A DNA stretch of 64,000 nt from Escherichia phage 172-1. The stretch is from the sequence record NC_028903.1. The stretch is one strand, 5' to 3'. This document shows, piece after piece, positions 1-64,000 of this stretch. Under the pieces are notes generated by a model, which was given only the letters and a program-made list of their open reading frames with translations, did no database searches and was not told where the DNA came from. The position numbers were made by a program, and so were the translations under genes. Numbering within the stretch: position 1 is the stretch's first letter; every line of letters begins with the position of its first letter.

Positions 1-21
1 CCCGATTGGGCAGCCTTTTAT

Positions 22-273
22 TTATTTCTGTTTTAAACCAAGCAGACGGTTTTGTAAAAACTCATCTTCTGCGTTATAAAGGAATGCGAACATTAATTCC
101 TTAGCCATATCTCTTGAGCAATTAAGACACTTAGAGATTTGCGTTAGTTGCATGTTGCGATCAGTGTGTTCCATCAAGGCAATGCGAATGATCTCTCGCA
201 TACCTATTACATGGGTTGTTTTAACCGGCATAGGTCCAATTACCTTGCTTATTACGGATGGCTGACATTGCAT
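22..273 (-). CDS. hypothetical early protein
   Basis: 83 aa ORF at distal end of leftward early operon; no recognisable motif. Confidence 0.35.
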   Translation of the reverse strand: MQCQPSVISKVIGPMPVKTTHVIGMREIIRIALMEHTDRNMQLTQISKCLNCSRDMAKELMFAFLYNAEDEFLQNRLLGLKQK

Positions 274-718
274 GAACCCAGAAGCCTTCCAGTTTCAGAG
301 CACCGTTAGCTACTGCATCCATACGTTCAGGGCGGTTCATACGTTTGGTTGATACTTTCATACCTATCTCTCTTTGTTAGTGGAGGCATTATTGCCAGTT
401 GATATAAGGGATAGCCCTAGTCAGTAGACTAATCCTGACCGCGTACTCATTGCCGACCTTCTCTGCCTAAGAGTTCAGGTTCTAGAGCTATCTCTTATTC
501 CAACTGGTGAAGACTCCCTACCCCTAGGAAGTCTCCTGAATCCCAAACCAATACGTACCCCTACATATCAGAAAGTCTTTCGAAAATTGACAGGTTTTAG
601 TCTAGCACCGGATGTTCGAGCAAGCTCTCCCTAGCGGTGTGGCATATGCCTGATTAATAAGTTAATGAGGAACACCCTCACATAGCCCTCTGATAAACAC
701 AAGGGCTATAAGTCGGTG

Positions 719-937
719 TTACTTTTGAGATAAACACAGATCAGGACGTGGCATAACAGTTGTTGATAGACCAAAGACTTCAACATAACCACTGTTCAAG
801 TTAGCAGCTTTACACAGACCATCAGGAGTTTTATCTTCTAGCATCAGCCAGAAACGTCTATCGTAAGAGAAAACATCACCACCCTTAACGTCTTCTGCAT
901 TTGCATATTTAGGATAATCGACTACTTTAATTTCCAT
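719..937 (-). CDS. small early protein, GDVF-motif paralog family (member 1)
   Basis: 72 aa; shares KGGDVF-type N-terminal motif with four neighbouring ORFs. Confidence 0.5.
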   Translation of the reverse strand: MEIKVVDYPKYANAEDVKGGDVFSYDRRFWLMLEDKTPDGLCKAANLNSGYVEVFGLSTTVMPRPDLCLSQK

Positions 938-947
938 CTAATTGCCC

Positions 948-1166
948 TTATTGATAAATAGAAAGGTGGATGAGTTTATTCACATGAGCGAAGTTAGGTA
1001 GGATTTGCATCTCATTGTTGAAGATATTAAAACAACGAACCCCGCCCTCTACAGCATAAGCAGATTTCTGAAACAGACTACCTCCCCACACAAATACATC
1101 ATGTGTTTCAAGAGATCGTAACTGAACAGCCTCGTCAACAACCTTCTTTTCGATGTTCATGTTCAC
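948..1166 (-). CDS. small early protein, GDVF-motif paralog family (member 2, divergent)
   Basis: 72 aa; THDVFVWGG motif resembles the family core; tandem position. Confidence 0.4.
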   Translation of the reverse strand: MNMNIEKKVVDEAVQLRSLETHDVFVWGGSLFQKSAYAVEGGVRCFNIFNNEMQILPNFAHVNKLIHLSIYQ

Positions 1167-1414
1167 TTCCGATTAGTAACTACTGCATCATGGATAACTG
1201 AAACAGGTAAGTTTGAATCTAGCTTCATTACTTGATTGGTGCTTAAACTAAGCACTACACAACCATTCCGAAGATCAGTCTCTGACACATGTGGTGTATA
1301 TAACTGAACGATCATGTAATAATCAATACATGTTGCCTTAACTTGGAACACATCGCCAAGTTTCAAATCACCCACACGCAATTCTTTAGCTTTCATCTCA
1401 AGATCAATCTTCAT
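1163..1414 (-). CDS. small early protein, GDVF-motif paralog family (member 3)
   Basis: 83 aa; LRVGDLKLGDVFQV motif; 4 nt overlap with neighbours. Confidence 0.5.
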   Translation of the reverse strand: MKIDLEMKAKELRVGDLKLGDVFQVKATCIDYYMIVQLYTPHVSETDLRNGCVVLSLSTNQVMKLDSNLPVSVIHDAVVTNRK

Positions 1415-1640
1415 CTTTAGCCTCTATGTTGGTTATGTGGAGATCACTACGCACTTGGCAGACCTCATCCCGTTTAATAGGCATGAGCTTTCCAGTAATC
1501 ACATCAACACAGTTCACATAATTTTCTGCGTATAGAGTGTCAGTTCTGATATAAAGGAACCCTTTAGATTCAAACAGAACCCCCGGCTTCATGTTGTTTA
1601 AGCGAAGCATGGTACGATCAGATTTAATATTGACTTTCAC
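1404..1640 (-). CDS. small early protein, GDVF-motif paralog family (member 4)
   Basis: 78 aa; NNMKPGVLFESKG motif in same relative position. Confidence 0.45.
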   Translation of the reverse strand: MKVNIKSDRTMLRLNNMKPGVLFESKGFLYIRTDTLYAENYVNCVDVITGKLMPIKRDEVCQVRSDLHITNIEAKDED

Positions 1641-1642
1641 TG

Positions 1643-1864
1643 TTAATCCACCTTATTGGTAAGTCGAGCGTTAACTTTCTTAACAACTTCATGAGTGAAA
1701 CCACCATAAATCTCACCAGTTGAAAGGTTAATATATTTTCTCTGATCTCCTGATTTGCTATAAGCACTTGAGGACATATAATAATCACTCGGGTTCAGAG
1801 GGAACTGGAACACATCACCTGATTCTAAATCCCCAAGAGTTAAAACCTTTGGGGCGTTGTTCAT
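1643..1864 (-). CDS. small early protein, GDVF-motif paralog family (member 5)
   Basis: Start moved to internal ATG (MNNAPKV...) just after stop of upstream gene; LTLGDLESGDVFQF motif. Confidence 0.5.
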   Translation of the reverse strand: MNNAPKVLTLGDLESGDVFQFPLNPSDYYMSSSAYSKSGDQRKYINLSTGEIYGGFTHEVVKKVNARLTNKVD

Positions 1865-1865
1865 A

Positions 1866-2162
1866 TCAATTATCACTGTTAATCTCCTGCTGCTTAGCAA
1901 TAGCCACTCGCAAGTCTTCATTAGCACGAGCAAGGCGCAACACTTCATGATTGAGATTCTGAAGACGCTTGTTTCTGTCTTCAACTTGCATAATAAGATC
2001 GTTAAGAGTTGCTTTAACTTTCTCATTATACATCTCATCCACTCGAACTAGGGACTTATACATTCTCTCCCAGCTTGCTGCTTTGTTTCTAAGGATAATA
2101 AATCCTAGAACGCTGATAGTTAAACAGAGTACAAAAAGGAATTTATATACTTCTAAAGTCAT
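1866..2162 (-). CDS. membrane-anchored coiled-coil protein
   Basis: 98 aa; N-terminal hydrophobic helix then heptad-like charged region. Confidence 0.45.
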   Translation of the reverse strand: MTLEVYKFLFVLCLTISVLGFIILRNKAASWERMYKSLVRVDEMYNEKVKATLNDLIMQVEDRNKRLQNLNHEVLRLARANEDLRVAIAKQQEINSDN

Positions 2163-2361
2163 ATTATTTACCCTTTATCAGAGATTAAAAGTAATATTAT
2201 TTAAGTAAGTTATATTTAGTAAACTTATTTTCTAAGAAATTTTCAAAGGGTCTATATACAGAGCATTACCCATAGTCCCAGAATACTACCATCTTTTTCA
2301 ATAAATTTACTAAGTGGTTGGTTTATAAAGGAATTTAGTTTGTCAAATCTGGCACTAGTGA

Positions 2362-2751
2362 TTATTCCCTAGAGCTATTATCGAACACTAAATCGCCACA
2401 ATACATAGGATTGGCATACCATTTTGGCACCCCTTCGCTCTTACTCTGAAAGTAAGTCCCACTATACAGCGGAACATAATTCTTCTTAAGGGCACGTTTA
2501 GCAAGTCGCTCGCTTTCTCCAATGGCTTGCTTAGTCATCGGATTTTTATCACGAATCAGCTTTACATAACGTTTATAAGGTTTCTCCTGTTTTAATAGTA
2601 CCGGAATCCACTCAAACTGGTTCTTTTGTCTTATCACCTGTTCAGCGGTCAGTTTTCGTTGGGCCATTCTATTTATCACGGTATCCGCAACTAAAGCCTT
2701 ACATGCGGTTGGCTGGTTCCCTGCCTCATAATAAATAGTCAATGTCAACAT
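2362..2751 (-). CDS. SleB/CwlJ-like cell wall hydrolase
   Basis: 129 aa; IYYEAGNQP...VADTVINR and NQFE motifs typical of SleB hydrolase domain. Confidence 0.55.
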   Translation of the reverse strand: MLTLTIYYEAGNQPTACKALVADTVINRMAQRKLTAEQVIRQKNQFEWIPVLLKQEKPYKRYVKLIRDKNPMTKQAIGESERLAKRALKKNYVPLYSGTYFQSKSEGVPKWYANPMYCGDLVFDNSSRE

Positions 2752-2864
2752 TAGCTGGGCCGTTGTTATCAGAACTTGCTACCTCCTGTTTTGTTGTTTC
2801 AATAAACACCCTCGAAAAGATGCTTATAGAAACACCCATCCCTTTCGGAATAGGTGCTATCTTT

Positions 2865-3182
2865 CTATTTATAACTTACACCATCACCTTTTACAGCTAT
2901 TGTAAGTGGCGATCTGGTGTTTAATGGGGTGAAGTTCATGTCCAGCTCATATCCCACTTTGAGAATCAATTTCAACAATGTGTCGATGGAGAACTTTGAA
3001 AGCTGTCCATTCATGAGGCTACTAATCCTCGGCTGGCTAACACCTAGCTTCTCTGCGGCAACACACTGCGACCAACCTTGATCACGAATTAACTTCGTAA
3101 GAATAATGATCAGCTTGGACTTCAATGAAAGCATGTTGGCCTCTACAGGGTCTGTACTTATCAGCTCGAACGGGTTTTTCAT
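2865..3182 (-). CDS. XRE-family HTH protein resembling HigA-type antitoxin
   Basis: 105 aa; HTH core AAEKLGVSQPRISSLMNGQ followed by FSIDTLLKLI; ATG at 3180-3182. Confidence 0.6.
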   Translation of the reverse strand: MKNPFELISTDPVEANMLSLKSKLIIILTKLIRDQGWSQCVAAEKLGVSQPRISSLMNGQLSKFSIDTLLKLILKVGYELDMNFTPLNTRSPLTIAVKGDGVSYK

Positions 3183-3206
3183 ATAAAATTCCTATACAAT
3201 AGGCAT

Positions 3207-3232
3207 AAAAAAGCCCCAGCCGTAGCCGGGGC
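3207..3232 (-). terminator. rho-independent terminator-like hairpin
   Basis: GCCCC-a-GC / GC-c-GGGGC stem preceded on plus strand by A6, giving a T6 tail on the minus transcript. Confidence 0.45.
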
Positions 3233-3381
3233 GGTTATTAACGTGATACTGCTTCCATGAATCCTATCATAAGTATCAATAAGGTGATAATAACACCAAA
3301 AAGCATACCACATAGGAAGAAAAATCCACCTTCCCCTAAATATGAAATAGCTGATTCCACGGATAACTCCTACAGCAACGC

Positions 3382-3403
3382 AAAAAGCCGCTCAAAGGCG
3401 GCT
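3382..3403 (-). terminator. rho-independent terminator
   Basis: AGCCGC / GCGGCT stem with 6 nt loop, U-run on minus transcript; follows gene 3484..3927. Confidence 0.5.
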
Positions 3404-3483
3404 ATGTGGAAGCTTCAAATGGGGAGAGGGCACGACGCGACAGAAAGAGCGTCATAGTACTAAAAGAGGGGACTGTATTCCTA

Positions 3484-3927
3484 CTACTTAACCCTTGCCT
3501 CTTTGATGGGGTCAATGTATTTCTCAACGCCCCACTTGTGTTTACTGTCTGCGTAGAAAACATCAGGCGCACACTGGCTACTTTTAGGGAATGCTTGAGG
3601 GTCTTTCGTGCTACCTTTAAACTTCTGCTTACCACGGGTGCGACCATTACAGAAGATTTCTAACTTCTTCTCCTCTTCTGTTTTAGCTCCCCCGCTCTTT
3701 AATAAAGAACGTTTATGATCGGCTAACAATAACGCATCAGCACGATGAACGCGATGGCCTACACGCTTTGCCACACTAGAAGGAATATGAGATTCAGCCT
3801 CAGCCTTTGCAGCACGACGTTTTAAACTGCGCTTACTGACGTGATTGGTTGCCTTTGGCTTCTCTTTCTCCAGTTCAGAGATAGAAAAACAACGCCCGCC
3901 TTTCATGCTGATTTTTGATTTAGCCAT
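3484..3927 (-). CDS. basic hypothetical protein
   Basis: 147 aa, K/R-rich; no recognisable domain. Confidence 0.45.
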   Translation of the reverse strand: MAKSKISMKGGRCFSISELEKEKPKATNHVSKRSLKRRAAKAEAESHIPSSVAKRVGHRVHRADALLLADHKRSLLKSGGAKTEEEKKLEIFCNGRTRGKQKFKGSTKDPQAFPKSSQCAPDVFYADSKHKWGVEKYIDPIKEARVK

Positions 3928-3996
3928 TGTCTTATTCCTTTTAGTGATAAGTTATATCGGGCAAGCCCATCAAGGTGACAGGCTTGAACAAATAAC

Positions 3997-4206
3997 TCAA
4001 TCAAGTAAACCGAATGACTTCCAACTGCGTAGAAGGATTGTACCATCATCCATAGTCACGCATAACTTTAGTAGTTTCTTATTGGCACTGCTTACCGTTG
4101 TAATTCGTCCGGTTGTGCATTTACCTTTATTGCTGTAAAGATATATAACACGACGGCCTAACAAACGAGATGGCGCTTTCTTAAACTCTGAAATATTAGT
4201 GATCAT
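3997..4206 (-). CDS. hypothetical protein
   Basis: 69 aa ORF in tightly packed operon. Confidence 0.4.
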   Translation of the reverse strand: MITNISEFKKAPSRLLGRRVIYLYSNKGKCTTGRITTVSSANKKLLKLCVTMDDGTILLRSWKSFGLLD

Positions 4207-4427
4207 AATGCTTGATACCTTTGAATATGTTCAATACGGGTAGATTGAGCAAATGACGCTTTAACCGCCATCTTTCTAACTTCTTCCTTACGTTGGTTAG
4301 TGTGCACAGTATCCCAATGATTGTTATCACGTTGGCGCTGTAATATCTTACTACATTTGCGATGGTTCCCCGTGCTGCGATGTTTCTCACAAATAGGACA
4401 CTTGCCAAAATTATTACTGAATATCAT
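4203..4427 (-). CDS. hypothetical protein with Cys/His cluster
   Basis: 74 aa; CPICEKHRSTGNHRKC suggests a small zinc-binding motif. Confidence 0.4.
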   Translation of the reverse strand: MIFSNNFGKCPICEKHRSTGNHRKCSKILQRQRDNNHWDTVHTNQRKEEVRKMAVKASFAQSTRIEHIQRYQAL

Positions 4428-4642
4428 TTTCTTAATCCCATCTTTCTTAAGATACGGCCTAACGTTGTTTCTTGCGTGATAATATAGCTGATCGCCTCAC
4501 GTTCCAACGTTTCAATTTTCATTGGCGACGGATACCATTCACCAGTAAGCACGCATTTACATTCAACGCCATACTTTTTAGATAGTCGGTAATGTTGACC
4601 GTTGACAAGATTCCGATAAATCGTGGTATGCGTAATTAACAT
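4424..4642 (-). CDS. hypothetical protein
   Basis: Track start is GTG; nearest ATG at 4640-4642 (MLITHTT...). Confidence 0.4.
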   Translation of the reverse strand: MLITHTTIYRNLVNGQHYRLSKKYGVECKCVLTGEWYPSPMKIETLEREAISYIITQETTLGRILRKMGLRK

Positions 4643-4672
4643 GATCGTCACCTTTGATTATATTCTTTGATT

Positions 4673-4695
4673 AATGCACTGAATCAATGCACTGA
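4673..4695 (-). repeat. tandem decamer AATGCACTGA x2 (3 nt spacer) upstream of gene 4424..4642
   Basis: Exact direct repeat read in sequence; candidate operator. Confidence 0.6.
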
Positions 4696-4729
4696 TAAAA
4701 GAAAAGGCGCTACCCGTTAAGATAGCGCC
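4696..4729 (-). terminator. rho-independent terminator
   Basis: GGCGCTA / TAGCGCC stem, 10 nt loop, UUUUCUUUU tail on minus transcript; follows 4754..5653. Confidence 0.55.
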
Positions 4730-4753
4730 TCATGTTTATTATAATCGTATTAC

Positions 4754-5653
4754 TTATACTGCCTGACGTGCCGCCATAATCTCAGCTGCCTTGCGCAATA
4801 CTTCTTCCTCTTCTTCTTTCGCAGCTTGTTCGGTACGGGTAGCAACCGTTGAAGAGATACGACCGCGCAGACTTTCTAACTTCTCCTGAATAGCCGCAAT
4901 AGTCTTTTCCATTTCATCAGCGTATGAATCGAGCGATTCCAGCTCCTTGCTTGATGCGTTCATCAGATAATCGTCTGAGATCGCTACCGTTGAGGCCGTG
5001 ACTTTCTTGATGAGTGAATCAAAGGACTTTTTAACCTTGCCCACGTCTTCACTCAAGGCAATAGTGTTATCACTGGTAGCGCCATTGCGCTCATCAGCCA
5101 GCAATTTGGCTTCAATACGGATTGCATTCAAGCGTTCAACTAAAGAGTAAATATCCTGATTAAAATCTTCCTTATTTTTCGCCGGGATTTGAAGGTGGGC
5201 CGCCACGTTGTCATTGCAACCTTTGAAGAAGTTAGGATTATCGACTTCAATTTCACGGCCTAAAGCAAAGTTTTCGAAAGCATTTGACCAGCGAGCGCGG
5301 TTTTGTTCCATTTTGGCCTTAATTTGCGCTTCTTTCGCATCTTCTTTCGCTTTCGCTTCACCTTCCAGATTAATCCACTTTTTACGCCCATTTGCCGCAT
5401 CGGTGTTGAACTTGATAGGAGTTAAGAAAGTAATTGCAGTGGCGATCACGTCCATATCGCGGAAACGTTCGGTTAACAGAAAATCAACTGCCGACTGCAA
5501 TACGTCCAGCTTTTTACCGTTACTGCGGAAGTGCTGCAAGTGCCCTAACAGAAAATTAGAAACATCCTGTTTAATCGCCGCGTTATTGCTGCGGATATTG
5601 TTAGCCAGTGCGTTAAAGCCAGATTCTTTTACCAGATTGAAAATTTTAGCCAT
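4754..5653 (-). CDS. first early protein after leader (function unknown)
   Basis: 300 aa; ATG at 5651-5653 with GGTGA RBS; helical, charged C-terminus. Confidence 0.55.
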   Translation of the reverse strand: MAKIFNLVKESGFNALANNIRSNNAAIKQDVSNFLLGHLQHFRSNGKKLDVLQSAVDFLLTERFRDMDVIATAITFLTPIKFNTDAANGRKKWINLEGEAKAKEDAKEAQIKAKMEQNRARWSNAFENFALGREIEVDNPNFFKGCNDNVAAHLQIPAKNKEDFNQDIYSLVERLNAIRIEAKLLADERNGATSDNTIALSEDVGKVKKSFDSLIKKVTASTVAISDDYLMNASSKELESLDSYADEMEKTIAAIQEKLESLRGRISSTVATRTEQAAKEEEEEVLRKAAEIMAARQAV

Positions 5654-5754
5654 GATATTCACCTTTCAATTGTAAGGGCACTATGCCCCGCTCTCTATGA
5701 GCTTTTTAAGTCGCCATTGACTTATCAATAAACACTCATCATTAAGTAATTATT

Positions 5755-5802
5755 GATAAGCGGGGCGGTCTTATCAGGAGTTAACCTTGCCGCCCCCTTA
5801 TC
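5755..5802 (-). other. long stable hairpin in early leader (candidate RNase III or regulatory site)
   Basis: GATAAG-c-GGGGCGG pairs with CCGCCCC-CTTATC, 13 bp stem with one bulge, 21 nt loop, ~100 nt upstream of first early ORF. Confidence 0.4.
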
Positions 5803-6473
5803 CGTGATGTTTCATCTGGTATCTTTAATTAGTCGCTATAAACGAAGCCGACCTGATAGCGATGATCAATCATCACAATAAGGCAGTGCGTCCGACTCTA
5901 TTTAATTACATTGCTGTAACCGTCGGCAATATCGTTTATTATACTTTCGCTCTCGCTTATCCTTTATATCAGCTCTCAATCGCTAGTCATCGCCCACTAC
6001 GGGATACTGTTGCGAAAAAGTCACTAACCGCCTAACATTCCGGCGTTTTATATCTTTCGGCGAGTTTACTACATAAACCGACTATGTACTTTCATCATAA
6101 GACGAATCTCAAGCCGTTCGCATCGTAAACGTTCACACTAAACCTTATTGTTAAATAGCAATTTGCTACCCTTTAACCACCCCCCGCCGCTCTCAATTGA
6201 GCGTTAATTCGTCGGGCTTGTCTGCCCTGATTAGCTTTTTCACTGTAGCACCGTGTTAGCGATGGCCGCCGCTACCCTTAACCGTGGGCGATTAGCTTAA
6301 ACCGTTGCGTGTACTCAATGAGTCCGCTTATCAGTGGTGACGTTTCCAGTTAAGGGATTGTAAAACTGTTTACCCTGATGTTTTAGGGAGTTTTACGCCG
6401 TTTTATCTGGTATGCTTTCCGATGGTTATTATCTTCCAGCATATTTAACCGATATATGGGGACGTTTAAATTA

Positions 6474-6484
6474 TTAAAGAGCGG
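6474..6484 (-). promoter_or_regulatory. boxA-like element (CCGCTCTTTAATAAT on minus transcript)
   Basis: Matches rrn/lambda boxA core GCTCTTTAA. Confidence 0.45.
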
Positions 6485-6572
6485 TAAATCTGTCAGTGTG
6501 CTTTCTCACACTACGCAACTGTTAGCCGTTGTTACGCTTTTCACTGAAGCGGTGTTTTGCTTGAGTGTGCTC

Positions 6573-6601
6573 ATTATGGACCATGATGTTTTCGCTGTCA
6601 A
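6573..6601 (-). promoter_or_regulatory. sigma70-type early promoter P3 (TTGACA-N17-CATAAT)
   Basis: -35 at 6596-6601, -10 at 6573-6578 read on minus strand. Confidence 0.6.
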
Positions 6602-6706
6602 TCGCTTTTTTAATCTTTTTCGTCGTTCCCTTTATTGGGAGGATATATCAATCAGCTTTATTTGATTGAAGATTAAGCGATAAGGCTTAACTCATGATTC
6701 ATATTG

Positions 6707-6717
6707 TTAAAGAGCGG
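6707..6717 (-). promoter_or_regulatory. boxA-like element (CCGCTCTTTAACAAT)
   Basis: Near-identical to E. coli rrn boxA GCTCTTTAACAA. Confidence 0.5.
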
Positions 6718-6834
6718 TTACTACATTCACAGCTTAACACGTCGTGTTAGCTTGTCAAACTCTTTTTATCATCTTCTTTTATTCTTTTCCCTTATCTCGC
6801 GTGAATCTATGCGAAAGGGCAAGATGATAAATTT

Positions 6835-6845
6835 TTAAAGAGCGG
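6835..6845 (-). promoter_or_regulatory. boxA-like element (CCGCTCTTTAAAAAT)
   Basis: ~25-40 nt downstream of P2 start site. Confidence 0.45.
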
Positions 6846-6876
6846 GGATGTTTCACGTCATCGCTGACTTGTGCTC

Positions 6877-6904
6877 ATTATAGGTTAGGCTTTCCAGTTG
6901 TCAA
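6877..6904 (-). promoter_or_regulatory. sigma70-type early promoter P2 (TTGACA-N16-TATAAT)
   Basis: Perfect consensus hexamers; -35 at 6899-6904, -10 at 6877-6882 on minus strand. Confidence 0.7.
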
Positions 6905-6943
6905 ATACTTTTTCAAGTATTTTTTCACTTTCTAGCCTGATTT

Positions 6944-6953
6944 TTAAAGAGCG
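6944..6953 (-). promoter_or_regulatory. boxA-like element (CGCTCTTTAAAAA)
   Basis: Inside repeat copy A. Confidence 0.4.
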
Positions 6954-7092
6954 TTTAAAGCTGTATGGCTCCCATAACACCATTTGATAATCAGATAACC
7001 TGCGATTATTCCGGGGAATGGTATCCGCCTGCCTGCGTCTGACTTGCTTCACTCACTAGGGAGTTACTTGAGCGGTCATCTTGTCTTTCTAA

Positions 7093-7173
7093 GCTCATTA
7101 TAGTTCAGGCTTTCCGGCTGTCAAATACTTTTTCAAGTATTTTTTCACTTTCTAGCCTGATTTTTAAAGAGCG
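7093..7173 (-). repeat. ~81 bp direct repeat copy B (promoter P1 plus AT hairpin plus boxA)
   Basis: Near-identical to 6873..6953. Confidence 0.8.
7097..7124 (-). promoter_or_regulatory. sigma70-type early promoter P1 (TTGACA-N16-TATAAT)
   Basis: Perfect consensus hexamers; -35 at 7119-7124, -10 at 7097-7102 on minus strand. Confidence 0.7.
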
Positions 7174-7174
7174 G
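7164..7174 (-). promoter_or_regulatory. boxA-like element (CCCCGCTCTTTAAAAA)
   Basis: Inside repeat copy B. Confidence 0.4.
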
Positions 7175-7293
7175 GGCAAGTTTCCTTGCCTTGTATGTTT
7201 TACATCGTACCCGATACAAATCAGTATACGCCAGCTTTCACGAAGTGCAATAGGGTAAGGCAAATTATTTTAAACTTTTTCACTATAGGAAGA

Positions 7294-7305
7294 TAAAAGA
7301 GCGGG
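7294..7305 (-). promoter_or_regulatory. boxA-like element variant (CCCGCTCTTTTA)
   Basis: Sixth copy of the AGAGCGG core in the same orientation. Confidence 0.35.
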
Positions 7306-7411
7306 CGCACGTGATACATCAAAGGAAACGGCTTGCATTGCAACAATAGGCGGCCTAAAACGCACTATAGCGAGCTAAAAGGGAGTAAGGTATACAATCA
7401 CCTTATAAAAG

Positions 7412-7436
7412 AAAAAAGCCTCATGGCGAGGCTTTT
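7412..7436 (-). terminator. rho-independent terminator (weaker on plus strand)
   Basis: GCCTC / GAGGC stem, A6 upstream and T4 downstream on plus; ends the 8855..7511 operon. Confidence 0.6.
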
Positions 7437-7510
7437 AGGGAGGTTTTAAAGCATCAGATAGATTATGACCATAGGCATGACCACGGCACAATAAAGGAGA
7501 AAGATCAAGC

Positions 7511-7876
7511 CTATGGATTTACACATTGACCATTACCGGACTCAATTTCATTCATGGACTCATCAAAGAGCGTCAACGATGAGCGCATCAAGTGATTGAC
7601 CGTGATTTGTTTACCAGTGATTTCATTTACCAGTAAAATAGTTTTACTATCTGATTGCACATGATCAAAATCATTTACATGCAAAATAATAACCTTAGGT
7701 GACTTTTTACCGGTTTCATAGTTTTCTATAAGGTAGGTACATTGCAAGCCGTCAACCGTAGCAGGGGAAAACGTTGCAGCCTTAACGCTACCCATAGCCG
7801 ATAACAGCACACCTAACAGAAGAATGACCAGAAAAAAGCCTACAACCGTTTTAATGACGAATCTAATAAACCACAT
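7511..7876 (-). CDS. secreted early protein (signal peptide)
   Basis: 121 aa; N-terminal hydrophobic segment followed by AxA-like cleavage region. Confidence 0.5.
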   Translation of the reverse strand: MWFIRFVIKTVVGFFLVILLLGVLLSAMGSVKAATFSPATVDGLQCTYLIENYETGKKSPKVIILHVNDFDHVQSDSKTILLVNEITGKQITVNHLMRSSLTLFDESMNEIESGNGQCVNP

Positions 7877-8069
7877 AACAATAAACCTCTTTAATTAGTT
7901 TAAGAATATCGAAAGCGGCAACAATCAATAAATAGTTTAAAGAAACGAAGCCAATGACAAACAAAAACAGAAAGAACACAACCGGACACCTAAAAAACGT
8001 AAGAATAAAGCATATCAGCGACGAACAACGCCACTGCAACAACGAATAAGCAACGCAAAAAATAATCAT
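7863..8069 (-). CDS. small membrane protein
   Basis: 68 aa, strongly hydrophobic. Confidence 0.35.
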   Translation of the reverse strand: MIIFCVAYSLLQWRCSSLICFILTFFRCPVVFFLFLFVIGFVSLNYLLIVAAFDILKLIKEVYCYVVY

Positions 8070-8082
8070 GAATCATTTTTTG

Positions 8083-8334
8083 TCACCATTTTGGCAGATC
8101 ACAATCAAGAAGACCAGCAAGCGACAAATCACCGTCAACATAGATCGAACGAAAATCATCGCGATTAATATCAATGCGCACCAATTGGAGCCATCTTTTG
8201 GCCTCGTTAAAACTCATGGAACAAAAGGCAACGGTAGGCAGTATTACGCTACCTTCTTTCAAGCCGAACGAGATAAAAGTATCACAAACAAAACAAGAAA
8301 CACCGCTGGATAATTTGATCACTTTGTTACTCAT
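8083..8334 (-). CDS. hypothetical protein
   Basis: 83 aa ORF in operon. Confidence 0.4.
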   Translation of the reverse strand: MSNKVIKLSSGVSCFVCDTFISFGLKEGSVILPTVAFCSMSFNEAKRWLQLVRIDINRDDFRSIYVDGDLSLAGLLDCDLPKW

Positions 8335-8363
8335 TTTTTTGTTACTCCTGAAAAATAGGTTAT

Positions 8364-8855
8364 TTATTTACTGGCCTTGATGCAGTTGGCTAAATTAATG
8401 TGAACGGTATAAACAGCGTTATCAGCGTTATTGTAAACAGTAGTCGCAATCATCGACTGATTAACCGGGCCATAACTGACCAGATTCGTGACAGCTTTCG
8501 CATGGCTGTAACGTTGTACAGTGCCATACGTCACCATATCCGCATCGTTATCAGTACGCTTGAGAACTAGATCACTGTTAGACTGATTGTCTAGTGTTTT
8601 GGTACTAACGACCAGACCATCACGGGAAACGTTACTAAATTTAACCTTTAAAACGACCTGATTGGTGTCACTATCAGCACCATTGCAAATCATCCAACCT
8701 TTATTGATGGAACTAACGAAGACACTAGCCGCATCAGTTGCAGGAGCAGGACTAGCAACAGCCTTATCAGGAAAGGAAGTTACCAGCGCACTAACACCGA
8801 TCGCGGCGACTAGTGCATAACTTGCCAGATTAATCATCTGCATTGGTTTAGTCAT
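8364..8855 (-). CDS. secreted early protein (signal peptide)
   Basis: 163 aa; N-terminal MTKPMQMINLASYALVAAIGVSALV... signal-like segment. Confidence 0.5.
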   Translation of the reverse strand: MTKPMQMINLASYALVAAIGVSALVTSFPDKAVASPAPATDAASVFVSSINKGWMICNGADSDTNQVVLKVKFSNVSRDGLVVSTKTLDNQSNSDLVLKRTDNDADMVTYGTVQRYSHAKAVTNLVSYGPVNQSMIATTVYNNADNAVYTVHINLANCIKASK

Positions 8856-8890
8856 TTGTGAAGCCTCATTGATATGTAATAGATAGGGAT

Positions 8891-8919
8891 ATAATAGGAC
8901 ACGCTTTCTTACATTGCAA
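8891..8919 (-). promoter_or_regulatory. sigma70-like promoter (TTGCAA-N17-TATTAT) for operon 8855..7511
   Basis: Hexamers read on minus strand ~30 nt upstream of start. Confidence 0.5.
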
Positions 8920-9154
8920 CCATCTTCCTAACTTTCTTTCTTTCTACTAAAAGTAGCGCCATTGAACTTACTAGTCCTATTTCTTGGGCTTAACTTGCTA
9001 TCAGTGAACGATTCGACTACTTCACAAACGATCAGAACAAGTAAAGGAAATACTACAGCCATTGCCATCATTATTAAGATAATCATTTCTATCACTTCAA
9101 TCACTCAATCAATAGGCTTCAATTTACTACTACTTAACAAGGAAGACAAGCGAC

Positions 9155-9222
9155 CACGGGTAAACTATTTCTACTATATAGGACGGGGCATACAACAACC
9201 GCAGAACAGACCACGGGGAAAC
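9155..9222. repeat. three CACGGG(G)-core direct repeats (~28 bp period)
   Basis: ccacgggtaaac, gacggggcatac, ccacggggaaac read in sequence. Confidence 0.5.
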
Positions 9223-9565
9223 ATAGCAAGATAGTGCGGTAATAATATACCACTTAAATAATTGTATAACTCAAACATCAAAGATCATTCGCTACGCTCA
9301 TGCACGCTGAAAAAGAAAGTAATAAAAGAAATAATAACATACATCAATCATTATCCACTTAATTAATACATACATCATTATTGCACTCATAATAATAACT
9401 ATTGAAACTATTTACAATCAAACTATGGGGGAAGTGGGTAGTAACTAGGGGGTATTATTAGCCTATTCATAGTGCCTTAATCTGATTGCTATACAGTGAC
9501 TAGCCTTTCACTCACTCTTTAAAGGGGAACTAAATAAACGGGTAGGTAATGAATAGGATGGTATA

Positions 9566-9605
9566 CACGGGGAAAGAATAACGGGGAGTAGGCACGGGGA
9601 AAGGT
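9566..9605. repeat. three tandem ~14 bp repeats (c)ACGGGGA(AAG)
   Basis: cacggggaaagaat / aacggggagtagg / cacggggaaaggt. Confidence 0.55.
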
Positions 9606-9787
9606 TGGAACGTGGAAGGAGGTGTAAAGGCATTGCCAATAACCATTTTTTATTTGAGGACTCCCCCTTTTTAACAATTCGCCGCAGAGCGCCCAGCCCC
9701 ACTCGGTCAAATCAGAATTTTAAACAGATATATACATCTTTATTTTTTATAAATCTGTATTTTAAACTGTTATATATAAGGTTAAGT

Positions 9788-9949
9788 ATGAATCTAATTA
9801 AAGTATTTAGACGGATGAAGTGTAAGCACAATTACTATCTTCTTCGTAAAGCTTACGGGGATGAAAGGATACATGGTTTGTACCTATCAACATGGAAGTG
9901 TAAGGAATGTGGTAAGTTGAGATTCAGTACATGGGTGGATAGGCCTTAA
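9788..9949 (+). CDS. small zinc-ribbon-like protein
   Basis: 53 aa from ATG 9788; CKHN...CKEC motif pair. Confidence 0.35.
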   Translation: MNLIKVFRRMKCKHNYYLLRKAYGDERIHGLYLSTWKCKECGKLRFSTWVDRP

Positions 9950-9954
9950 CATGA

Positions 9955-10050
9955 CATGGCCTTTATGAGAGTACCCTTTACTTCAGAGTACACGGGTTGT
10001 TGGTATGAGGGTGCCTTTACGGGTTGGTCTTATGATGTGCCCTTTATACT
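9955..10050. repeat. iteron-like direct repeats TATGA(G/T)nGTGCC(C)TTTA(C/T) x3-4
   Basis: Copies at ~9964, 10004 and 10031, with a partial copy at 9955. Confidence 0.5.
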
Positions 10051-10168
10051 TTTATTCAGAGGATAAGAATATGAGGTTTTTAAAAGAACTACACTCCTTG
10101 ATTTATAAGGACATAGTGTACTCAGTATCCCGCAATGCATGGTTCTACCAAAAAGGTGGCAACGGTGA

Positions 10169-10459
10169 ATGGGTAGATTGAATCTTACTCAGAGGAGAAG
10201 AATTATGAATTTAGTATTAGACTTTTTATCAGAGATGGTGCCTCGGTTCAGAACGGAGACATACGCTTTCGTAGTCAACAGTGACTCTGAAGATGGGATG
10301 GAAGCTACGTGCTTAGGTCGTCTTGTTGATTTAGATGATGAAACAGGTTTCGATATTACAATTGATGTGAGTAGCTTAGGTTGGCTCTTCTTCAGAGCAT
10401 TCCGCACTTACAAAGTAGAAACATATAAAGATTACAGTAAGGGAGATACAGATGAATAA
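10169..10459 (+). CDS. hypothetical protein
   Basis: 96 aa; alternative start at 10205 has the better GAGGAG RBS. Confidence 0.4.
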   Translation: MGRLNLTQRRRIMNLVLDFLSEMVPRFRTETYAFVVNSDSEDGMEATCLGRLVDLDDETGFDITIDVSSLGWLFFRAFRTYKVETYKDYSKGDTDE

Positions 10460-11015
10460 TTTAATCAAAGCGATGGACCTTAACGAGTATAATTCACAGC
10501 TATGTCGCTCTGGTTGTAGCTTACAGCATTTAGAAACTATGGGAAACATCTCAGGATTGGCTGTACAAGATTTGTATAGTGGAAGTATTCTTAAACCAAA
10601 TATTACGGAGAACAAAAACATGTTAGATTTGATTCATACTACTCGCCCTAATTCTAAAACACAACCATCTACTCTGGAAGTAGTTGAATACGAATCTACT
10701 AAACATGACCACCTCCCTGACTATGCTCGTGCAATGATTGAGATGATTGAAGAAGCTGAATATGAAATGCTCCATGATTACATTACCTCCAAAGATGAAT
10801 GGCATCGTGATGTTCGAATTGAAGAAGATGGTACAGAAACAATTACGTGGATTCACAAGAGTGAGTTAGTAGACGACGCACTGCGAGACTACGAAAAATT
10901 TTTGGTCGACGGCTCTATTCTTTTAGAGGAAGAGAAGGGTGTAGAACTTCCGTGGGAGGGTGAGGTAGTTACTTTAGGTAAGATGTTTAACCTGTCCGTT
11001 GGTGATTGTAAGTAA
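10452..11015 (+). CDS. acidic hypothetical protein
   Basis: 187 aa, D/E-rich. Confidence 0.45.
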   Translation: MNNLIKAMDLNEYNSQLCRSGCSLQHLETMGNISGLAVQDLYSGSILKPNITENKNMLDLIHTTRPNSKTQPSTLEVVEYESTKHDHLPDYARAMIEMIEEAEYEMLHDYITSKDEWHRDVRIEEDGTETITWIHKSELVDDALRDYEKFLVDGSILLEEEKGVELPWEGEVVTLGKMFNLSVGDCK

Positions 11016-11020
11016 TGTTT

Positions 11021-11041
11021 GCCTCCCTTGGGAGGCTTTTT
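11021..11041 (+). terminator. rho-independent terminator
   Basis: GCCTCC / GGAGGC hairpin followed by TTTTT. Confidence 0.55.
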
Positions 11042-11071
11042 GTGTTGTTGATAATGTAGAAGGAGTATAAA

Positions 11072-11545
11072 ATGTTTGGAGAAAACGGAGAACTCACACC
11101 TGCACAGGTAGCTGAGATTACAGGAAGATTACCCGGAGTAACGGAAGAACTTGAAAGCCGTGGTATGAACCCAAGCAATGGGAAGTTTCAAAAGGGAAAT
11201 AAATTCGGACGACCCAGAGGTAGTAGAGGTAAACTGACACAATTAATGTTGGACCGTGTTGCTGCAAGTCATTTGTCTCCTGATGAAGTGTTAATTCAAA
11301 TTTACGAAGATCCTAATATTCCACCTGATCTTAGATTCAAGGCTGCATCAAAAGTTGCAGATCTGGTATATCCTAAGGCGGCCTCTGTTGAAGTTAAGAT
11401 TGAGGAAGAGAATGTAATTAACGAAGAATCATTGAATGCACAAATCAAGGACTTCTTGACTGGAGCACTTGGTATCGATGTTATGCCTCCAGAAGAAGAC
11501 AACTCTGAGGACGCTGAAAAGGGGGAGGAAGCGGACGAGAGTTAA
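11072..11545 (+). CDS. putative terminase small subunit (position-based)
   Basis: 157 aa, directly upstream of large terminase; basic mid-region and acidic C-terminus; no definitive motif. Confidence 0.3.
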   Translation: MFGENGELTPAQVAEITGRLPGVTEELESRGMNPSNGKFQKGNKFGRPRGSRGKLTQLMLDRVAASHLSPDEVLIQIYEDPNIPPDLRFKAASKVADLVYPKAASVEVKIEEENVINEESLNAQIKDFLTGALGIDVMPPEEDNSEDAEKGEEADES

Positions 11546-11667
11546 TTAAAGGAAACAGGGAGCTGTCGAAGATCATCTGATTAACAATCTAAGGGTTGTT
11601 ATAGTTTTATTGCCACGATGTTCTTTTACAGTGTACCCTTGTAGTGGAGAGGGGAGGTTCTTTGACG

Positions 11668-11692
11668 AAGGGACTTTCCCTTTTCTATTTTT
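11668..11692 (+). terminator. hairpin with T-run (attenuator-like) upstream of terL
   Basis: AAGGGA / TCCCTT stem followed by ttctattttt. Confidence 0.3.
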
Positions 11693-11706
11693 AAACTGGA
11701 GGAAGT

Positions 11707-13248
11707 ATGTCATTAGATAAACAAATTTATGAAGCTCTAACTGGTAACAATCTTAGTGTAGACGAAAAGAAAGCACTATTGAATATGTTGAAAGAGCGTG
11801 ACCAATGGAGGAAGTATAATAGGATTTTGTCTTTCAAGGCGTATGACTTCCAAAAGAAATTTTATGCAGCAGGATTGAAGCATCGCTTTAGATTCTTGTG
11901 TGCAGCGAACCGTGTTGGTAAATCTTATAGCGAGGCATACGAGTTTGCTTGTCATGTCACAGGTCGCTACCCAACTTGGTGGACAGGATATAAATTTAAA
12001 AGACCTATCTTAGCATGGGCAGTTGGTATTACAGGGGATTCCACAAGGAAGGTATTGCAAAAGGAATTGTTTGGTACACCTATCGGAAAGGATACAAATT
12101 TATTAGGGACAGGTGTCATTCCTCGTGATGCTATCGTCATTGATACGATAGAACGAGATGGTAACAAACTTCAAATCGTACAAATCAAACATCAAAATGA
12201 GAGAGGAGAGTTTGACGGTTTAAGTACATTAGAATTCCGTTCAACCCAACAGGGTGAACACACATTGATGGGTGCAACAGTTGACTATATATGGCTTGAT
12301 GAAGAGGATCCATATGAGTCTATGGCTATATTCGCACAGTGCGTCACACGTACACTCACAACTAAAGGTCTAGTTACAATTACAGCTACACCAGAGAACG
12401 GTTTAACTGAACTGGTAGATAAATTTATGAAAGGTGAAGGGGATGAGAACACAGGTTCTCTATATTTCCAGAATGCTTCTTGGTGGGATGCTCATGCAGA
12501 CCTAGGTGGACACATCACTGACCAAGATATAAAAGATATGACTGAAGGTATTCCAGCATGGCAGTTAGAGATGCGTTCAAAAGGTATGCCATTGTTAGGA
12601 AGTGGTTTGATATATGATGTATCGGATGACACAATTAAATGTGAACCATTCGAAATTCCTGATACGTGGAAACGTGTCTGTGCAATTGATATTGGTATCG
12701 ATCACCCAACTGCTGCTGTTTGGACAGCTTACGATGCAAACACGGATACTATCTATGTTTACGACTCATATAAAGAAGGTGGCTTTACTCCAGTGTATCA
12801 TGCTCCAGCTATTAATGGTCGTGGTCAGTGGATTCCTGTCATCCTACCGCATGATGCGGACAATACTGAGAAAGGTAGTGGTTCATCTGTTGCTCAATTC
12901 TATAAGAATGCAGGAGTTAACGTACAGAGTGAGACCTTCTACAACAAAATTGGAATGGATGGTAAAAAGAACTTCTTTGTAGAACCGGGAATCACAGATA
13001 TCCGAGAAAGAATGATGAGTGGACGCTTTAAAGTCTTTAACACAGCCGCTAACGCTAAGCTATTCGAAGAGAAAGCTAGATATCACCGTAAGGTTGGTAA
13101 GATTATTAAAGAACATGATGACTTAATGGATGCAATGCGCTATTCAGCGTGCTCTGTTACACATCGTGGTCGCTCTAAGCATGATGTTAGCTACGGAAGC
13201 GCTTCTTTGTATGAGGCAAACGTAAGCAGATGGAATCAGAGCTACTAA
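11707..13248 (+). CDS. terL: terminase large subunit
   Basis: 513 aa; Walker A-like AANRVGKSY, Walker B-like IWLDEE; precedes portal. Confidence 0.85.
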   Translation: MSLDKQIYEALTGNNLSVDEKKALLNMLKERDQWRKYNRILSFKAYDFQKKFYAAGLKHRFRFLCAANRVGKSYSEAYEFACHVTGRYPTWWTGYKFKRPILAWAVGITGDSTRKVLQKELFGTPIGKDTNLLGTGVIPRDAIVIDTIERDGNKLQIVQIKHQNERGEFDGLSTLEFRSTQQGEHTLMGATVDYIWLDEEDPYESMAIFAQCVTRTLTTKGLVTITATPENGLTELVDKFMKGEGDENTGSLYFQNASWWDAHADLGGHITDQDIKDMTEGIPAWQLEMRSKGMPLLGSGLIYDVSDDTIKCEPFEIPDTWKRVCAIDIGIDHPTAAVWTAYDANTDTIYVYDSYKEGGFTPVYHAPAINGRGQWIPVILPHDADNTEKGSGSSVAQFYKNAGVNVQSETFYNKIGMDGKKNFFVEPGITDIRERMMSGRFKVFNTAANAKLFEEKARYHRKVGKIIKEHDDLMDAMRYSACSVTHRGRSKHDVSYGSASLYEANVSRWNQSY

Positions 13249-13253
13249 AGTAA

Positions 13254-13283
13254 GGGGAGGTTTGTCCTCCCTTCTTTTATTTA
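13254..13283 (+). terminator. rho-independent terminator
   Basis: GGGGAGG / CCTCC(C) hairpin followed by T-rich run. Confidence 0.5.
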
Positions 13284-13308
13284 AGCTATCAACCGAGGGA
13301 GAGAATAG

Positions 13309-15552
13309 ATGGCTAAGCAAAAATATAGTGAAGAGGTGTTGGACGAGTTACGTGTTGACCTTCAACGTCGTTTTAATTACGCTCAAGGCTACGTAGACAC
13401 AGCTGTTAAGGGCTATGCTCGTGAAGCTTGGGAATATTTCTATGGTAACTTACCTGCACCAGTAACTGCTGGCAGCTCTAGTTGGGTAGATCGTACTGTT
13501 TGGGAATCTGTTAACGGTACACTGCAAGATATTATTAACGTATTCTGTTCTGGTGATGAAGCAGTTACTTTTGTAGCTGACAACCAACAGGACTCTGATG
13601 CTGCTGATGTAGCAACTAAATTAGTTAACCAAATTCTTCTGCGTGATAATCCGGGATACAATATTATCTCCTCTGCTGCACAAGAATGTCTGGTTACTCG
13701 TAACTCTTTTATCAAATACTATTGGGATGAGCACACTTCTACTCAAACTGAAGAAGCTGAAGGTGTACCACCGGAAGCATTGGCTGCATATGTTCAGGGA
13801 TTAGAAGCTGGTGGACTCAAGAATCTGGAAATCTTCACTGAAGAAAACGAAGATGGTACAGTTGATGTTAAAGTTACTTACGAACAAACTGTTAAACGTG
13901 TGAAAGTTGAATATGTTCCTTCAGAGCAAATCTTTGTTGATGAACATGCTACCTCTTTTGCAGATGCACAATACTTCTGTCATCGTGTACGTCGTTCTAA
14001 AGAAGATCTGGTTGCTATGGGCTTCCCTAAAGATGAGATTGAAGCATTCAACGACTGGACAGACACGATGGATACCACTCAATCTACAGTTGCTTGGTCT
14101 CGTACTGACTGGCGTCAGGACATTGATGCTGACATTGGTACAGATACTGAAGATATCGCTACTATGGTTTGGGTTTATGAGCACTACATCCGTACTGGTG
14201 TTCTAGATAAGAATAAAGAATCTAAACTCTATCAGGTTATTCAAGCTGGTGAGCATATCCTTCACACTGAAGAAGTAACTCACATTCCGTTTGTAACCTT
14301 CTGTCCGTATCCGATTCCGGGTTCCTTCTACGGTCAATCAGTCTATGACATTACGAAAGATATTCAGGATTTACGTACCGCGTTAGTTCGTGGTTATATT
14401 GATAACGTCAACAATGCTAACTATGGTCGATACAAAGCTCTTGTTGGTGCATACGATCGTCGCTCTCTGCTTGATAACCGTCCCGGTGGAGTGGTTGAAA
14501 TGGAACGTCAGGACGCTATTGATCTGTTCCCATACCATAACCTACCTCAAGGTATTGACGGCCTCCTAGGCATGTCTGAGGAGCTTAAAGAGACACGTAC
14601 CGGTGTAACTAAACTTGGCATGGGTATCAACCCTGATGTGTTTAAGAATGATAACGCTTATGCAACCGTAGGATTGATGATGAATGCTGCACAGAACCGT
14701 CTCCGTATGGTATGTCGTAACATTGCTCACAATGGTATGGTTGAATTGATGCGTGGTATTTACAGCCTTATCAGAGAAAACGGTGAAGTTCCTATTGAGG
14801 TACAAACCCCTCGTGGTATGGTTCAGGTTAACCCGAAACAATTACCAGCTCGTCATAATCTTCAAGTTGTTGTAGCCATCTCTCCTAATGAGAAAGCAGA
14901 ACGTGCACAGAAACTGATTAGCTTGAAACAGCTGATTGCAGCAGATGCACAGTTAGCACCTCTCTTCGGTTTGGAGCAAGACCGTTACATGACTGCACAG
15001 ATCTTTGAGTTGATGGGTATTAAGGACACTCATAAATACTTACTGCCTCTGGAACAGTATCAGCCTCCTGAGCCGTCTCCGATGGAAATCCTCCAGCTTG
15101 AGATGACTAAAGCACAGGTTGAGAACGTACAGGCTTCTTCTCAGAAGATGATTGCTGATGCATTCGACCAGCGTGAACGTACTACATTCGAACAGCAGAA
15201 AGCTGCGGATGAATTAAGTCTGCGTCAGGAAGAGTTGCAGTTCAAGCAAGAAAATGCAGCAGATGCTATGACTCTGGAAAACCGTAAAGAAGATAACAAT
15301 GCAACTCTGGAACAAGCTAAGCACAAGTTAGCTCTTATGCAACAGCAGGTCCGTCAGTATGAGTCTGTACTGAAAGAATTGCAGATGGTTATGGAACATC
15401 AGGTTGACCAAGAGAAGATTGTTCAGCAAACTCGTGTTCAGGATAAAACTTTGGAACTCCAGAAGAAAGAAGCAAATGTAACTAAGAAAGAGCAACAAGC
15501 TTCTCTCAAAGATTCACGGATTCCAGGCAAACGTCTTGGAAGTAAAAAGTAA
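13309..15552 (+). CDS. portal protein
   Basis: 747 aa, immediately after terL; size and order typical; C-terminal coiled coil. Confidence 0.75.
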   Translation: MAKQKYSEEVLDELRVDLQRRFNYAQGYVDTAVKGYAREAWEYFYGNLPAPVTAGSSSWVDRTVWESVNGTLQDIINVFCSGDEAVTFVADNQQDSDAADVATKLVNQILLRDNPGYNIISSAAQECLVTRNSFIKYYWDEHTSTQTEEAEGVPPEALAAYVQGLEAGGLKNLEIFTEENEDGTVDVKVTYEQTVKRVKVEYVPSEQIFVDEHATSFADAQYFCHRVRRSKEDLVAMGFPKDEIEAFNDWTDTMDTTQSTVAWSRTDWRQDIDADIGTDTEDIATMVWVYEHYIRTGVLDKNKESKLYQVIQAGEHILHTEEVTHIPFVTFCPYPIPGSFYGQSVYDITKDIQDLRTALVRGYIDNVNNANYGRYKALVGAYDRRSLLDNRPGGVVEMERQDAIDLFPYHNLPQGIDGLLGMSEELKETRTGVTKLGMGINPDVFKNDNAYATVGLMMNAAQNRLRMVCRNIAHNGMVELMRGIYSLIRENGEVPIEVQTPRGMVQVNPKQLPARHNLQVVVAISPNEKAERAQKLISLKQLIAADAQLAPLFGLEQDRYMTAQIFELMGIKDTHKYLLPLEQYQPPEPSPMEILQLEMTKAQVENVQASSQKMIADAFDQRERTTFEQQKAADELSLRQEELQFKQENAADAMTLENRKEDNNATLEQAKHKLALMQQQVRQYESVLKELQMVMEHQVDQEKIVQQTRVQDKTLELQKKEANVTKKEQQASLKDSRIPGKRLGSKK

Positions 15553-15561
15553 GGACGTCGA

Positions 15562-15798
15562 ATGAACATTAGGCATCAATTCAATAAAGAGCACGCCGCC
15601 GCTTTGGCGGCTCTCAATCTTAACGGCAGTCTTGACGCAGCATTAGAGGCATTGAAAGAAAGACTCATGACAGAGATAGTTCAAACTGAACCTCATGAGA
15701 ATAAGAAACGCGAAGATTGTTATCAAAAGTATAAAATGGTGGGTAGCTTAAAAGAGGTCATAAAAGCTGCTATCAATAGTGCAGGAGATGTTTCATAA
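15562..15798 (+). CDS. hypothetical head-module protein
   Basis: 78 aa between portal and scaffold. Confidence 0.4.
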   Translation: MNIRHQFNKEHAAALAALNLNGSLDAALEALKERLMTEIVQTEPHENKKREDCYQKYKMVGSLKEVIKAAINSAGDVS

Positions 15799-16883
15799 TG
15801 CCACAAGATAATTATATTGACCCGAACGATTTTAAATCTTTCCTCCAACTGGATGACCTGAAAGGCTCTTTTAAAGAAGAGCTTGGTCGATTAGAATCTG
15901 AACAAGAACCAGAAGTGGACATTGACGACGAGTTCCCGGAAGATACCGGTGACAACTTCGACTTTGATACCGACCTTCTCGGTGAAAGCGATGAGCTTAA
16001 GTTCGAAGATGAAGATGGTTGGGAAGATCATGATGAGGAAGGCGAAGTCGAAGAAGATGGGGATGACTCTGACGAAGGTGATGAAAACACTGAAGCAGAA
16101 GAGGAAGACTCAAGCGATGCAGGATATGAAGATGATTCTGCTGACGGTGATGGTGAAGTCTTTGATGTAGACTACGAAACCGTTATCACCCTTCCTGATG
16201 GACGTGAGATGACTATTGAAGAACTCTCCAATGGCTATCTTACTGGTGCTGACATGACTGAACGAGAATCAACTCTTCAGCGTCACATGGAAGCATTTGA
16301 GGAACGTGTAGTAGGTTTGAAGGATGTATTAGAATTAGCGTCTTTAGAAGCAGACCGAGTAATTGAAGATTACAACGGATTTGATTGGGACAAGCTTGCA
16401 GTAGAAGATCCTCAAGCATATGTTGAAAACAAACGTTTCCTAGAGAAGTACACAGCTCGTCGTAACCAGCTTGAACAGGCTCAGATGCGTGTTAAGCAGG
16501 AAGCAGCAGCTAAAGAACAGGAAGCTTTCCAAGCCAAAAGTGTTGAGTGCGTTAATATTCTGAAACGTGAGATTCCAAATTGGGATGAAAACTTATATCA
16601 AAACTTAATGCAATATGCAATTGACTTAGGTGCTACTGAAGAAGAAGTATTGAAGGAAAACCGTCCGTCTATTTTCCTAGCTCTCCATAAAGCATACCAA
16701 TTTGATAAAGGTAAGCAGCAGGTGATGGCTAAGATTAAACGTCCCGGTGCTCCACGCAAGGTTGTGAAGTCTGATGCTGCAAAGTCTCGTACTTCCAATA
16801 AGCCAGACAACGCTAAGGTTGCCAAGGCATTCGCAGAGGGTCGCGTTAGTCACGAAGACGCATTCAAATTCCTCGTAGATTAA
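15798..16883 (+). CDS. putative scaffolding protein
   Basis: 361 aa, extremely acidic N-terminus, helical; sits between portal and capsid genes. Confidence 0.5.
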   Translation: MPQDNYIDPNDFKSFLQLDDLKGSFKEELGRLESEQEPEVDIDDEFPEDTGDNFDFDTDLLGESDELKFEDEDGWEDHDEEGEVEEDGDDSDEGDENTEAEEEDSSDAGYEDDSADGDGEVFDVDYETVITLPDGREMTIEELSNGYLTGADMTERESTLQRHMEAFEERVVGLKDVLELASLEADRVIEDYNGFDWDKLAVEDPQAYVENKRFLEKYTARRNQLEQAQMRVKQEAAAKEQEAFQAKSVECVNILKREIPNWDENLYQNLMQYAIDLGATEEEVLKENRPSIFLALHKAYQFDKGKQQVMAKIKRPGAPRKVVKSDAAKSRTSNKPDNAKVAKAFAEGRVSHEDAFKFLVD

Positions 16884-16924
16884 TCGACAAATTAATTATT
16901 TAATAGTATAGGAGCTAACATAAC

Positions 16925-17986
16925 ATGGCTAATCCAACTTTATTTGTATCGTATGACCAGAATGGTAAAAAACTTTCTTTTGCTAACTGGATTTCTGTTC
17001 TGTCCCCTCAGGATACTCCGTTCGTATCTATGACCGGTAAAGAGTCTATCAACCAGACTATCTTTAGCTGGCAGACCGATGCACTGGCAAGCGTTGATGG
17101 TAATAACGCACACGTCGAAGGCTCTCGTGCTGAAGACGGCGAAATGAAACCGACTGTTATCAAGTCTAACGTTACTCAGATTCTGCGTAAGGTTGTTCGT
17201 GTTTCTGACACTGCTAACACCACCGCTAACTACGGTCGTGGTCGTGAACTGATGTATCAGCTGGAGAAGAAAGGTAAAGAGATCAAGCGTGACCTCGAGA
17301 AAATCCTTCTGTCCGGTCAGGCTCGTACCGACGTTCTGGCTGACCAGTATCTGACTAACTCCGCAGCTGATCCGACTCAGATTGGTAAGAACGACACCCA
17401 TGCAGCTCGTAAGACTGGTGCATTCCAGTTCCTGTGTGCTCACGGCGGTCTGACTGGTGGCGTTGTTGACAAAACCAAGAATGGTCCTGCTGACCCAGAT
17501 ACCGGTGCTGTAACTGTTAAAGTTGCACAGAACACTTCTAACCCGGCTACTAACATCGGTTTTGATGAAGCAGATATCTTTGATATGACTCTGCAACTTT
17601 ACACCGCTGGTTCTGAAGCAGATATCATCATGATTAACCCGGCTCATGCTAAGATCTTCGCTGGTCTGCAAGAAAACACTCAGGGTTCACGTAAGCGTAT
17701 CTTTGAGAACACCAAGCAGTTCATCTACGAAGTTAACAGCATCACTGACCCGCTGGGCCAGAGCTACAAAATCATCGTTAACCGTTGGATGCCTACCGAT
17801 GCAGTTTACTTCTTCCGTAGCGCTGACTGGACCCAGATGGTTCTGCGTGCTCCGAAACGTACCGAACTGGCAAAAGATGGTTCTTACGAAAAATGGATGA
17901 TTGAGATGGAAGTTGGTCTGCGTCACCGCAACCCGTATGCTTCCGGTGTTCTGTTCACTGCTGCGGGAAAGGCAGTGGCGGCGTAA
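16925..17986 (+). CDS. major capsid protein
   Basis: 353 aa; canonical position after scaffold; slippery heptamer near its 3' end. Confidence 0.8.
   Translation: MANPTLFVSYDQNGKKLSFANWISVLSPQDTPFVSMTGKESINQTIFSWQTDALASVDGNNAHVEGSRAEDGEMKPTVIKSNVTQILRKVVRVSDTANTTANYGRGRELMYQLEKKGKEIKRDLEKILLSGQARTDVLADQYLTNSAADPTQIGKNDTHAARKTGAFQFLCAHGGLTGGVVDKTKNGPADPDTGAVTVKVAQNTSNPATNIGFDEADIFDMTLQLYTAGSEADIIMINPAHAKIFAGLQENTQGSRKRIFENTKQFIYEVNSITDPLGQSYKIIVNRWMPTDAVYFFRSADWTQMVLRAPKRTELAKDGSYEKWMIEMEVGLRHRNPYASGVLFTAAGKAVAA
17965..17971 (+). other. -1 programmed ribosomal frameshift slippery site G GGA AAG
   Basis: Canonical X XXY YYZ heptamer in capsid frame, 13 nt before capsid stop; -1 frame stays open to 18513. 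Confidence 0.6.
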
Positions 17987-18513
17987 CAGTAGATACCATA
18001 ACTGTTAGTCCTTCGTCGGTTGCAAGCCTTCCGACGGGGGCTACTCAGCAGTTTACAGCTACAGCACAAATGAGTGATAGCTCCACATCAACAACTGGAT
18101 TTGTTTGGTCCGTTGAGGGTGGTGGGGCTATTTCTGTTTCTGGACTGTACACTGCACCGAGTGCGTCGCAAGAAACCCCGATCACAGTGAAAGCTACTAA
18201 AGGTGGTAAATCCGGTACATCTACAATCTCAGCTATTGCTGACCCTGAACCTACAATTGTAAGTCGTGGTCCTATTGCTGGTAAAGTCGGTGGTTCTACT
18301 ACTGCCTTCTCTACAATGTTTACTGTAACCAATTCTGCTGGTAGTGATTATGATTTTGTTGTAACCCCTACTGAAGCAGGTGCTGTCAGTGCAGCTGGTC
18401 TTTTGACTCTTGCTGATGCTGCTACTGGTACAGTCTCTGTTGCAGCTACACACAAGACTAAACCTCTTGTAACAGCCACTTGTGAATTCACAGGTGTTAC
18501 CCCCAAAGCCTAA
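17965..18513 (+). CDS. capsid C-terminal Ig-like extension reached by -1 frameshift
   Basis: -1 frame open from 17905 to 18513; encodes Thr/Ser/Gly-rich beta-strand repeats resembling bacterial Ig-like (Big_2) domains; first ATG only at 18070. Confidence 0.55.
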   Translation, partial: GKGSGGVTVDTITVSPSSVASLPTGATQQFTATAQMSDSSTSTTGFVWSVEGGGAISVSGLYTAPSASQETPITVKATKGGKSGTSTISAIADPEPTIVSRGPIAGKVGGSTTAFSTMFTVTNSAGSDYDFVVTPTEAGAVSAAGLLTLADAATGTVSVAATHKTKPLVTATCEFTGVTPKA

Positions 18514-18519
18514 AACTAA

Positions 18520-18548
18520 AGCTGCCTTCGGGTGGCTTTTCTTGTTTT
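18520..18548 (+). terminator. rho-independent terminator
   Basis: AGCUGCC / GGUGGCU stem (two G-U pairs), UUCG loop, U-run. Confidence 0.5.
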
Positions 18549-18580
18549 AAGACCTATACAAGCTAGTGTGTAATGTATAT
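18549..18580 (+). promoter_or_regulatory. phage middle/late promoter (AAGACCTA-N14-TAATGTATAT)
   Basis: Core at 18571-18580, 33 nt upstream of ATG 18613. Confidence 0.55.
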
Positions 18581-18612
18581 TCTTTGTCTACATATAACAA
18601 GGAGGACAACCT

Positions 18613-19365
18613 ATGGCGATGCCAGAAGTGCAAAACCCGATTAACACGTATGGCTGGCTTAAGAAAGCTGTTGCCTTGTGGGCCGATCGAGACGATGATG
18701 AATTTGTTAATCAAATTCCAAACTTTATTAACTTTGCAGAGAAAGAGATTTATCGTAACTTACGTATCCCTCCTCTGGAAAAAGAAGTGTATTTAGATAT
18801 TAAAGATGGAGTAGCTTACATTCCTCCTGATTACTTAGAAGCTCAGTGGATGATGAGAGCCAAAGATGGTACAATCTTCCAAGTAACGTCTCCTGAAGAG
18901 ATTAGCTATCGTAGACAGCATGGAACAATTAACCCATCTCATTGGAATAACCAACCTGTTAACTTTGCTCGTTTCGGTAGTCGTTTCATTTTCTATCCTA
19001 GCATCGAAGCAGATACTCCTGTTTATCCTGATGATGGAAGCCCTTTGATTCCAGCAGAAAACTCAGTAATTCTCAGTTATTATGCAGACCCACCGGAATT
19101 CCATGAAGATACAGACACTAGTGCTATCCTTACTATTGCACCAGAACTTCTTCTATATTTCACTCTACGTCATGCTTGCTTGTTTGTTCAAGATGATAAT
19201 GGAGTTCAGAAATGGTCTGCATTAGGAAAAGCTATCCTTGATGAAATGGTAGAGCAGAATAAGAAACAAGAGTACTCAGGTTCACCTATCGCAATTCCGA
19301 ATAACATGACTCGGCTTCAGAGCAGCTTGCCTGACATTTATGGTATTCGTACTTCTCGTGTATAA
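18613..19365 (+). CDS. virion structural protein (possible head-tail adaptor)
   Basis: 250 aa, own promoter and RBS; between capsid and tail fibre genes. Confidence 0.4.
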   Translation: MAMPEVQNPINTYGWLKKAVALWADRDDDEFVNQIPNFINFAEKEIYRNLRIPPLEKEVYLDIKDGVAYIPPDYLEAQWMMRAKDGTIFQVTSPEEISYRRQHGTINPSHWNNQPVNFARFGSRFIFYPSIEADTPVYPDDGSPLIPAENSVILSYYADPPEFHEDTDTSAILTIAPELLLYFTLRHACLFVQDDNGVQKWSALGKAILDEMVEQNKKQEYSGSPIAIPNNMTRLQSSLPDIYGIRTSRV

Positions 19366-19374
19366 GGAGATAAT

Positions 19375-21933
19375 ATGATCGTTTATAATAACCAAGCACC
19401 TGATGCAGTGAATAACGTTGGGCAGTTTGGTGCTACTGAAGGCTCTATCGGAGCTTACAAGCAAGCAGCAGAATACGCAGCTGACTCCAAATATTGGGCA
19501 CTGCTAGCGGAATCTAAGTTTGGTACAATTGATGACTTGATCGCTGAAGTAGAACGTCTGTATCAACAAGGTGTTCTGATGAAGCAGGATATTGAAGATC
19601 TTAAACAAGATTTTAAAGATCAAGATGCTCGTCTTATGACCTTGATTGCCCAGACTAACGCAGCTGTTTCTGATGCGAATAACGCTGTTGCTTTAATCAA
19701 TCAGAAACTTATTGAAGTCCAGAATCAGCTTGACGTTCTGTTAGGAATGTCCGTTGATGTAACCACACTTCCTCCGGGAACTCCGGCTACTGGTTCTTTT
19801 AATCCTAACACTGGTGTAATCTCTCTAGGTATCCCAGAAGGCGAACCCGGAAAGGATGGTTCTGTTAAGGATTTAGACACAGCTCCTACTGGTGTTCCAG
19901 AGCTAGGTGATTTAGGTTTCTATGTTGACAAAGATGACAATACCGTCCACAAAACTACTCTAGATAACATTGCTAACTTAATCCCATCTGTTCGTTCTGT
20001 CTCTATTAACGGCGGTCCAGCTCTTGATGGAGAGGTTGCTCTAACACTTAACAAAGAGACGGTAGGTTTAGGAAATGTTCTGAACGTCGCTCAGTACAGT
20101 CGTCAAGAGATTAATGACAAATTTGACAAGACTACCAAGACATACCAATCAAAAGCAGAAGCTGATGCTGATGCTCAGTATCGTCAAGTAGGTGAGAAAG
20201 TTTTAGTTTGGGAAGCTACTAAGTATGAATTCTATACTGTTGCTGCTAACAAAACACTGACTCCTGTTAAAACTGAAGGTAGAATTCTTACCGTTAACTC
20301 TCGCTCTCCAGACTCAAGCGGTAATATCGATATCACGATTCCAACAGGTAACCCGTCTTTGTATCTTGGTGAAATGGTAATGTTCCCTTACGACCCATCT
20401 AAGAATATCTCCTACCCAGGAGTTCTTCCTGCTGATGGTCGTCTGGTATCAAAAGAATCTGCTCTCGACTTAGGCCCATCTCTTGTCAGTGGTCAGCTTC
20501 CTGTAGTCTCTGAAACTGAATGGCAAGCAGGGTCTAAACAATATTTCTCATGGGGTAAGCTAGCAGATGGGATTACTGATGCGGATTCTACTAATTTCAT
20601 CAATATTCGACTTCCTGATTGGACTGGAGGGGAGGCAATAAGAGCACCAGATTCTGATAAAGATTCTCAATACAATGGGTCTGTACAGGCTCAGAAACCT
20701 TATGTTGTCACGGTAAATAACCAAGCTCCTGATGAGATTACAGGGAACGTAACCCTCTCCAGATCTATCTTGGGAGCAGCTTCTTCTGGTGCAAACTCTG
20801 ATATAACATCCCTGACAGGACTCACTACAGCTCTCTCTATCGCTCAAGGTGGTACAGGAGGGAAAACTCCATCTGAAGCTAGGGCAAACCTAAATCTTGA
20901 AAGATTTCAACAAGACAACTCGCAGACTTTGATATATTCTCCTGATTATGCCCGTCGTGTTTATGTTGACAACACTGGTGGTTCTTGGGGGTGCCAGAAC
21001 GTAACAGATGGCGGTTTTATTGCTCTTGGTATTCCTCAAGGGGGTACAGGAGCTAAGGATGCTGCTGGTGCACGAAGTAATCTCGGTTTGGGTTCAGTGT
21101 CCACACTAAACAATATACCCGTAGCTAATGGAGGTACTGGAGCAACTACTGCTGCTGGTGCTCGTTCCAACTTAGGTCTTGGGAGTGTTTCTACTCTGGA
21201 TAATGTACCTATTGCTAATGGTGGGACAGGGGCAGCTGATGCTGCTGGTGCAAGGTTTAATATTGGAGCACTAAGTAGCACCCCAGCAAATACAGGTGTT
21301 GGTGGTACTGGTAATCGCGTCCAACATGCATCCGGGAATGGCCTGTTTACTTTAGACATGTTTAACTGCTACTGGTATATGCAGCCAGAGGATACTAACT
21401 TCTGGGTTGCCCACAGTGTATCATATGCAGGATCTGGTGGCGAAGCCTCTGGATACGGTCGTATAACTTACGCAATAAAGATTGCAGATGGAACAACAAA
21501 ATATGTCCATTGTCTTACAAACAAAAATACTATTACCGATGTAAGCGGTTTTATCAAAGCGGCATCTCCGGTAGTTAATATTTACGCCAACGGTCGATAT
21601 GAGACGAACGATGAATCTGAGGGGGTCAATGTCATTCGGCAAGGTGTCGGTGAGTATTTGATTACCGGTTGCCTAGGCTTAAACGCAGATGCAAAATGGG
21701 GAGGTATCGACGGCGGCTTTGAAATCCCTATTGACCGCAACAAACAGCCTAGGGTTTGGCTTGATTATGAGGTTAAAGAAGATGGTTCTATTTTAGTCAA
21801 GACCTATCACAGAACCCATTCAACATCCCCAGTTTTTGCTAGAAACGAGTTGGAAGGTTTTTCTGACGGTGACCCAATCGATATCCCTGCCGATGCTTTC
21901 GTATCAGTTCGTGTTGAAATGCCTTCTAATTAA
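19375..21933 (+). CDS. tail fibre protein with phage-fibre repeats
   Basis: 852 aa; repeated GGTGAxxAAGARSNLGLGS motifs typical of phage tail-fibre repeats. Confidence 0.75.
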   Translation: MIVYNNQAPDAVNNVGQFGATEGSIGAYKQAAEYAADSKYWALLAESKFGTIDDLIAEVERLYQQGVLMKQDIEDLKQDFKDQDARLMTLIAQTNAAVSDANNAVALINQKLIEVQNQLDVLLGMSVDVTTLPPGTPATGSFNPNTGVISLGIPEGEPGKDGSVKDLDTAPTGVPELGDLGFYVDKDDNTVHKTTLDNIANLIPSVRSVSINGGPALDGEVALTLNKETVGLGNVLNVAQYSRQEINDKFDKTTKTYQSKAEADADAQYRQVGEKVLVWEATKYEFYTVAANKTLTPVKTEGRILTVNSRSPDSSGNIDITIPTGNPSLYLGEMVMFPYDPSKNISYPGVLPADGRLVSKESALDLGPSLVSGQLPVVSETEWQAGSKQYFSWGKLADGITDADSTNFINIRLPDWTGGEAIRAPDSDKDSQYNGSVQAQKPYVVTVNNQAPDEITGNVTLSRSILGAASSGANSDITSLTGLTTALSIAQGGTGGKTPSEARANLNLERFQQDNSQTLIYSPDYARRVYVDNTGGSWGCQNVTDGGFIALGIPQGGTGAKDAAGARSNLGLGSVSTLNNIPVANGGTGATTAAGARSNLGLGSVSTLDNVPIANGGTGAADAAGARFNIGALSSTPANTGVGGTGNRVQHASGNGLFTLDMFNCYWYMQPEDTNFWVAHSVSYAGSGGEASGYGRITYAIKIADGTTKYVHCLTNKNTITDVSGFIKAASPVVNIYANGRYETNDESEGVNVIRQGVGEYLITGCLGLNADAKWGGIDGGFEIPIDRNKQPRVWLDYEVKEDGSILVKTYHRTHSTSPVFARNELEGFSDGDPIDIPADAFVSVRVEMPSN
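21042..21266 (+). repeat. intragenic ~90 bp tandem repeat (2.5 copies) in tail fibre gene
   Basis: Repeated DNA units encoding the fibre-repeat peptide. Confidence 0.6.
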
Positions 21934-21942
21934 TTTAACAAC

Positions 21943-21961
21943 GCTCCCTTCGGGGAGCTTT
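21943..21961 (+). terminator. rho-independent terminator
   Basis: GCTCCC-ttcg-GGGAGC hairpin followed by TTT. Confidence 0.5.
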
Positions 21962-21973
21962 AAGGAGATTTAA

Positions 21974-24181
21974 ATGGCTAGAGAATTAATGCCCAAATCT
22001 GGCATAATGATGCCTCATGTAGTTGTGACTAGAGATGCGGCAGTTGTTGGTGTTTCTACAGTAGATGGTCAGGCAGGAGCTGTGAATCTGACTGATAAAT
22101 ACTTACAGAAGACAGACGCAGCTGCTACATATCAAACTAAAGTGGAAGGAGCATCTAAAGATTTTGTACTGGATTCGATTCAACCTATTATGTCTGGTGC
22201 CCTATTCAGGGAAGATCCTTGGGTTGTTAACGACACTCCTTTCCGTTCTACTGGCGCTAACGGTGTAGAGTCAGTTGATATGATGAAGGTTACTTCTGAT
22301 AACTCAATCAAGATTGGTAGCTATGCCTCTTCAGTTCAAGGGGTAGAGATTCATTCTGCCGGACGTCTTCAAGTAGTAGACCAGAACGACTCTGGAGTAG
22401 AAACTAAATATCCAGTTTATTCTAAACGTTATCGCCCAGAGATTGAGGATTTGCCTTTTGCTGCAATTGGTTCTTATGTCAAAGATTCTAAGGGTCGTAC
22501 TGTTGGGGTTACTCGTACAGGGATTAACTCTGATATCAAACAACTCACACAGAAGGTTACTTTCTCTCAACCTGTAACTGTTCCTGATGCAGTTGGAGAT
22601 TATGATGCAGTTACTTTGAGGCAGCTTCGTAATAGCGGTGGTGGTTCTGGTGGTCCTACAATGAGTGGCATTTCTAACTTTGGGGTTGGGGATTTTCATT
22701 TACGTGATAGTCGTGCTTTCATCCCAGCTTTTGAGGTGGTGTCTGATGGTCAGCTTTTAAACCGCGCTGACTATCCAGATCTGTGGGCTTACGCTCAGCT
22801 CTTATCCCCTATTTCTGACGAGGTTTGGAAATCCTCAATGTACAACAGAGGTAAGTACTCTACTGGCGACGGTTCTACTACTTTCCGCGTCCCTGACCGA
22901 AATGGTGTGCAGAGAAATGGTGTTAATGGCTTTACTGGTGAAGACTCTCTCGGTGCCTTATATGGTAGAGGTGATGGTGGAGGGTCTTCTAGCAATGGCC
23001 TCGTTTTTGATTCAGCAGCGCCTAATATCACTGGTTTTATTAGAACAGCTACAAATGCTTCTGTTTTCGAGTCTGGGTTAAATGGAACATCTGGTGTTTT
23101 TTATGGAGAAGAGTTTCAGAGGTATGCAAACATACAGCCAACAGAGGGGGCGACAAGCTCCTACCCAAGAACTGTCCAGTTTAATGCATCTAGGAGTAGC
23201 CCTATCTATGGACGCTCTGATGGTGAAATCATGGGTCGTAACTTTGTTGGTGTTTGGACTATTCGTGCTCATGGTGGCTTTACTGCTGCTAACACTTCTT
23301 GGTCTGTTATTAATAGTGATGCTTCAGAACAACCTTCAGGTACTCCTATTACTGGTGGATTGGTTTCTTCTAAGTATGTAGTTGGAGGTGTGGATAAGTA
23401 TCGGTCTTCTATCCAGTTGATAGGGTCTAATGAAGTTGATTTATCAACTAGAATTACGACTATAAATGATAGATATTCCATCGGGGCTGCAACTTGGGAT
23501 TTTAAGTTAGATGGTAAACTTGTGTTCAACAAGAGTCTGAATCCTATGGGAACAGGGAATTCTCCTGGAAACACCTATTTAACTCTAGCTAATACTTGGA
23601 TGAGTTCTTCATACGCTGGATATGTAGGGCTTGTTGGTGGTGGGGTTGGGGTTTCTAACGGAGGTTGGAGAAACTTCATTTCTTTAGGCGCTCTAATCTA
23701 CCCGAACAGTGCTCACCCAACTGCTGTTATTTCTCAGGTTTATGACTATGACCTTCCTACAGGAAATCAACCTAATGGAGATATTGTCAGAAACACCTCT
23801 TTCAATGCGGAGAGCTATGATATCACTTTCGGGAACAACAGTGGGACTACTAATTACATCTTCAGTAAATCTCCAGTCTCTGACGAGCGTCTAAAACATA
23901 GCATCAAAGAGGAGGGGACAGCCACAGCTCTTTCTAACCTAAACAAGATGGAGTATAAAACCTTTATCTATAATTATGATGAGAAAGCAACTGTAAGGCG
24001 TGGGTTTATTGCCCAGCAACTTGAAGCTATTGACCCTCAATATGTTAGGAAGTATAAAACCTTCAAAGGTACTGATACCCTAGCTTTAGATGAGAATGTG
24101 TTGCTTTTAGATGCAATTGCTGCTATCCAAGAGCTTTCTAAAAAGGTTGAGGCTTTAGAAGCAAAACTAGCAGAGAAGTAA
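21974..24181 (+). CDS. tail fibre/spike with collar domain and C-terminal intramolecular chaperone
   Basis: 735 aa; GDGSTTFRVPDRNG collar-like motif; C-terminal SDERLKHSIKEE...coiled coil typical of S74 auto-processing chaperone. Confidence 0.7.
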   Translation: MARELMPKSGIMMPHVVVTRDAAVVGVSTVDGQAGAVNLTDKYLQKTDAAATYQTKVEGASKDFVLDSIQPIMSGALFREDPWVVNDTPFRSTGANGVESVDMMKVTSDNSIKIGSYASSVQGVEIHSAGRLQVVDQNDSGVETKYPVYSKRYRPEIEDLPFAAIGSYVKDSKGRTVGVTRTGINSDIKQLTQKVTFSQPVTVPDAVGDYDAVTLRQLRNSGGGSGGPTMSGISNFGVGDFHLRDSRAFIPAFEVVSDGQLLNRADYPDLWAYAQLLSPISDEVWKSSMYNRGKYSTGDGSTTFRVPDRNGVQRNGVNGFTGEDSLGALYGRGDGGGSSSNGLVFDSAAPNITGFIRTATNASVFESGLNGTSGVFYGEEFQRYANIQPTEGATSSYPRTVQFNASRSSPIYGRSDGEIMGRNFVGVWTIRAHGGFTAANTSWSVINSDASEQPSGTPITGGLVSSKYVVGGVDKYRSSIQLIGSNEVDLSTRITTINDRYSIGAATWDFKLDGKLVFNKSLNPMGTGNSPGNTYLTLANTWMSSSYAGYVGLVGGGVGVSNGGWRNFISLGALIYPNSAHPTAVISQVYDYDLPTGNQPNGDIVRNTSFNAESYDITFGNNSGTTNYIFSKSPVSDERLKHSIKEEGTATALSNLNKMEYKTFIYNYDEKATVRRGFIAQQLEAIDPQYVRKYKTFKGTDTLALDENVLLLDAIAAIQELSKKVEALEAKLAEK

Positions 24182-24184
24182 GAT

Positions 24185-24203
24185 AAGCCCCTTCGGGGGC
24201 TTT
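24185..24203 (+). terminator. terminator-like hairpin
   Basis: AAGCCCC-ttcg-GGGGCTT. Confidence 0.45.
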
Positions 24204-24273
24204 AGTAGTGAGTACCCTTAGTAAGTAATGAAACTAATATATCCCAAGAGGTTAATATATAGGAGACAATCAA

Positions 24274-24492
24274 ATGAAAATGATGAAACAGGCTGCATAC
24301 GGTTTAATCTGTTTAGGTGCAGGTGTTGTGGTGTCAACCGCAGTTCCTGTAAGCGCAGTTCATCCATTAGTAACTGTCCCTGCTCCAGTAGAGAAGCTTA
24401 GCTCTCAATGTAAGCAGAGAACAATTCAAAATAACCTAGTTGTTATTTGTCCTGATGCTGAATCTAACGCTCTGAGAAAGATACTACCTTAA
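24274..24492 (+). CDS. small secreted/membrane protein
   Basis: 72 aa; N-terminal hydrophobic signal-like segment; immediately upstream of lysozyme. Confidence 0.4.
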   Translation: MKMMKQAAYGLICLGAGVVVSTAVPVSAVHPLVTVPAPVEKLSSQCKQRTIQNNLVVICPDAESNALRKILP

Positions 24493-24520
24493 TTTAAAGG
24501 GACTACAAAGGAGGTTAGAA

Positions 24521-25012
24521 ATGGATAACGCCGCATTGCCACCTGTACAACTAAACTTAAGCCCAGCTGGAATGGAATTCATCATGAAGCATGAGGGTAT
24601 GAGAACCAAAGCTTATAAAGATTCCGCAGGTATCTGGACGATATGTGTAGGGGCTACGCGCGATATGAATGGTTATCCGGTTAGACAAGGATTAACGTAT
24701 TCTATAGAGGATTGTCTAGCTCTGCTAGATAGAGACACACAAGACTCTGTTCGTGCTACTCAGAAGAACATAAAGGTTCCTTTACTAGTTCACGAGTTTG
24801 ATGCACTCACTTCTTTCAACTTCAATGTTGGCAGTGGTGCTTTGAGAACATCTAAGTTAAGGAAGGTTATCAATGGAGAAGTGAAAGGGGATGTTTATTC
24901 CGAATTTCTTCGTTGGGATAAAATAACGGTCAGGGGAGAAAAGCAGAGAAGTCAGGGTCTTCATAACAGAAGGGTTGCAGAAGCTGATCTTTACACTGAA
25001 GGTAAATATTAA
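24521..25012 (+). CDS. GH24 (T4/lambda-type) lysozyme
   Basis: 163 aa; MKHEGMRTKAYKDSAGIWTICVGAT is the classic phage lysozyme N-terminal motif. Confidence 0.75.
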   Translation: MDNAALPPVQLNLSPAGMEFIMKHEGMRTKAYKDSAGIWTICVGATRDMNGYPVRQGLTYSIEDCLALLDRDTQDSVRATQKNIKVPLLVHEFDALTSFNFNVGSGALRTSKLRKVINGEVKGDVYSEFLRWDKITVRGEKQRSQGLHNRRVAEADLYTEGKY

Positions 25013-25024
25013 TGGAGGTGCCTT

Positions 25025-25828
25025 TTGGCTATCGAAACTAATGCGGTAGTTATTACCGACTTAAACCCACTCTATCCTAGAGACAGGGATTACATCTACG
25101 AAGGGGCGGCTCAAATCCGCCTCATTAAACAAACACTACAGAATACATTCCCCAATGTTACAGAACCAGTTGATATAGATTCTGATACCTTTAAGATTAT
25201 GTCAGAGAAGCTCAAGTTTACTGGCGATGCAATGGATGTTGGTGGTCTGATGATTAAGAACGTCACTCCGGGGACTGGTGACAAAGATGTTGTTACTAAG
25301 GGTCAGATGGAAGCGTTCATGAAGAACTGGATGGAGAATAAACTCTATCGAATTGGCTCTTACTATATCACTGAAGAAGATATTAACCCCGGTGATTCTA
25401 TCTCCTTAGGGTTTGGCTCTTGGGCTAAAGTGACTGGTGTTATCATGGGTACTGGTGTTGTAAACCCTGATGGCTCTGTTCCTAATGCTCAGAGAGTTGA
25501 GTTCCAAGCAGGTGGCACAGGTGGTCGTGTCTTCAATACTATTCGTACAGAGAACGTACCTTTGATGACAGTTAATGGCTCTAGCTTCTCCTTATCCAGC
25601 AACACCCATAGTCACAACATGGTGTTTGGTCGTGGGGATGCTAGTGGTCATAACAGCTCACCTAACTGGTATAGTCCGGGTGGTGGTTACAGTCAGAGAA
25701 CAGAGAATGATACACACTCTCATACAATCTCTGGTAGTGTAAGTCTTGGTCGTGATGATATCTCTCGTCAACCTATTAACACTTTGCCACCATTCAGAGC
25801 GGCTCACATTTGGAGACGTATTAGCTAA
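25025..25828 (+). CDS. tail fibre-like protein (TTG start)
   Basis: 267 aa; GGAGGT RBS 5 nt upstream of TTG; N-terminal GDxMxGxL...DVVTKGQ fibre-adaptor motif. Confidence 0.5.
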   Translation: MAIETNAVVITDLNPLYPRDRDYIYEGAAQIRLIKQTLQNTFPNVTEPVDIDSDTFKIMSEKLKFTGDAMDVGGLMIKNVTPGTGDKDVVTKGQMEAFMKNWMENKLYRIGSYYITEEDINPGDSISLGFGSWAKVTGVIMGTGVVNPDGSVPNAQRVEFQAGGTGGRVFNTIRTENVPLMTVNGSSFSLSSNTHSHNMVFGRGDASGHNSSPNWYSPGGGYSQRTENDTHSHTISGSVSLGRDDISRQPINTLPPFRAAHIWRRIS

Positions 25829-25837
25829 GGAGGAATT

Positions 25838-28800
25838 ATGGCGCTGTATCCAATAAAGTCACTAGGTGCTGTAGGCGTTATCGCTGATCAAGCTCCGACA
25901 GACTTAGCTCCTAATGCTTTCACTAATGCTATAAATGCTCGATTTGTTGAGCAGAGAGTATTTAAGACGGGGGGCAATGCCCCTCTTTCTTATGTAGACG
26001 AAGATAAGGACTTAACCCCTCTGTCTTTCGTGTCTATGCCTTTCGATTATTATAGCGCAGGTAATAGCTTTCTTGTTGTAGGTACGGATAAGAAGTTATA
26101 TAAACTGACAGATGAAAGCTTGACTGACATTAGCCGTAAGGTTGCTACAGTCACTAAAAAGGCTTCTGCCTCAATTAAGATTTATCCAGTTGTTTCTCAA
26201 ATCGTTCCTAAAGAATCAACCATCTCAATGAACTTCAATCAGACTAAGAATCTAGAAGTTTCTCTTCTTCCTGCTGATGCTAACAATACCGATCTTGTTT
26301 GGGAGGTTAGTAATTCAACCTATGGGAGTATTACAGTAGACCCTGATGATTCTAAACTTGCTACTCTAACATCTTTTGAGAGAGAGGGTAATCTTGTAGT
26401 AACCATCTCTACTGCTGATGATTCTGTAGTGGCTCAGATTGCTGTGAACATTATAGATGGTGATTCAGGCATCTTCTTGAGTCAAGATACTGTTACTATC
26501 CGTAAAGGAGGGACTACCACTCTTACGGCTGTTACTGGTAAAACCCCTGTAACTTGGTCCAGCAGCAATGCTTCTATTGTATCCGTAACCCCTAACGCTA
26601 ATTCCCTAACTGCTGTTATTGCTGCTAATGGTGAGGGCAATGTAACAATCACTGCTGATAATGGAACGAAGACTGCTTCTTGTGAGGTTGTTTCCATTCC
26701 TCAGATTGACAGTATCACTTTAAGCCAGTCAGATGTGATAGTTAGTAGAGGTTCTCAATACATCTTAACTGCTACCCTTTCTCCTGCTAACGCCCCTAAT
26801 CAAAACATTACTTGGACTTCTTCTAATCCAAATATTGCAACAGTATCAGGGACCAGCACACAAGGGACGATCAATGCTTTACTTGCAGGCTTTACTGAGA
26901 TTACGGCTACCACTGAAGAAGGTAACAGGGTTGCTGTCTGTACTGTACGTGTAGATTTAGCTGGTAGGACAATGAGAACAAGTGCTATGGCATTTGCTGC
27001 TCCTGTATCAGAGCCAATTGGATCACAAGAGGAAGAAGTAGTAACTCCACCTGAAAGTGAAGAGACGGTTTATTTTGCTGAGCCTACGTCTGGTATTGAC
27101 ACATCTGGTATGTACGAAGGTAACAGCTTCTACGACTATTCTAACGTAAACGATATTGAAGGTTTTGCAAGAGCTTCTTTGTTCGCAACTCCTTTGTCAT
27201 CCGTAACCTTAGATGTTGTCAGCGCTTCTCTCGATGTTGGTGAAGAGATTGTTATCACAGCTACAGCTTCTCCAGAAGGTGAGTATTCCTATCAGTGGTC
27301 TGTTGATAAGACTGGTTATGTTTCTACAACTTCAGTTACTGGTAAATCTATCAAACTGGTTGCTCTTCGTAAAGGAGAGGTTAACGTAACATGTACTGTC
27401 AGTCAGATGACTCAGAAGGATTACGATGCTTTTGATGACTATCCTTGGTATCACGCTGTTATCTCTAACTGTGCAGTTGCTACAACCCACTATGAAACTC
27501 CTCAGGTAAAAGAATTCGAATCAGAATACTTTGTAGACCTTCCGGGATGGGGTGAGCAAACAGTTGTTGATAACGATGGAAACCCTTCAGTCAAGAAGTT
27601 TAACTGGAAATGTGAGAGAGTAAGATCTTTTAACAACCGTCTTTTTGCTCTGAATATGAGAGAGGCTAATGCTTCTGGTGTTACCACTAACTACCCGCTT
27701 CGTCTTCGTTGGTCTAACTTTGCCAATGAGAACAAAGCTCCTACACTGTGGGATGACTTTGCCTATGATCGAGTTGTGTCTTCGGACTTAGCTTCTAATA
27801 TCGTAGGACAGACTCAGGCTTTGGAGAATGGGTATGCTGGTTACATTGACCTAGCGGACTCTAATGGTAGCTTGATTGATATTCTTCCTCTTAAAGATTA
27901 CTTGTTCGTTTATACAGAGTTTGAAACGTATATTGGTTCTCCGACTAATAACACATACCAACCTCTGATGTTCAAGAAACTCTTTAATGACTCTGGTATC
28001 CTTGCTCCTGAGTGTGTGGTTGAAGTAGAAGGTAGCCACTTCGTAGTTACTCAGAACGATGTAATCCTACACAATGGTGCAACCAAGAAGTCAATTGCAT
28101 CTAACCGTGTTAAGAACATGCTGATTAATGAGGTGTGTCTGGTTAACCCTCTAGCAACTCGAGTACACTTGCATCAGGATAAGAAAGAAGTTTGGGTTCT
28201 CTATGTAGGTCCGGGAGAGCCGAAAGAAAGCTTCGCTTGCACTAAAGCTGCTGTATGGAACTACGAGTTTGATACTTGGTCTTTCCGTACTATCCCTTAT
28301 GCTCAGTGTATCGGTCTGGTTGATCCTCCTGTTCTAGAGAGAGGTCCAATCTGGTCTGACTTCCAAGAGATCACTTGGGATGACCCATCTATCAAAGAAC
28401 TCGTTTGGAGAAAGGATGCAACAAACTTTAGACAGAGGGTTACGATAGTAGGTTCGTTCTTGAGGGGATTCTACCAAGTGGATGTAGGTGCTCTTGATTA
28501 TTTCTATGACAGGTTAAATGATGTTGTTATAGAGAAGCCTCTGGAGATGAGGTTGGAGAGAACTGGTCTAGATTTTGATAATGTGACAAATGAGTGGAAT
28601 CAGAAGCATATTAACAGATTCCGTCCTCAGACAACCGGCTCAGGCACTTATACCTTTGAAGCTGGAGGTAGTCAATTCTCAAATGAATATGGACACCCAC
28701 ACACATCTAAGACTTATACAATCGGTGTTGACAGGCATGTCTCGGTGAGACTGAACCATCCATACCTTTTCTATAATGTTATAGATAATGATGTTAACAG

Positions 28801-28855
28801 TAATGCTGCTATCAATGGGTTAACGATAGAGTTTGCTGTTGGCGGACGGAGATAA
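25838..28855 (+). CDS. large tail/virion protein with multiple Ig-like domains
   Basis: 1005 aa; several ~80 aa Thr/Ser-rich beta-repeats resembling Big_2 domains, large C-terminal domain. Confidence 0.55.
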   Translation: MALYPIKSLGAVGVIADQAPTDLAPNAFTNAINARFVEQRVFKTGGNAPLSYVDEDKDLTPLSFVSMPFDYYSAGNSFLVVGTDKKLYKLTDESLTDISRKVATVTKKASASIKIYPVVSQIVPKESTISMNFNQTKNLEVSLLPADANNTDLVWEVSNSTYGSITVDPDDSKLATLTSFEREGNLVVTISTADDSVVAQIAVNIIDGDSGIFLSQDTVTIRKGGTTTLTAVTGKTPVTWSSSNASIVSVTPNANSLTAVIAANGEGNVTITADNGTKTASCEVVSIPQIDSITLSQSDVIVSRGSQYILTATLSPANAPNQNITWTSSNPNIATVSGTSTQGTINALLAGFTEITATTEEGNRVAVCTVRVDLAGRTMRTSAMAFAAPVSEPIGSQEEEVVTPPESEETVYFAEPTSGIDTSGMYEGNSFYDYSNVNDIEGFARASLFATPLSSVTLDVVSASLDVGEEIVITATASPEGEYSYQWSVDKTGYVSTTSVTGKSIKLVALRKGEVNVTCTVSQMTQKDYDAFDDYPWYHAVISNCAVATTHYETPQVKEFESEYFVDLPGWGEQTVVDNDGNPSVKKFNWKCERVRSFNNRLFALNMREANASGVTTNYPLRLRWSNFANENKAPTLWDDFAYDRVVSSDLASNIVGQTQALENGYAGYIDLADSNGSLIDILPLKDYLFVYTEFETYIGSPTNNTYQPLMFKKLFNDSGILAPECVVEVEGSHFVVTQNDVILHNGATKKSIASNRVKNMLINEVCLVNPLATRVHLHQDKKEVWVLYVGPGEPKESFACTKAAVWNYEFDTWSFRTIPYAQCIGLVDPPVLERGPIWSDFQEITWDDPSIKELVWRKDATNFRQRVTIVGSFLRGFYQVDVGALDYFYDRLNDVVIEKPLEMRLERTGLDFDNVTNEWNQKHINRFRPQTTGSGTYTFEAGGSQFSNEYGHPHTSKTYTIGVDRHVSVRLNHPYLFYNVIDNDVNSNAAINGLTIEFAVGGRR

Positions 28856-28859
28856 CAAC

Positions 28860-28888
28860 AAGGGGCTTCGTGCCCCTTTTATTGTTTT
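28860..28888 (+). terminator. rho-independent terminator
   Basis: AAGGGGC-ttcgt-GCCCCTT followed by T-rich run. Confidence 0.55.
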
Positions 28889-28898
28889 GGAGGAACTT

Positions 28899-29867
28899 AT
28901 GGGTGCAGGTGGTTTTCGTAAGAACACTGGTCGTAATAACACCACACTCCCGTACAACGTTGGGTTTCTCAATAATGTACAGGACACAGAAACATATAAC
29001 GTAGCCGTATATGACGAGCTACAGAAAGTCAGTACAGCTACTAACCAAATGTTCCAAGCTATTGATGAGATTCACGATGAGATTGATGTTCGTATCAAAG
29101 CTCTTCATGCGATGAATCTACAATTTGATGAGCTTGAGAACAGAATTACCACAGAGATTGAAACAGCTATCGCAGATATTATAACACAGATGGGGAATCT
29201 CTCCACTGAAGATATTTGGGATAATTCTGTTCAACCTCCTGTAAAATTAGAAAGCACTGTATCTGGCTTTAAGACAAGTATTGAAGGTAACACAACTAAG
29301 ATTCAAACGGTAGAAGGGATTGTTAACGACCAAGGTCAAGAGATTGCTTTAGTTCAGACAGAGATTCAAAATATCAATGGAAGCCTCTCTCAGTATATGA
29401 AGCTTTCTGAGTATGAAGCTACTTGGGGTGTTAACTCTACGGTCAACGGAAGATACGCTGGGGTCAAGTTAACTAACAACGGAACAAACAGTCAATTCCA
29501 AGTAACAGCTAACAAGTTTATTGTTGGTGATGGCAGCTCTGGTAATACCCCTTTTGTATTTGAAGGCGGAAGAGCTAGGATGGAATTCGCTGACATAAAG
29601 AACGTCAACATCACAACAGCTCAGATTGCCAACGCTAGAATTCAATGGGCACAGATTGATAACGTATCTATCTCCAATGCTCAAATTCAGAACTTATCAG
29701 CGGATAAAATCACTGCTGGTTCTATGTGGGGTTCTAACTGGAGACTTACTGTTGGGGGTGACTTTGTTATGGGTGGCACAGGTGGTTCTCAGTTGTGGAT
29801 GAATGGTAATAGAATAGATTTTTATGATGGGAGTGGAACTCTTCGCATAAGAATAGGGAGTTGGTAA
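28899..29867 (+). CDS. tail-associated protein
   Basis: Start moved to ATG 28899 (GGAGGA RBS) downstream of terminator; 322 aa. Confidence 0.45.
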   Translation: MGAGGFRKNTGRNNTTLPYNVGFLNNVQDTETYNVAVYDELQKVSTATNQMFQAIDEIHDEIDVRIKALHAMNLQFDELENRITTEIETAIADIITQMGNLSTEDIWDNSVQPPVKLESTVSGFKTSIEGNTTKIQTVEGIVNDQGQEIALVQTEIQNINGSLSQYMKLSEYEATWGVNSTVNGRYAGVKLTNNGTNSQFQVTANKFIVGDGSSGNTPFVFEGGRARMEFADIKNVNITTAQIANARIQWAQIDNVSISNAQIQNLSADKITAGSMWGSNWRLTVGGDFVMGGTGGSQLWMNGNRIDFYDGSGTLRIRIGSW

Positions 29868-29868
29868 T

Positions 29869-30903
29869 ATGGCGTATGGAATATGGACAAGACCGGTCGG
29901 TCCGGGGCCAGCAGCACCTGCTGATATTTACATTGACAGTGGTAGCACATTCCCTCAGTTAAGAAACAGGGTCAGTGGTAATTTTTCTTTTAATGGTAAC
30001 ACATGTGATCTACCTATAAGCGGTTGGGATGGAAGTGGTCAGATAGTTGTAGTCCCAACAGGGTCTGTTGTTTGGGAGAGATACATACCTCCTAATGTAA
30101 CATCTGATGTGTATTGGCTAACGGATATATCTGTTATTAATAACTCAACCTTCAGAGTTACTATGGATTATAATGTAAACGGTTGGGTATTTGATATGGC
30201 TTTTAATGTATATCAAATATGGCCTAGAGCTAACAGGAACTATGGAATCACATTCTCCAACTCTGCTGACTATTTCTCAATCTCTGATTCTGGAGTTGTT
30301 GGTCAATGTATTTGGGCTTGGGAGGGTGACATAAATGGTGCTCTTCAAATACCAGATATTGGTGGTTTTGATATGAGCCGAGCAACTGTCTACGCGAATT
30401 GGAGTAACGGCGGAGCAGGTCTGCTATACAACCCATCCAATAGGGTTGTTTATGTGTACCAGAACAGGTCTCATGATAATGGTAACACAAACCAAACAGG
30501 GTACATTGGTGGTGTTAGGATTGCCGTCTTCTGTGATGGTTCGGGAGTACCAACCCACAATGGAGGTTTAAATATCTTTTCTCCAAATGGGTCTCAGTGT
30601 GTTTTTTCTACATATAGAACCCCTTTTAGTGTTGAGGGGTTTATGCCTATGAGTGGTGGTAACACATCTTTGGCCTATCCAATGATACCTCTATCTTATG
30701 GTGCTGGAGCAATAAGAGGTAAGGCTAGTGGTTGGTATTTTCAACACACAAGATCTCACATGATGAATGGCTCTTCTTTTGGTACAGGTTTCGGAAGGAT
30801 GATTTACTCTTGGAGTAGTCAATATGATTTAGGAGGGGGTGGTGCCCTCGGGTTAAGTATTCCAATATTAGATGCTAGAAAGATATTCAGGAGTATACAA
30901 TAA
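29869..30903 (+). CDS. tail-associated protein
   Basis: 344 aa; Gly/Ser/Asn-rich beta-type composition. Confidence 0.45.
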   Translation: MAYGIWTRPVGPGPAAPADIYIDSGSTFPQLRNRVSGNFSFNGNTCDLPISGWDGSGQIVVVPTGSVVWERYIPPNVTSDVYWLTDISVINNSTFRVTMDYNVNGWVFDMAFNVYQIWPRANRNYGITFSNSADYFSISDSGVVGQCIWAWEGDINGALQIPDIGGFDMSRATVYANWSNGGAGLLYNPSNRVVYVYQNRSHDNGNTNQTGYIGGVRIAVFCDGSGVPTHNGGLNIFSPNGSQCVFSTYRTPFSVEGFMPMSGGNTSLAYPMIPLSYGAGAIRGKASGWYFQHTRSHMMNGSSFGTGFGRMIYSWSSQYDLGGGGALGLSIPILDARKIFRSIQ

Positions 30904-30912
30904 GGAGATATT

Positions 30913-31695
30913 ATGGCAATTAGAATGGGTATCGAAGAACTAGACCCAATGGTACAGCAAGCTTCAAAGAAGTATGGGATTCCTGCTGCTTTGATTCATG
31001 CTGTAATCCAAAGAGAGTCTAGTGGACGTCCTAAAGTAGCCTCTGGAACTGGTCCTGTAGGTCTAATGCAGATCAGTAAAGGGTTGGCTAAAGACTATGG
31101 ATACAAACTAGAAGATAGACTGGACCCAGCAAAGAATATTGACATGGGTGCTCGTTATATCAGAGATAACTTAAAAGCTTTTAATGGTGATGTTAAGAAA
31201 GCAATGGTTGGTTACTCTGAAGGGACAGGGGGTGCTAGGCAGATGTTTGCTGGTAAGAAAGGGTTTACCCCTCAGGCTCTAGACTCAATGAACAATAAAC
31301 ATTTTCTTCCTTTTTACGGTGATGCAGCTTCTCAGATTGCTAACCCAATTGGGGCTTTACAAGCTGTTCAACCAGCCAATCAGTTTAATCCTGACCTGTT
31401 AGATAGAGAGAAGGCTGCACAAGCTCCCACTCAGGCAGAGATTGCTGCTTCTAAGACGGGTGCTTTAGGTGGTAATCCGGTAGAGTTTTACTCTGATGAA
31501 GTACAGGAGGGTGAAGACCAGAAGCCTCAACAGAACTTTGGTAATGCAGTATTAGGAGTAGCTGCTATGCTTGCTGGTAAACCTCCTACTTCTCAAACAG
31601 TTCAGAGGGCAAGTGCACCTCATGCAGCAGGTTCTCAGTACAGTCCACAAACACAAGCAGTGCTTAGACGTTTGGCTAGCATTGGTGTTAAGTAA
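30913..31695 (+). CDS. lytic transglycosylase (SLT domain) virion protein
   Basis: 260 aa; AVIQRESSGRP and PVGLMQISKGLAKDYGY motifs. Confidence 0.75.
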   Translation: MAIRMGIEELDPMVQQASKKYGIPAALIHAVIQRESSGRPKVASGTGPVGLMQISKGLAKDYGYKLEDRLDPAKNIDMGARYIRDNLKAFNGDVKKAMVGYSEGTGGARQMFAGKKGFTPQALDSMNNKHFLPFYGDAASQIANPIGALQAVQPANQFNPDLLDREKAAQAPTQAEIAASKTGALGGNPVEFYSDEVQEGEDQKPQQNFGNAVLGVAAMLAGKPPTSQTVQRASAPHAAGSQYSPQTQAVLRRLASIGVK

Positions 31696-31714
31696 TAGTC
31701 ATTAAGGAGGACTT

Positions 31715-32767
31715 ATGTCTTTATTTGGAAAATCAGCTTCTAGCAAAACCACAGTGGCTCCTTCCTCTCAGGTTGATGCCCTGCTGAAGCAGATTGTTGC
31801 TAATGCTCAGAATATGCAGAACAACGATCAGGGATTTATTTCCCAACAGCTGGCTGGGTTTAATGGCAACCAACAAGGTGCTCTGAATAACTTAGCAGCT
31901 TCTACAACTCAAAAACAATTGGCTGATATGTACACACCTCGTACACAGCAAGGTTTGGACCAACTGAACTCTCTTGCCAAACAGTATCAGAATATTGTTA
32001 ATGGTGGCGGTTTAACTGCTGATGGTGTTAACAACTTTAGTAAAGGATTAAATAGCTCAGCTCTTTCTCAGGCTACTAGCAAAGCAGCTTCTAATGTTTC
32101 TCTTGGCAATGGCTCTGATTCAGGCTCTCTCCGTAGGGCTGCGGCTCAAGGGGCGGCTTTGAATGGTGCTAATACAAATCTATCTCGTACCATCAATGGT
32201 AAGAACATGGGAATCAGTGCTCTTCAACAAGACCAGAACTTCCAGAGAGGTTTGCTTGGTGCTCAGTCTGGTTTAGCTGGACAGAATCTCAATCTTGGTG
32301 CTCAAGGTGTTCAGTCAACTCAGCAAGCTATCCAGAATCAACTTATGGCTGGTAATCTACAACAGCAACAAGCTCAAGCTCAAGCAGATATCAATTGGCA
32401 AAACGCTATTGGTTCTCAGCAGTATGGATGGAATCAGCTTAACAACCAGCTTAATGTATTAAACAGTGTAAGCCCGATGGCTGGATACACAATTAAGAAT
32501 GCTGCTCCGGGAGTTAATACTGGACAACAGCTCCTAGGTGCTGGTATCACTGGCTTGGGTATTGCAGGTCGTTTGGGTGCTTTCTCTCCTAACCAACAGA
32601 CCCAGAATGCTTGGAGTTCCTATAACAACTCAGGTGGGCAGTCTGGTATGGCTGGTCCTATGATTGGAGGTTCTAATCTTTCTCAACAGAAAGGTCAGTC
32701 TAACTGGTTATCCACAACGGGTAATAATATCTTAGGCGGCGTCTTAGGGGCATTCGGAGCAAACTAA
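31715..32767 (+). CDS. Q/N/G-rich virion protein
   Basis: 350 aa low-complexity, poly-Q stretches. Confidence 0.45.
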   Translation: MSLFGKSASSKTTVAPSSQVDALLKQIVANAQNMQNNDQGFISQQLAGFNGNQQGALNNLAASTTQKQLADMYTPRTQQGLDQLNSLAKQYQNIVNGGGLTADGVNNFSKGLNSSALSQATSKAASNVSLGNGSDSGSLRRAAAQGAALNGANTNLSRTINGKNMGISALQQDQNFQRGLLGAQSGLAGQNLNLGAQGVQSTQQAIQNQLMAGNLQQQQAQAQADINWQNAIGSQQYGWNQLNNQLNVLNSVSPMAGYTIKNAAPGVNTGQQLLGAGITGLGIAGRLGAFSPNQQTQNAWSSYNNSGGQSGMAGPMIGGSNLSQQKGQSNWLSTTGNNILGGVLGAFGAN

Positions 32768-32779
32768 AGGAGATTTAAT

Positions 32780-33748
32780 ATGGCACTTTTCGGAGGCGGG
32801 GGTAGTAAGACTACTTCTCAAATGATTCGCCCTGAATACATCCAACAGTATATTGACCAGCTTAATCAACAGATTGGTAATACTAGTTCAGGGGATTATG
32901 TTTATCGTGACAATGTAGGATTCAATAACAACCAGACAGAAGCTCTTAACAACTTAGCACAATCTGGTGCCCTAGGGACTCTCTCACAGCAATACATGGA
33001 TGCAGCAGGTCAAGGGTTGGGTTATCTAGATAATGCCTATAAAGGCTATCAGAGCCTCTCTGGACAAGGTGGGATTACTGGGGAACAGATTGGTGCTCTT
33101 GCTGGTCAACTGTATGATGACGATGCTGTTCAGGCAGCTATTACAGCTAATAATGAACAAGTTCAGCAGAACCTAGCACGCAACGCTCTTCCTCAGCTAG
33201 CTCAGCAGTATGCTGGTCAGCAGGGTTCAGGTGCTCGTATGGCTAAATCTTTTGCTCAAGGTGATGCTCTGAATCAGATGCAAAGCCAAGCAACAGATAT
33301 TACTAACAGTGCTTATAACTCGGCTATCAACCAAGCTGAAAGCATTCTCTCTGGTAATAGACAGAATCAGGCAGCTGCTCTCTCAGGTCTTTCTACTATT
33401 GGTTCTAACCTTTCCAATTTAGGTCAACAAGGTGCTGATCTATCTCAACAACAAATATTAAACCAATGGAAGGCTGGGTTGCAGCAACAACAGCAACAAC
33501 AGAATGAATATGATAATGCCTACCAGAATGCTCAGAACGCAGCTAATTGGGGATGGCAAGATATCAACAACCAACTCGGTGCAGCAGGTGTACTTAACGG
33601 CGCTCTCGGACAAACTACAACTACTAAAACATCTGGTGGGGGTGGTGGCTTCTTAGGTGGAGCTATGAGTGGTGCAGCAGCTGGCTCTTCTTTTGGTCCT
33701 TGGGGTGCCTTGGCTGGAGGGGTGATTGGCGGGATGGCTAGTTCTTAA
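32780..33748 (+). CDS. Q/N/G-rich virion protein
   Basis: 322 aa, similar composition to upstream gene. Confidence 0.45.
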   Translation: MALFGGGGSKTTSQMIRPEYIQQYIDQLNQQIGNTSSGDYVYRDNVGFNNNQTEALNNLAQSGALGTLSQQYMDAAGQGLGYLDNAYKGYQSLSGQGGITGEQIGALAGQLYDDDAVQAAITANNEQVQQNLARNALPQLAQQYAGQQGSGARMAKSFAQGDALNQMQSQATDITNSAYNSAINQAESILSGNRQNQAAALSGLSTIGSNLSNLGQQGADLSQQQILNQWKAGLQQQQQQQNEYDNAYQNAQNAANWGWQDINNQLGAAGVLNGALGQTTTTKTSGGGGGFLGGAMSGAAAGSSFGPWGALAGGVIGGMASS

Positions 33749-33761
33749 TTAGGAGATAAAT

Positions 33762-35417
33762 ATGCAACAGACAACTTACGCTCAGGTCAGAAGTCGTGAC
33801 CCGAGAAATACTTTCTATGGTGTTAATCCGGGAGCGGCTTCGGCCTCTCCTTATATGGCTAGACCTACTCAGACAGCGGATGTTTCTATGTACCAGCGTC
33901 CTGCTGTACCTTCATCTCTCGCAGGTCTTGTCTCTCAGGCAGAAGAAGATCAGAATGCTATGGTGAATCCGGGATTCCAGCAACGTCTTATGGAACAACA
34001 GAATCAAGGAACCCCAACAAGTCTTCAGGGTATTGACATTGGAGCACCAGCCCCTGTAGCAGCTAATCCTAATTTATCTACTGATCAAGGTTTGCAGGAT
34101 GCTGGACTTATGCCTAGTGACCCTCTTCCGGTGACACCTCCTGCCAAGCCACTAGAAACTGGTCCTATGGAGTTTACTCCTTCTCAGGTTGAACAAGCAC
34201 AAGGTGTTGTTAATACTCTTGCTCAAGGACAAGACACCGGTGACGGAATGGCTGCTGCTACTCGTACTAAAGATCAAGAGCGTGTTAACAATGATATCTT
34301 GCAAGTTGCAAAAGCTAAAGATCCTTCAGAAGCTTGGAAGAAGTTACAGAAAGAACCTTTCTATCAGAACTCTAGTTTCTATACAGGTTTAATGGGTGTA
34401 GGTCTTTCTATCATGTCAGGTAAATCTCCTATCGAAGCATTCCAGATTGGTCAGGGGATGGCTAATCAAGATGAGACTAAAAAGCAACTGGAAGCTAACC
34501 GTGATGCTCTGATTGAACAAGGTTTCTCTCAAGACTCAATTGCAGCTGCTATAGCTCAGGGTGATCCTTCTCTTCTGAAGATGAAAGCTAAAGACCCTCT
34601 TCAACAGGAAGCTCTGTATGCTGCTCGTGAAGAACGTCAGAATGCTGAATGGGATAGACGTCAACAGATTCAAGAGCAGTCTATGCGTGAACGTGCTGAG
34701 GAAACTCGTCGTGCTGCTGAAAAGAGAACTGACATGAACTTTGAACGTCAGAAAGAGTTGATTGGTTATCGTGATAAAGTTAAGGCTGAACGTGCTGAAC
34801 AAGTTGCTCAGAGTTTTAACTTCCCCACGAAAGAAATTCGTAACGCTCAGAATACAGCTGAAGGTACAATTGCTAAGCAGTGGGCAGAGAAAGGTGGCCT
34901 GTTTAACCAGTCTAACAAAGACTTGGATTTGGCTGATAAAGCTGTTAAGGACAAGGATTACCAGACGGCCCGTTCTGCTTACATGCAGGCTATCATGAAC
35001 TCCGCAAGGGCTGAAATCGGCTCTACTCGTTCTCTTACTGAAGAAGACTTGGGACATTTTGCAGAAGACCCATCAATCTTTATCCGTGTAGGTAACAAGT
35101 TCGCTCTGAAGTCTGGGTGGCGTCCTACTGATTCTGCTCTTGCTTATGCTCGTAAACAGGCTAACGTCGGTCATACCTCTGCTATGAAAGGTGTTGCTGA
35201 TGCTAAGAGAGATACTATCAACGCTTATGTTGGTTCTGGTATGGATAAGAAGAGAGCTACTGCATTGGTTAACCGTGCAATTCCTTCTGGCGGTTTCTAT
35301 GACCCTCTCGGTGTTTTCTCTGATGAAGCAGAAGATTATGTTGGTGGTGCAGCAACCAACCCTAAACTGAACGGTGCTTTATCAGCTGTCGAAGACACTA
35401 GCTGGTTCACGCAATAA
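33762..35417 (+). CDS. virion-associated protein
   Basis: 551 aa; position between internal proteins and large virion protein. Confidence 0.45.
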   Translation: MQQTTYAQVRSRDPRNTFYGVNPGAASASPYMARPTQTADVSMYQRPAVPSSLAGLVSQAEEDQNAMVNPGFQQRLMEQQNQGTPTSLQGIDIGAPAPVAANPNLSTDQGLQDAGLMPSDPLPVTPPAKPLETGPMEFTPSQVEQAQGVVNTLAQGQDTGDGMAAATRTKDQERVNNDILQVAKAKDPSEAWKKLQKEPFYQNSSFYTGLMGVGLSIMSGKSPIEAFQIGQGMANQDETKKQLEANRDALIEQGFSQDSIAAAIAQGDPSLLKMKAKDPLQQEALYAAREERQNAEWDRRQQIQEQSMRERAEETRRAAEKRTDMNFERQKELIGYRDKVKAERAEQVAQSFNFPTKEIRNAQNTAEGTIAKQWAEKGGLFNQSNKDLDLADKAVKDKDYQTARSAYMQAIMNSARAEIGSTRSLTEEDLGHFAEDPSIFIRVGNKFALKSGWRPTDSALAYARKQANVGHTSAMKGVADAKRDTINAYVGSGMDKKRATALVNRAIPSGGFYDPLGVFSDEAEDYVGGAATNPKLNGALSAVEDTSWFTQ

Positions 35418-35448
35418 GACCTAAGTCCTGCCTTCTATAATGTATATA
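35416..35448 (+). promoter_or_regulatory. phage middle/late promoter (AAGACCTA-N14-TAATGTATATA)
   Basis: Same bipartite arrangement and spacing as 18549..18580; 36 nt upstream of ATG 35485. Confidence 0.55.
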
Positions 35449-35484
35449 GGGGGTAGGACATTTTTATTTATAAAAGGAGACGTT

Positions 35485-38400
35485 ATGGCTAACATTAAAC
35501 CGTGGGAAGAAGCTTCCAAAGCTCCTGCGTATCTGAATGCCTCTCCGGAGCAGCAAGCTCAAATGAGAGAACAATATAAGGCAGCAGGTGGCTCTATTCC
35601 TGAGGAACAGCCAGTAGCACAACCACAACAAGAAGAACGTGGTGTTATAGGTGAGTTTGCTCAAGGTGTGTCAAATGCTCTTCAATCTGGTGGTGCAAAT
35701 ATTGCAGCTAGTGCTGCTAAAGGTATTGGTGGTTTAGTTGAGATTGGTGAGAATCTAGCTGGAGCACAAACTAGTTATGGAAAGCGTATCCAAGAGAACT
35801 CTCAGAACCTTCTGAAAGAACGTATGGATAAGATTGAGGATGGGATTGGTAAAACTGCTGGGCAATATGCTGGCGTTGTTGGTGATATTGGTTTGACTGT
35901 TGCTAACCCATTAGCTGCCGCTGCTATCATTGCAGGTCGTGAGACAGGTCGTGCATATGCAGACCAAACTCCTGAAGAGGGAGAAGATAAGTCTGTTCTG
36001 GATGCCGCTCTAGTTGGTGGTGCTAACTATGCAGCTCAGAGAATCCTTCCGGGTGCTGTTGGTACAGCTGAGTCTACACTTGGTCGTATTGGTCAGAACG
36101 TTGCTAGTAACGCAGTGGCTGGTGCTAAAGGTGGTGCTCTTGTAGGTGCTGCTGAAGCTCAGAACAAACATGGTGATGACACAACCTTTGCTAATGTCTT
36201 AGAAGGTGCTATTGAAGAAGGCGCTATGGGTGCTGCATTCGGTGGTGCAGTTGGTGGTGTTCATGGTTTGATTAGTCGTCCAGATTCTACTGTCTTCAAG
36301 AATACTCCAGAGTATGCGAAGACTGATATTGCTGCTGATGATGAACTGATTCGTAGTGCTAAGAATGTTGATGAACTGAAAGAAGCTTATTCTAAAGCTG
36401 AAACTGCTAACGCTGCTTCCGCTCTTAATCTTCTGGATGAGAATGGATTCCGTATTACTGATGCTGTTGCTGTAGACTCTCCTGCTGCTCAGCGTATTCT
36501 TAATACAGACCAAGCTCGTGCTGAGAAAGCTGCTTCTGCTCAGAAAGAGCATTCTAACATTCCAGGACTCAATCCTTTGGCTTCTCCTGCTAAGGTTCGT
36601 GGTAAAGCATTCGCTGATAATGAGCACAATCAGAAGCAAGCTGTCGCTATGAAAGATGCAATGGCTGACTACACCAAGGATAACACGAAAGCTCTTACAG
36701 ATGTTCTAGATAACCTAGACCGTGAATTAACTTCTCTTAGAGCATCTGGACACTTCACCGGTAGTCCACTTGACGTTAAGAATCGCACACAAGCTGACCG
36801 TGATTTCATTGATGCTTACAAGACTTTCTACAACGAGGCGAATCGATTCAAAGCTCGTGATGGTGAAGACTTTAATAACTTTGTAGAGAAAGCTGCTGAG
36901 CTACAGAAGATGGCTGATAACGTTTCTCCAGAGATGAAGAAAGCTATTGGCGGGTTGAAGAAACTGAAAGGTATGCCTGAAGGTTTTAATCCCATTCAAG
37001 ATGCCTACACTCTGAACAATACAGCTAAATTCATGAGCAACCAAGACCGTGGTTGGACTTCCCTGACTGATGATGGCTTCCGTGAGACTTCTTCTCCTAG
37101 TCTGGTTATGAACACCCTTGGTGCTGCTAAGTATGCTATAAACCGCTTCTCTTCTCAGCGTGCTCGCTCTCAACGTGTTAAGCAACAAGAGGCTAACAGT
37201 GAAGCTATCCGCTCTCTGGCTCGTGGTGATTTGGAAGTTGCTCGTGCTAAATCTACTGCTGATGAAGCTCGTGCTAAAATGGAAGAAGAACCAGTTGTTG
37301 ATGACATTAAATTCAAGACGCAAAATGACGTAGAAACCGAACCGGTTCGGGAGCCTTCTTCTAGTACTGTGACGGAAGAAAATCTTCCTTCTTCTGCTCC
37401 TCAAGAATCTCCTCTTACAGCTCGTGATTTAGTTGCGCAAAGACGTGCTATCCGTCAGGCTGAACAGCGTCGTGCTGAAGAAGAGGCAGCTGCTGCTCAA
37501 GAAGCTCCGGTTGAACAGGCTCCACAGGCTGAACCACTCCCTGCTCGTAATCCTTTAGAGGAACGTCGTGCAATGGAACAGCAACGTGCTCAAGAAGAGG
37601 CCGCACAGGCTCCAGAACCAACCGTAGAGGAACCAACAGCCAAAGCTGAGCCATTACCTGCTCGTGCTCCTAAAGCTCCTGAGGAAGCTGTACAGGACGT
37701 TAAACCGGAAAGCGGTATAGAGTACCTAGCTGCTATGTCAAGTACTGCTCGTCAAGTTGCTAGAGATCGTGCAACACGTTTTGCTAAATCCTTATACTCT
37801 AAGGCTGCTAAGGCTAAAGCTACTGCTGAAAACTTCTTAGCTTACAAAGGCGACCCTTTGGAGTTGATGCGTCGTATTCGTCGGGAAGATAATGCTATCA
37901 ACACTGAACGTCATGAAGAGATGGCTCGTAATCAGTTAGCTTCTCAGCAAGGTATTGCTACTGCTAAGAACAACACTGTACGAACTAATTTTGCTGAATG
38001 GGTTAAGGAACGTGGTCTGCCAGAAGACATTGCTACTAAGGCATTACGTGCTGAAGAGAAAGGTTTAGGTGGGAACGTGACTAACTTAGATAGTCTGAAA
38101 CGTCGTGCTGAGAGATTGTATCAGAAGCAGCGTGAGGATGAGTTTGATAGGCTGTACCAAGAAGCTCTGGAAGAGAACAAAGCTTTCGATAAGAAGGATG
38201 CTCCTAAATTGGTTGACCAGAAGAAAGAGCTTCAGTCTGAGATTGATACTTTGATTGATTCAGAACCTTTACGTCCTGCTCAGAAAGATGCTATGCGCAA
38301 GCTGATGAATGATTATGTAGATGGGAAGTTTAAATCTTCAGAGAAGGCTGGTAGAGAAGAGGCTTTGGAAGTTGGTCAGATGAAGGATGTTTGGGATGGG

Positions 38401-39906
38401 TTTATTAACACCTATAACAGAGAAGTGAATGCCTTCAACAAAGCTAACAAGAACTCTCAATACGAAGCTGCTGCTAAACACTTGCAGGCTCGTGAAGAAC
38501 GTCTTGCTACTCTGAGAAATAAAGCTCAGGCTCGTTCAGATGCTAAAGCTGCTGTTGAAAATGAACGTAAAACTCTAGAGGCTATTGCAGCTCAGAAGAG
38601 TGAGATTGAGAAGATGATGGAAGGTTTACCTAAGCCTGTTCGTGAAGCTCAGGAATCTCGTACATTGAAACAGTTGGCTGCTCACCATGATAAGAACTCT
38701 CCAGTTCCTCCAGAGAAGTTCCGTAGTTACATTGAACGTATCCATAACGCCGAGTCAGATTACCTTGACCGTCAGCGTCGTTTAACTGATGCAGAGGAAG
38801 ATGCTCGTCAGGCTAAGTGGAATAAGATGTATGAGCAAGCGGAAGAGATGGACCGTAAATTTGATATAGACAAAAGAGTTAAACGCAGTGAAGAGCTTAA
38901 AGCGGCTCAGAAGCGTGAGAATGATCTCATGGCAGTACAACGTCAACGTGACGACATTCATCGTCGCCTGATGCATACTTTGGAAGATAAAGGCATATCT
39001 AAAGAGGATGCTGAAGCATTTGCTGGTTCCTACATGGATAACCGTTATGCACTTCTTGATAAGCCTATGACTCCTACTGAACATCAGAATGCTCGTTCTC
39101 GTATCGAAGCTGATGTTGAGAAGTTTGCTAAGAAGTACGAATCAATGACCCCTATCGAGAAAGAGATTGTTAAGATTACTGGAGATACTGAAGGTAAGCT
39201 TGATAACTTGGATGCGGATACTAGGAAGGCTGTTGAGGAGGCTCAGAAGGTTGACTCTGATATTAAGAAACTGCAAGAGGAAGAGTTGGAGATGGAGAAG
39301 ATTCGTTCTGCTCTGCCTGACGATGAAAAATCTCAAGCAAATTCTGATATCTTGGAAAGTATTAAACAGCAGGAAGAAGTCTTTGCTGATAAAGTAGAGA
39401 AAGCTTTCTTGAGTGGGAAGAGCTTGGATGAGTTGGCTAGTGTGGCTGAAGTTTTAGACAGGGTTCATGGTGCAGACAAGGCTGGTAACAACCGTCGCTT
39501 TGTACGTGCATTGCAGACTGCTGCTGAAAACAAGAAGAAGTATGGTGATAATCCGGTAGCTTGGTTTAGTGCTGATGATTATTCTGCTATTGCTAAACTT
39601 GGTGCTTCTTCCGCAGGTGGTAACAAATCTAGAGCACTGGAGAAGATCTTTGGTTCTACAGCTGAACAAGCTAAGAGTAAGTTGCTTGGTAGGGATGATG
39701 TAGCGAAGATGAGACGTGTAATTGAAGAGAACCCTGATGTTAAGATTCCTTCTTACAAGACAACGAATCGTACTGAGTACTTGCAGTTCTTGGAGAAGTT
39801 TAATGACGAAGGGAAGCCGAAGATTAAACGTGGCTCATTGTCAGAGAAGCTTGAACGCAGTAAGCGTCAATCGAGACTCCGTGTAAGAGTTCGACCTAAG
39901 GAGTGA
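35485..39906 (+). CDS. large virion protein (~1470 aa; ejection/internal protein or tape-measure-like)
   Basis: Start placed at ATG 35485 with AAGGAG RBS; track start 35440 lies inside the promoter motif; A/E/K-rich with long helical regions. Confidence 0.5.
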   Translation: MANIKPWEEASKAPAYLNASPEQQAQMREQYKAAGGSIPEEQPVAQPQQEERGVIGEFAQGVSNALQSGGANIAASAAKGIGGLVEIGENLAGAQTSYGKRIQENSQNLLKERMDKIEDGIGKTAGQYAGVVGDIGLTVANPLAAAAIIAGRETGRAYADQTPEEGEDKSVLDAALVGGANYAAQRILPGAVGTAESTLGRIGQNVASNAVAGAKGGALVGAAEAQNKHGDDTTFANVLEGAIEEGAMGAAFGGAVGGVHGLISRPDSTVFKNTPEYAKTDIAADDELIRSAKNVDELKEAYSKAETANAASALNLLDENGFRITDAVAVDSPAAQRILNTDQARAEKAASAQKEHSNIPGLNPLASPAKVRGKAFADNEHNQKQAVAMKDAMADYTKDNTKALTDVLDNLDRELTSLRASGHFTGSPLDVKNRTQADRDFIDAYKTFYNEANRFKARDGEDFNNFVEKAAELQKMADNVSPEMKKAIGGLKKLKGMPEGFNPIQDAYTLNNTAKFMSNQDRGWTSLTDDGFRETSSPSLVMNTLGAAKYAINRFSSQRARSQRVKQQEANSEAIRSLARGDLEVARAKSTADEARAKMEEEPVVDDIKFKTQNDVETEPVREPSSSTVTEENLPSSAPQESPLTARDLVAQRRAIRQAEQRRAEEEAAAAQEAPVEQAPQAEPLPARNPLEERRAMEQQRAQEEAAQAPEPTVEEPTAKAEPLPARAPKAPEEAVQDVKPESGIEYLAAMSSTARQVARDRATRFAKSLYSKAAKAKATAENFLAYKGDPLELMRRIRREDNAINTERHEEMARNQLASQQGIATAKNNTVRTNFAEWVKERGLPEDIATKALRAEEKGLGGNVTNLDSLKRRAERLYQKQREDEFDRLYQEALEENKAFDKKDAPKLVDQKKELQSEIDTLIDSEPLRPAQKDAMRKLMNDYVDGKFKSSEKAGREEALEVGQMKDVWDGFINTYNREVNAFNKANKNSQYEAAAKHLQAREERLATLRNKAQARSDAKAAVENERKTLEAIAAQKSEIEKMMEGLPKPVREAQESRTLKQLAAHHDKNSPVPPEKFRSYIERIHNAESDYLDRQRRLTDAEEDARQAKWNKMYEQAEEMDRKFDIDKRVKRSEELKAAQKRENDLMAVQRQRDDIHRRLMHTLEDKGISKEDAEAFAGSYMDNRYALLDKPMTPTEHQNARSRIEADVEKFAKKYESMTPIEKEIVKITGDTEGKLDNLDADTRKAVEEAQKVDSDIKKLQEEELEMEKIRSALPDDEKSQANSDILESIKQQEEVFADKVEKAFLSGKSLDELASVAEVLDRVHGADKAGNNRRFVRALQTAAENKKKYGDNPVAWFSADDYSAIAKLGASSAGGNKSRALEKIFGSTAEQAKSKLLGRDDVAKMRRVIEENPDVKIPSYKTTNRTEYLQFLEKFNDEGKPKIKRGSLSEKLERSKRQSRLRVRVRPKE

Positions 39907-39914
39907 TAAAAGAA

Positions 39915-39950
39915 AAGCCCCAACCGAAAGGAAGGGGCTTTATTTATTTC
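39915..39950. terminator. bidirectional rho-independent terminator between convergent arms
   Basis: AAGCCCC / GGGGCTT stem with T-rich tails on both strands. Confidence 0.6.
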
Positions 39951-40575
39951 TAGATTTTCTTGTAAGTGATAGTTCCTTCTTTAACAGCTTTATCATAAGC
40001 CGCTTTGAACTTTTTCATCATATCAATTTTGCTCTGTTTTATCTTTTCAAAAACCATCAAATTCGTCATACATCCCAATTCTCTTCAGAAGTCTGGATGT
40101 TCATCTTCAAAGCATCCTGAGATGCCTCCGTAGAACCAATCTGATTTACTGCCAAGGATAACAACTTCTTCATTCATATACCCTCCTAGATTGTGTTTAT
40201 AAAATTAGTAAGTTTCTCTTCGCTTTCATCAAAAGCTTTTCCAGCTGCTTCCATCTCCCAAGTCTCGGCATTGTCAATAAAGCTCTGAGCTTCTAATAGA
40301 TCGTGGATTAAGTCGAAGAGTTTATTTTTATCTGCTTGTGTGATCATGTCAGTTCCTAGATTAAATCGTAATACTGAATAATGTCAGAGAGTTTGAACTC
40401 TCGAATCTCATCTTTCTCTATATCTATCGCTGTCATAATCCAACAAGGTTTGCCACCGTTATGAAAACGGGAGCTAGCAACGGAGGTTCGGAGTGGAATA
40501 ACGGACCGGTCAGCAACCTCGCCTCTCCAATTGCGATAGCGAAAGCGAAGCACTTGTTGCGTAGATTTTTGATCA

Positions 40576-41028
40576 TCACTCATTTCCTTTTTTGAATTGT
40601 TTTCTTGCATCATTCTCTTCTTTTGTTTTAATCTTATGACAAGGGTCTTTACATAGAACCTGAAAACCCTCTTTCTCACACAGAGCACGAGAGATGATTT
40701 CATCCCAAGTTGCTTCATGGTCAAGAGGAACTATAGGCTCTATGTGGTCAATAGCCATATCCTTTACAGGGTGGTCAGAACCACACATGGCACACTTAAA
40801 GTGCATTGCCAGTCTGCCTGTCTTTGGATTAATCTTCTGCTCTGTCTTGGCGTCTGCTAGTGCATCGAACATGGGCTTCCACTTTCTAGTCAGAGAACGA
40901 ATCCCTGACTTGATGAAAGAATTATAACGAGCTTCAGTCCACATGCCGGAGCATCTAGTTTTCTCAGACTTCGCCATAATCAGCTTCTTCCCATACGCGC
41001 TTACCCACTCGATGTGATACTTTTTCAC
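40576..41028 (-). CDS. HNH endonuclease
   Basis: 150 aa; CAMCGSDHPVKDMAIDHIEPI ... CKDPCH metal-binding HNH signature. Confidence 0.55.
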   Translation of the reverse strand: MKKYHIEWVSAYGKKLIMAKSEKTRCSGMWTEARYNSFIKSGIRSLTRKWKPMFDALADAKTEQKINPKTGRLAMHFKCAMCGSDHPVKDMAIDHIEPIVPLDHEATWDEIISRALCEKEGFQVLCKDPCHKIKTKEENDARKQFKKGNE

Positions 41029-41156
41029 GCTTTTCTTTAATATAGCGACTTCCTAATTCATGGCTATACTTAATGCGCTGCTCCTTACGAGATTCACGAT
41101 TGGAGGAGTTTTCATCATATGAACGATAATCAAATTTACCCATTATAATATCCTTA

Positions 41157-41975
41157 TTACCAAGATTTGTCTAACCATGTCCAGTCGAACAGGTCTTCCG
41201 GAGTCTGACCAACAAAGAGCAGCCGAGCATTCTCAAGCATCTTCTCTTCATCTTCAGTATCGAACTTCTTATAATACTCCATTCGTACTATATGATACAT
41301 GGTCCATTTGTCTGTAACACCAGCCAACAACTTAGCTGCTGCTTTCTTCCCTACTCCTTGGCGTCGAAGCTGAAGCTTACCGCCCCACATAACTTCTTTA
41401 CGTTCTCCACATCCGGGGATATTATCTGTTCCATCTCCAATCAACATCTGATAGAAGAAGTTTTGCCATGAAACTAAATCAGATACATAGTGAGGAGGAA
41501 CTTCTTTCTGCCTTTCTCCACAAGCCCAACGGTAGTGCCATCCGGGAGTTATCAACAAATCTTTGTCTCTAGTACAGATGATAGTGTTCTTATCTCTACG
41601 TTGCCTTTCAGCTAGTGCATCATCAGCCTCTCTCCCAAATACATCTATGTATTCATATTTACCTTTAATATAATCACCAACATTTTGCCAGTGAAAAGGT
41701 CTTTCTCCGGGAGGTCTATTTGCCTTGTAGTCTTGCTGCTTAGCAACATCGAAACGGAAGTTACCACCTTCGCTGAAGTAGAACACAACCTTACTGCAAC
41801 CTGAGCGAGCAATGATAGTATCTATCTTGTACTGAAGTCGTTCAATCATGAAATTGTAATCAACTGGAACACGTCCTGTGTCAAGGAAAGGATGCTCCTG
41901 AGTAAGAGCACCCACTTCATATCGAAGAACGTCAGCATCCACTATAGCTACTTCAGGGAGCTTAACGTCTTCCAT
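41157..41975 (-). CDS. T7 gp6-like 5'-3' exonuclease
   Basis: 272 aa; YKANR and IGDGTDNIPG motifs as in T7 gene 6 / FEN-like nucleases. Confidence 0.6.
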   Translation of the reverse strand: MEDVKLPEVAIVDADVLRYEVGALTQEHPFLDTGRVPVDYNFMIERLQYKIDTIIARSGCSKVVFYFSEGGNFRFDVAKQQDYKANRPPGERPFHWQNVGDYIKGKYEYIDVFGREADDALAERQRRDKNTIICTRDKDLLITPGWHYRWACGERQKEVPPHYVSDLVSWQNFFYQMLIGDGTDNIPGCGERKEVMWGGKLQLRRQGVGKKAAAKLLAGVTDKWTMYHIVRMEYYKKFDTEDEEKMLENARLLFVGQTPEDLFDWTWLDKSW

Positions 41976-41976
41976 A

Positions 41977-42500
41977 TTATTCTCCTAACAGCTTACGAAT
42001 TTCATTGCGGAAATTATCATACTCTTCAGGGTATTCAAACCCACATTCGAGAAGAGCGTAGTGAACAACCTTCAACAAATCCTGAGCCTTATTCTTATCC
42101 TTGTGTCGATAAGCATATTTGATCATGTTGGTTTGTTGGAAGTTCAACTGAGGGTTTGCATGGTAAAACTCAACAGGCTGAATTATCTTATTATTGGGAT
42201 TGTAGTGAGAACCTCCCACCATAGATGCTAGTGCTGGATTGCCTTGAGATGCCATTTCTAATTGCTCCGTGTGGTCATGTGAGTAGTCTACTAAAGAAGC
42301 CTTGTTACCAGTCACTTTAGGTAAAATTGCTCTAGCTATTTCTATGTACTTACCGCCATCAACATTAATTTGAAACTCCACAAGTTCATCCTGTAGTTCA
42401 TACCCTGATAAACTTGATAGCCCCTCTAGCTCATCTCTGAGAAAATCTAAAAGTTTGCTTTTAATTGCAAGAGCTTTCTTTAAAGATATCATCCCTTCAC

Positions 42501-42510
<10 letters not shown>
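41977..42510 (-). CDS. hypothetical protein (possible DUF3310-like)
   Basis: 177 aa; KYAYRHKDKNKAQDLLKVVHYAL resembles a recurrent phage motif; weak. Confidence 0.3.
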
Positions 42511-43794
<1,284 letters not shown>

Positions 43795-44042
43795 AATGCA
43801 TCTCTTTATAAACGGTTTCCGTGTTCTTCTTCCAGCTAGATAAACCGGTAAGAACTCTCTGAGCAACTTCATCGGCTGCCTTACTTCTTTCAATCTCTAA
43901 CTCTTGTTGATGTTTCTCTTTGTCTAGATTACTACTGTCTGTTTGGTACTCATTAAACTTCATACCACCAAAGAATACAAGAGCTGAGAAAACGATAAAC
44001 CCTAAGTTATCACTTAATGTGTTTTGCATGTTGTCTCCAACG

Positions 44043-44065
44043 AAAAAAGCCACCCGAAGGTGGCT
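44043..44065 (-). terminator. rho-independent terminator after SSB gene
   Basis: Perfect AGCCACC / GGTGGCT stem, cgaa loop, U6 on minus transcript. Confidence 0.6.
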
Positions 44066-44087
44066 AAGCTATAACAAGGAGAGTTAC

Positions 44088-44834
44088 TTAGAATGGGCTA
44101 TCGTTGTCGTCTTCATAAGTAGAAGCAGGTTCTTTATCAATCGTAGGGATTGAAGGAGTAGCTTCTTTCTGTTCTGTTTCAGAAGCACGAGTAATTTCAC
44201 GACCAGCCAGAGGCATGTTCTTAGCGTCATTAGCTTGAGTAAGCAGGTTGCGCTGGAACGGGAACATCAGTTGATAGGATGCTACGTTCTCATCGGTTTC
44301 TGCATACGGTTCGAAGAATACCAGAGGACTGCGAGCTTCACCAACTGCTGCACGATATTTGGTTGGGATTGGAGAAATGGTTTTGATGGAGTTTTTAACT
44401 TCACCAGCTTTATTAGTGTAAGAGTTAACCAGAATGTTAACAGGCTGACCTAACAGCACATCCTTAAACCAAGACAGATCACCTTTCAGTGCTTGAATGC
44501 TTGGGTCAATCATCTTGCAGAGATCAAGGATACCAGAGTTCTTAGCTCGTGGGTTTACATCATAGCTCTTGAACTGGCAAGCAGGACGTGGTTCTAATGC
44601 CTTACCATCGGAATCTTTACCAGTAGCATCAACACCAATCAGCTCGAAAGCCAAATCCATACGGAAAGCTGGATTCTTAGGAGTTACTGCTTTGGTCTTC
44701 GGGTCAATCCAAGGGTCACGATTGTGAACACCCAAACCTACTACACGAACAATACGTGCTTCGTACTCACCATCAGGGATGACGTCGTAGTTGGATTTAC
44801 GGGAAGAAGTTGCGATAGTTGGAATCATAGACAT
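44088..44834 (-). CDS. T7 gp2.5-like single-stranded DNA-binding protein
   Basis: 248 aa; acidic C-terminal tail ending YEDDNDSPF (terminal Phe as in gp2.5). Confidence 0.55.
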   Translation of the reverse strand: MSMIPTIATSSRKSNYDVIPDGEYEARIVRVVGLGVHNRDPWIDPKTKAVTPKNPAFRMDLAFELIGVDATGKDSDGKALEPRPACQFKSYDVNPRAKNSGILDLCKMIDPSIQALKGDLSWFKDVLLGQPVNILVNSYTNKAGEVKNSIKTISPIPTKYRAAVGEARSPLVFFEPYAETDENVASYQLMFPFQRNLLTQANDAKNMPLAGREITRASETEQKEATPSIPTIDKEPASTYEDDNDSPF

Positions 44835-44893
44835 ATTTTAATTTCCTTATTTAATTTGAAAGATTGTTGCTCTCTTTGAGCGGTTATGTATAG

Positions 44894-44902
44894 TATACAT
44901 TA
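44894..44902 (-). promoter_or_regulatory. phage promoter core TAATGTATA (leftward, upstream of SSB)
   Basis: Read on minus strand ~60 nt upstream of ATG 44834. Confidence 0.45.
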
Positions 44903-44943
44903 CGCTTATACCGATAAGAGTACTATATAATATAAGTATCTTT

Positions 44944-44976
44944 GGTAGTAGATATAACACACTAGTAATGTATATA
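44944..44976 (+). promoter_or_regulatory. phage promoter (GGTAGTAG-N14-TAATGTATATA), rightward into ORF-free AT-rich region
   Basis: Core at 44966-44976; no plus-strand ORF downstream. Confidence 0.45.
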
Positions 44977-45380
44977 TTGTATAGCTGATAAAGTTATTGC
45001 AGGCTTGTATATTGGGCAATTCACAGAATCCCTTGCAAGTACCGAAGGGCAGGAGCCACCTGCGAGATAAAAATAGAGAATTAAGGAATCCTTGATTTAG
45101 GTTGTAGGGACTCCTAGGGACTTTGATTCTCTATTTAAAAGAATATTAATTACTTACTACCTAAATAATTAACTAACTTACTTAAACCAAATTCAAGAAT
45201 GATAGATAAAAAGATTATTCCTAAGAAAGCTAAGAAGTAAAGTATATAAGTTACCATTCAAGTAAACCTTTAAAGTTAGATTGTTCTACTATCCTCTGAT
45301 AACGAAGATTAGAATCAGCTTGTTTCTTTAACATCTCATTATATTTATCTCTGATAGAGTCTTTATAAACTACAGGTTCT

Positions 45381-45881
45381 TTAAATAACGAGATCTTCTT
45401 TTCTTCTTTCATCGAAAACCTTCCTAATCTCTTGCAGAGAAACAGCTTTATAATCAATTTGCTCCATTGATGTACAGAAATATCTCCAATCATCAATTAC
45501 ATGGTTATGTGTATGAGCATAAATATTAAACTTCCCTCTCATTTCATCAGAGTGAATAGGGATATGAGTTACCCAAAACTCTTTATATTTAAAATCACCA
45601 GAGATTCTACGAAAGACTTTCATCATATCAGGGAGAAGTTCTAACCTATCATGATTCCCTAAGACCAGATGCTTCTCTCCTTTTACTTCAGCGATAATAT
45701 CAAGGGCATACTTTTCAAATACCCAATCACCAGTAAAAAAGATTTTATCACGTTTGGTTACGTGGTCAAAAGCAGCTAGAATTGCTTTGTCATGTTCTTC
45801 GATGTTTTTAAATTGCTTACGAAAACTACAGATGTTTCGATGACCTAAGTGACCATCTCCTGCAAAATAAACTTCAGCCAT
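45381..45881 (-). CDS. calcineurin-like metallophosphoesterase
   Basis: 166 aa; GDGHLGH, GDWV, GNHD and HTH metallophosphatase motifs. Confidence 0.65.
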   Translation of the reverse strand: MAEVYFAGDGHLGHRNICSFRKQFKNIEEHDKAILAAFDHVTKRDKIFFTGDWVFEKYALDIIAEVKGEKHLVLGNHDRLELLPDMMKVFRRISGDFKYKEFWVTHIPIHSDEMRGKFNIYAHTHNHVIDDWRYFCTSMEQIDYKAVSLQEIRKVFDERRKEDLVI

Positions 45882-45890
45882 AAAGACCTC

Positions 45891-46373
45891 TTAGATAGTT
45901 AATTTGTGATCTTCCTCCGCTCTGTTTCTAACAGAGACGGCTTCCTCTAGGGTTGAGAAAGTTCCTAGGTATTTAGTTTTACCCTTAATGTGGATATTGG
46001 CTATGTACTTCCCTCTTGAATTGAGGTATACACCCTTAGCCCCTGATGTGTTGTTAGAGTTCAAACCCTTGTTCCAAGAATTATTCTCGTTGTTAACTTC
46101 TCTAAGGTTGCCTATGGAATCATTGGAAGGGTTTCGATCAATGTGATCTATTTGATCTTTAGGTAAAACGCCATTAGCAAAATACCAAATGATGTGGTAT
46201 CTGTAAATGGATCTTCCTTTCACTCGGATAAGTACTCTTCCATCCTTTTTTGAAGTTCCTGCCTCATCGCCCCGCCTGCATTTTGTTCCGTTGTGAATTC
46301 TCCAGAACACTTTTCCAGATGATAAATCACAAACAAAGAACTCATCCAGAAGATCTTCTATCATATCATGCAA
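45891..46373 (-). CDS. HNH homing endonuclease with AP2-like DNA-binding domain
   Basis: 160 aa; DHIDRNPSNDSIGNLREV HNH core and GVYLNSRGKYIANIHIKGKTKYLGTF AP2-like segment. Confidence 0.6.
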   Translation of the reverse strand: MHDMIEDLLDEFFVCDLSSGKVFWRIHNGTKCRRGDEAGTSKKDGRVLIRVKGRSIYRYHIIWYFANGVLPKDQIDHIDRNPSNDSIGNLREVNNENNSWNKGLNSNNTSGAKGVYLNSRGKYIANIHIKGKTKYLGTFSTLEEAVSVRNRAEEDHKLTI

Positions 46374-46874
46374 CCATCACATACGAAATCCCCGCTCAGA
46401 GATTCTTGTAACAAACGACTTTGTTCATCGGAGACTAATTGATTAACAACTTTCTGTAACTCCAGCAGTTGATCAAAATCTATATATCCCCCTTCTTCAA
46501 GGACATTGGTTTCAATTCCCCATAAAGGTGATGGCATGTTTCCACTTGCTTTAAAAATCATTATATCTCCTTAGCTCCAAGATTTAGCTTTTACTTCAAC
46601 GTAGGTTTTAACCTCACCTTTCAGTACTTCCTGAGAAGCATTTGCACTTTCTTCAGAGGTGTGCACAACGGTGATCTCTTTCTTTCCAATCTTATAAGTG
46701 TGAACCCAAATCATTCCTCTTCCTCGTATTCCCAATTTCTTTCATAATATCCAGAGTTGTAGTTTAGGGCGCATTTCTCAGCCTCTTCTATGTCATCGGT
46801 ATTTAGGATATTAACCCATCCACCAACTTCATCAAAACCTTCATCTACTTCATTAAACCATACACTGTACTTTT

Positions 46875-47267
46875 TCATCGAATCACCAGAGGCTCTTCAG
46901 AGTACACAGGAGCGGCTATTTCTACAGGAGGTGCTGCCCTAAGGTCGTTGAGTCTTACGCCCTTCAGCATCCCATCTAGGTGGTCCTTTTTGGGGATTCC
47001 AACAGGGAAGTCGTCAATCCAGATATCTACAAAGAAACCTAGTTGTCGACATACATCATCCTTCTGGACACCATTGCAAAAGATGATAGGAATTTGCAAA
47101 CACTCTGCATCAATCTTAATGTCGTGATTATCATATCCATTAGGCTCTGCAAAGCGATAAGTTACAAAACGTACATCATAACCCTTCGCTTGCATTAATG
47201 TCACCACAGAGCGCCACAGCTCCTTATCTGAGGTGTAAGTATCATCATAATCTAAACCAATATTCAT
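46875..47267 (-). CDS. HAD-superfamily phosphatase (nucleotidase-like)
   Basis: 130 aa; N-terminal IGLDYDDT (DxDxT) and WIDDFP motifs. Confidence 0.5.
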   Translation of the reverse strand: MNIGLDYDDTYTSDKELWRSVVTLMQAKGYDVRFVTYRFAEPNGYDNHDIKIDAECLQIPIIFCNGVQKDDVCRQLGFFVDIWIDDFPVGIPKKDHLDGMLKGVRLNDLRAAPPVEIAAPVYSEEPLVIR

Positions 47268-47287
47268 TTCTAAATCCTTTAGACAAG

Positions 47288-47310
47288 AAAAGCCGCCCTA
47301 AGGCAGCTTC
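47288..47310 (-). terminator. rho-independent terminator-like hairpin
   Basis: GCUGCC / GGCGGC stem (one G-U) followed by U-rich tail on minus transcript. Confidence 0.4.
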
Positions 47311-47500
47311 TTATTTAACTATTCACTTTAGCTTCAAGAGTTTCATTTTCAATACTCAAGTCAATCACTACACCAGTAAGCTCAACAACTGCTTGGCGAA
47401 GGGCATCTTTACCCATAGAGTGTACTTGAGATAAGAAGAAAGCTTTACCTTCTTCAGTGGACAGGGTTTCTTTTAATTCAGAAGCAGTCATTGATATTCC

Positions 47501-47695
47501 TTATGTTATGTTATAAATTCGCATGATTGTACCGCCATTGGCTTCAATAGCAGCAACCATTTGGTTTCGTTCTTCATCCGTGTAAACTAACACACTTCTA
47601 AACTCACCCGTTGCATCAGTATAAAGGATGTTGTATTTCGGAGGTGGCTTACGGTAGATACCTTCCATCATTCTTTCTCCTCTCGTTCTTTCCAC
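47501..47695 (-). CDS. hypothetical protein
   Basis: 64 aa ORF. Confidence 0.3.
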   Translation of the reverse strand: MERTRGERMMEGIYRKPPPKYNILYTDATGEFRSVLVYTDEERNQMVAAIEANGGTIMRIYNIT

Positions 47696-47851
47696 AGTTC
47701 AGCAAGTTCTAAATAAAACTCAGCTTCATCAGGACGTCCTTGTTCATTACAGATGGCGCTCTGACGATAACACCAATCCGATGGCATCTCTTCCACTTCA
47801 ATCTCCTTGTTACGAACCAATCAATAAGAATAGTTCATTCGTCTTATTTAT

Positions 47852-48043
47852 TCACTCTACCAACGCAGGCACTTCTATCCTTTTAACTGTGAATGTCTTG
47901 TTTGGAAACTTTCGAACTAACTCTGCTGCTTTGGTTATTGCTAAGTTCTCTGTCTCAAAGATACACAGTTGACCATTTAATGCTACAAGAGTGGAGCCAC
48001 CACTGAAGATGGCCCAAGATTCATAATAACCTTTAACACTCAT
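47852..48043 (-). CDS. hypothetical protein
   Basis: 63 aa ORF immediately downstream of DNA polymerase. Confidence 0.3.
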   Translation of the reverse strand: MSVKGYYESWAIFSGGSTLVALNGQLCIFETENLAITKAAELVRKFPNKTFTVKRIEVPALVE

Positions 48044-48051
48044 AATTTACC

Positions 48052-49896
48052 TTAGTGCGTATGCATCCAGTTGAGTCCAATCTGACAATCAGATGCCAGA
48101 GGACATTCCATGTTCAAATACTCACCAGCCTTCTTAACACAAAGCTCGGTGTGCTCTTTGAGTTTCTGTACATCATTACGATTAACTGAGAACTGGCCCT
48201 CATCATGCATATCAATTACCTTAGCACAACGAACTCCATCCTTCTCAATCCACTTGTTAAGGAACATCATAGCATATTTCATAACAACAGCACCAGCACA
48301 TTGCAGGAGAGTGTTAAGTGCTTTATGAACCATAACCTTACCAGTGGCATCTCGTCTCATTGTAATCTTACGACCATCAACACCAATCAAGTACCCTTGA
48401 GCTGCTTTCTCTGTCATACGATCAATGAGGATTGCAATACATGGGTTCTCTGCCAAGAAACGTGCTCGCATCACTGAACCTTCATCAGCCCCACCACCTA
48501 CAATTGAACCAAGCTTAGCATCACCAGCACCATAGTTGAATGCGTAGATAAACGTCTTAGCGTTGTCACGAGTAGGAAGACCAGCAAGTCTCTGGTTGTG
48601 GGAGTGGATATCACCTTCAAGGAGAATATCACGATACATAATAGCAGAAGCTAAACCACGTTCTGCCAGAGCTTTCTTAGCTGGATTATTCTCTTCTATT
48701 GCTTCAGCAAGCATATCCCTACACTCTTTAATGAGGTAGTGTGCGAGCATACGCAATTCTAATCCAGAACCATCATACCCTAAGAATACTTCTTTACCAG
48801 CGGGTATGTAATATTTGTAAGCACCTACAGGTTTGTCTTTCTTCCCCGGCTTACCTTTCTCATAAATTACGTTAGTACCTTTTCGTATATAACAACCATC
48901 AGGAACAACGTTAGTAATAACGAAAGGACGAGAGTGATCATCATCTGAGTTATAGTCAGACTCAAACAAACCGCGACACTCATGACCAAACAAACCACGG
49001 GAGGGAATATTAACCACGATACGATGTTTGAATCGAAAAGTCGGAGTAGCGCAGCTGTTAGCTTCTGCCGAAAGTTTACCATCTTCGCGTTCCTTTGCTA
49101 TAAGTCCACTGATAAGACCTAGCCTGTGAGCCGCTACAACGCGTCTCTTAAGCAAACTTCCGACACTCCCTAGCTCACCCCCTAACCCTTCTTCAAGAGT
49201 CTCCTCGAGGTTTGTAGGAGCTGTAGGCCACTTGTTTGAGGTAGCTAGTGCTATCTTAATCTCATCAAAAGTGATAGGTCTACGTCGGTTAGGATTTAAA
49301 CCTAAACCAAAAACATAAGCCTTCATGTAGTTCTTAGTTTTAAACCTAAAGTGCTTCTCTAAGAACTTTCTGATATCAGCGTCAACCATCTCGGCTGTCT
49401 GCTTCTGTTTAGAATTACCTCGCATCCAAGCTGAATACCATGCTTGGTATGTTCCATACTTTCGCATATCTTTCTTGATTTCAAAAGTATTCCAAGGTTT
49501 CTTTGATACGTTAAACTCTGGAGGAAGAAAACCCTCATCCATAAGGGCTTCTTTAACTCGTGCATCTTTCGATGGGTCAAAGTCCACGTATTCAACACAG
49601 GTGAATGCTCCACCAATGTCCTCTCTCTTAAGTCCAACTCTATCACAATAGGCTTGAGGCCACTTCTGTAAAGCTCCAGACTTCTTAAATGGCTTCATAT
49701 AAGTAGAGCCATCTAATCTCATCTTAGGTAAGAGAGGAATTAATTCTTTGTCAATATTAACAATAATCTCTTTAAGGAGGTGAACATACCACCGAGCATT
49801 TCTTTGGTTGAAACTCACTCCGTGCTTCGCTTGCTTAGAGATTATATCAGCGACAGTCATCTCTGTCAAAAATGGGAGAGCGTCCGGGTTGCTCAC
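48052..49896 (-). CDS. family A DNA polymerase, polymerase domain only
   Basis: 614 aa; motif A DGSGLELRMLAHY, motif B RDNAKTFIYAFNYGAG, motif C HDE; no exonuclease motifs in N-terminus. Confidence 0.85.
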   Translation of the reverse strand: MSNPDALPFLTEMTVADIISKQAKHGVSFNQRNARWYVHLLKEIIVNIDKELIPLLPKMRLDGSTYMKPFKKSGALQKWPQAYCDRVGLKREDIGGAFTCVEYVDFDPSKDARVKEALMDEGFLPPEFNVSKKPWNTFEIKKDMRKYGTYQAWYSAWMRGNSKQKQTAEMVDADIRKFLEKHFRFKTKNYMKAYVFGLGLNPNRRRPITFDEIKIALATSNKWPTAPTNLEETLEEGLGGELGSVGSLLKRRVVAAHRLGLISGLIAKEREDGKLSAEANSCATPTFRFKHRIVVNIPSRGLFGHECRGLFESDYNSDDDHSRPFVITNVVPDGCYIRKGTNVIYEKGKPGKKDKPVGAYKYYIPAGKEVFLGYDGSGLELRMLAHYLIKECRDMLAEAIEENNPAKKALAERGLASAIMYRDILLEGDIHSHNQRLAGLPTRDNAKTFIYAFNYGAGDAKLGSIVGGGADEGSVMRARFLAENPCIAILIDRMTEKAAQGYLIGVDGRKITMRRDATGKVMVHKALNTLLQCAGAVVMKYAMMFLNKWIEKDGVRCAKVIDMHDEGQFSVNRNDVQKLKEHTELCVKKAGEYLNMECPLASDCQIGLNWMHTH

Positions 49897-49912
49897 TTTA
49901 TACTCCTTTAAA

Positions 49913-50335
49913 TTATTGGTAAATCAAATCCGTAAATGCTTGATTGTCTTCTATCACATCTAACACGGTAGCTTCATAACTGTAAGCCCTAACCGCCCCG
50001 TTAACAACTATCCGAGGAGTAGGTGGAGGTGGTGCATGGTTAGCCCTAGCTTCACGAGGTTGCTCTCGTACTAAATGAGCCACAACCCTTTGGTTAGCGA
50101 CTTCTTCTCTTTCTCGAATAGCTCTCTGAATGTAAGCTAACTTCATACCCCAAACTTCTTCAAACTCTTGAGGGTGTTTATCGCTGATAACTACATACTG
50201 ACGTTCAGGAATACCAGAGCGAATCTCTGACAAAAGCTCATGGAACAAATCAAGTTCATGTTCAGTGAGATTCATTTCGATATCATCCCACTTGAGAACT
50301 AGGAATCTGTTTTGGTGTCTAGCTGGTAATGGCAT
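49913..50335 (-). CDS. hypothetical protein
   Basis: 140 aa. Confidence 0.4.
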   Translation of the reverse strand: MPLPARHQNRFLVLKWDDIEMNLTEHELDLFHELLSEIRSGIPERQYVVISDKHPQEFEEVWGMKLAYIQRAIREREEVANQRVVAHLVREQPREARANHAPPPPTPRIVVNGAVRAYSYEATVLDVIEDNQAFTDLIYQ

Positions 50336-50498
50336 TCTACTCCACCTCTACTCTAACGTAAGTTCTCTCGCCAACATCATCTTTCCAGACCCATGCCTTG
50401 GCATCTTCTTCAGACTTAAAAGCTTTCACAACGCTGTATCCACCTTCCCATTCATCACCGAACCAGCGCTGTCCTACGTAAACATATTCTTTCATTAT

Positions 50499-50774
50499 TT
50501 AACCTTTTGGGAATGGCATTAAAGATTCCATAGCAGATTTAATTTCGCTATTGATTCGAGCATCTCGATAAGAGATAAACTTACCTTTGCTATCTCGTAA
50601 CATCACATGGGTTCTAGCTGTTACGTGGGGAAGTAATGTAATACTAGTTGGGATAGTGTCAATCCCTACAGAAAATTTGTCAATAGTCTTGCTTTCACTT
50701 AACAGATAAGACCAAGTTTGCTTCGGATGGTTAGGGTATGTGTCTCGAATTTGAACCATAGCTAACTTATTCAT
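50499..50774 (-). CDS. small protein, GKFISY/PFPKG paralog family (member 2)
   Basis: 91 aa; shares ...GKFISY...PFPKG C-terminus with adjacent gene. Confidence 0.45.
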   Translation of the reverse strand: MNKLAMVQIRDTYPNHPKQTWSYLLSESKTIDKFSVGIDTIPTSITLLPHVTARTHVMLRDSKGKFISYRDARINSEIKSAMESLMPFPKG

Positions 50775-50775
50775 A

Positions 50776-51027
50776 TTAAACTCCTTTAGGGAATGGGATG
50801 AGGTTTTCTACTGCAACACGGAACTCTTTCTCTACGTTTTTATTCTTATAAGAAATGAATTTACCATCAGCCCCACGGAGGATTACGTTAGTACGAGCTG
50901 TTTTTGGGTTATGACCAATCTGGTTTGCAATAATATTAGCAATGCCGTGGTTATTGGTAAATTTCCATTTAACCATACGATTGTTAGACATTACATCAAT
51001 GATATTTACAGATTTTACAATAGACAT
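50776..51027 (-). CDS. small protein, GKFISY/PFPKG paralog family (member 1)
   Basis: 83 aa; tandem paralog. Confidence 0.45.
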   Translation of the reverse strand: MSIVKSVNIIDVMSNNRMVKWKFTNNHGIANIIANQIGHNPKTARTNVILRGADGKFISYKNKNVEKEFRVAVENLIPFPKGV

Positions 51028-51061
51028 ATTTATTACCTAAGAAGTTTAATTTGGTTTATAT

Positions 51062-51090
51062 AAAAGAAAAGGCCACCCATTTGGGTAGCC
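51062..51090 (-). terminator. rho-independent terminator
   Basis: GGCUACCC / GGGUGGCC stem followed by UUUUCUUUU on minus transcript. Confidence 0.5.
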
Positions 51091-51095
51091 TCATA

Positions 51096-51419
51096 TTACG
51101 ATGAGCTTAAAGCTCCTTTTCGCTTAGCAGCACCAGCTGCTTTTCCAGCTCGATTACCACTTTTGCCGCCGTTTGAACGGTTTGAGCTGACTGATTCAAC
51201 ACGTAAGTTGCTTGACGCATTAGAGCCTCCAGACTTGACAGCTCGTTTGTGTCCAACATCTTTACCTCTGACAGCAGCTTTTCCATCGCGCTTTTCAACG
51301 ATGCGACGTGCACGGTGGCGCTGAGCATCTCCGCTCTTGCTCCCAACGCCTGTCTCACCACGGGCAATTGCGGTACGTCTTTCTTGTGCATAATCTCTCT
51401 TTCCTACATGATCTGCCAT
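51096..51419 (-). CDS. basic low-complexity protein (possibly nucleic-acid binding)
   Basis: 107 aa, R/K/G/A-rich; own promoter and AAGGAG RBS. Confidence 0.4.
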   Translation of the reverse strand: MADHVGKRDYAQERRTAIARGETGVGSKSGDAQRHRARRIVEKRDGKAAVRGKDVGHKRAVKSGGSNASSNLRVESVSSNRSNGGKSGNRAGKAAGAAKRKGALSSS

Positions 51420-51455
51420 TTAAAACTCCTTAATATATCAGTGTACACTAAGGAG

Positions 51456-51466
51456 TATACATTATA
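51456..51466 (-). promoter_or_regulatory. phage promoter core TATAATGTATA (leftward)
   Basis: 37 nt upstream of ATG 51419. Confidence 0.5.
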
Positions 51467-51475
51467 AGTTGCTGT

Positions 51476-52213
51476 TTAAGCTTTCTTTTCCATTGCTTTA
51501 ACAATAGCTTTACAGAAACCAGAACGAACAATGTCATCTGATTCGCCGTCTACAATCTCAGCGAACTCATACAGATCATGTTCATCAATAAAGTTAGTAG
51601 CCCAAGTAAGACCACTCTCACGACCACGCATATCATGCTGGTTAGTGTCACCCATGCAGAACAATTGAGAGGTTTCTCCCAATCGAGTCATGATTGAGAA
51701 GGCTTCATCTTTAGTGGTGTTCTGGAACTCATCTACGATAACAATAGCATCGTTGAAAGAACGACCACGGAGATACTCCAGAGGTACGAACTCAATATTA
51801 CTGTTACCGAGCTGGCATTCATAGAACCCTTTACCATATCGCTGAGTAATAACATCAATGATAGGCATCAAATATGGTTCAAACTTCTCACGCATCCCTC
51901 CCGGAAGCAACCCAAGAGAATTACCCATGCCGACCGAAGGGCGACTCAGGATAATCTTCTGAATCTTACCACTCTTCAGTGCATCGATAACCGTGGAAGT
52001 GATTACAAAGGTCTTACCACAGCCCGCAGGAGCGTCTGTGAACACAACTTGTTTAGTCTTGATAGCATTGAGCAGTTCAGACTGGAACTGGTTCTGAGGG
52101 ACTACAGGCTTTGCTAAAACCACCTCTTCAAACTCGCGCTTACCCTTACGAGTGACAAGTACTTCCCGACGAAGGTCTTTCCGTGATTCTTTCCGTGATT
52201 GACGACGACTCAT
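51476..52213 (-). CDS. phoH: PhoH-like ATPase
   Basis: 245 aa; Walker A PAGCGKTF, IVDEFQN, and GDTNQ motifs. Confidence 0.8.
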   Translation of the reverse strand: MSRRQSRKESRKDLRREVLVTRKGKREFEEVVLAKPVVPQNQFQSELLNAIKTKQVVFTDAPAGCGKTFVITSTVIDALKSGKIQKIILSRPSVGMGNSLGLLPGGMREKFEPYLMPIIDVITQRYGKGFYECQLGNSNIEFVPLEYLRGRSFNDAIVIVDEFQNTTKDEAFSIMTRLGETSQLFCMGDTNQHDMRGRESGLTWATNFIDEHDLYEFAEIVDGESDDIVRSGFCKAIVKAMEKKA

Positions 52214-52422
52214 TTACGCTCTCCAATTTCTTCGTAATGACATTCAGTAGTTAAACAATCTTTACAGATTGCTGTATAAACCCTGACGTTAGTAAATCGT
52301 TTGTTCTTCCCTTTGGTTGGAGAGCCTTTGGCAAGCTCTCTGATAACCTTGTTACTTAAATGAAGGTTTGTCCCTTCACATCTAGAGCACTTCACCACAA
52401 TGTCCATTCGGTAAGAGACCAC
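52210..52422 (-). CDS. small zinc-finger protein
   Basis: 70 aa; CSRC...CKDC...CH cluster. Confidence 0.35.
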   Translation of the reverse strand: MVSYRMDIVVKCSRCEGTNLHLSNKVIRELAKGSPTKGKNKRFTNVRVYTAICKDCLTTECHYEEIGERK

Positions 52423-52588
52423 AGAGAGTCACCTATGTGGGCATTGTCATTCCTGATGAGGTCTTTGATTTTATCAACATCAGTTAAGTGAGTCACATTC
52501 AAAATATCCTCAACATCTGGGGCATATTTAAATATGGCAACAATACTGTTGTGATCTTCAGCATATCTTTCTAGAACATAAACTACGC

Positions 52589-52912
52589 TCATGCGAAGTT
52601 AACCTCTTTATGAAGTCTGTAAACAGCTGTCGCCATACAAGCAACAGCTTCGTTATGTGGGAGATGCATCCCTGTAGAACCATCCCAATCTTTGAACTCA
52701 TTGTCAAAGACTCCGGTAGGCTCTGGATACAAGGCTTGCAACTCAACCAAATCGTTAGCAACTTGTTGCCATTTATCATCAGACCAGATAGGGTCATCCA
52801 ACCAGTAATACAAATAGGAATGGATGATCAATTGCCTTCTGTGCCGATTGATTACTTCAGCGGGACTTATCTCACTTCCATTTGAAGTCCTAAATGTATT
52901 ACTGTCAATCAT
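52589..52912 (-). CDS. small protein resembling NAD-dependent ligase domain Ia
   Basis: 107 aa; HSYLYYWLDDPIWSDDKW...LQALYPEP resembles the LigA N-terminal motif; weak. Confidence 0.3.
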   Translation of the reverse strand: MIDSNTFRTSNGSEISPAEVINRHRRQLIIHSYLYYWLDDPIWSDDKWQQVANDLVELQALYPEPTGVFDNEFKDWDGSTGMHLPHNEAVACMATAVYRLHKEVNFA

Positions 52913-53157
52913 TTCACAACCTTAAATTTGAATGTTGTTGGGTGATAATAATGCAACCTGTTAATGGTGTGCTTTGTTTCAAGATATATCCTACAAGAGT
53001 GACACATCACATGATTCAGACCAGTTACAGGATTAGGTTTAAAGTTGGCGATAGGCTTCTCTTTCTTACAGAAGCTACAGACTTTCTTTTCCATCTTTTC
53101 TCCAGTGGTCAACGAACTGCTGAAACACTTTACGGTCAAATGTGAAATTACGAGCAA
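52909..53157 (-). CDS. zinc-ribbon protein
   Basis: 82 aa; CSFC...CHSC pairs. Confidence 0.35.
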   Translation of the reverse strand: MLVISHLTVKCFSSSLTTGEKMEKKVCSFCKKEKPIANFKPNPVTGLNHVMCHSCRIYLETKHTINRLHYYHPTTFKFKVVK

Positions 53158-53454
53158 TTCCGCATTCTCTAAAAGTGGCAGGCATATAATCTACATCACC
53201 TTCAGATGTATGACCATAGACTTGAATAAGTTTCTTAATCTTATCCTTCTCTCTTCGAGGAAGCATTCTAAATGCCTCCTGAATATCTGTAATATGTTTT
53301 ATCTTCATCAGAAATTCCTGCTAATCCTCTGAGTTGTGGGAACAGCAATATTCACATACTCCACAACAAGGGCAAATTTCTACACTTGGGTCATATGCAT
53401 CATCAACTGTCATCCCACACTTGGTGCAGAACACATCATCATCTTCTTCCAATA

Positions 53455-54111
53455 TTAATTCTCCAAAGTTTTCTTCAGAGCTGCCCACGAGATTGGGTAG
53501 AGTTTAGCCATCTCTTCATCCAGAGATTGAGCAAACACTCGAACTTCATACTGAGCATGGGAGGATAGTCGCTGACGACACAACTCAAACCAGCCATACA
53601 AAGAACCAGTCCACACCCACTCAGTGATCATTCCCTGAGGAAGAACAAATCGGGCTTGTTCTGGTGCAACGAACTCAATCAACTTGTCATATGCTGCTAG
53701 AGAAGCTTCATATGCATCGTTAATCAACATTAATGCTTCAGCTCGCTCTCCATTGATGAGTTGAACCCCTGAACCTGCATGGAGGTCCGAAGGTCTCGCA
53801 AAAATCTCTTTAGGGATGAAGACTTCAACTGCTCCGTCTTTATACCTCCGGGACATTTCGTTCCACGAAAACCCAATTTGGTGCTTGCCCAACTGTCTCG
53901 CAATTGCGATAGGTGCTTTGCATCGGAAACTGACTTGTGGGTGTCGGAATGGAGTAACATGCTTCTCTCTTGCGAGGAAGTTGATGAGACGTTCATCACG
54001 TTCATTTAAATCACCTTCACGGGTTACGCCAAAGGAAACTCGAGCTGCGTTTACTACGCTACGATCACTTCCCATAGCTTCGATTAATGTTGCTTGTAAT
54101 TGTTCATTCAT
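53455..54111 (-). CDS. thyX: flavin-dependent thymidylate synthase ThyX homolog (variant active-site motif)
   Basis: 218 aa; recalled ThyX-like core (VVNAARVSFG, HVTPFRH, KAPIAIARQ, SHAQ); RHR-x7-S motif replaced by KHQ-x8-S. Confidence 0.7.
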   Translation of the reverse strand: MNEQLQATLIEAMGSDRSVVNAARVSFGVTREGDLNERDERLINFLAREKHVTPFRHPQVSFRCKAPIAIARQLGKHQIGFSWNEMSRRYKDGAVEVFIPKEIFARPSDLHAGSGVQLINGERAEALMLINDAYEASLAAYDKLIEFVAPEQARFVLPQGMITEWVWTGSLYGWFELCRQRLSSHAQYEVRVFAQSLDEEMAKLYPISWAALKKTLEN

Positions 54112-54126
54112 CCGTGAATTTCCTTA

Positions 54127-54336
54127 TTAATATTCTTTTACATAATAAACCACTAAGGTTCCCATCTCTGACAATGTTGATTTATGTAAGCTTACTTTAC
54201 TATAAATCTTTGGGGCCATCTTAAGAGCCTTCTTAAAACGGCGAGCATCTTTACGAGTAGCAAAGTGCTCTGTAACAGGTATAGCCGGGTCTTGGTAGAG
54301 GTAATATACCACCGTCCAATATTTTTTCATAATCAA
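54127..54336 (-). CDS. small protein, TRxxAR/YY paralog family (member 4)
   Basis: 69 aa; ATRKDARRFKKALK core and C-terminal YY-type ending. Confidence 0.45.
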   Translation of the reverse strand: MIMKKYWTVVYYLYQDPAIPVTEHFATRKDARRFKKALKMAPKIYSKVSLHKSTLSEMGTLVVYYVKEY

Positions 54337-54605
54337 ACACCTAGGGCAGTAGTTAAGAATGCTTTCAGGTTTGCTTCGGTCTGCATACCAGAGAGACTAT
54401 AGTGTGCACCACTATTACGGTCAGGTACAACGAAAGCAGGGATGCTTCTTACACCATACTTAACAGCTTGTTCACGACCATCACCTTCAAGGATGTTAAT
54501 CTCTTCTACTTCTACATCGAACTCCTTAACAACCTTCTCAAAGGTAGGAGCCATTGCTTTACATGGAGCACACTGATCACTATAAAACTTAATCACTTTA
54601 GACAT
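54333..54605 (-). CDS. thioredoxin/glutaredoxin-like protein
   Basis: Start at ATG 54603-54605 (MSKVIKFYSDQCAPCK...); CxxC active site. Confidence 0.55.
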   Translation of the reverse strand: MSKVIKFYSDQCAPCKAMAPTFEKVVKEFDVEVEEINILEGDGREQAVKYGVRSIPAFVVPDRNSGAHYSLSGMQTEANLKAFLTTALGV

Positions 54606-54795
54606 TCTATTCCTTGTTAATAAACAGGTTGATATGACGTTGGGTAGCAGGAACAACAATAAAAGATTTATACTGACCTTTTGCTAAGTCATGAGCAATC
54701 TTCTTTGTCTGACCAAGACCCATCACACAGCCACTAACAATAATGGCGTGTGCTTGCAACTCTTCAGGGAGTTTTAGTTTCATTCTTCAGGTTCC

Positions 54796-54981
54796 TTACA
54801 GCATAGCAAGAATGATAATAAGAGGTAATGTTATAGCGAAATTAATAAGAACAGCGCTGCCTAGCTTGATAGCTTTAACATCCTCTTCTGATGGGTTTTC
54901 TTTAATTGCTAAATTTCGAGCTTTATATATAACAGTACCAATTATTAACGACCACACGGCCCACACAATCAGTGAAATCAT
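54796..54981 (-). CDS. small two-TM membrane protein
   Basis: 61 aa; two hydrophobic helices. Confidence 0.4.
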   Translation of the reverse strand: MISLIVWAVWSLIIGTVIYKARNLAIKENPSEEDVKAIKLGSAVLINFAITLPLIIILAML

Positions 54982-54990
54982 ATCAAACCC

Positions 54991-55170
54991 TTATGCAGTC
55001 AGGAGGTGAAGCAGGAATGGGATAACAACAGCTACGACAACCATGATGGTTGATGCTGTTTGAATCTCACCTTTCTTGTCAGGAGTTTCTTCAATAAGCT
55101 TGCCAGAAGCCCAATAGATACCACCACCAATAAAGACAGCCCAAATACCCCATACGATTGCTGATAACAT
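54991..55170 (-). CDS. small two-TM membrane protein (paralog of 54796..54981; not in ORF track)
   Basis: 59 aa ORF found by hand (MLSAIVWGIWAVFIGGGIYWASGKLIEETPDKK...); same architecture as neighbour. Confidence 0.35.
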   Translation of the reverse strand: MLSAIVWGIWAVFIGGGIYWASGKLIEETPDKKGEIQTASTIMVVVAVVIPFLLHLLTA

Positions 55171-55231
55171 ATATCTATATCCTTATAAATAAGTTCGCCC
55201 CACCTCGGGTTAGGAGACAGGGCGGAGGTTT

Positions 55232-55795
55232 TTAGTAAGACACATCGCCACTTGAGTGGGACATGTTGCTCTTGACGAAGTAGCAATACTTGCCAAGACC
55301 TTCATTAATTTCTTGAAGCATACTCTGATCAACTGGATAAGTGGCTAAATCACCATCAAACTCATCCATCTTCTCAATAATACACATCAAGGTCATGCAC
55401 ATATCAGAGAGCATACCGTCCATATCTAGGTCAGCATTACCCTCTGAGAACCAAGCATGGGAGAGATAATTGGCTGCTGTGGCGTCCACTTTAACACAGT
55501 GGTAACGCATACGTTCAGCAATACGATCTCCTACTTGTCGTGCGTAATCTTCCAGCTCATCAAACATACCATGAACACCCTGAAATCCTGCACCAGAGAC
55601 GTTCCAATGGTAGTTTTTAGCTTTGATATGCAAGAGTTCCATGTTAGCTTGTAAGCAGCTCAGGATGTGTTCTAGGCTGTTTCCACTAATCATACCCTGC
55701 ATTGTTTCAAGGCGAGAGATTGAAAGCTCGGACCGGTCTAACATATTGTATTCGACACGACCAATATCAGGTAAATCAAAGACATTCTTATGCAT
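55232..55795 (-). CDS. dps: Dps-like ferritin (DNA-binding ferritin-like protein)
   Basis: Start at ATG 55793-55795 with GGAGAT RBS; NYHWNVSGAGFQGVH (H-x11-H) and GDRIAE (D-x3-E) match recalled Dps ferroxidase-centre spacing. Confidence 0.6.
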   Translation of the reverse strand: MHKNVFDLPDIGRVEYNMLDRSELSISRLETMQGMISGNSLEHILSCLQANMELLHIKAKNYHWNVSGAGFQGVHGMFDELEDYARQVGDRIAERMRYHCVKVDATAANYLSHAWFSEGNADLDMDGMLSDMCMTLMCIIEKMDEFDGDLATYPVDQSMLQEINEGLGKYCYFVKSNMSHSSGDVSY

Positions 55796-56117
55796 TTGGG
55801 TTATCTCCATCAAGTTCAACTGAATTAGCAACGTTACGTTCGATGTTTGCCATCACTTGCTGCGTTATGACAATACAGTTCTGTGGGTCTACTGACTTAG
55901 AACGCCCCATTTCAGGGTCATACACCTTAACTCGCTTAGCAGTTGAACCTGTAACCTGAAGAACCTTCAACAGATATCCCTGATTACCAATAGACCAAGC
56001 AACAACATCACGATTCTTGATAAAGCGACCAAGCATATCACGATGATAAAACTGTTGCATCACCTTGGATTTTGTAATCTCTTCAGTGGGCGGGGCCACT
56101 TTACTCAAATCTAACAT
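55788..56117 (-). CDS. hypothetical protein
   Basis: 109 aa; preceded by promoter motif. Confidence 0.45.
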   Translation of the reverse strand: MLDLSKVAPPTEEITKSKVMQQFYHRDMLGRFIKNRDVVAWSIGNQGYLLKVLQVTGSTAKRVKVYDPEMGRSKSVDPQNCIVITQQVMANIERNVANSVELDGDNPNA

Positions 56118-56155
56118 AACTCTCTCCTGTAAAAATACAAATTCTTATTGTACTC

Positions 56156-56188
56156 TATATACATTTGAGAGTTACCATATCTACTACC
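56156..56188 (-). promoter_or_regulatory. phage promoter (GGTAGTAG-N14-AAATGTATATA, leftward)
   Basis: Same upstream octamer and spacing as 44944..44976; 39 nt upstream of ATG 56117. Confidence 0.5.
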
Positions 56189-56190
56189 AA

Positions 56191-56400
56191 TCAGTAGTAA
56201 ACATTCCGAGATAGCATACAAGTACTTTCTGAGAATTCAACCCAACGGTGTATGCTAACATGCTCAACCGTACCGACCAGAGCTTTCATATTCTTTTTAG
56301 CAATACGAGCCTCTTTGCGAGTGTTAAACAGTTTGATATTATCTTTTCCCAAGTGTTGCTCGTGATTCCAAACAACACGAATAGCCCACATCTTTTTCAT
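56191..56400 (-). CDS. small protein, TRxxAR/YY paralog family (member 3)
   Basis: 69 aa; NTRKEARIAKKNMK core, ends VYY. Confidence 0.45.
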   Translation of the reverse strand: MKKMWAIRVVWNHEQHLGKDNIKLFNTRKEARIAKKNMKALVGTVEHVSIHRWVEFSESTCMLSRNVYY

Positions 56401-56609
56401 CAGTAGTGTACCTTTCCGCTGATATAAACACGACCAGAGGAATACTCTCTGGCCTTATGAATACTGATGCTCTTGATCATATCTATATTAAACATGGACT
56501 TTTTAAAATCTCGAGCTTGTTGGCGAGTAGGTAGTGCAGTCATAGTCATACCGCCTGATGCCCACTTAATCTTTGCTAACCAAAACTGTCTCATAGTGAT
56601 TGGTCTCAT
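56400..56609 (-). CDS. small protein, TRxxAR/YY paralog family (member 2)
   Basis: 69 aa; PTRQQARDFKKSMF core, ends VHY. Confidence 0.45.
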   Translation of the reverse strand: MRPITMRQFWLAKIKWASGGMTMTALPTRQQARDFKKSMFNIDMIKSISIHKAREYSSGRVYISGKVHY

Positions 56610-56806
56610 TAATAATAAACCTTGCTGTTGGCAAAAAGAGCACCTTCGTTATTCACAATAGCTTTTCCTATTGTAACCTTATTGAGTCTAAAAGTAGACT
56701 TGTATTGGTTTTTGACCCTACGGGCGTGTTCTCGAGTATTAACAAAATCTACAGCTACTAACTCTCCAGTCGTGTTATCATGTACACGAACAATCCACTT
56801 TTTCAT
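56609..56806 (-). CDS. small protein, TRxxAR/YY paralog family (member 1)
   Basis: 65 aa; NTREHARRVKNQYK core, ends VYY. Confidence 0.45.
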   Translation of the reverse strand: MKKWIVRVHDNTTGELVAVDFVNTREHARRVKNQYKSTFRLNKVTIGKAIVNNEGALFANSKVYY

Positions 56807-57009
56807 TTTACTAAACCCTTCATAAAGTTATAAAGATCATTAGAGGCTTTACCCCATTCAAGGTGCTTCTTATCCATATAGCTCTTACATGCTTCTTTAC
56901 TACTTTCGACGCATATATCAAATTGATGACATGCTCGACCAAATGTCATAGCTTTTAATTGAACCTCGGTAGTCAAACCTTTCAGTTCTTGGAACTCTTC
57001 TTCAGTCAT
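56803..57009 (-). CDS. hypothetical protein
   Basis: 68 aa. Confidence 0.35.
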   Translation of the reverse strand: MTEEEFQELKGLTTEVQLKAMTFGRACHQFDICVESSKEACKSYMDKKHLEWGKASNDLYNFMKGLVK

Positions 57010-57543
57010 TTACACACCCTTAGATGCAACAACACCTTCAGAGTTATTATAACGACCCTTCACTGCATAGGAATGTTCCCCTGCATGAGAGTGCTCAAAC
57101 ATCACCATCTGACCAACACGCATACCAGCACGAACTCGTAAGCTATGATGCTTGGTTACGTTGTGGAATTCAAACGTCAGCTTACTGCTATTAAATCCAG
57201 CATCAGCCCATCCAGCATGTAGGTGGTTCAAACCACAACGAGCCATAGATGAACGAAGAACAAACAGGCTTGAGATATTATCTGGAAGATTAAACTCCTC
57301 CATGGAGTGAGCCAAGAAGAACTGACCCGGAGTGATAACCAAACCCTCTTCAGGAATCTTTACTTCCTTCCACTGAAGATTTTCTTTCGCATCAATATCA
57401 ACGATGCCATCAGCCTGTTCTTCAACAAGGATAGTATCACCAATACGGATATCCACACTAGCAGCGTTAACATACTTATGCTCCGCATCCAGATAGCCAT
57501 TGTCAATTACATCGTGCAGTTCAACACTTCCTAGTAAACTCAT
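57010..57543 (-). CDS. dcd: dCTP deaminase (dUTPase-fold)
   Basis: 177 aa; ASVDIRIG, RSSMARCGL, AGWADAGF and YNNSEGVVASK align with the recalled E. coli Dcd sequence. Confidence 0.7.
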   Translation of the reverse strand: MSLLGSVELHDVIDNGYLDAEHKYVNAASVDIRIGDTILVEEQADGIVDIDAKENLQWKEVKIPEEGLVITPGQFFLAHSMEEFNLPDNISSLFVLRSSMARCGLNHLHAGWADAGFNSSKLTFEFHNVTKHHSLRVRAGMRVGQMVMFEHSHAGEHSYAVKGRYNNSEGVVASKGV

Positions 57544-57552
57544 TCTTATTCC

Positions 57553-58908
57553 TTAGTTATTTGTTTCCATGTCAAAAGAGATTCCACGACCCGCTTCATC
57601 GGCAAACCGAACTGTACGGGTTTGAGGCTGCAATACTTCAGGGTTATCAGCAACAAAGCGATCAGCGAGACTGCGGCTGACGGTCTCAGCTAATTCACCA
57701 TGAGAAGGGATATTAAGATCGGCGAGATTATCAACCACATCTTGGGCCACGTCTTCATCAGTCCATACAGCCCTAACAGGTGCGTTGAAACTCTGACCAG
57801 AGAACTGGTGACGGCTAACAGTCAAACCATTTGATTGACCATTAGAACGTCTAGACAACCACTGCTCAAATGAATCGCCAGTAACACCAAGAGCTTCTTC
57901 AAAAGATGTTCTACGAGTAGAGCTTAGATTTCGTGCTTCGTTTGCTCGACGTCTTGCAGGGGCTACAAACACCCCTTCAACTGCATTGTGCCGATTAGGT
58001 TCATCTTCTCGACCAAGGAGATCTCCTCCTGTATTAGTTGTTAAGTTTGTCAACCCTTCAGACCAATATGCACGAATCTGGCTAGAGCCATGAACACTTG
58101 ACATTAACTGAATCTCTTCGTAAGGTATTCCAAAGAATAGACTCATGTCTCGGTTAACACAGTATTGAGCACTTGTTGTATCCTCAATAAGAGAAACCTG
58201 ACCTAATCCATTAACCAGATGACTAACTGGCTGAGGTGTAGGAAGGTATCGAGTTTGGGCCATATATTGATATGCAACAGATGGAGCTGAGAATCTTAAC
58301 ACTTGTGAATTAGGCCACTTTTTGTGAACGTATCTGATTTCACGACTAGAAACAACCACAGGGCAAGGAGCGGTCATAGCTAAATATCCATGAGGAGTCA
58401 TGAATAGGTTGTCAAGAGTCATCGCACCACGGCACATCATAGGAAAATTATCCAATACCTCTTCAATAGAAGTAGGATAATTAAACATGAATTGAATGCG
58501 GGTTCCATTCCACTGAAACTCAATAATATCAGTGAATGTTAATTGAGAACCCCCAGCATATGATTCGTTTGTAGCTTCAGCAAGAAGGGATGCATACTCG
58601 ATATCTTGTGATTCAAGCCACTCTTTCACATTGCTTTCAATCTCTCGTCCAAGAGCTTGCCAATGATCAACTGTAGTGAAAGTATTTTGAGTCCCTGGCG
58701 TCTGTCCTCTGACAACGAAGATATCAATATCGTGAGGTGCTATGTTATTAAGCACGGCATCACGAACAGCCCCACCAGTAATGATAGGGCAAATGCCGTC
58801 TGGAATCAAGTTGTTGTTAATCAACTGTTCAATGAAGTGACGACCAACAGTGATATCAGGTTGTTGAGCAACCTTATCTTCAATTCGGTTAATCGGGATA
58901 ACAATCAT
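57553..58908 (-). CDS. nucleotidyltransferase, tRNA-NT/poly(A) polymerase head-domain family
   Basis: Start at ATG 58906-58908; ITGGAVRDAVLNNIAPHDIDIFV = GGxVRD...DxD pol-beta signature; C-terminal ~300 aa unrecognised. Confidence 0.55.
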   Translation of the reverse strand: MIVIPINRIEDKVAQQPDITVGRHFIEQLINNNLIPDGICPIITGGAVRDAVLNNIAPHDIDIFVVRGQTPGTQNTFTTVDHWQALGREIESNVKEWLESQDIEYASLLAEATNESYAGGSQLTFTDIIEFQWNGTRIQFMFNYPTSIEEVLDNFPMMCRGAMTLDNLFMTPHGYLAMTAPCPVVVSSREIRYVHKKWPNSQVLRFSAPSVAYQYMAQTRYLPTPQPVSHLVNGLGQVSLIEDTTSAQYCVNRDMSLFFGIPYEEIQLMSSVHGSSQIRAYWSEGLTNLTTNTGGDLLGREDEPNRHNAVEGVFVAPARRRANEARNLSSTRRTSFEEALGVTGDSFEQWLSRRSNGQSNGLTVSRHQFSGQSFNAPVRAVWTDEDVAQDVVDNLADLNIPSHGELAETVSRSLADRFVADNPEVLQPQTRTVRFADEAGRGISFDMETNN

Positions 58909-58909
58909 T

Positions 58910-59464
58910 TTACATTTTCCAATATAATGAAGGTGGGTCGTAAGGGTCAAATCCCGTGAGTTCACACAAGTATTTATAAACCTTAACGGTTAAGTTAACG
59001 TCCTGTTCACAGTAAGTAAACATATCTTCAGTGAAAGCATCCCATGCTTCCTCTTGCTCACCGTAGTCTCCTTTAAGTTCCTCTAAGAACTCACCCCATT
59101 GCTTCAAACCATGACCTCTTGGGCCATGTCTAGGGTCACCTTTCGGATACTCAGGACTGTCACCAATACGGTCAGGTTTAAGATATCGACTAAGACACAA
59201 GGTGTCGAAGACGTTAAAACGATAGTCGATCAGATTGGGATACATCTTCTTCAGAGCACAAAGGTCGAAGTCAATAATATTATGACCTACGAGCACATCA
59301 GCTTCTGTAAGTTTACGAATCCCATCTTCAATTTGGTGAGGCCGATAGCCCCACCTTTCACCAGTTTCAACATCGAAGATGTAAATACACCACACTTTAG
59401 TTATGTCATCGTACAGTGCATTACTCTCGATATCAAATGCAAACACTTTCTTTTTCTTTACCAC
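58910..59464 (-). CDS. DnaQ-like 3'-5' exonuclease (stand-alone proofreading domain)
   Basis: 184 aa; Exo I FDIES, Exo II HNIIDFD, Exo III YCEQDV motifs. Confidence 0.7.
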
Positions 59465-61248
59465 GGTGAAGCTCCATCTGCTTGATTGACGAGAGAAGCT
59501 GCATCCTCTCCGTTAGTCAAAACGAATGGATTATCTTCATCAACTTCAAAGTCTTCCCTTTCTACAAGTCTACCGGTTTCGCTGATATACTTAGTATAAC
59601 AGACACCCGTCTGACCATAGTTACGTTCTTTCAGTAATCGAATGACTGAGAGGTTCTTAGCTAAGCCGTCAGCTTGCTTATCACGCTCAAAGCCAATGAT
59701 ACACTGACACCAACGCATAAGAGAACGAGAGCCAGTGAACTGTACTTCACGTACCTGTCCACCTTCTTCGTGAGGAGCACCACCTGCCGGAGCATTAAGG
59801 TGAGATAGCACGAAAGCGGTAAAGTCTAATTCTTTACACATACCAGCAAGCTCGGAAGCAATCTTACTGATTTCAGTGTTAATCTCTGAAGGTGTTAAAT
59901 GAGATACCAGAGCGGTAATGTTATCAAGAATGATGAACTTACACTGGTTTTCAACTACCCAGAAACGGATACACTGTTTAATATCTTCCCATTCGTTCTG
60001 CCCAAAGTTGTCATACAAGAAGAATTTGTCTGCATAACGAAGTGCTTCATTACGCAAATCCTCCTCGTCATATTCAACATCGGGTCGGTGGAAAGGAATT
60101 GATGCTGACTTACCAGCGATGTTCTTAACAGACATGCCTACCTTCTCTTCCAAGAAGAAGCCACCCCCATTAAAGCCATGCTCTAAGCACAGATGAGCAA
60201 CCAGTTCGTGAGCAATTAGTGTTTTACCACTACCTACACCACCACCGATGGCTACTACCTCTCCCCATCGAATACCGAAGGTCATCTCATTAAGAGTTTT
60301 CCACGGATATGGAATACCCCACTCCGCTTTCTTCAGAGCATCATCAAGGCAATCAAAGATTGTTACAGCACCAGCAGGAGATTCCCGCTTTGCTGAATAC
60401 TTGAGAATGTTGAATAACTCTTGACCACGACCAGACAGAAGCATGTCATTCGCATCCTTAATCTCTTTCTCCACACCGTTGTATGGGAAAGTTCCTTTAG
60501 GAATACGAGCAAACTTGACATGAGGGAATAAAGAACGACCTTTTGTTAAAGCTATCTCACCTGCATCGTCATTGTCCATGCAGAGCACAACCTCCTCAAA
60601 ACCATTTACGAAGTCTCGATTACGAGACAACACAGAAGAGATTGAACCTGCACCGAACGGTAAAGAAACACATGCTGGCTTAATATTTGTTGCATTTGTA
60701 AAAGCTGTAAGGACATGGAAACCAGACATACAAGATAGCGGGTCTTCAAAAATAAACAGCTTCTTGTTGTACACATCTCCACGTTGAGCTTGTGCCATAC
60801 CAAATAAGTCTGCTTCTTTCACACTGCCAACGTAATAAAACTTCTTACTATCTAGCAGCTTAACCTCGTAACCAACAATGTTTCCATCACGTTCACGAGG
60901 AAAGAAGTAGCTGTCTGGAGTCTGACCATCAGTCTGACTTAGACCAATGCGACACTCAAAACGCTCTGATACAGCTTTAGGGATTAAACGTCGAGTAAGT
61001 TCACCCTGAGGAAGCTCTAAGCAATCATCTAAGACTTCTCTCAATTCTTCAGGGGATAACTCTTTCTTCTCGTTTGGAGTGGGTGTAGTGCCCTTTTCGA
61101 ACACTTCGTAATTCCCACAACGGTTACAACTTCCCCACTCCTCACCTGTCTCTTCGTTACGGAAGAGAATCATGTGGTTGTGGGTTTTATCACGACCATG
61201 AGAGATACATTCCTTACAACCTGTGTCTCCCAAAATGATCTTTGACAT
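59458..61248 (-). CDS. T7 gp4-like primase-helicase
   Basis: 596 aa; N-terminal Cys4 zinc ribbon, TOPRIM region, Walker [10 protein letters not shown] and Walker B ILDN helicase motifs. Confidence 0.85.
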
Positions 61249-61274
61249 GCTCTTCCTCCTTGGAATCCTTGAGC

Positions 61275-61478
61275 TTAGTAGAACGAACGAATTTCATCCC
61301 ACACTTGTTCCTGTTCTTTCCTATAAAAAGAAAGTTGGGTCTTGAACATCTCCACTGATGATTCAAAGTTTTTAGATTGTGCAGCTTCAACGAAACGTTC
61401 ATGTCGGTTGATTTTGCACCGTAGCATTAAATACTTGGCTTCAAGTCTCCGAAGAGCCTGTCTTTTCTCAAGATTCAC
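61275..61478 (-). CDS. hypothetical protein
   Basis: 67 aa. Confidence 0.3.
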   Translation of the reverse strand: MNLEKRQALRRLEAKYLMLRCKINRHERFVEAAQSKNFESSVEMFKTQLSFYRKEQEQVWDEIRSFY

Positions 61479-61887
61479 TTTTCAGATACTCTGACCAGTC
61501 GCCAGATTCAACCAGAACGTCTTGTTCTTCGTCAATGTGATAAATCCAAGCGATAACAGTTTCACCTGAGTCCAGCTTAACGGCAATCTGGGTGCGTTGA
61601 TAGAAGCTATCTTCAGGGCTACGTTTGTTGTAACCTTCCAGTCGGTCATATGGACCTTCCAGACCTGCTTTGTCAGTAGCAAACACTTCTACACGAACAG
61701 GCTTATTGTTATTGCTGTGTGCGAGAGAGATGCTTGGGAAGTAGGAACCACCATAACGGAACAGATCGAAGTTGTCTTCAGTCCAACCTTCACCGATTGA
61801 CTTAGCACCAGCTCGGTCATTAACTAAATAGTTAGCTTGACCACGACGAAGAGAACCATAAGTTGCTACGTAAATTACTTCTGACAT
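61468..61887 (-). CDS. AIG2/GGACT-like gamma-glutamyl cyclotransferase-fold protein
   Basis: 139 aa; N-terminus VIYVATYGSLRRGQANY matches the YGTLKRGxxNH signature of GGACT/AIG2-like enzymes. Confidence 0.55.
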   Translation of the reverse strand: MSEVIYVATYGSLRRGQANYLVNDRAGAKSIGEGWTEDNFDLFRYGGSYFPSISLAHSNNNKPVRVEVFATDKAGLEGPYDRLEGYNKRSPEDSFYQRTQIAVKLDSGETVIAWIYHIDEEQDVLVESGDWSEYLKSES

Positions 61888-61956
61888 TATCTATACCTTT
61901 GTTGGTTTGTTTAGTTTATCCGAACTAGCCTCCTCTTTCGAAGAGGCTAAAGCAGA

Positions 61957-62142
61957 TTACTCTGTAATAAAGATTTTGATTACACCGCAGATTACTTCAT
62001 CATTAAAAGAAGCAACAACTTCTTTATCCTGACAGAACTCTATCTTATTGTTATAAGAGTTGAAGTAATCAGCGTCAATATCCATTGCTCGCATTTCGCC
62101 AGCTGCATTGGTATCTTTAAACAGAACTTTATATTTATTCAT
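61957..62142 (-). CDS. hypothetical protein
   Basis: 61 aa. Confidence 0.3.
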   Translation of the reverse strand: MNKYKVLFKDTNAAGEMRAMDIDADYFNSYNNKIEFCQDKEVVASFNDEVICGVIKIFITE

Positions 62143-62387
62143 AGATAAGTTACTCCCTTGTCTTGTTGTGCTTCAGTGATGATACGTTCTACGCATTCCA
62201 TAGAGTATTTATCACCACGTTTTAGGAAAGTCACAATTGCGGAGAACTGATTACCAATCATTCGCTGATTAGTAATACCCCACTCCTCACACAAATTACG
62301 CAACTCTTTACGAGAGCCTACAATAAGAGGCTCTTTTTGTTCCATCATTCCATTTTGTACTAGATCTTCCAATGAAAACATATCCAT
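62139..62387 (-). CDS. hypothetical protein
   Basis: 82 aa. Confidence 0.35.
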   Translation of the reverse strand: MDMFSLEDLVQNGMMEQKEPLIVGSRKELRNLCEEWGITNQRMIGNQFSAIVTFLKRGDKYSMECVERIITEAQQDKGVTYL

Positions 62388-62393
62388 ATATCC

Positions 62394-63590
62394 TTAGTAG
62401 TTTACAACAGTGCCATCATTCAGGGTAAGGCTATTAATCTGCAACACACGACCAAGCTGACGATCACTAATTGGTGCGTTCCATCCAGAGCGGTAGAAGT
62501 TACGACCACAGAAGAACAAGATCACATTACTTGCTACAGTCGAACCGTTTTCAGGATGCTTGATGTTAGCGATATAATAGCCACGACGTAGATTACGACG
62601 GGTTACCGGGTTGATCTCTAACCCTTGTTCTTCAACTTGCATTGTTTCAGGAACAGGCTCCGAAGACTCTTCAGCAACTGGCTCAGCTGACAATGCGAAG
62701 TTCTCGTCATCTGCTGATTCAGCAAATTCTTCTTCCACTTCTTCAACAGGCAGTTCGTAAGCAACGCGGTAGTCAGGATCAACACCAGAGAAGCTCTTAA
62801 CAAACTCAACAATATTATGAGTGTAAGTTTCTAGAGTTGTTCCAGTCAGGCCCGGAGCTGTATTAACTTCCAGAACCCAAGCGTTAGTACCTTTGCTAAT
62901 CAGGTCAACAGCACCGAAGTTCAAACCCAGAGCAGATACAGCTTTGTGAGCTTGAATCAGAACTTGATCAGGAGGCGCTTCAGTGAAGGAGTTAGAATAA
63001 ACCCAACCAGTGTGATGGTTACGAATATCTTCACGATATGTTGACAGATCGCGATAACCGTTACGACGAATCTTCTTCTGAACGTAAGTGATAACGCCTT
63101 CGAACACATGAACACGCCATTCACGACGTGGGCCTTGAATACCTTTGGTATATAGAGGGGCACGGGAAATACCTTCCGTCGGAAGACGAACAATAATACC
63201 TTCACCGGAGTGCCCATTTAGGATTCCACGCTCATAAACAATTTCGTTCTGGTTCCAATCTGAAGCCACACTCTGACTTACGGTATACTCTACAGTAGAT
63301 ACTCCAGCAGCTTCCAAAGTTTGAAAAGCTGTAACCTTATTAGCTGCTCGGTTCAATGCCACTACAGAGTTCAATACAGTTGCCCCACCAAAGAAAGAAT
63401 CGTTGTATCGACGGTTTCCGTAGTTGACAACAATATCACCAACCCGAGAACGATAACGAGAACCCTCTGATACCAGAGACATTACGTTAGCGTTTAAGCG
63501 GAGTTCCTGAATCTTAGTGTTAATTGCAGAAGTAAGTTCACGAACTGAATCAGAAGGGCCATAAGGAAGAACACGGATACGAGTAGTCAT
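62394..63590 (-). CDS. ATP-grasp ligase (RimK/GshB-like) with C-terminal extension
   Basis: 398 aa; GHSGEGIIVRLP, REWRVHVFEGV, and WVLEVNTAPGL motifs typical of ATP-grasp amide ligases; acidic linker plus ~90 aa C-terminal domain. Confidence 0.65.
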   Translation of the reverse strand: MTTRIRVLPYGPSDSVRELTSAINTKIQELRLNANVMSLVSEGSRYRSRVGDIVVNYGNRRYNDSFFGGATVLNSVVALNRAANKVTAFQTLEAAGVSTVEYTVSQSVASDWNQNEIVYERGILNGHSGEGIIVRLPTEGISRAPLYTKGIQGPRREWRVHVFEGVITYVQKKIRRNGYRDLSTYREDIRNHHTGWVYSNSFTEAPPDQVLIQAHKAVSALGLNFGAVDLISKGTNAWVLEVNTAPGLTGTTLETYTHNIVEFVKSFSGVDPDYRVAYELPVEEVEEEFAESADDENFALSAEPVAEESSEPVPETMQVEEQGLEINPVTRRNLRRGYYIANIKHPENGSTVASNVILFFCGRNFYRSGWNAPISDRQLGRVLQINSLTLNDGTVVNY

Positions 63591-63592
63591 TG

Positions 63593-63817
63593 TTAGATAC
63601 CTTTAAGTTTAAGAATTTCGTTACGAGTTTTTTGAATCTGAGCTTCAATTTCGAAGTAGTCGTTGAACGCATCGTTCTCTACTTCATCGGATGGTGCATC
63701 AATCAGACCGAAAGCGAACGGATACAGCTTTCGCTGCTCCGTTACTAATTCGATATGAACTCCTATGTAATACTGTAGGAGAGTGATCTTCGGTTTCTTA
63801 GGAACCAGATTTGACAT
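63593..63817 (-). CDS. hypothetical protein
   Basis: 74 aa, 3 nt upstream of ATP-grasp gene. Confidence 0.35.
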   Translation of the reverse strand: MSNLVPKKPKITLLQYYIGVHIELVTEQRKLYPFAFGLIDAPSDEVENDAFNDYFEIEAQIQKTRNEILKLKGI

Positions 63818-64000
63818 GAGGTTCTACCTTAATGCCTTTGATTTTTACATAATCAGCAAGTACGTTATTGATCACCGTTGGGAAAGGAACCTCAACCTGT
63901 GTCTCAAGTACTTGACCAATACCAGCTTGCATCCACTTCTGGATTGCACGAAGGTTGTCACATCCTGTGCTCGTCATCGGGATACGTCGAGTAGTTACAA
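63798..64000 (-). CDS. partial ORF (C-terminal end only; continues beyond window)
   Basis: Open minus-strand frame from window edge to stop at 63798-63800; ends ...GIKVEPHVKSGS. Confidence 0.3.
   Translation of the reverse strand, partial: VTTRRIPMTSTGCDNLRAIQKWMQAGIGQVLETQVEVPFPTVINNVLADYVKIKGIKVEPHVKSGS

Follow-up and report, generated by a model that had tools for sequence, protein, structure and literature searches.

Five tandem early genes of a Kuravirus encode members of a predicted SH3-like small beta-barrel family with a possible host-directed role

A stretch of 64 kb of phage DNA, referred to here as the window, derives from a Kuravirus (phiEco32-like podophage) with 99% identity to phage NJ01, and carries five small genes, W5, W4, W3, W2 and W1, placed back-to-back on the minus strand. 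Kuraviruses are common coliphages with a broad host range and are used in therapy work. It is very probable that the five ORFs are genuine genes which share homology along their entire length, have an SH3-like fold, are early, and belong to a family with ten members in NJ01-type genomes. The explanation that best accounts for the observations as a whole, in which ancient barrel paralogues act as host-directed binding modules, has about an even chance of being correct.

All five ORFs claimed in a preliminary description of this DNA are present, on a strand which that description had left unstated. The genes and their upstream neighbourhood are summarized in Table 1.

Table 1. The array genes and upstream features, listed in the direction of transcription.
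Feature	Coordinates	Strand	Description
AT-rich intergenic spacer	2163..2361	-	199 nt, upstream of the operon segment
Gene for 98-aa protein (context)	1866..2162	-	N-terminal hydrophobic segment, remainder coiled-coil-like; outside the barrel family
W5	1643..1876	-	77 aa (MIIDMNNAPK...) from the most likely start; first array member in the direction of transcription
W4	1404..1640	-	78 aa; GTG start preceded by AAGGTGG; acidic C-terminus EAKDED
W3	1163..1414	-	83 aa; NJ01_133; closest paralogue of W5
W2	948..1160	-	70 aa from the probable start ATG 1160 (72 aa from GTG 1166); NJ01_132
W1	719..937	-	72 aa; last gene of the array; NJ01_131

Two translation starts differ from those first proposed. 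ATG 1864, given earlier for W5, is without a Shine-Dalgarno sequence, and the most likely start is GTG 1876 (MIIDMNN...), which has AGGAG 8 nt upstream and is shared by the orthologues. For W2, ATG 1160 is probably the start in place of the earlier GTG 1166, as both the alignment to the profile and the 70-aa orthologues commence there. A Shine-Dalgarno sequence precedes each corrected start. The genes had also been said to overlap by 1-4 nt, which does not hold at all junctions: there are gaps of 2 nt at W5/W4, 2 nt at W3/W2 (a 4-nt overlap if GTG 1166 is used) and 10 nt at W2/W1, and an overlap of 11 nt at W4/W3. The stop of the gene for the 98-aa protein and the start of W5 overlap by 11 nt, which places the two genes in one operon, and the gene for the 98-aa protein holds the same syntenic place ahead of the array in NJ01, Bas90, phiEco32, SU10 and Paul. 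Two database labels in this region are in error, namely “DNA helicase” for the 98-aa protein and “glycosyltransferase” for NJ01_132, the counterpart of W2.

The view that the five are tandem paralogues of one family is borne out for W1, W3, W4 and W5 by hhalign and for all five by full-length profile matches. The shared GDVF-type motif lies at the same relative position in the proteins (approximately residues 18-26) as had been noticed; it is not an isolated N-terminal motif, since the homology extends over the whole length with the pattern MKI...L.xGDVF...YYm.T....V.L.TG....V...A.L.I. Similarity beyond the motif, proposed earlier as a pairwise check, was found in Smith-Waterman comparisons against 1000 shuffles for W3-W5 (z 11.5), W3-W4 (z 4.8), W1-W3 (z 4.3) and W1-W5 (z 3.9), but the W2 pairs, W1-W4 and W4-W5 were not significant by the same comparison. 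Comparison of orthologue profiles by hhalign joined C3 with C5 (1e-13), C1 with C5 (1.6e-7) and C1 with C4 (2.8e-5), with C2 reaching only 5e-3. An independent profile, made from 61 distant metagenomic representatives that were chosen by bit-score criteria and have no BLAST link to the W2 cluster, matched all five proteins at full length (E 2e-16 for W3, 3e-16 for W4, 4e-15 for W1, 8e-14 for W5 and 2.8e-6 for W2) and no other ORF over the 64 kb of the window; among 2000 shuffles, the highest score was 10.6 bits (E 0.06). Across the broad and independent profiles, W5 is matched with E of 8e-14 to 4e-16. The large repeat proteins P0113 (cadherin-like) and P0171 (DUF7507), also matched by the broad profile, were false positives that were lost with the independent profile. 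W2 is the most divergent member of the array, having HDVF in place of GDVF and NIFNN in place of NLxTG, and the support for its membership lies at the level of profile and predicted fold.

Selection on the genes was estimated as dN/dS between orthologues by the method of Nei-Gojobori, using few and short sequences. The values are 0.03-0.10 for W1, 0.04-0.12 for W4, 0.09-0.27 for W3, 0.36 for W5 and 0 for W2 (six synonymous changes and no non-synonymous change), and on this basis the five ORFs are real coding genes. That they might instead be chance or untranslated open frames with a coincidental motif draws on the pairs lacking significance on their own (those of W2, W1-W4 and W4-W5). Such an explanation is already refuted by full-length profile matches that reach E 1e-18 with clean shuffle controls, dN/dS far below 1 in every orthologue set, the Shine-Dalgarno sequences at the starts, confident and concordant structure models, and hundreds of homologues of the same length.

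The family to which the array belongs comprises at least approximately 700 clusters at 50% identity. NJ01-type genomes have ten members, every one of them in the early region. Two-domain fusions also occur, accounting for 13 of the 150 best representatives. Among PHROGs, W1 matches phrog_6570 (E 3e-32), W2 phrog_33163 (8e-55), W3 phrog_9955 (3e-42), W4 phrog_16423 (2e-49), and the 77-aa form of W5 phrog_9955 (1.4e-31). Cross-matches among PHROGs tie all five array proteins together; phrog_6570 is matched by 120 of 133 aligned family members, and most members match several of these PHROGs. The preliminary description had not recognised the family, in keeping with negative sequence searches of Pfam, NCBIfam, PADLOC and PDB, where only PHROGs of unknown function match; no Pfam model, solved structure or literature was found for it. 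When the broad alignment was used for a word-indexed protein search, nearly all the proteins retrieved were from Kuraviruses, and tblastn of the typical metagenomic members P0147 and P0122 against isolated phages returned nothing.

Structure prediction and fold search, which had been suggested as a check, point to an SH3-like small beta-barrel. The AF2 models of W5 (pLDDT 89.5) and W2 (pLDDT 87.2) have the same topology, and the alignments behind them consist mostly of Kuravirus sequences. In these models the family fold is an SH3/Tudor/KOW-like five-stranded antiparallel small beta-barrel with an additional N-terminal strand, which superposes on known domains. The viral proteins retrieved by the W5 and W2 models overlap, with N4 gp21, PaP3 ORF65, EP335 and ECBP2 among them, and a BFVD search with the W2 model retrieves the same barrel family. 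The top structural neighbours are domains associated with the ribosome, translation and RNA polymerase. Family-wide conserved positions are hydrophobic or glycine (M1, I3, G20, V22, F23, Y30, V45, L47, G54, V65 and a C-terminal A/L/I), and the sequence pattern, as opposed to coordinates, suggests that they occupy the core and the turns. No near-invariant polar residue of the catalytic-site type was found among them. The proteins are mostly acidic or neutral: the median pI of the family is 5.2, with 66% of members below 6 and only 10% above 8, and the five window proteins have a pI of 4.9-6.7 and a net charge of -2 to 0.

A comparison of copy number among related phages, likewise named as a check, gave 2-5 copies in the array and 6-10 members per genome. 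The array has five copies in NJ01 and Bas90, four in SU10, and three each in phiEco32 and Paul. W2 is absent from phiEco32, SU10 and Paul; phiEco32 is also without W5, and Paul is also without W1. Variation consists of the presence or absence of W2, W1 and W5, and of the W5 and W3 positions being taken by deeply diverged alleles; phi32_114 and SU10_0112, at the W3 position, are only 55-69% identical to W3. W5 itself corresponds to NJ01_135 and has 100% identity to gp006 of phage 172-1. Across Kuraviruses, W1 and W4 hardly vary: W4 (NJ01_134, orthologue of phi32_115 and SU10_0113) is the best-conserved member of the array, and W1 (orthologue of phi32_113 and SU10_0111) is conserved at 94-97%. 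The paralogues are no closer to their siblings in the same genome than to members from unrelated metagenomic phages (approximately 20-37 bits both ways) and are therefore ancient rather than the product of recent amplification. The original picture of tandemly amplified, fast-diverging genes in an arms race is accordingly retained in part. Variation is seen in the presence of genes and at two of the five positions, whereas purifying selection acts on the orthologues, most dN/dS values being no higher than 0.12, and the paralogues are ancient.

The description of the array genes as early agrees with the position of the orthologues phi32_113-115 and SU10_0111-0114 in the published early blocks of phiEco32, SU10 and YF01 (PMC8948821, PMC4281155, PMC9965538). 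By orthology and synteny, the array would belong to the Kuravirus early class that is transcribed by host sigma-70 RNA polymerase. The early block of SU10 comprises CDS 69-125, and three sigma-70 promoters are located between CDS120 and CDS121 (PMC4281155). Following that study, the main early promoters of the window are expected further upstream, before the gene for a 302-aa protein at 4754-5662. The spacer upstream of the operon segment may contain an internal sigma-70 promoter, the matches being at consensus level only. No enrichment of the phiEco32 middle/late promoter motif TAATGTATA was seen in the window, and its one match within the operon, with one mismatch at 2057-2065 inside the gene for the 98-aa protein, is at chance level. 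An Rfam scan of window positions 1-2500 gave no match. No family member was detected in the SU10 phage-particle proteome, a virion-enriched sample, which is weak evidence that the family proteins are not virion proteins.

Under the preferred explanation, the five genes would be transcribed together and tightly packed for translation, and the single-domain barrel proteins would be non-enzymatic binding modules made by the host sigma-70 RNA polymerase during the opening minutes of infection. On a stable mini-barrel scaffold, surface loops and strand faces that vary between members would each recognise a different partner protein, and host factors would in this way be sequestered or redirected, leading to host takeover and/or to neutralised defence proteins. 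Single paralogues would be dispensable or interchangeable according to host, which would explain their patchy presence among phages that are otherwise approximately 90-95% identical. Neighbouring copies may act together, by analogy with the two-domain fusions found elsewhere in the family. A binder is favoured over an enzyme or a nucleic-acid binder because only hydrophobic and glycine positions are conserved and the pI is mostly acidic. A host-takeover or anti-defence role of the array proteins is plausible, and a host-directed binder function of the family as such is put forward tentatively, at somewhat less than an even chance. Purifying selection and ancient divergence would be expected equally of conserved housekeeping proteins of the phage cycle, and the near-invariance of W1 and W4 is unusual for arms-race proteins. 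PADLOC-DB, Pfam and NCBIfam gave no match to a defence-related or anti-defence model, which does not exclude an anti-defence function since these libraries are not dedicated to anti-defence. The literature on N4 gp21, the phiEco32 paralogues and Kuravirus anti-defence yielded no functional data.

The conservation of the array can also be accounted for if the proteins are adaptors, chaperones or regulatory subunits for the phage's own early and middle proteins, such as those of replication, nucleotide metabolism or the amidoligase/ATP-grasp cluster. Strong purifying selection, the near-invariant W1 and W4 and the age of the paralogues agree with such an internal role. The array also runs in the same direction as the amidoligase, glutamine amidotransferase, ATP-grasp and gamma-glutamyl cyclotransferase genes of the same early block, and the acidic tail of W4 recalls ribosomal protein S6, whose acidic C-terminus is extended by RimK-type ligases. 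However, close relatives whose genomes are otherwise retained are without individual members (W5 and W2 in phiEco32, W1 and W2 in Paul), the family is found in many unrelated phages that have no further early genes in common with Kuraviruses, and in the first 22 kb of N4, where gp21 is the sole member, no amidoligase cluster is annotated. Service to the phage's own proteins is regarded as unlikely. An antitoxin-like action, in which small barrels resembling VapX inhibit host toxin or abortive-infection nucleases, would be a sub-case of anti-defence; it is very unlikely, as the identity to VapX is only 14% with likeness at the level of fold and no sequence-level link, and no VapD-like or other toxin gene adjoins the array.

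The resemblance of the fold to KOW, Tudor and Sm-like barrels raises a further explanation, namely that the proteins bind RNA, DNA or the ribosome and thereby tune phage or host translation or transcription. Structural neighbours of the ribosome, translation and RNA polymerase type keep a nucleic-acid or ribosome-linked role in consideration. One SprT-like protease fusion carries five strongly basic repeats of the barrel domain, which suggests by analogy that the domain can bind DNA in other contexts, and the family member NJ01_111 is basic (pI 9.6). Pfam EFP_N is weakly matched by four members and two giant proteins at the G-x-V-F hairpin, but these matches are not significant (E >= 0.037; 4 of 133 members), and a PDB-sequence profile search returned no KOW, EF-P or Tudor chain. 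Descent from EF-P/KOW had been considered in view of the L.xG.V...Y...NL.TG pattern and the weak EFP_N matches; it was rejected after the family profile, compared by hhalign with E. coli EF-P domain I (residues 1-69), gave a probability of 0.2%, leaving a resemblance at the level of fold. With the mainly acidic or neutral character of the family also against it, nucleic-acid or ribosome binding is judged quite unlikely.

A bolder form of the host-directed explanation can be stated for Gordonclarkvirinae and for Kuraviruses, which show remarkable resistance to restriction-modification systems with no inhibitor known (PMC11990801). The ten-member family could be a modular inhibitor toolkit in which each paralogue, possibly in pairs as the two-domain fusions suggest, neutralises a different host defence or housekeeping protein, and which as a whole would account for the almost complete protection of Gordonclarkvirinae against restriction-modification and other defence systems. 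This proposal is speculative and, taken at its full extent, unlikely to be right. If it were true, N4 gp21, PaP3 ORF65 and hundreds of metagenomic clusters would constitute a widespread, unrecognised anti-defence or host-takeover superfamily. Target-specific binders on a common mini-barrel would amount to a natural library of small inhibitors, while a core phage function would represent ordinary progress in annotation. With five proteins of 70-85 aa encoded in 1.2 kb, the array is a compact candidate set for interaction, toxicity and defence-inhibition screens, and natural variants with two, three, four and five copies are available for comparison.

Known systems resemble the array to different degrees. 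The uncharacterised gp21 of bacteriophage N4 (74 aa) is matched by the family's sequence profile at full length (E 1e-17), which makes it a member, and superposes on the window models with a Foldseek TM of 0.71-0.77, at a sequence identity of only 13-24%. Like the array proteins, it is small, comes from a virulent coliphage and has its gene ahead of those for replication; N4 has one copy in the 22 kb scanned at its start, whereas NJ01-type Kuraviruses have ten members. The window proteins are bona fide members of PHROGs 6570, 33163, 9955 and 16423 (E 3e-28 to 8e-55, full length), to which 7832, 8365, 7431 and 12612 are related. The PHROGs, which carry no function, fold or name, divide into approximately ten families what profile, fold and cross-matches unite. 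These “hypothetical protein” groups would thus form a single superfamily defined by structure, with members in N4-like, PaP3-like and many uncultured phages.

The SH3-like domain of ribosomal protein L2, EF-P domain I/KOW, Spt5 KOW, and the Tudor-like domains of CarD and UvrD/PcrA that interact with RNA polymerase have no significant sequence or profile similarity to the family, which has neither the KOW glycine motif nor the PGKG loop of EF-P. SH3-like barrels of translation and transcription are basic modules bound to nucleic acid, whereas the family consists mostly of acidic stand-alone domains. The antitoxin VapX of the VapXD pair (PDB 6zn8) offers an analogy of mechanism and not of membership. 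Other multi-copy families of small early proteins in virulent phages are likewise small, encoded in early operons, patchy in distribution, and of unknown or host-directed function. The present family differs from these in that a single fold family supplies ten of the small early genes in one genome and recurs in phage groups that differ greatly from one another.

Window positions 500-2300 are 99.0% identical to Escherichia phage NJ01, a Kuravirus of the Gordonclarkvirinae (phiEco32-like podophages with elongated C3-type heads), and are matched by 94 Kuravirus-like records; phage 172-1 proteins are identical to W5 and W2 of the array. NJ01 position 75305 corresponds to window position 500, so the five ORFs are NJ01_131-135, all on the minus strand. 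The preliminary description of five consecutive ORFs agrees with the ORF list, and every N-terminal motif it quoted was found. Its W5 start, ATG 1864, lacks a Shine-Dalgarno sequence and is replaced by GTG 1876, which has AGGAG at the right distance upstream and fits the N-termini of W5 orthologues (MIIDMNN or MKIDMNN), giving 77 aa as annotated in NJ01. For W2, ATG 1160 is the likelier start, since orthologues are 70 aa long and the profile alignment begins at MNIEKK. W4 and W5 have a common ribosome-binding and start context, GATTAACAGTGA, within a 25-nt stretch of 80% identity (1624-1648, 1860-1884) spanning the Shine-Dalgarno spacer and GTG start. Apart from this stretch and 29 nt of 76% identity across the GDVF codons of W3 and W5, the array retains no trace of common ancestry at the DNA level. 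The tight junctions, together with the overlap of the upstream 98-aa gene with W5, make this a single closely packed operon segment.

Array genes, family members outside the window and neighbouring features (window coordinates unless stated)
Feature	Position	Strand	Remarks
W5	1643-1876	-	2-nt gap to W4
W4	1404-1640	-	11-nt overlap with W3
W3	1163-1414	-	2-nt gap to W2 (or 4-nt overlap)
W2	948-1160 (948-1166 from GTG 1166)	-	10-nt gap to W1
W1	719-937	-	
98-aa membrane/coiled-coil protein	1866-2162	-	stop overlaps W5 start by 11 nt
ORF-free stretch	362-718	-	directly 3' of W1 stop
gp36-motif match	2057-2065		inside 98-aa gene
Terminator-like hairpins with T-runs	3213-3232, 3386-3403, 4704-4731	-	early block upstream of array
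SU10 CDS120 orthologue	4754-5662		
Start of NJ01_092-104 cluster	61468-61887, 62394-63590	-	runs beyond window end
NJ01_110, NJ01_111, NJ01_112	NJ01 69835-70576 (locus L001 531-1272)		outside window, tandem
NJ01_117	NJ01 71712-71933 (L001 2408-2629)		outside window
NJ01_125	NJ01 73842-74066 (L001 4538-4762)		outside window

Pairwise Smith-Waterman comparison against 1000 shuffles gave z scores of 11.5 (W3-W5), 4.8 (W3-W4), 4.3 (W1-W3) and 3.9 (W1-W5); W2-W5 was borderline at 3.0, W2 pairs also being graded not significant, and the remaining pairs were not significant. When the five-sequence alignment was used in a word-indexed search, 111 relatives came up, every one on a Kuravirus-like contig, and they form four clusters (W3+W5, W4, W1 and W2). 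The orthologue profiles of W1 to W5 (C1 to C5) were aligned by hhalign at 1e-13 (C3-C5), 1.6e-7 (C1-C5), 2.8e-5 (C1-C4), 2.7e-4 (C1-C3) and 6e-4 (C3-C4), and C2 reached 5e-3 at most, across 23 residues. HMMER, run exhaustively over 1.84 billion cluster representatives, returned 738 proteins at E<=1e-3, most of 66-85 aa and aligned from residue 1 to the end. An independent profile was built from 61 distant metagenomic representatives that scored below 40 bits against every Kuravirus array protein and lacked BLAST hits to the W2 cluster. It matched W3 (2e-16), W4 (3e-16), W1 (4e-15), W5 (8e-14) and, over its full length, W2 (2.8e-6, 24 bits); the best control among window ORFs and 2000 shuffled sequences scored 10.6 bits. 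Judged against these controls, the profile matches show that W1 to W5 are all homologous, as the preliminary description proposed in calling them tandem paralogs. The weakest match, W2, is the most derived member, with HDVF replacing GDVF and NIFNN replacing NLxTG.

The AlphaFold2 model of W5 (115 sequences; pLDDT 89.5, pTM 0.74) has five strands, and that of W2 (pLDDT 87.2, pTM 0.73) repeats this strand order and adds a long strand at the N-terminus. No match to the family was found in Pfam, NCBIfam, PADLOC or a profile search of PDB sequences, nor by hhalign with E. coli EF-P domain I. In Foldseek searches of predicted viral structures, each of the two models recovered N4 gp21, Pseudomonas PaP3 ORF65 and tf, three EP335 proteins, and proteins of Serratia, Erwinia, Yersinia, Klebsiella, Proteus, Vibrio and uncultured phages. 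N4 gp21 (E 1e-17) and a Vibrio phage protein are also clear sequence members. Of the 150 best representatives, 13 fuse two domains in tandem, and two large repeat proteins were rejected as false positives. Also in this set, the 478-aa metagenomic protein P0121 carries an SprT-like metalloprotease domain followed by five strongly basic barrel repeats, each matching the independent profile at E 3e-7 to 2e-5; the barrel thus also occurs in repeated form, beyond the stand-alone proteins of phages, and these repeats possibly bind DNA.

A scan of all window ORFs found no member beyond W1 to W5, and NJ01 58.0-69.4 kb holds none. Five more lie just outside the window region in NJ01, giving ten per NJ01-type genome, all in the early block; NJ01_117 is the member nearest the family consensus. 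Within the fetched regions, to which the other counts apply, phiEco32 has 8 members, SU10 9, Paul 8, Bas90 at least 8 and ECBP2 6. In transcription order the array reads W5-W4-W3-W2-W1 in NJ01 and the window, a different 85-aa member then W4-W3-W2-W1 in Bas90, W5-type, W4, W3-type and W1 in SU10, only gp115-gp114-gp113 in phiEco32, and only the 85-aa member, W4 and W3 in Paul; ECBP2 has three other members. The preliminary description read these as tandemly amplified, fast-diverging genes under arms-race selection, which the data bear out only in part. NJ01 paralogues are no closer to their best in-genome siblings (19-37 bits) than to their best distant metagenomic relatives (22-39 bits), so the array is an old assembly of long-separated lineages and did not arise by recent amplification. 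Nei-Gojobori dN/dS (window versus Bas90, phiEco32, SU10 and Paul) was 0.03-0.10 for W1, 0.04-0.12 for W4, 0.09-0.27 for W3, 0.36 for W5 (versus SU10) and 0 for W2 (6 synonymous, 0 non-synonymous changes). This range of 0-0.36 excludes chance ORFs and speaks against orthologues that diversify rapidly. For W3 and W5, dS at these positions is high, and saturated between some phages, suggesting that old alleles have been exchanged, not that point changes accumulate quickly.

The leftward early blocks of phiEco32, SU10 and YF01 include the orthologues phi32_113-115 and SU10_0111-0114, and SU10 sigma-70 promoters have been placed upstream of CDS120 (PMC8948821; PMC4281155; PMC9965538). Promoter scans of the window gave consensus-level matches only. 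No phage-sigma (gp36) promoter motif was found upstream of the operon, and the sole match in the region has one mismatch and is at chance level. The SU10 proteome, which is virion-enriched, showed no protein of the family. The first 6 kb contains 8 terminator-like hairpins (3.6 expected from shuffles), and the GC-rich ones upstream suggest that early transcription reaching the array may be attenuated or segmented. The 357-nt ORF-free stretch, conserved among Kuraviruses, has a strong hairpin, AUAGCCCUUGUGUUUAUCAGAGGGCUAU, immediately after the W1 stop; its predicted RNA fold (z -3.0, 0/100 shuffles as stable) has no Rfam match and could be a terminator, processing site or small RNA. The NJ01_092-104 cluster (gamma-glutamyl cyclotransferase-like, RimK-like ATP-grasp, glutamine amidotransferase, amidoligase and COOH-NH2 ligase genes) is co-directional with the early small genes, and SU10 orthologues of several of its genes were seen by mass spectrometry. 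The acidic W4 C-terminus (EAKDED) was considered as a peptide-ligase substrate, with nothing in its favour.

Across 128 diverse members only hydrophobic residues and glycines are conserved (M1, I3, G20, V22, F23, Y30, V45, L47, G54, V65 and the C-terminal A-x-L-x-I), which, judging by the sequence pattern, are probably core and turn sites; no polar residue suggesting catalysis is near-invariant. The family is mainly acidic (median pI 5.2; W1 to W5 4.9-6.7). When early expression, the patchy distribution of the genes and the fusions of neighbouring copies are added, these features best support a scaffold that binds proteins and has no enzymatic activity. Through a variable surface it would engage a range of partners, most probably of the host, in the service of takeover or anti-defence. 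The Gordonclarkvirinae withstand restriction-modification systems although no inhibitor is known (PMC11990801), which is circumstantial but makes this reading worth testing. Less likely alternatives are nucleic-acid or ribosome binding, in line with the fold neighbours and the basic repeats fused to SprT; a phage-internal adaptor role, which would suit the strong purifying selection and the conservation of W1 and W4; and a VapX-like antitoxin role.

In the deposited annotation these are hypothetical proteins, with two misannotations: the 98-aa protein as 'DNA helicase' (phrog_12154, NJ01_136, Bas90_0114) and W2 (NJ01_132) as 'putative two-domain glycosyltransferase', labels with no backing in Pfam, NCBIfam or sequence. 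The family has been catalogued only as split PHROGs, about ten covering its members and all labelled unknown function; no Pfam model, structure or paper was found for it. What is new is that its members are brought together as one superfamily and assigned a fold, that they are counted at ten per genome, and that N4 gp21 is linked to them. The family holds no mechanistic surprise so far, and its proteins are good, cheap candidates for host-interaction screens. The family belongs with the small accessory early phage proteins of SH3-like fold.

Follow-up and report, generated by a model that had tools for sequence, protein, structure and literature searches.

Gp49 toxins belong to the RelE superfamily and act as ribosome-dependent mRNases. 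Type II toxin-antitoxin pairs are usually specific, and type II antitoxins of the HTH kind are DNA-binding autoregulators. Gp49/HTH_37 is a recognised toxin-antitoxin type in which HTH_37 is the HigA-superfamily antitoxin of the Gp49 mRNase toxins (PMC7157771, PMC11980606, PMC5906591), and a Gp49-family toxin of a TAC system is reported to act in abortive infection (PMC11980606). The described modules, Tad-Ata of pAMI2, N15 and SXT, the Tn3-family pairs, and the modules of A. baumannii and M. tuberculosis (HigBA2/3-type), carry the PF13744 antitoxin domain that is also the domain of the phage protein analysed here. The phage gene differs from these modules in having no toxin partner, no native promoter and no operator, and in being a single-gene cassette in a virulent podophage. 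Its nearest bacterial relatives differ from the classical modules as well, with a convergent layout in place of the toxin-first operon.

Virulent phages that carry the antidote and lack the poison are known. Dmd of phage T4 acts against RnlA/LsoA, and a pseudo-ToxI comes from phage PhiTE. Anti-phage defence by ordinary type II pairs, and the phage answers to it, are still debated. Among phage-borne antitoxins and antitoxin homologues, Dmd and AdfN, the latter directed against DarT1, serve as precedents (PMC11825919). Similar to the phage HTH_37 gene, AdfN, a DarG-like NADAR protein, is a host-antitoxin homologue that was acquired several times independently; a 2025 paper calls it the first case, as far as its authors know, of a lytic phage using an antitoxin homologue, and adds that recognising type II orphans is difficult (PMC11825919). 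The locus described here has the same pattern of a virulent phage, a homologue of a host antitoxin and an absent toxin. The three precedents nevertheless differ from it, as AdfN is an enzyme with type IV logic, Dmd has no homology to a host antitoxin and ToxI is an RNA, whereas the phage HTH_37 gene encodes an HTH protein, homologous to type II antitoxins that bind their toxins as proteins, with a candidate role in counter-defence.

The window, which is the whole 64-kb stretch of DNA that was analysed, comes from a phiEco32-like Kuravirus. The gene at 2865..3182 (-) is an intact ORF with an ATG start that encodes 105 aa. The original prediction of a 105-aa ORF with an XRE-type HTH held, as the translation is identical to the sequence quoted there and the protein matched Pfam HTH_37 (PF13744) with 61 bits and E=9.5e-17, above the curated gathering threshold of 27 bits, residues 14-82 aligning to profile positions 9-77 of 80. 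Additional matches were obtained to Pfam HTH_3 (E=3.6e-7) and to PHROG 2339 (E=4.9e-28), and relatives are labelled by PHROG as ‘HTH DNA binding protein’ or transcriptional regulator. Together with intact orthologues of low dN/dS in at least six other kuravirus genomes or contigs, these matches identify the ORF as a real gene and not a chance reading frame. The G+C content shows no anomaly at the gene and is the same as in the phage flanks. In the AlphaFold2 model (mean pLDDT 77.6), residues 1-11 are predicted to be disordered; a long helix spans 12-35, the HTH covers 39-57, and a further helix (66-76) precedes a C-terminal beta-hairpin (79-98). The HTH is intact, and its recognition segment SQPR(I/V)S is invariant family-wide. 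The closest solved structures in both sequence and fold are NE1354 of Nitrosomonas europaea (PDB 2a6c) and an XRE protein of R. palustris (PDB 2o38), matched with a phmmer E of 2.3e-13 and a Foldseek TM of 0.81 on the target (rmsd 1.2 A over 66 columns, 39% identity). Both are structural-genomics entries without an assigned function, and they span the HTH_37 core only, lacking what the convergent clade has at its two ends, an N-terminal segment and a C-terminal hairpin and tail.

The protein had also been called a HigA-family antitoxin with a typical C-terminal pattern. The antitoxin likeness was retained, but the curated HigA assignment was not: against NCBIfam TIGR02607 (antidote_HigA) the protein scored 15.4 bits (E=0.012), below the cutoff of 47.7 bits, and the C-terminal motif is typical of HTH_37. 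Solved HigA proteins match weakly (7ewc, E=0.004; 6af3, E=0.008). By its sequence the protein is best placed as an HTH_37 antitoxin of the Gp49/HTH_37 (Tad-Ata-like) type, with the name HigA applying at the superfamily level only (PMC7157771). In a neighbour-joining tree the protein nests inside a clade of HTH_37 antitoxins whose bacterial members all adjoin a gene for a Gp49 (PF05973) RelE-superfamily toxin, in agreement with the predicted orphan antitoxin-like gene. All sampled bacterial relatives at 48-74% amino acid identity adjoin such a gene, the hosts being Yersinia, E. coli, Enterobacter, Pectobacterium, Vibrio, Aeromonas, Pseudomonas, Halomonas and Xanthomonas. More distant relatives (n=13) are the antitoxins of classical toxin-first operons, with the Gp49 gene co-directional and upstream. 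Of the residues conserved in the paired antitoxins, the kuravirus copies keep 92%, and these extend beyond the HTH into the N-terminal segment and the C-terminal hairpin. Residue 71 is glutamate in 15 of 15 paired antitoxins and in the kuraviruses pEC-N1203-2Af.1, SGF2 and SR02; it is G71 in L078, and a charge reversal, E71K, occurs in the subclade of the window (the window and L018/L019 only). A search of the PDB found no usable solved Gp49-type toxin or complex. PADLOC returned sub-threshold HTH matches to PDC-M64 only, with the toxins and the convergent module unmatched, and a literature search found no paper on a convergent Gp49/HTH_37 module.

We searched for a cognate toxin in four ways. 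With three cognate-type Gp49 toxins as tblastn queries, the best E value in the 64-kb window was 0.58 and no toxin was found. An iterated Gp49 profile had no match in the six-frame translation of the window, and a Pfam scan of 59 small ORFs of the window returned no RelE, ParE, HigB or Gp49 family. A tblastn search of 50,697 phage records with a Gp49 toxin as query matched no Kuravirus, and these records include the complete genomes of relatives that carry the HTH gene. The predicted absence of an adjacent RelE/HigB-like toxin thus extends to the entire window and to the complete genomes of HTH-carrying kuraviruses. Resting on the 64-kb window and the relatives' complete genomes, with about 13 kb of the phage's own genome lying beyond the window, the classification as an orphan antitoxin-like gene without a cognate toxin is strongly supported. 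As a separate observation, the Pfam scan of the small ORFs gave one weak match to Imm41, in an ORF that was not localised.

The surroundings of the gene matched the predicted arrangement of two terminators and a tiny hydrophobic ORF upstream and a SleB-like hydrolase downstream. Terminator 1 (3386..3403, (-)) is an intrinsic terminator downstream of a gp120 homologue and belongs to the framework of the slot. Terminator 2 (3207..3232, (-), called at 3232-3213) is a strong intrinsic terminator, GCCCCGGCTACGGCTGGGGC followed by T6, that lies directly upstream of the antitoxin-like gene and is part of the slot framework common to phiEco32. Downstream of the gene, a hairpin, CACCTATTCC-GAAA-GGGATGGGTG, followed by a T-rich stretch (2833..2857, (-)), is likewise slot framework, being present in phiEco32 and kept in all aligned kuraviruses, and the Hydrolase_2/SleB-like gene is at 2362..2751 (-). 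The hydrophobic ORF of 40 aa (3238..3360, (-)), with a GTG start and an AGGAG Shine-Dalgarno, lies in an insert of ~130 nt between the two terminators and matches phrog_38462 (E=1e-29). It is present without the HTH gene in KBNP1711, ev_rybdy3 and ev_rybdy8, and the HTH gene is present without it in pEC-N1203-2Af.1, SGF2, SR02 and L078. Given this independent distribution, we rejected the ORF as a cognate toxin or partner and regard it as a neighbour outside the system.

Leftward early transcription towards the gene is driven by three consensus sigma-70 early promoters at 6573..7124 (-) (two with 12/12 and one with 11/12 positions), the early gene cluster of phiEco32 having been described (PMC8948821). 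The antitoxin-like gene is 3.4-3.9 kb downstream of these promoters, beyond three terminators. The interval from terminator 2 to the ATG yielded no sigma-70-like promoter, and no dedicated promoter for the gene was identified. The sequence TATTGTATA directly upstream of the ATG agrees at 8/9 positions with the phiEco32 gp36 promoter element tAATGTAtA (PMC8948821). We do not claim it as a promoter: the window has 22 one-mismatch matches to this element where chance predicts 20.9, and TATTGTATA also occurs in phiEco32, which has no HTH gene. A search of Rfam found no known RNA family in window positions 1-9000. Elsewhere in the window, at 62139..62387 (-), lies an orthologue, 99% identical, of phiEco32 gp79, the inhibitor of host sigma-70 transcription (PMC8948821; see also PMC12276001).

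The nearest toxin-paired relative, at 64-74% amino acid identity to the kuravirus copies, is found on small ColE1-type plasmids of E. coli and Enterobacter, namely pIGRW12 (NC_010898.1) and pIso00270_05 (NZ_CP095130.1). The plasmid antitoxin and the kuravirus copies share the start MKN(P/S)FELISTDP and the same length up to the last four residues; the C-terminal tail KAMV is lost in the kuravirus copy. On the plasmid, the antitoxin gene has a consensus sigma-70 promoter and points towards a full-length Gp49 toxin gene at a distance of 15 nt. The toxins are WP_176450233.1 on pIGRW12 and WP_072842283.1 on pIso00270_05. Because this layout is convergent, a separate promoter is required for the toxin. 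E. coli rarely carries the module, with ~10 occurrences in 5,426 complete genomes, all plasmid-borne.

In the phage, the ORF exactly replaces phiEco32 gp119, an adhesin-like gene. The exchange ran through two microhomologies and took in neither the toxin nor the plasmid promoter. The 5' junction (3176..3192, (-)) was aligned across phiEco32, three HTH-carrying kuraviruses and two plasmids. Here the phage framework ...TGTATAGGAAT meets the plasmid-type TT(C/A)TATGAAAAA at the microhomology TCTATGAAA, and an AGGA Shine-Dalgarno-like element (3193-3190, (-)) lies in the phage framework. The 3' junction (2865..2894, (-)) is a microhomology, GGCG[A/C]TGGTGTAA, common to the 3' end of the phiEco32 gp119 adhesin gene. 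The ancestral antitoxin stop codon TAA (2878-2876) falls within it, placing the crossover at the stop codon. In the window copy a shortened A-run at 2892-2889 shifts the frame, and the protein ends in GDGVSYK, running into a remnant of the adhesin C-terminus (GVSYEW in phiEco32); SGF2, SR02 and L078 carry a different frameshift at the C-terminus. A 3' junction inside the coding region, considered for the GDGVSYK end in place of KKAMV, was rejected, as the alignment places the A-run frameshift there and the ancestral stop in the microhomology. Both junctions bracket exactly the ORF, no plasmid promoter or operator was carried along, and the flanks are the same as in kuraviruses without the gene. 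Homology to the plasmid reaches only ~5-10 nt upstream of the ATG, the promoter region native to the plasmid is absent at the phage gene, and no autoregulated promoter of its own was found. An operator-like palindrome of the plasmid promoter, CGTATATATATATAAGG, was not found in the window even with as many as 3 mismatches allowed, which is weak evidence as this palindrome is a putative operator. The junctions point to an ancestor of this Kuravirus that took the gene, ORF for ORF, from a small enterobacterial plasmid of the pIGRW12 type.

Similar captures were found in other phages. The neighbour-joining tree indicates at least five independent phage acquisitions of toxin-less HTH_37 genes, each sister to paired antitoxins of the same host group. 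The Kuravirus and Karamvirus copies group with antitoxins of E. coli/Enterobacter plasmids, the Kujavirus copy with a Vibrio antitoxin (77.5%), the Xanthomonas phage copies with an antitoxin of a Xanthomonas plasmid, and the UViG66/68 copies with enterobacterial plasmid antitoxins. In the T4-like Karamvirus EnC15, a stretch of 542 bp matches pIGRW12 at 99.8% identity, starting 10 nt before the ATG. This fragment holds the whole antitoxin gene (protein 100% identical) and only the 3' 208 nt of the toxin gene, and is a capture caught in the act.

Among 98 related records, the HTH gene was present in 3 phages (4 records); the same slot holds the adhesin-like gene in phiEco32 and is empty in KBNP1711, and SU10 is a further relative that lacks the HTH gene. 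The gene is accessory and not core. Seven kuravirus genomes or contigs, the window among them, carry it as an intact ORF, at dS values of 0.1-0.42. The kuravirus copies have a dN/dS of 0.04-0.33 and are under purifying selection; the two plasmid copies have a value of 0.01, and the higher values in the phages could reflect a partly relaxed constraint.

The explanation that we favour, to which we assign roughly even confidence on the comparative evidence, is that the gene encodes an orphan type II antitoxin that would neutralise host Gp49 toxins freed when the phage shuts off host transcription. The gene would be expressed early, with transcripts from the sigma-70 early promoters reading through the upstream terminators and the Shine-Dalgarno of the slot being used. 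Shutoff of host sigma-70 transcription by gp79, known in phiEco32, would leave labile resident antitoxins without replenishment. The homologue made by the phage would bind the freed Gp49 toxin of plasmid or island modules, so that translation would continue and abortive infection would be prevented; its intact HTH may also let it occupy the operator of the resident module. It is a possibility that the kuravirus copies are stabilised by the loss of the C-terminal tail, which resembles a ClpX C-motif-2. Counting against toxin neutralisation are the 64-74% identity to the nearest paired antitoxin, the usual specificity of type II pairs and the E71K substitution. The position of the gene behind a strong terminator, where no dedicated promoter was found, counts against this explanation too, and with the module so rare in E. 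coli a selective benefit to the phage would be only occasional.

The main rival, which we regard as rather unlikely, is a phage transcriptional regulator whose XRE-type HTH binds phage or host DNA and tunes early expression or host takeover, with no role against a toxin and with its antitoxin ancestry mere history. The intact HTH with its invariant segment, the PHROG labels, the place in the early cluster downstream of the sigma-70 early promoters and the autoregulatory DNA binding of antitoxins of this type would all suit such a protein. However, a gene carried by 3 of ~98 related phages, in a slot that is otherwise adhesin-like or empty, lies outside the core regulatory circuit; no operator came along, as the swap carried no upstream or downstream DNA, the flanks are those of phages without the gene, and the operator-like palindrome of the plasmid is unmatched in the window. 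Conservation with the toxin-paired relatives extends to residues outside the HTH, and a need for a generic regulator would hardly account for unrelated phages having repeatedly captured, each from its own host group, members of one antitoxin clade. The conserved DNA-binding domain would also serve a protein that acts on the resident module at the level of DNA, occupying the operator of the toxin/antitoxin promoter on the host plasmid and repressing toxin synthesis or perturbing the module or the plasmid, with toxin binding secondary or absent. We consider this distinctly unlikely. The toxin's own promoter in convergent modules is a possible target for such a repressor, and the Karamvirus copy, whose protein does not differ from the plasmid antitoxin, must share its operator, but repression leaves the toxin protein already made, gp79 already shuts host sigma-70 transcription and makes extra repression redundant, and the operator is only putative.

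Capture by microhomology-mediated recombination could have left a passenger that is neutral or close to it, plasmid DNA acquired by illegitimate recombination that is still unlost and functionless in the phage. The rare, patchy distribution in kuraviruses, the decay of the last 3-4 codons through two different frameshifts and the kuravirus dN/dS above that in plasmids are in line with such a fragment. We nevertheless find a passenger quite improbable, given an ORF kept intact in seven diverged genomes at synonymous divergence up to 0.42 with dN/dS well below 1, and the retention of 92% of the family-conserved residues. The G+C content, equal to that of the phage flanks, fits a long residence, podophage genomes are packaging-limited, and several phage families independently kept the antitoxin and not the toxin. 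HTH proteins of the Aca type frequently accompany anti-defence genes, and the 40-aa hydrophobic ORF directly upstream raises the question of an Aca-like regulator or immunity partner of a hidden toxin or anti-defence gene. This we consider hardly credible, as a strong terminator separates the two genes and their independent distribution largely refutes the pairing; the setting is not that of an Aca gene, with the HTH gene alone between a strong terminator and a hairpin. The anti-abortive-infection decoy of the original prediction fits all of the comparative evidence, and we infer that it is to be preferred to an early regulator.

Type II orphans being hard to recognise, this locus is of value as a type II antitoxin homologue that is recognisable with confidence, through its toxin-linked relatives, its junctions defined base by base, and the plasmid-identical EnC15 copy with its decapitated toxin gene. 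If the protein is only a regulator, the finding is a neat microhomology-mediated gene replacement in a phage accessory slot. More tentatively, and short of calling it probable, we suggest that the HTH_37 orphans may be the first family of proteinaceous type II antitoxin homologues to act as counter-defence in virulent phages, captured repeatedly, as single-gene cassettes lacking the toxin, from the plasmids and islands of their own hosts by Kuravirus, Karamvirus, Kujavirus, Xanthomonas phages and others. They would act on the convergent Gp49/HTH_37 module that small gammaproteobacterial plasmids carry, and this module may be an abortive-infection system, so far unrecognised, that responds when a phage shuts off host transcription. 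The locus also marks a toxin-antitoxin module of small plasmids with an unusual convergent layout as a candidate abortive-infection system.

The window belongs to a phiEco32-like podophage (Kuravirus, Gordonclarkvirinae), and its 1800-4800 interval shares 93-96% nucleotide identity with many E. coli and Shigella phages. At 2865..3182 (-) the 105-aa ORF of the original prediction is present and intact, with the sequence quoted for it, and the product matches Pfam HTH_37 (PF13744) at 61 bits (E=9.5e-17), above the gathering score of 27. Since Pfam HTH_3 is above threshold too and PHROG 2339 ('HTH DNA binding protein') matches with E=4.9e-28, the ORF is a real gene. Its G+C content equals that of its flanks. 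The neighbours are also as predicted, with intrinsic terminators upstream at 3403-3386 (-) and 3232-3213 (-), the latter strong, a hydrophobic 40-aa ORF between both (3238..3360 (-)), and a Hydrolase_2/SleB-like gene downstream (2362..2751). This mini-ORF (MESAISYLGEGGFFFLCGMLFGVIITLLILMIGFMEAVSR) sits in a ~130-nt insert and has a GTG start and a good Shine-Dalgarno element; it matches phrog_38462 and is also present in KBNP1711 (CH16_gp118) and ev_rybdy3/8. In the AlphaFold2 model of the 105-aa protein (mean pLDDT 77.6), disordered residues 1-11 are followed by a long helix (12-35), the helix-turn-helix (39-57), another helix (66-76) and a C-terminal beta-hairpin (79-98).

The protein had been read as a HigA-family antitoxin. 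However, it scores 15.4 bits against the curated HigA model TIGR02607 (cutoff 47.7) and is therefore not to be filed as HigA proper. The match to solved HigA/HipB antitoxins does not go beyond the generic XRE level; the closest solved structures are the HTH_37 proteins 2a6c and 2o38, both without an assigned function. The bacterial relatives reveal what the protein is, a member of the Gp49-paired HTH_37 antitoxin family. A PF05973 Gp49 gene adjoins every close bacterial homologue placeable in a genome, in Yersinia, E. coli, Enterobacter and Klebsiella-type small ColE1/Mob plasmids, in Pectobacterium, Vibrio, Aeromonas, Pseudomonas and Halomonas, and on a Xanthomonas plasmid. Gp49 is a ribosome-dependent mRNase of the RelE superfamily (PMC11980606). 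Within the HigBA superfamily, Gp49/HTH_37 pairs are a recognised type II kind, with examples in the Tn3 family (PMC7157771) and in the lineage of Tad-Ata and A. baumannii HigBA (PMC5906591). An iterated Gp49 profile, run over all fetched loci, showed two arrangements. In the sampled close relatives (at least 48% identity to the phage protein) Gp49 is convergent with the antitoxin gene, the two meeting tail to tail at a distance of 15-45 nt; in 13 more distant ones (35-44%) it lies immediately upstream on the same strand, as a classical toxin-first operon. All studied Gp49 modules are described as toxin-first operons (PMC5906591). The convergent loci are gammaproteobacterial (L003-L013, L020-L026, L072-L076, L079, L081), and their antitoxins carry a ~20-residue C-terminal extension (F-x-P...P...KKAxV) missing from the co-directional ones (L027-L043). 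RefSeq starts the plasmid antitoxins at an internal codon, which leaves them 71 aa long (pIGRW12, L075, 3767-4075 (-); L076, 2421-2729 (-)); the conserved ORF has 102 aa, is preceded by a consensus sigma-70 promoter and is homologous to all relatives over its full length.

The gene is an orphan, as had been proposed. Three cognate-type Gp49 toxins gave a best tblastn E of 0.58 in the window, an iterated Gp49 profile found no match in six frames, and no RelE/ParE/HigB/Gp49 family was among the Pfam matches of 59 small ORFs of the window; tblastn of a Gp49 toxin over 50,697 phage records, which include complete genomes of three HTH-carrying kuraviruses, returned zero Kuravirus matches. The toxin-less antitoxin-like gene in a virulent phage thus stands, and its HigA label gives way to that of a Gp49-partner HTH_37 homologue. 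One of the 59 ORFs weakly matches Imm41, a polymorphic-toxin immunity protein (E=3e-4), and a sub-threshold YAcAr/SLOG match lies at 42501..42893 (-); both could represent additional conflict-related accessory genes. At 61468..61887 (-) there is a clear GGACT (gamma-glutamyl cyclotransferase) gene.

The gene's entry can be read from an alignment of phiEco32, four HTH-carrying kuraviruses and two plasmids. The phiEco32 slot has the same framework as the window, terminator 1, terminator 2, TGTATAGGAAT, an ORF and then a hairpin, and its ORF is gp119, encoding a YadA/adhesin-like protein that ends in GVSYEW; in KBNP1711 the slot is empty. At the 5' junction plasmid-type sequence runs from TTCTATGAAAAA on, where phiEco32 has TCTATGAAA, and at the 3' junction plasmid GGCGATGGTGTAA, with the antitoxin stop codon at its end, joins the adhesin's GGCGCTGGTGTAAGTTAC. 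Both junctions fall at microhomologies (9 nt and 12 of 13 nt), so the antitoxin ORF replaced the adhesin ORF by recombination there. This capture was precise to a single ORF: the convergent toxin gene, starting 15 nt beyond the antitoxin stop, was left out, as were the consensus promoter and the TATA-rich palindrome of the plasmid. A shorter A-run in the window copy causes a frameshift, its last residues (GDGVSYK) being read from the adhesin remnant, and in SGF2, SR02 and the L078 locus another frameshift places the stop after VKK. By these two different A-run frameshifts (window 2865-2894; equivalents in L016, L017, L078) all kuravirus copies have lost the native tail, KKAMV/KKAVV in paired antitoxins. 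The tail resembles, as a resemblance only, the ClpX C-motif-2 degrons of MuA (RRKKAI) and YbaQ (RAKKVA) (PMC9775585), and its loss might stabilise the orphan.

RefSeq starts phiEco32 gp119 (phi32_119; L002, 4003-4800 (-)) at a TTG that precedes terminator 2, which is probably too early; from an ATG at ~4682 the product opens with a typical signal peptide (MKAIVLSSILALSVMASPVFA), continues with collagen-like repeats and has a C-terminus like that of YadA. It is odd in itself that an early-gene slot of a phage holds an exported adhesin-like protein. Published kuravirus genomes mis-annotate or miss the orphan: pEC-N1203-2Af.1 (L001, 4065-4509) has it split in two, one part of 49 aa called 'hypothetical protein' and one of 75 aa called 'recognition of host receptor', and the SGF2 and SR02 records give it no feature.

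Toxin-less copies recur in at least five separate phage lineages, each sister in a neighbour-joining tree to the paired antitoxins of its own host group. Kuravirus and Karamvirus (T4-like Enterobacter phages) group with E. coli/Enterobacter plasmids of the pIGRW12 type, Kujavirus of V. cholerae with Vibrio (77.5%), two Xanthomonas phages with a Xanthomonas plasmid, and three IMG/VR contigs with enterobacterial plasmids. The orphans of Kuja, XAJ2 and PhiXhv-28 each lie within a co-directional phage operon. Karamvirus EnC15 is a capture caught in the act. Positions 2491-3032 of its locus L014, 542 bp, match pIGRW12 with 99.8% identity, from 10 nt upstream of the ATG through the whole antitoxin (identical protein); of the toxin gene they include no more than the 3' 208 nt. 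The fragment interrupts pinA, a T4-type Lon-inhibitor gene (phrog_2167), joining PinA residues 1-42 in frame to the antitoxin and leaving the C-terminal part as a separate ORF. This arrangement (L014 2381-3296) also occurs in KMB17 and KMB20. The 68-aa toxin remnant on the opposite strand (Gp49 profile positions 32-90) is unannotated, and the EnC15 record labels the fusion 'inhibitor of host Lon protease'.

The HTH gene falls in the leftward early cluster known from phiEco32 (PMC8948821), directly behind the strong terminator. Three consensus sigma-70 promoters lie 3.4-3.9 kb upstream, two with perfect TTGACA-16-TATAAT (7124-7097 (-) and 6904-6877 (-)) and one matching 11/12 (6601-6573 (-)), and are presumably of the phiEco32 early type. 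An apparent ~220 bp direct repeat holds all three (6573-7263 (-)), and spurious ORFs 6885..7052 and 7105..7263 share the peptide LKIRLESEKILEKVFD. The gp36-promoter-like TATTGTATA was rejected as promoter of the HTH gene, as its match is not statistically meaningful. At 62139..62387 the window also encodes an orthologue, 99% identical, of phiEco32 gp79, which inhibits sigma-70 transcription of the host (PMC8948821). The antitoxin homologue would be produced early; gp79 would then stop host transcription, so that labile resident antitoxins were no longer resupplied, and the phage copy would sequester the freed Gp49 mRNase. We hold with moderate confidence that the orphan in this way counters a resident toxin and prevents abortive infection. 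Dmd and the DarG-like AdfN are precedents for a phage-carried antidote; in the view of AdfN's authors no earlier case was known of a lytic phage using an antitoxin homologue, and they note the difficulty of detecting type II orphans (PMC11825919). A Gp49-family toxin in a toxin-antitoxin-chaperone system is reported active in abortive infection (PMC11980606).

Intact copies occur in seven kuravirus genomes or contigs (the window, L018/L019, pEC-N1203-2Af.1, SGF2, SR02, L078 and P0002 contigs). With pairwise dS of 0.1-0.42 and dN/dS of 0.04-0.33 they are under purifying selection, weaker than between two plasmid copies (dN/dS 0.01); that the gene is a neutral passenger seems distinctly improbable. 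The copies retain 92% of the 33 alignment columns in which 15 toxin-paired antitoxins show at least 85% conservation; among those retained are L7, D11, V13 and E14 of the N-terminal segment and, outside the DNA-binding core, F84, P86, P92 and K98 of the C-terminal hairpin. Doubts about toxin neutralisation arise from the 64-74% identity of kuravirus copies to the nearest paired antitoxin, from E71K in the window's subclade (E in 15/15 paired antitoxins), from the strong terminator, and from the rarity of the convergent module (~10/5,426 complete E. coli genomes) and its lack of a match in PADLOC; a literature search did not find it tested as a TA pair or phage defence.

A plain DNA-binding regulator, as the HTH matches would allow, is unlikely, and a core regulatory role is opposed by the accessory, patchy distribution of the gene and by the lack of a co-transferred operator. 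Action on the operator of the resident module, not on its toxin, appears quite unlikely. An Aca-like partnership with the adjacent mini-ORF is hardly credible; the mini-ORF was rejected as partner on its independent distribution, since it is present without the HTH gene in KBNP1711 and ev_rybdy3/8, and the HTH gene without it in pEC-N1203-2Af.1, SGF2, SR02 and L078.

The toxin-less Gp49-partner HTH_37 homologue is best read as a variant of the known strategy in which the phage carries the antidote. The hypothesis is specific, and its reagents are at hand in sequenced plasmids and in natural phages that either carry or lack the gene. If it is true, type II protein antitoxins would join the phage counter-defence repertoire.

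Follow-up and report, generated by a model that had tools for sequence, protein, structure and literature searches.

The tandem decamer between early genes 124 and 123 of a Kuravirus coliphage, probably the paired arms of a conserved RNA hairpin

In the window (the whole stretch of 64,000 nucleotides from Escherichia phage 172-1, NC_028903.1, analyzed here), the decamer AATGCACTGA is found twice on the plus strand, at positions 4673 to 4682 and 4686 to 4695, with the 3-bp spacer ATC between the copies. The question raised by this locus is what such a repeat may do, if anything, just ahead of an early gene. The earlier note had proposed a candidate operator or RNA-binding site. Its description of an exact 10-bp direct repeat with a 3-bp spacer proved accurate, as did its placement at an early gene, just downstream of a terminator and just before the next ATG, and the gene itself (4424..4642) is real; the gap to the ATG, given as about 25 nt, needs correcting.

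The locus and its repeat

The window belongs to a Kuravirus (phiEco32-like) coliphage, as the local region matches 96 phage records with identity up to 96%, all of them phiEco32-like podoviruses (Kuravirus and sister genera), including NJ01, SU10, ECBP2, and phiEco32. The local genes all lie on the minus strand, hereafter the sense strand, and the features framing the repeat are as follows.

4754..5653, minus strand: homologue of gene 124 (phi32_124; SU10 CDS120), 299 aa counted from the ATG at 5653
4704..4731, minus strand: intrinsic terminator hairpin after gene 124, a 12-bp stem followed by UUUUCUUUUAU
4648 to 4655 and 4640 to 4642, minus strand: Shine-Dalgarno sequence (SD) AAAGGUGA and start codon of gene 123, read from the sequence
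4424..4642, minus strand: homologue of gene 123 (phi32_123), 72 aa, PHROG 12675

Gene 124, whose open reading frame spans 4754..5662 (299 or 302 aa, depending on the start), is the first gene of the main early operon, and its 3' end lies 22 nt ahead of the terminator. In SU10, CDS120 is the first gene behind a long spacer bearing sigma70 early promoters (PMC4281155). Gene 123 starts at the ATG at 4640 to 4642 and is preceded by a hairpin-containing leader, and a ribosome-binding site is annotated in phage Paul at the same place as its SD. Neither Pfam nor PHROGs assigned a function to the homologues of gp124, gp123, gp122, and gp121, and the structure search with gp123 assigned no fold.

The terminator is canonical, with a GC-rich stem-loop followed by a U-run (U-tract at 4695 to 4705), and it is annotated in the records of phages WFI101126, 4E8, and SU7; the promoter and terminator table of SU10 lists neither this terminator nor any promoter at this location (PMC4281155, S2). 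Its stem covaries in the distant relatives L039, L041, L046, L048, and L050, where the arms read GGCGCUAUC/GGUAGCGCC, GGCGACUGUC/GAUGGUCGCC, or GGCAACUAUC/GGUGGUUGCC. Since no conserved promoter was found just after the terminator, the downstream early genes on this strand require terminator read-through. Along the sense strand, the terminator stem (4731..4704) is followed by UUUUCUUUUAU, TCAGTGCATTgatTCAGTGCATT, AATCAAAGAATATAATC, the SD AAAGGTGA, five bases, and the ATG at 4642, so that 8 nt separate the terminator stem from the repeat, and 30 nt separate the repeat from the start codon of gene 123.

At the DNA level, the true repeat unit has a period of 13 bp, the two units reading TCAGTGCATTGAT and TCAGTGCATTAAT on the sense strand and being identical at 12 of 13 positions; the sense-strand decamer copies read TCAGTGCATT, and both contain the octamer AGUGCAUU. 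Two head-to-tail copies of such a unit are what a slippage-type duplication would leave. The window contains six exact direct repeats with a length of 10 nt or more and a period of 10 to 20, compared to 0.5 ± 0.6 in 40 dinucleotide shuffles; thus, the decamer repeat is not a random coincidence, short slippage duplications are common in this genome, and the decamer, being one of the six, is not extraordinary as a repeat. Tandem Repeats Finder (TRF, score of at least 30) reported 28 other short tandem repeats, the decamer site not being among them, and the window shows no excess of the decamer at other places (6 matches with at most one mismatch, 6.17 expected). The other five of the six exact repeats, with periods of 12 to 18, lie at 5329, 8323, 22585, 22899, and 52176. 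We could also notice that gene 124 and gene 123 have nearly identical ribosome-binding regions (AAAGGTGAatATCATG and AAAGGTGAcgATCATG; 5654 to 5672 and 4643 to 4672, respectively, minus strand) and that AATCAAAG is present twice upstream of gene 123, 13 nt apart, continuing the period-13 pattern of the decamer.

An RNA hairpin formed by the two copies

An inverted repeat gives the stronger signal here, with 20-nt arms at 4663 to 4682 and 4684 to 4703 that are 80% complementary; at 4663 to 4703, it ranks as the second longest in the first 9 kb. The octamer AGUGCAUU is self-complementary when G.U pairs are allowed, and it follows that the two decamer copies can pair with each other. In the RNAfold prediction for the sense strand, both copies lie in one hairpin beside the terminator, composed as follows.

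4663..4703, minus strand: extended 41-nt RNA hairpin, 17 bp with two 1x1 mismatches
4698 to 4703 with 4663 to 4668, minus strand: lower stem UUCUUU:AAAGAA, terminator U-tract with a downstream A-tract
4695 to 4696 with 4670 to 4671, minus strand: AU:AU pairs (RNAfold)
4685 to 4693 with 4673 to 4681, minus strand: upper stem of 9 bp (RNAfold and RNAalifold)
4686..4695, minus strand: decamer copy 1, distal to gene 123, with 4685 to 4693 (AGUGCAUUG) as the 5' arm of the upper stem
4673..4682, minus strand: decamer copy 2, proximal to gene 123, with 4673 to 4681 (CAGUGCAUU) as the 3' arm of the upper stem
4682..4684, minus strand: hairpin loop AUU, in the region of the 3-bp spacer, the same in all relatives

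The 136-nt region folds with a z score of -5.6, and the 42-nt element alone reaches -12.9 kcal/mol (z = -4.4), a stability equaled by 1 of 500 shuffles, compared to -9.0 kcal/mol for its antisense strand. The U-tract of the terminator extends into the 5' side of the longer hairpin, and one helix directly adjoins the other, with zero unpaired bases in between. The extended hairpin can form only in transcripts that pass the gene 124 terminator. The Rfam scan of positions 3000 to 8000 (E value of at most 5) returned chance-level matches only, none of them at the repeat. A lambda nut-like boxB reading of the hairpin was set aside, as the hairpin follows the terminator and is well removed from every boxA. 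Taken as a whole, the most suitable reading of the tandem decamer is that its copies are the arms of a small, conserved RNA hairpin, an mRNA element of an ordinary kind.

Conservation of the pairing in close and distant relatives

The intergenic region was gathered from 28 distinct sequences, comprising GenBank phages of three genera, IMG/VR contigs, and metagenome contigs; pattern scans of viral contigs and metagenomes gave close relatives only, and the distant relatives were reached via protein look-ups. For RNAalifold and the pairing counts, we used 21 distinct relatives. RNAalifold recovered the same two helices as RNAfold, with 98.3% of the cells paired, a value for which the shuffle control is uninformative, and five of the nine upper-stem pairs vary on one side and yet pair (GC to GU or UA to UG, in either direction). 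By our own count, five of the six substitution types at paired positions keep the pairing, compared to an expected fraction of about 0.3 to 0.4 (binomial tail, ~0.01 to 0.04). In the clade with this exact hairpin, and among these 21 close relatives, no double compensatory changes occur, only one-sided wobble changes. The natural variants share one shape, with predicted energies from -10.4 to -15.8 kcal/mol on the sense strand and only from -2.8 to -10.4 kcal/mol on the antisense strand, and for every variant, the sense strand gives the more stable fold of the two.

The two copies of the decamer do not evolve alike. Copy 1 is nearly invariant among the 21 distinct relatives, its sole change being C to U in NJ01 and IMEP8, which retains a U.G pair. 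Copy 2 varies at three adjacent positions, which read CAT, TGC, TAC, or GGC (CAU, UGC, UAC, or GGC in the RNA); these bases face G-U-G, an arm that tolerates transitions via wobble, and only the G of GGC is left unpaired; EcoN5 and L051 tolerate a G-G mismatch. The direct repeat is exact only in the main Kuravirus group; elsewhere, copy 2 contains GTGCT, GTACT, or GGGCT, and the identity between copies in the other lineages is 5 to 8 of 10 positions. In the SU7 group, where copy 1 begins with CTAG, the copies share 5 to 6 of 10 positions.

The block formed by the terminator and the hairpin is 86 to 88% identical to that of SU7, a phage of a different genus (hairpin, 88%), compared to 53 to 68% for the flanking coding sequences and 50 to 53% for the adjacent noncoding sequences (3' untranslated region, and spacer with SD), and it is the best-conserved stretch within the local 1.1 kb. 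Since the relatives are close, part of this conservation could come from shared ancestry or recent exchange. What appears to be conserved is the pairing and not the direct repeat, and the case for it, given that double compensatory changes do not occur in this clade, is good but not conclusive. The record of phage myPSH1131 (MG983840.1, L030) passes, at its positions 800 to 900, from the middle of gene 124 through a damaged terminator into the middle of gene 123, with the U-tract, the hairpin, and the start and 5' part of gene 123 missing; this gap is either a natural deletion or rearrangement or a poor assembly, and it was excluded as evidence of dispensability.

The distant relatives show comparable arrangements built of different sequences. 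In the metagenomic relative L050, the terminator is followed by a UUUUCUUU:AAAGAAAA clamp on a 12-bp stem of unrelated sequence, with 20 bp and one mismatch overall (-21.1 kcal/mol on the sense strand versus -9.2 kcal/mol on the antisense strand), and in L049, the equivalent is UUUUAUUA-loop-UAAUAAAA, with 8 A-U pairs only. A 105-aa gene is inserted directly after the U-tract in L039, L041, L046, and L048, where the gene 123 homologue is displaced; L043 lacks this insertion. The gene 123 homologues of the distant relatives have 72 to 87 aa and mostly carry hairpins upstream, as is the case for L041, L048, and L043, each with two covarying hairpins, designated A and B, at that place.

L041 3790 to 3878, L048 2282 to 2366, L043 3425 to 3504, L039 3816 to 3893, L046 3818 to 3895: hairpin A and, in three of these five metagenomic relatives, also hairpin B upstream of the gene 123 homologue

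Hairpin A (CAAGCC...GGCUUG) has 10 bp and no U-run and features three double compensatory changes between groups. Hairpin B occurs in three of these five relatives, being absent from L039 and L046, and reads CUACAU-UUAA-AUGUAG in L041 and L048 versus UUGCAU-UUGA-AUGCAA in L043, again with double compensatory changes. In L039 and L046, there is no obvious equivalent of the hairpin of the window, and the sole hairpin upstream of the gene 123 homologue covers the SD. Double compensatory changes are confined to analogous hairpins in distant relatives (L041 and L048 versus L043, and hairpin A in L039 and L046) and to the stem of unrelated sequence in L050. Thus, a structured leader of gene 123 and, where gene 123 directly follows the terminator, a clamp on the U-tract recur among distant relatives with sequences that differ.

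Possible roles of the hairpin in early transcription

We propose that the decamer is the trace of an intercistronic RNA stem-loop between early genes 124 and 123, which insulates and stabilizes the read-through mRNA, and we consider the chances of this proposal being right to be about even. The two copies would pair on the sense strand through 9 bp around the AUU loop, and the U-tract UUCUUU would pair with the conserved AAAGAA, giving a helix of 17 bp and 41 nt set against the terminator hairpin. According to the folding models, the single-stranded U-tract would in this way be buried and could not pair with the purine-rich SD of gene 123; the hairpin may also conceal an exposed AU-rich target for nucleases and, as both insulator and stabilizer, would keep gene 123 translatable on the read-through mRNA. 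SD insulation and message stability are thus suggested by thermodynamic modeling. In partition-function folding of the 21 sequences, the mean unpaired probability of the SD window fell from 0.64 to 0.42 when AAAGAA was changed in silico to UUUCUU and from 0.64 to 0.47 when the hairpin was deleted. In the SU7 group, the value dropped from a range of 0.76-0.96 to one of 0.25-0.47, since the freed U-tract pairs with the purine-rich SD, and in the Kuravirus group, the effect was modest (from 0.5-0.65 to 0.3-0.5). The literature search found no Kuravirus transcriptome data covering this region. In this light, the suggestion of the earlier note that the repeat could be an RNA-binding site holds in part: a structured RNA site fits the folding evidence, and a protein that binds it is putative.

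Short conserved stem-loops placed before a gene in a polycistronic transcript are also represented by the stabilizing hairpins of T4 (gene 32 leader and CUUCGG hairpins) and the GUUCGG hairpin of phage 7-11; different from these, the hairpin described here has an AUU loop instead of a UUCG-type tetraloop and an AU- and GU-rich stem, and the pairing of the U-tract is its defining feature. An element acting at the RNA level is supported, and it would be a new example of the familiar intercistronic mRNA hairpin.

A functionless origin has to be weighed against this proposal, namely, that the 13-bp unit was duplicated by slippage and that its conservation reflects kinship or the recombinational spread of a terminator cassette. 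The abundance of short-period direct repeats in the window and the 28 short tandem repeats listed by TRF are in keeping with it; moreover, a second period-13 echo (AATCAAAGAAT / AATCAAAGGTG) suggests that the region is built of small duplications, and in distant relatives, the gene content shifts exactly at this junction, where the 105-aa gene follows the U-tract. However, the block is far more conserved than both flanking coding regions and the adjacent noncoding sequence, the substitutions are biased toward strand-specific changes that keep the pairing, and L050 keeps the architecture with a different sequence, so that we regard a functionless duplication as an unlikely, though not negligible, account.

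The hairpin could instead be part of a two-state switch specific to read-through transcripts, which touches upon how the terminator is read through. The scan for sigma70 early promoters on the minus strand located -35 elements at 7124, 6904, and 6601, and a fourth promoter is visible at about 6758. Downstream of these lies a recurrent motif.

6474 to 6483, 6707 to 6716, 6835 to 6844, 6944 to 6953, and 7164 to 7173, minus strand: five exact copies of the boxA-like motif CGCTCTTTAA

The boxA-like motifs, with one-mismatch copies at 7294 and 7563, are found in the transcribed leader ahead of gene 124, each downstream of a consensus sigma70 early promoter. With at most one mismatch, CGCTCTTTAA occurs 12 times in the window, compared to 4.5 ± 1.9 times in shuffles, and none of 100 shuffles reached 12. 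The motifs are kept in phiEco32, SU10, and distant relatives as CGCTCTTTAACAATTTAAAC (they are also present in L003, L006 to L008, L010, L011, L019, L020, L023, L039, L043, and L046), a sequence that we take to be almost the rrn boxA of Escherichia coli (UGCUCUUUAACAA). Judged from the motifs, their presence suggests Nus-factor antitermination of the early transcripts and is the likely basis of terminator read-through upstream of the hairpin; for phage 7-11, the antitermination strategy "remains to be defined" (PMC8948821), and we found no papers pairing boxA with phiEco32. According to the switch reading, host Nus factors would load at the rrn-like boxA after each early promoter and make the polymerase resistant to termination; only antiterminated transcripts would then contain the clamp between the U-tract and AAAGAA, which would set the fate of the message by unmasking the ribosome site of gene 123 or by directing RNase cleavage as at lambda sib. 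Such a switch is a speculative extension that we hold to be improbable as a whole; if true, it would set the ratio of the gene 124 product to the ~50 downstream early genes.

Other observations concern the same leader. The duplicated promoter module at 6870 to 6960 and 7090 to 7180 (minus strand) comprises boxA, the palindrome AATACTTGAAAAAGTATT (a 7-bp stem with a GAAA loop, overlapping the -35 element TTGACA), and TATAAT, and TRF reports its unit at 6901 to 6927 and 7121 to 7147. Between the last early promoter (-35 element at 6601) and the start codon of gene 124 (5653), the ~900 nt at 5654 to 6570 (minus strand) contain no convincing sense-strand open reading frame and feature several inverted repeats, e.g., 5721 to 5760 and 5747 to 5783; this stretch could serve as a long structured leader, or it could encode an RNA that lacks annotation.

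Somewhat further from what we favor is the possibility that the hairpin is a processing or retroregulation site for RNase III or another endonuclease, cleaved in read-through RNA only, so that the terminator-protected mRNA of gene 124 would be split from the downstream early mRNA, as at lambda sib/tI and the T7 R sites. At lambda sib, the terminator stem is itself part of the extended helix, and RNase III is proven to act there, whereby the upstream int message is destroyed. The likeness consists in an intrinsic terminator whose read-through RNA folds into a larger helix that the terminated RNA cannot form, and in downstream sequence that alters the fate of the RNA according to whether termination is suppressed; the difference is that here the second helix, known from a predicted fold, is separate, abuts the terminator, and precedes the next gene. 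The early RNase III hairpins of T7 shape the ends and the stability of mRNAs. Like R0.3 to R1.3, the element of the window is a conserved intercistronic hairpin on an early transcript made by the host RNA polymerase from tandem strong sigma70 promoters, which feed a long polycistronic early RNA in a T7-like operon design. However, the stems at the T7 sites are longer, consist of two parts separated by an internal loop, and are not located on a terminator U-tract, and their processing is demonstrated, whereas the present hairpin is shorter, built on the U-tract of the terminator, and predicted only.

The formation of the structure only after read-through, its contact with the terminator helix without an unpaired base, and its size (17 bp with two 1x1 mismatches here, and 20 bp with one mismatch in L050) would suit such processing; the hairpin is possibly stacked on the 12-bp terminator stem, the yardstick for RNase III being about two helical turns of double-stranded RNA. 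In the related phiEco32-like phage 7-11, a GUUCGG hairpin located upstream of the sigma gene was likewise proposed by the authors to serve processing or stability (PMC8948821). On the other hand, this helix would rank among the shorter substrates of E. coli RNase III, the equivalent in L049 has nothing but its 8 A-U pairs, and no observation separates a cleavage site from a passive structural role. We give the processing hypothesis a rather low probability but keep it as a live rival.

Returning to the DNA, two identical short sites side by side near a gene start recall direct-repeat operators and iterons, and the earlier note's candidate operator would be a pair of sites through which an early phage or host protein controls the transcription of gene 123. 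Most Kuravirus genomes indeed carry the exact repeat, each of its units comes close to a palindrome (TCAgTGCAtTGA), and an accessory HTH_37 protein, the only recognizable DNA-binding protein among the neighboring early proteins in Pfam and PHROGs, is encoded nearby at 2865 to 3182. However, most relatives lack this gene, which is present in few of them, whereas the element occurs in nearly all those examined, and the decamer occurs nowhere else in the window. Different from such operators, the site has no conserved promoter, the copies evolve unequally (5 to 6 shared bases of 10 in the SU7 group), a spacing of 13 bp does not fit the helical phase and places the two sites on different faces of the helix, and the substitutions break both the DNA repeat and the DNA palindrome while retaining the pairing in the sense-strand RNA. 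An operator is for these reasons very improbable.

As regards the HTH gene itself, the stretch 2865 to 3403 (minus strand) looks like an accessory cassette, in which a 40-aa hydrophobic open reading frame (3238 to 3360) lies between terminator-like hairpins (3403..3386 and 3232..3213) and is followed by the HTH_37/XRE-type gene at 2865 to 3182 (Pfam E value, 1e-16); the HTH part is common to a few relatives only (pEC-N1203-2Af.1, SGF2, and SR02).

A promoter at this site, either a sigma70 promoter for gene 123 or a plus-strand promoter for the phage sigma factor gp36, is the least credible reading: although a software annotation in the SU7 record covers the repeat and a perfect TATAAT lies at 4657 to 4662 on the sense strand, the scan gave no minus-strand hit at 4640 to 4760, the best -35 element (TTGATT) is 19 bp from TATAAT (16 to 18 bp being required), transcription would start within the SD, and the -10 element reads T[A/T/C][T/C/A]AAT in Kuravirus-type relatives, with A, T, or C at the second position where a sigma70 element keeps A2 and T6, and is absent in the SU7 group. 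As for gp36, whose promoters would carry a conserved AATGTA centered near -11.5 ahead of a middle or late gene, the plus strand (tAATGCAcT) shares 6 of 9 bases with the consensus tAATGTAtA (PMC8948821; PMC12276001), but a C replaces the key T of AATGTA, and the site is unconserved (in many relatives, the AATG of the proximal copy is replaced by AGCA or AGTA, and in NJ01, that of the distal copy by AATA). This candidate was rejected, with AATGCA here, AGCACA, AGTACA, or AATACA in relatives, and an antisense orientation toward the terminator and gene 124, where it would drive no gene. Sites for IHF, DnaA, sigma54, and sigma32 were compared with their consensus sequences by eye, and none fitted.

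The locus illustrates that a conspicuous direct repeat may be nothing more than the paired arms of an RNA stem held together in part by wobble pairs, with the consequence that the relevant experiments shift from electrophoretic mobility shift assays (EMSA) on DNA to RNA structure and mRNA fate. Kuraviruses are isolated and studied as candidate therapeutic phages, and the site is the first internal control point of their early operon. Together with the upstream cluster of boxA motifs, the hairpin offers a testable picture of how early transcription may be apportioned in phiEco32-like phages.
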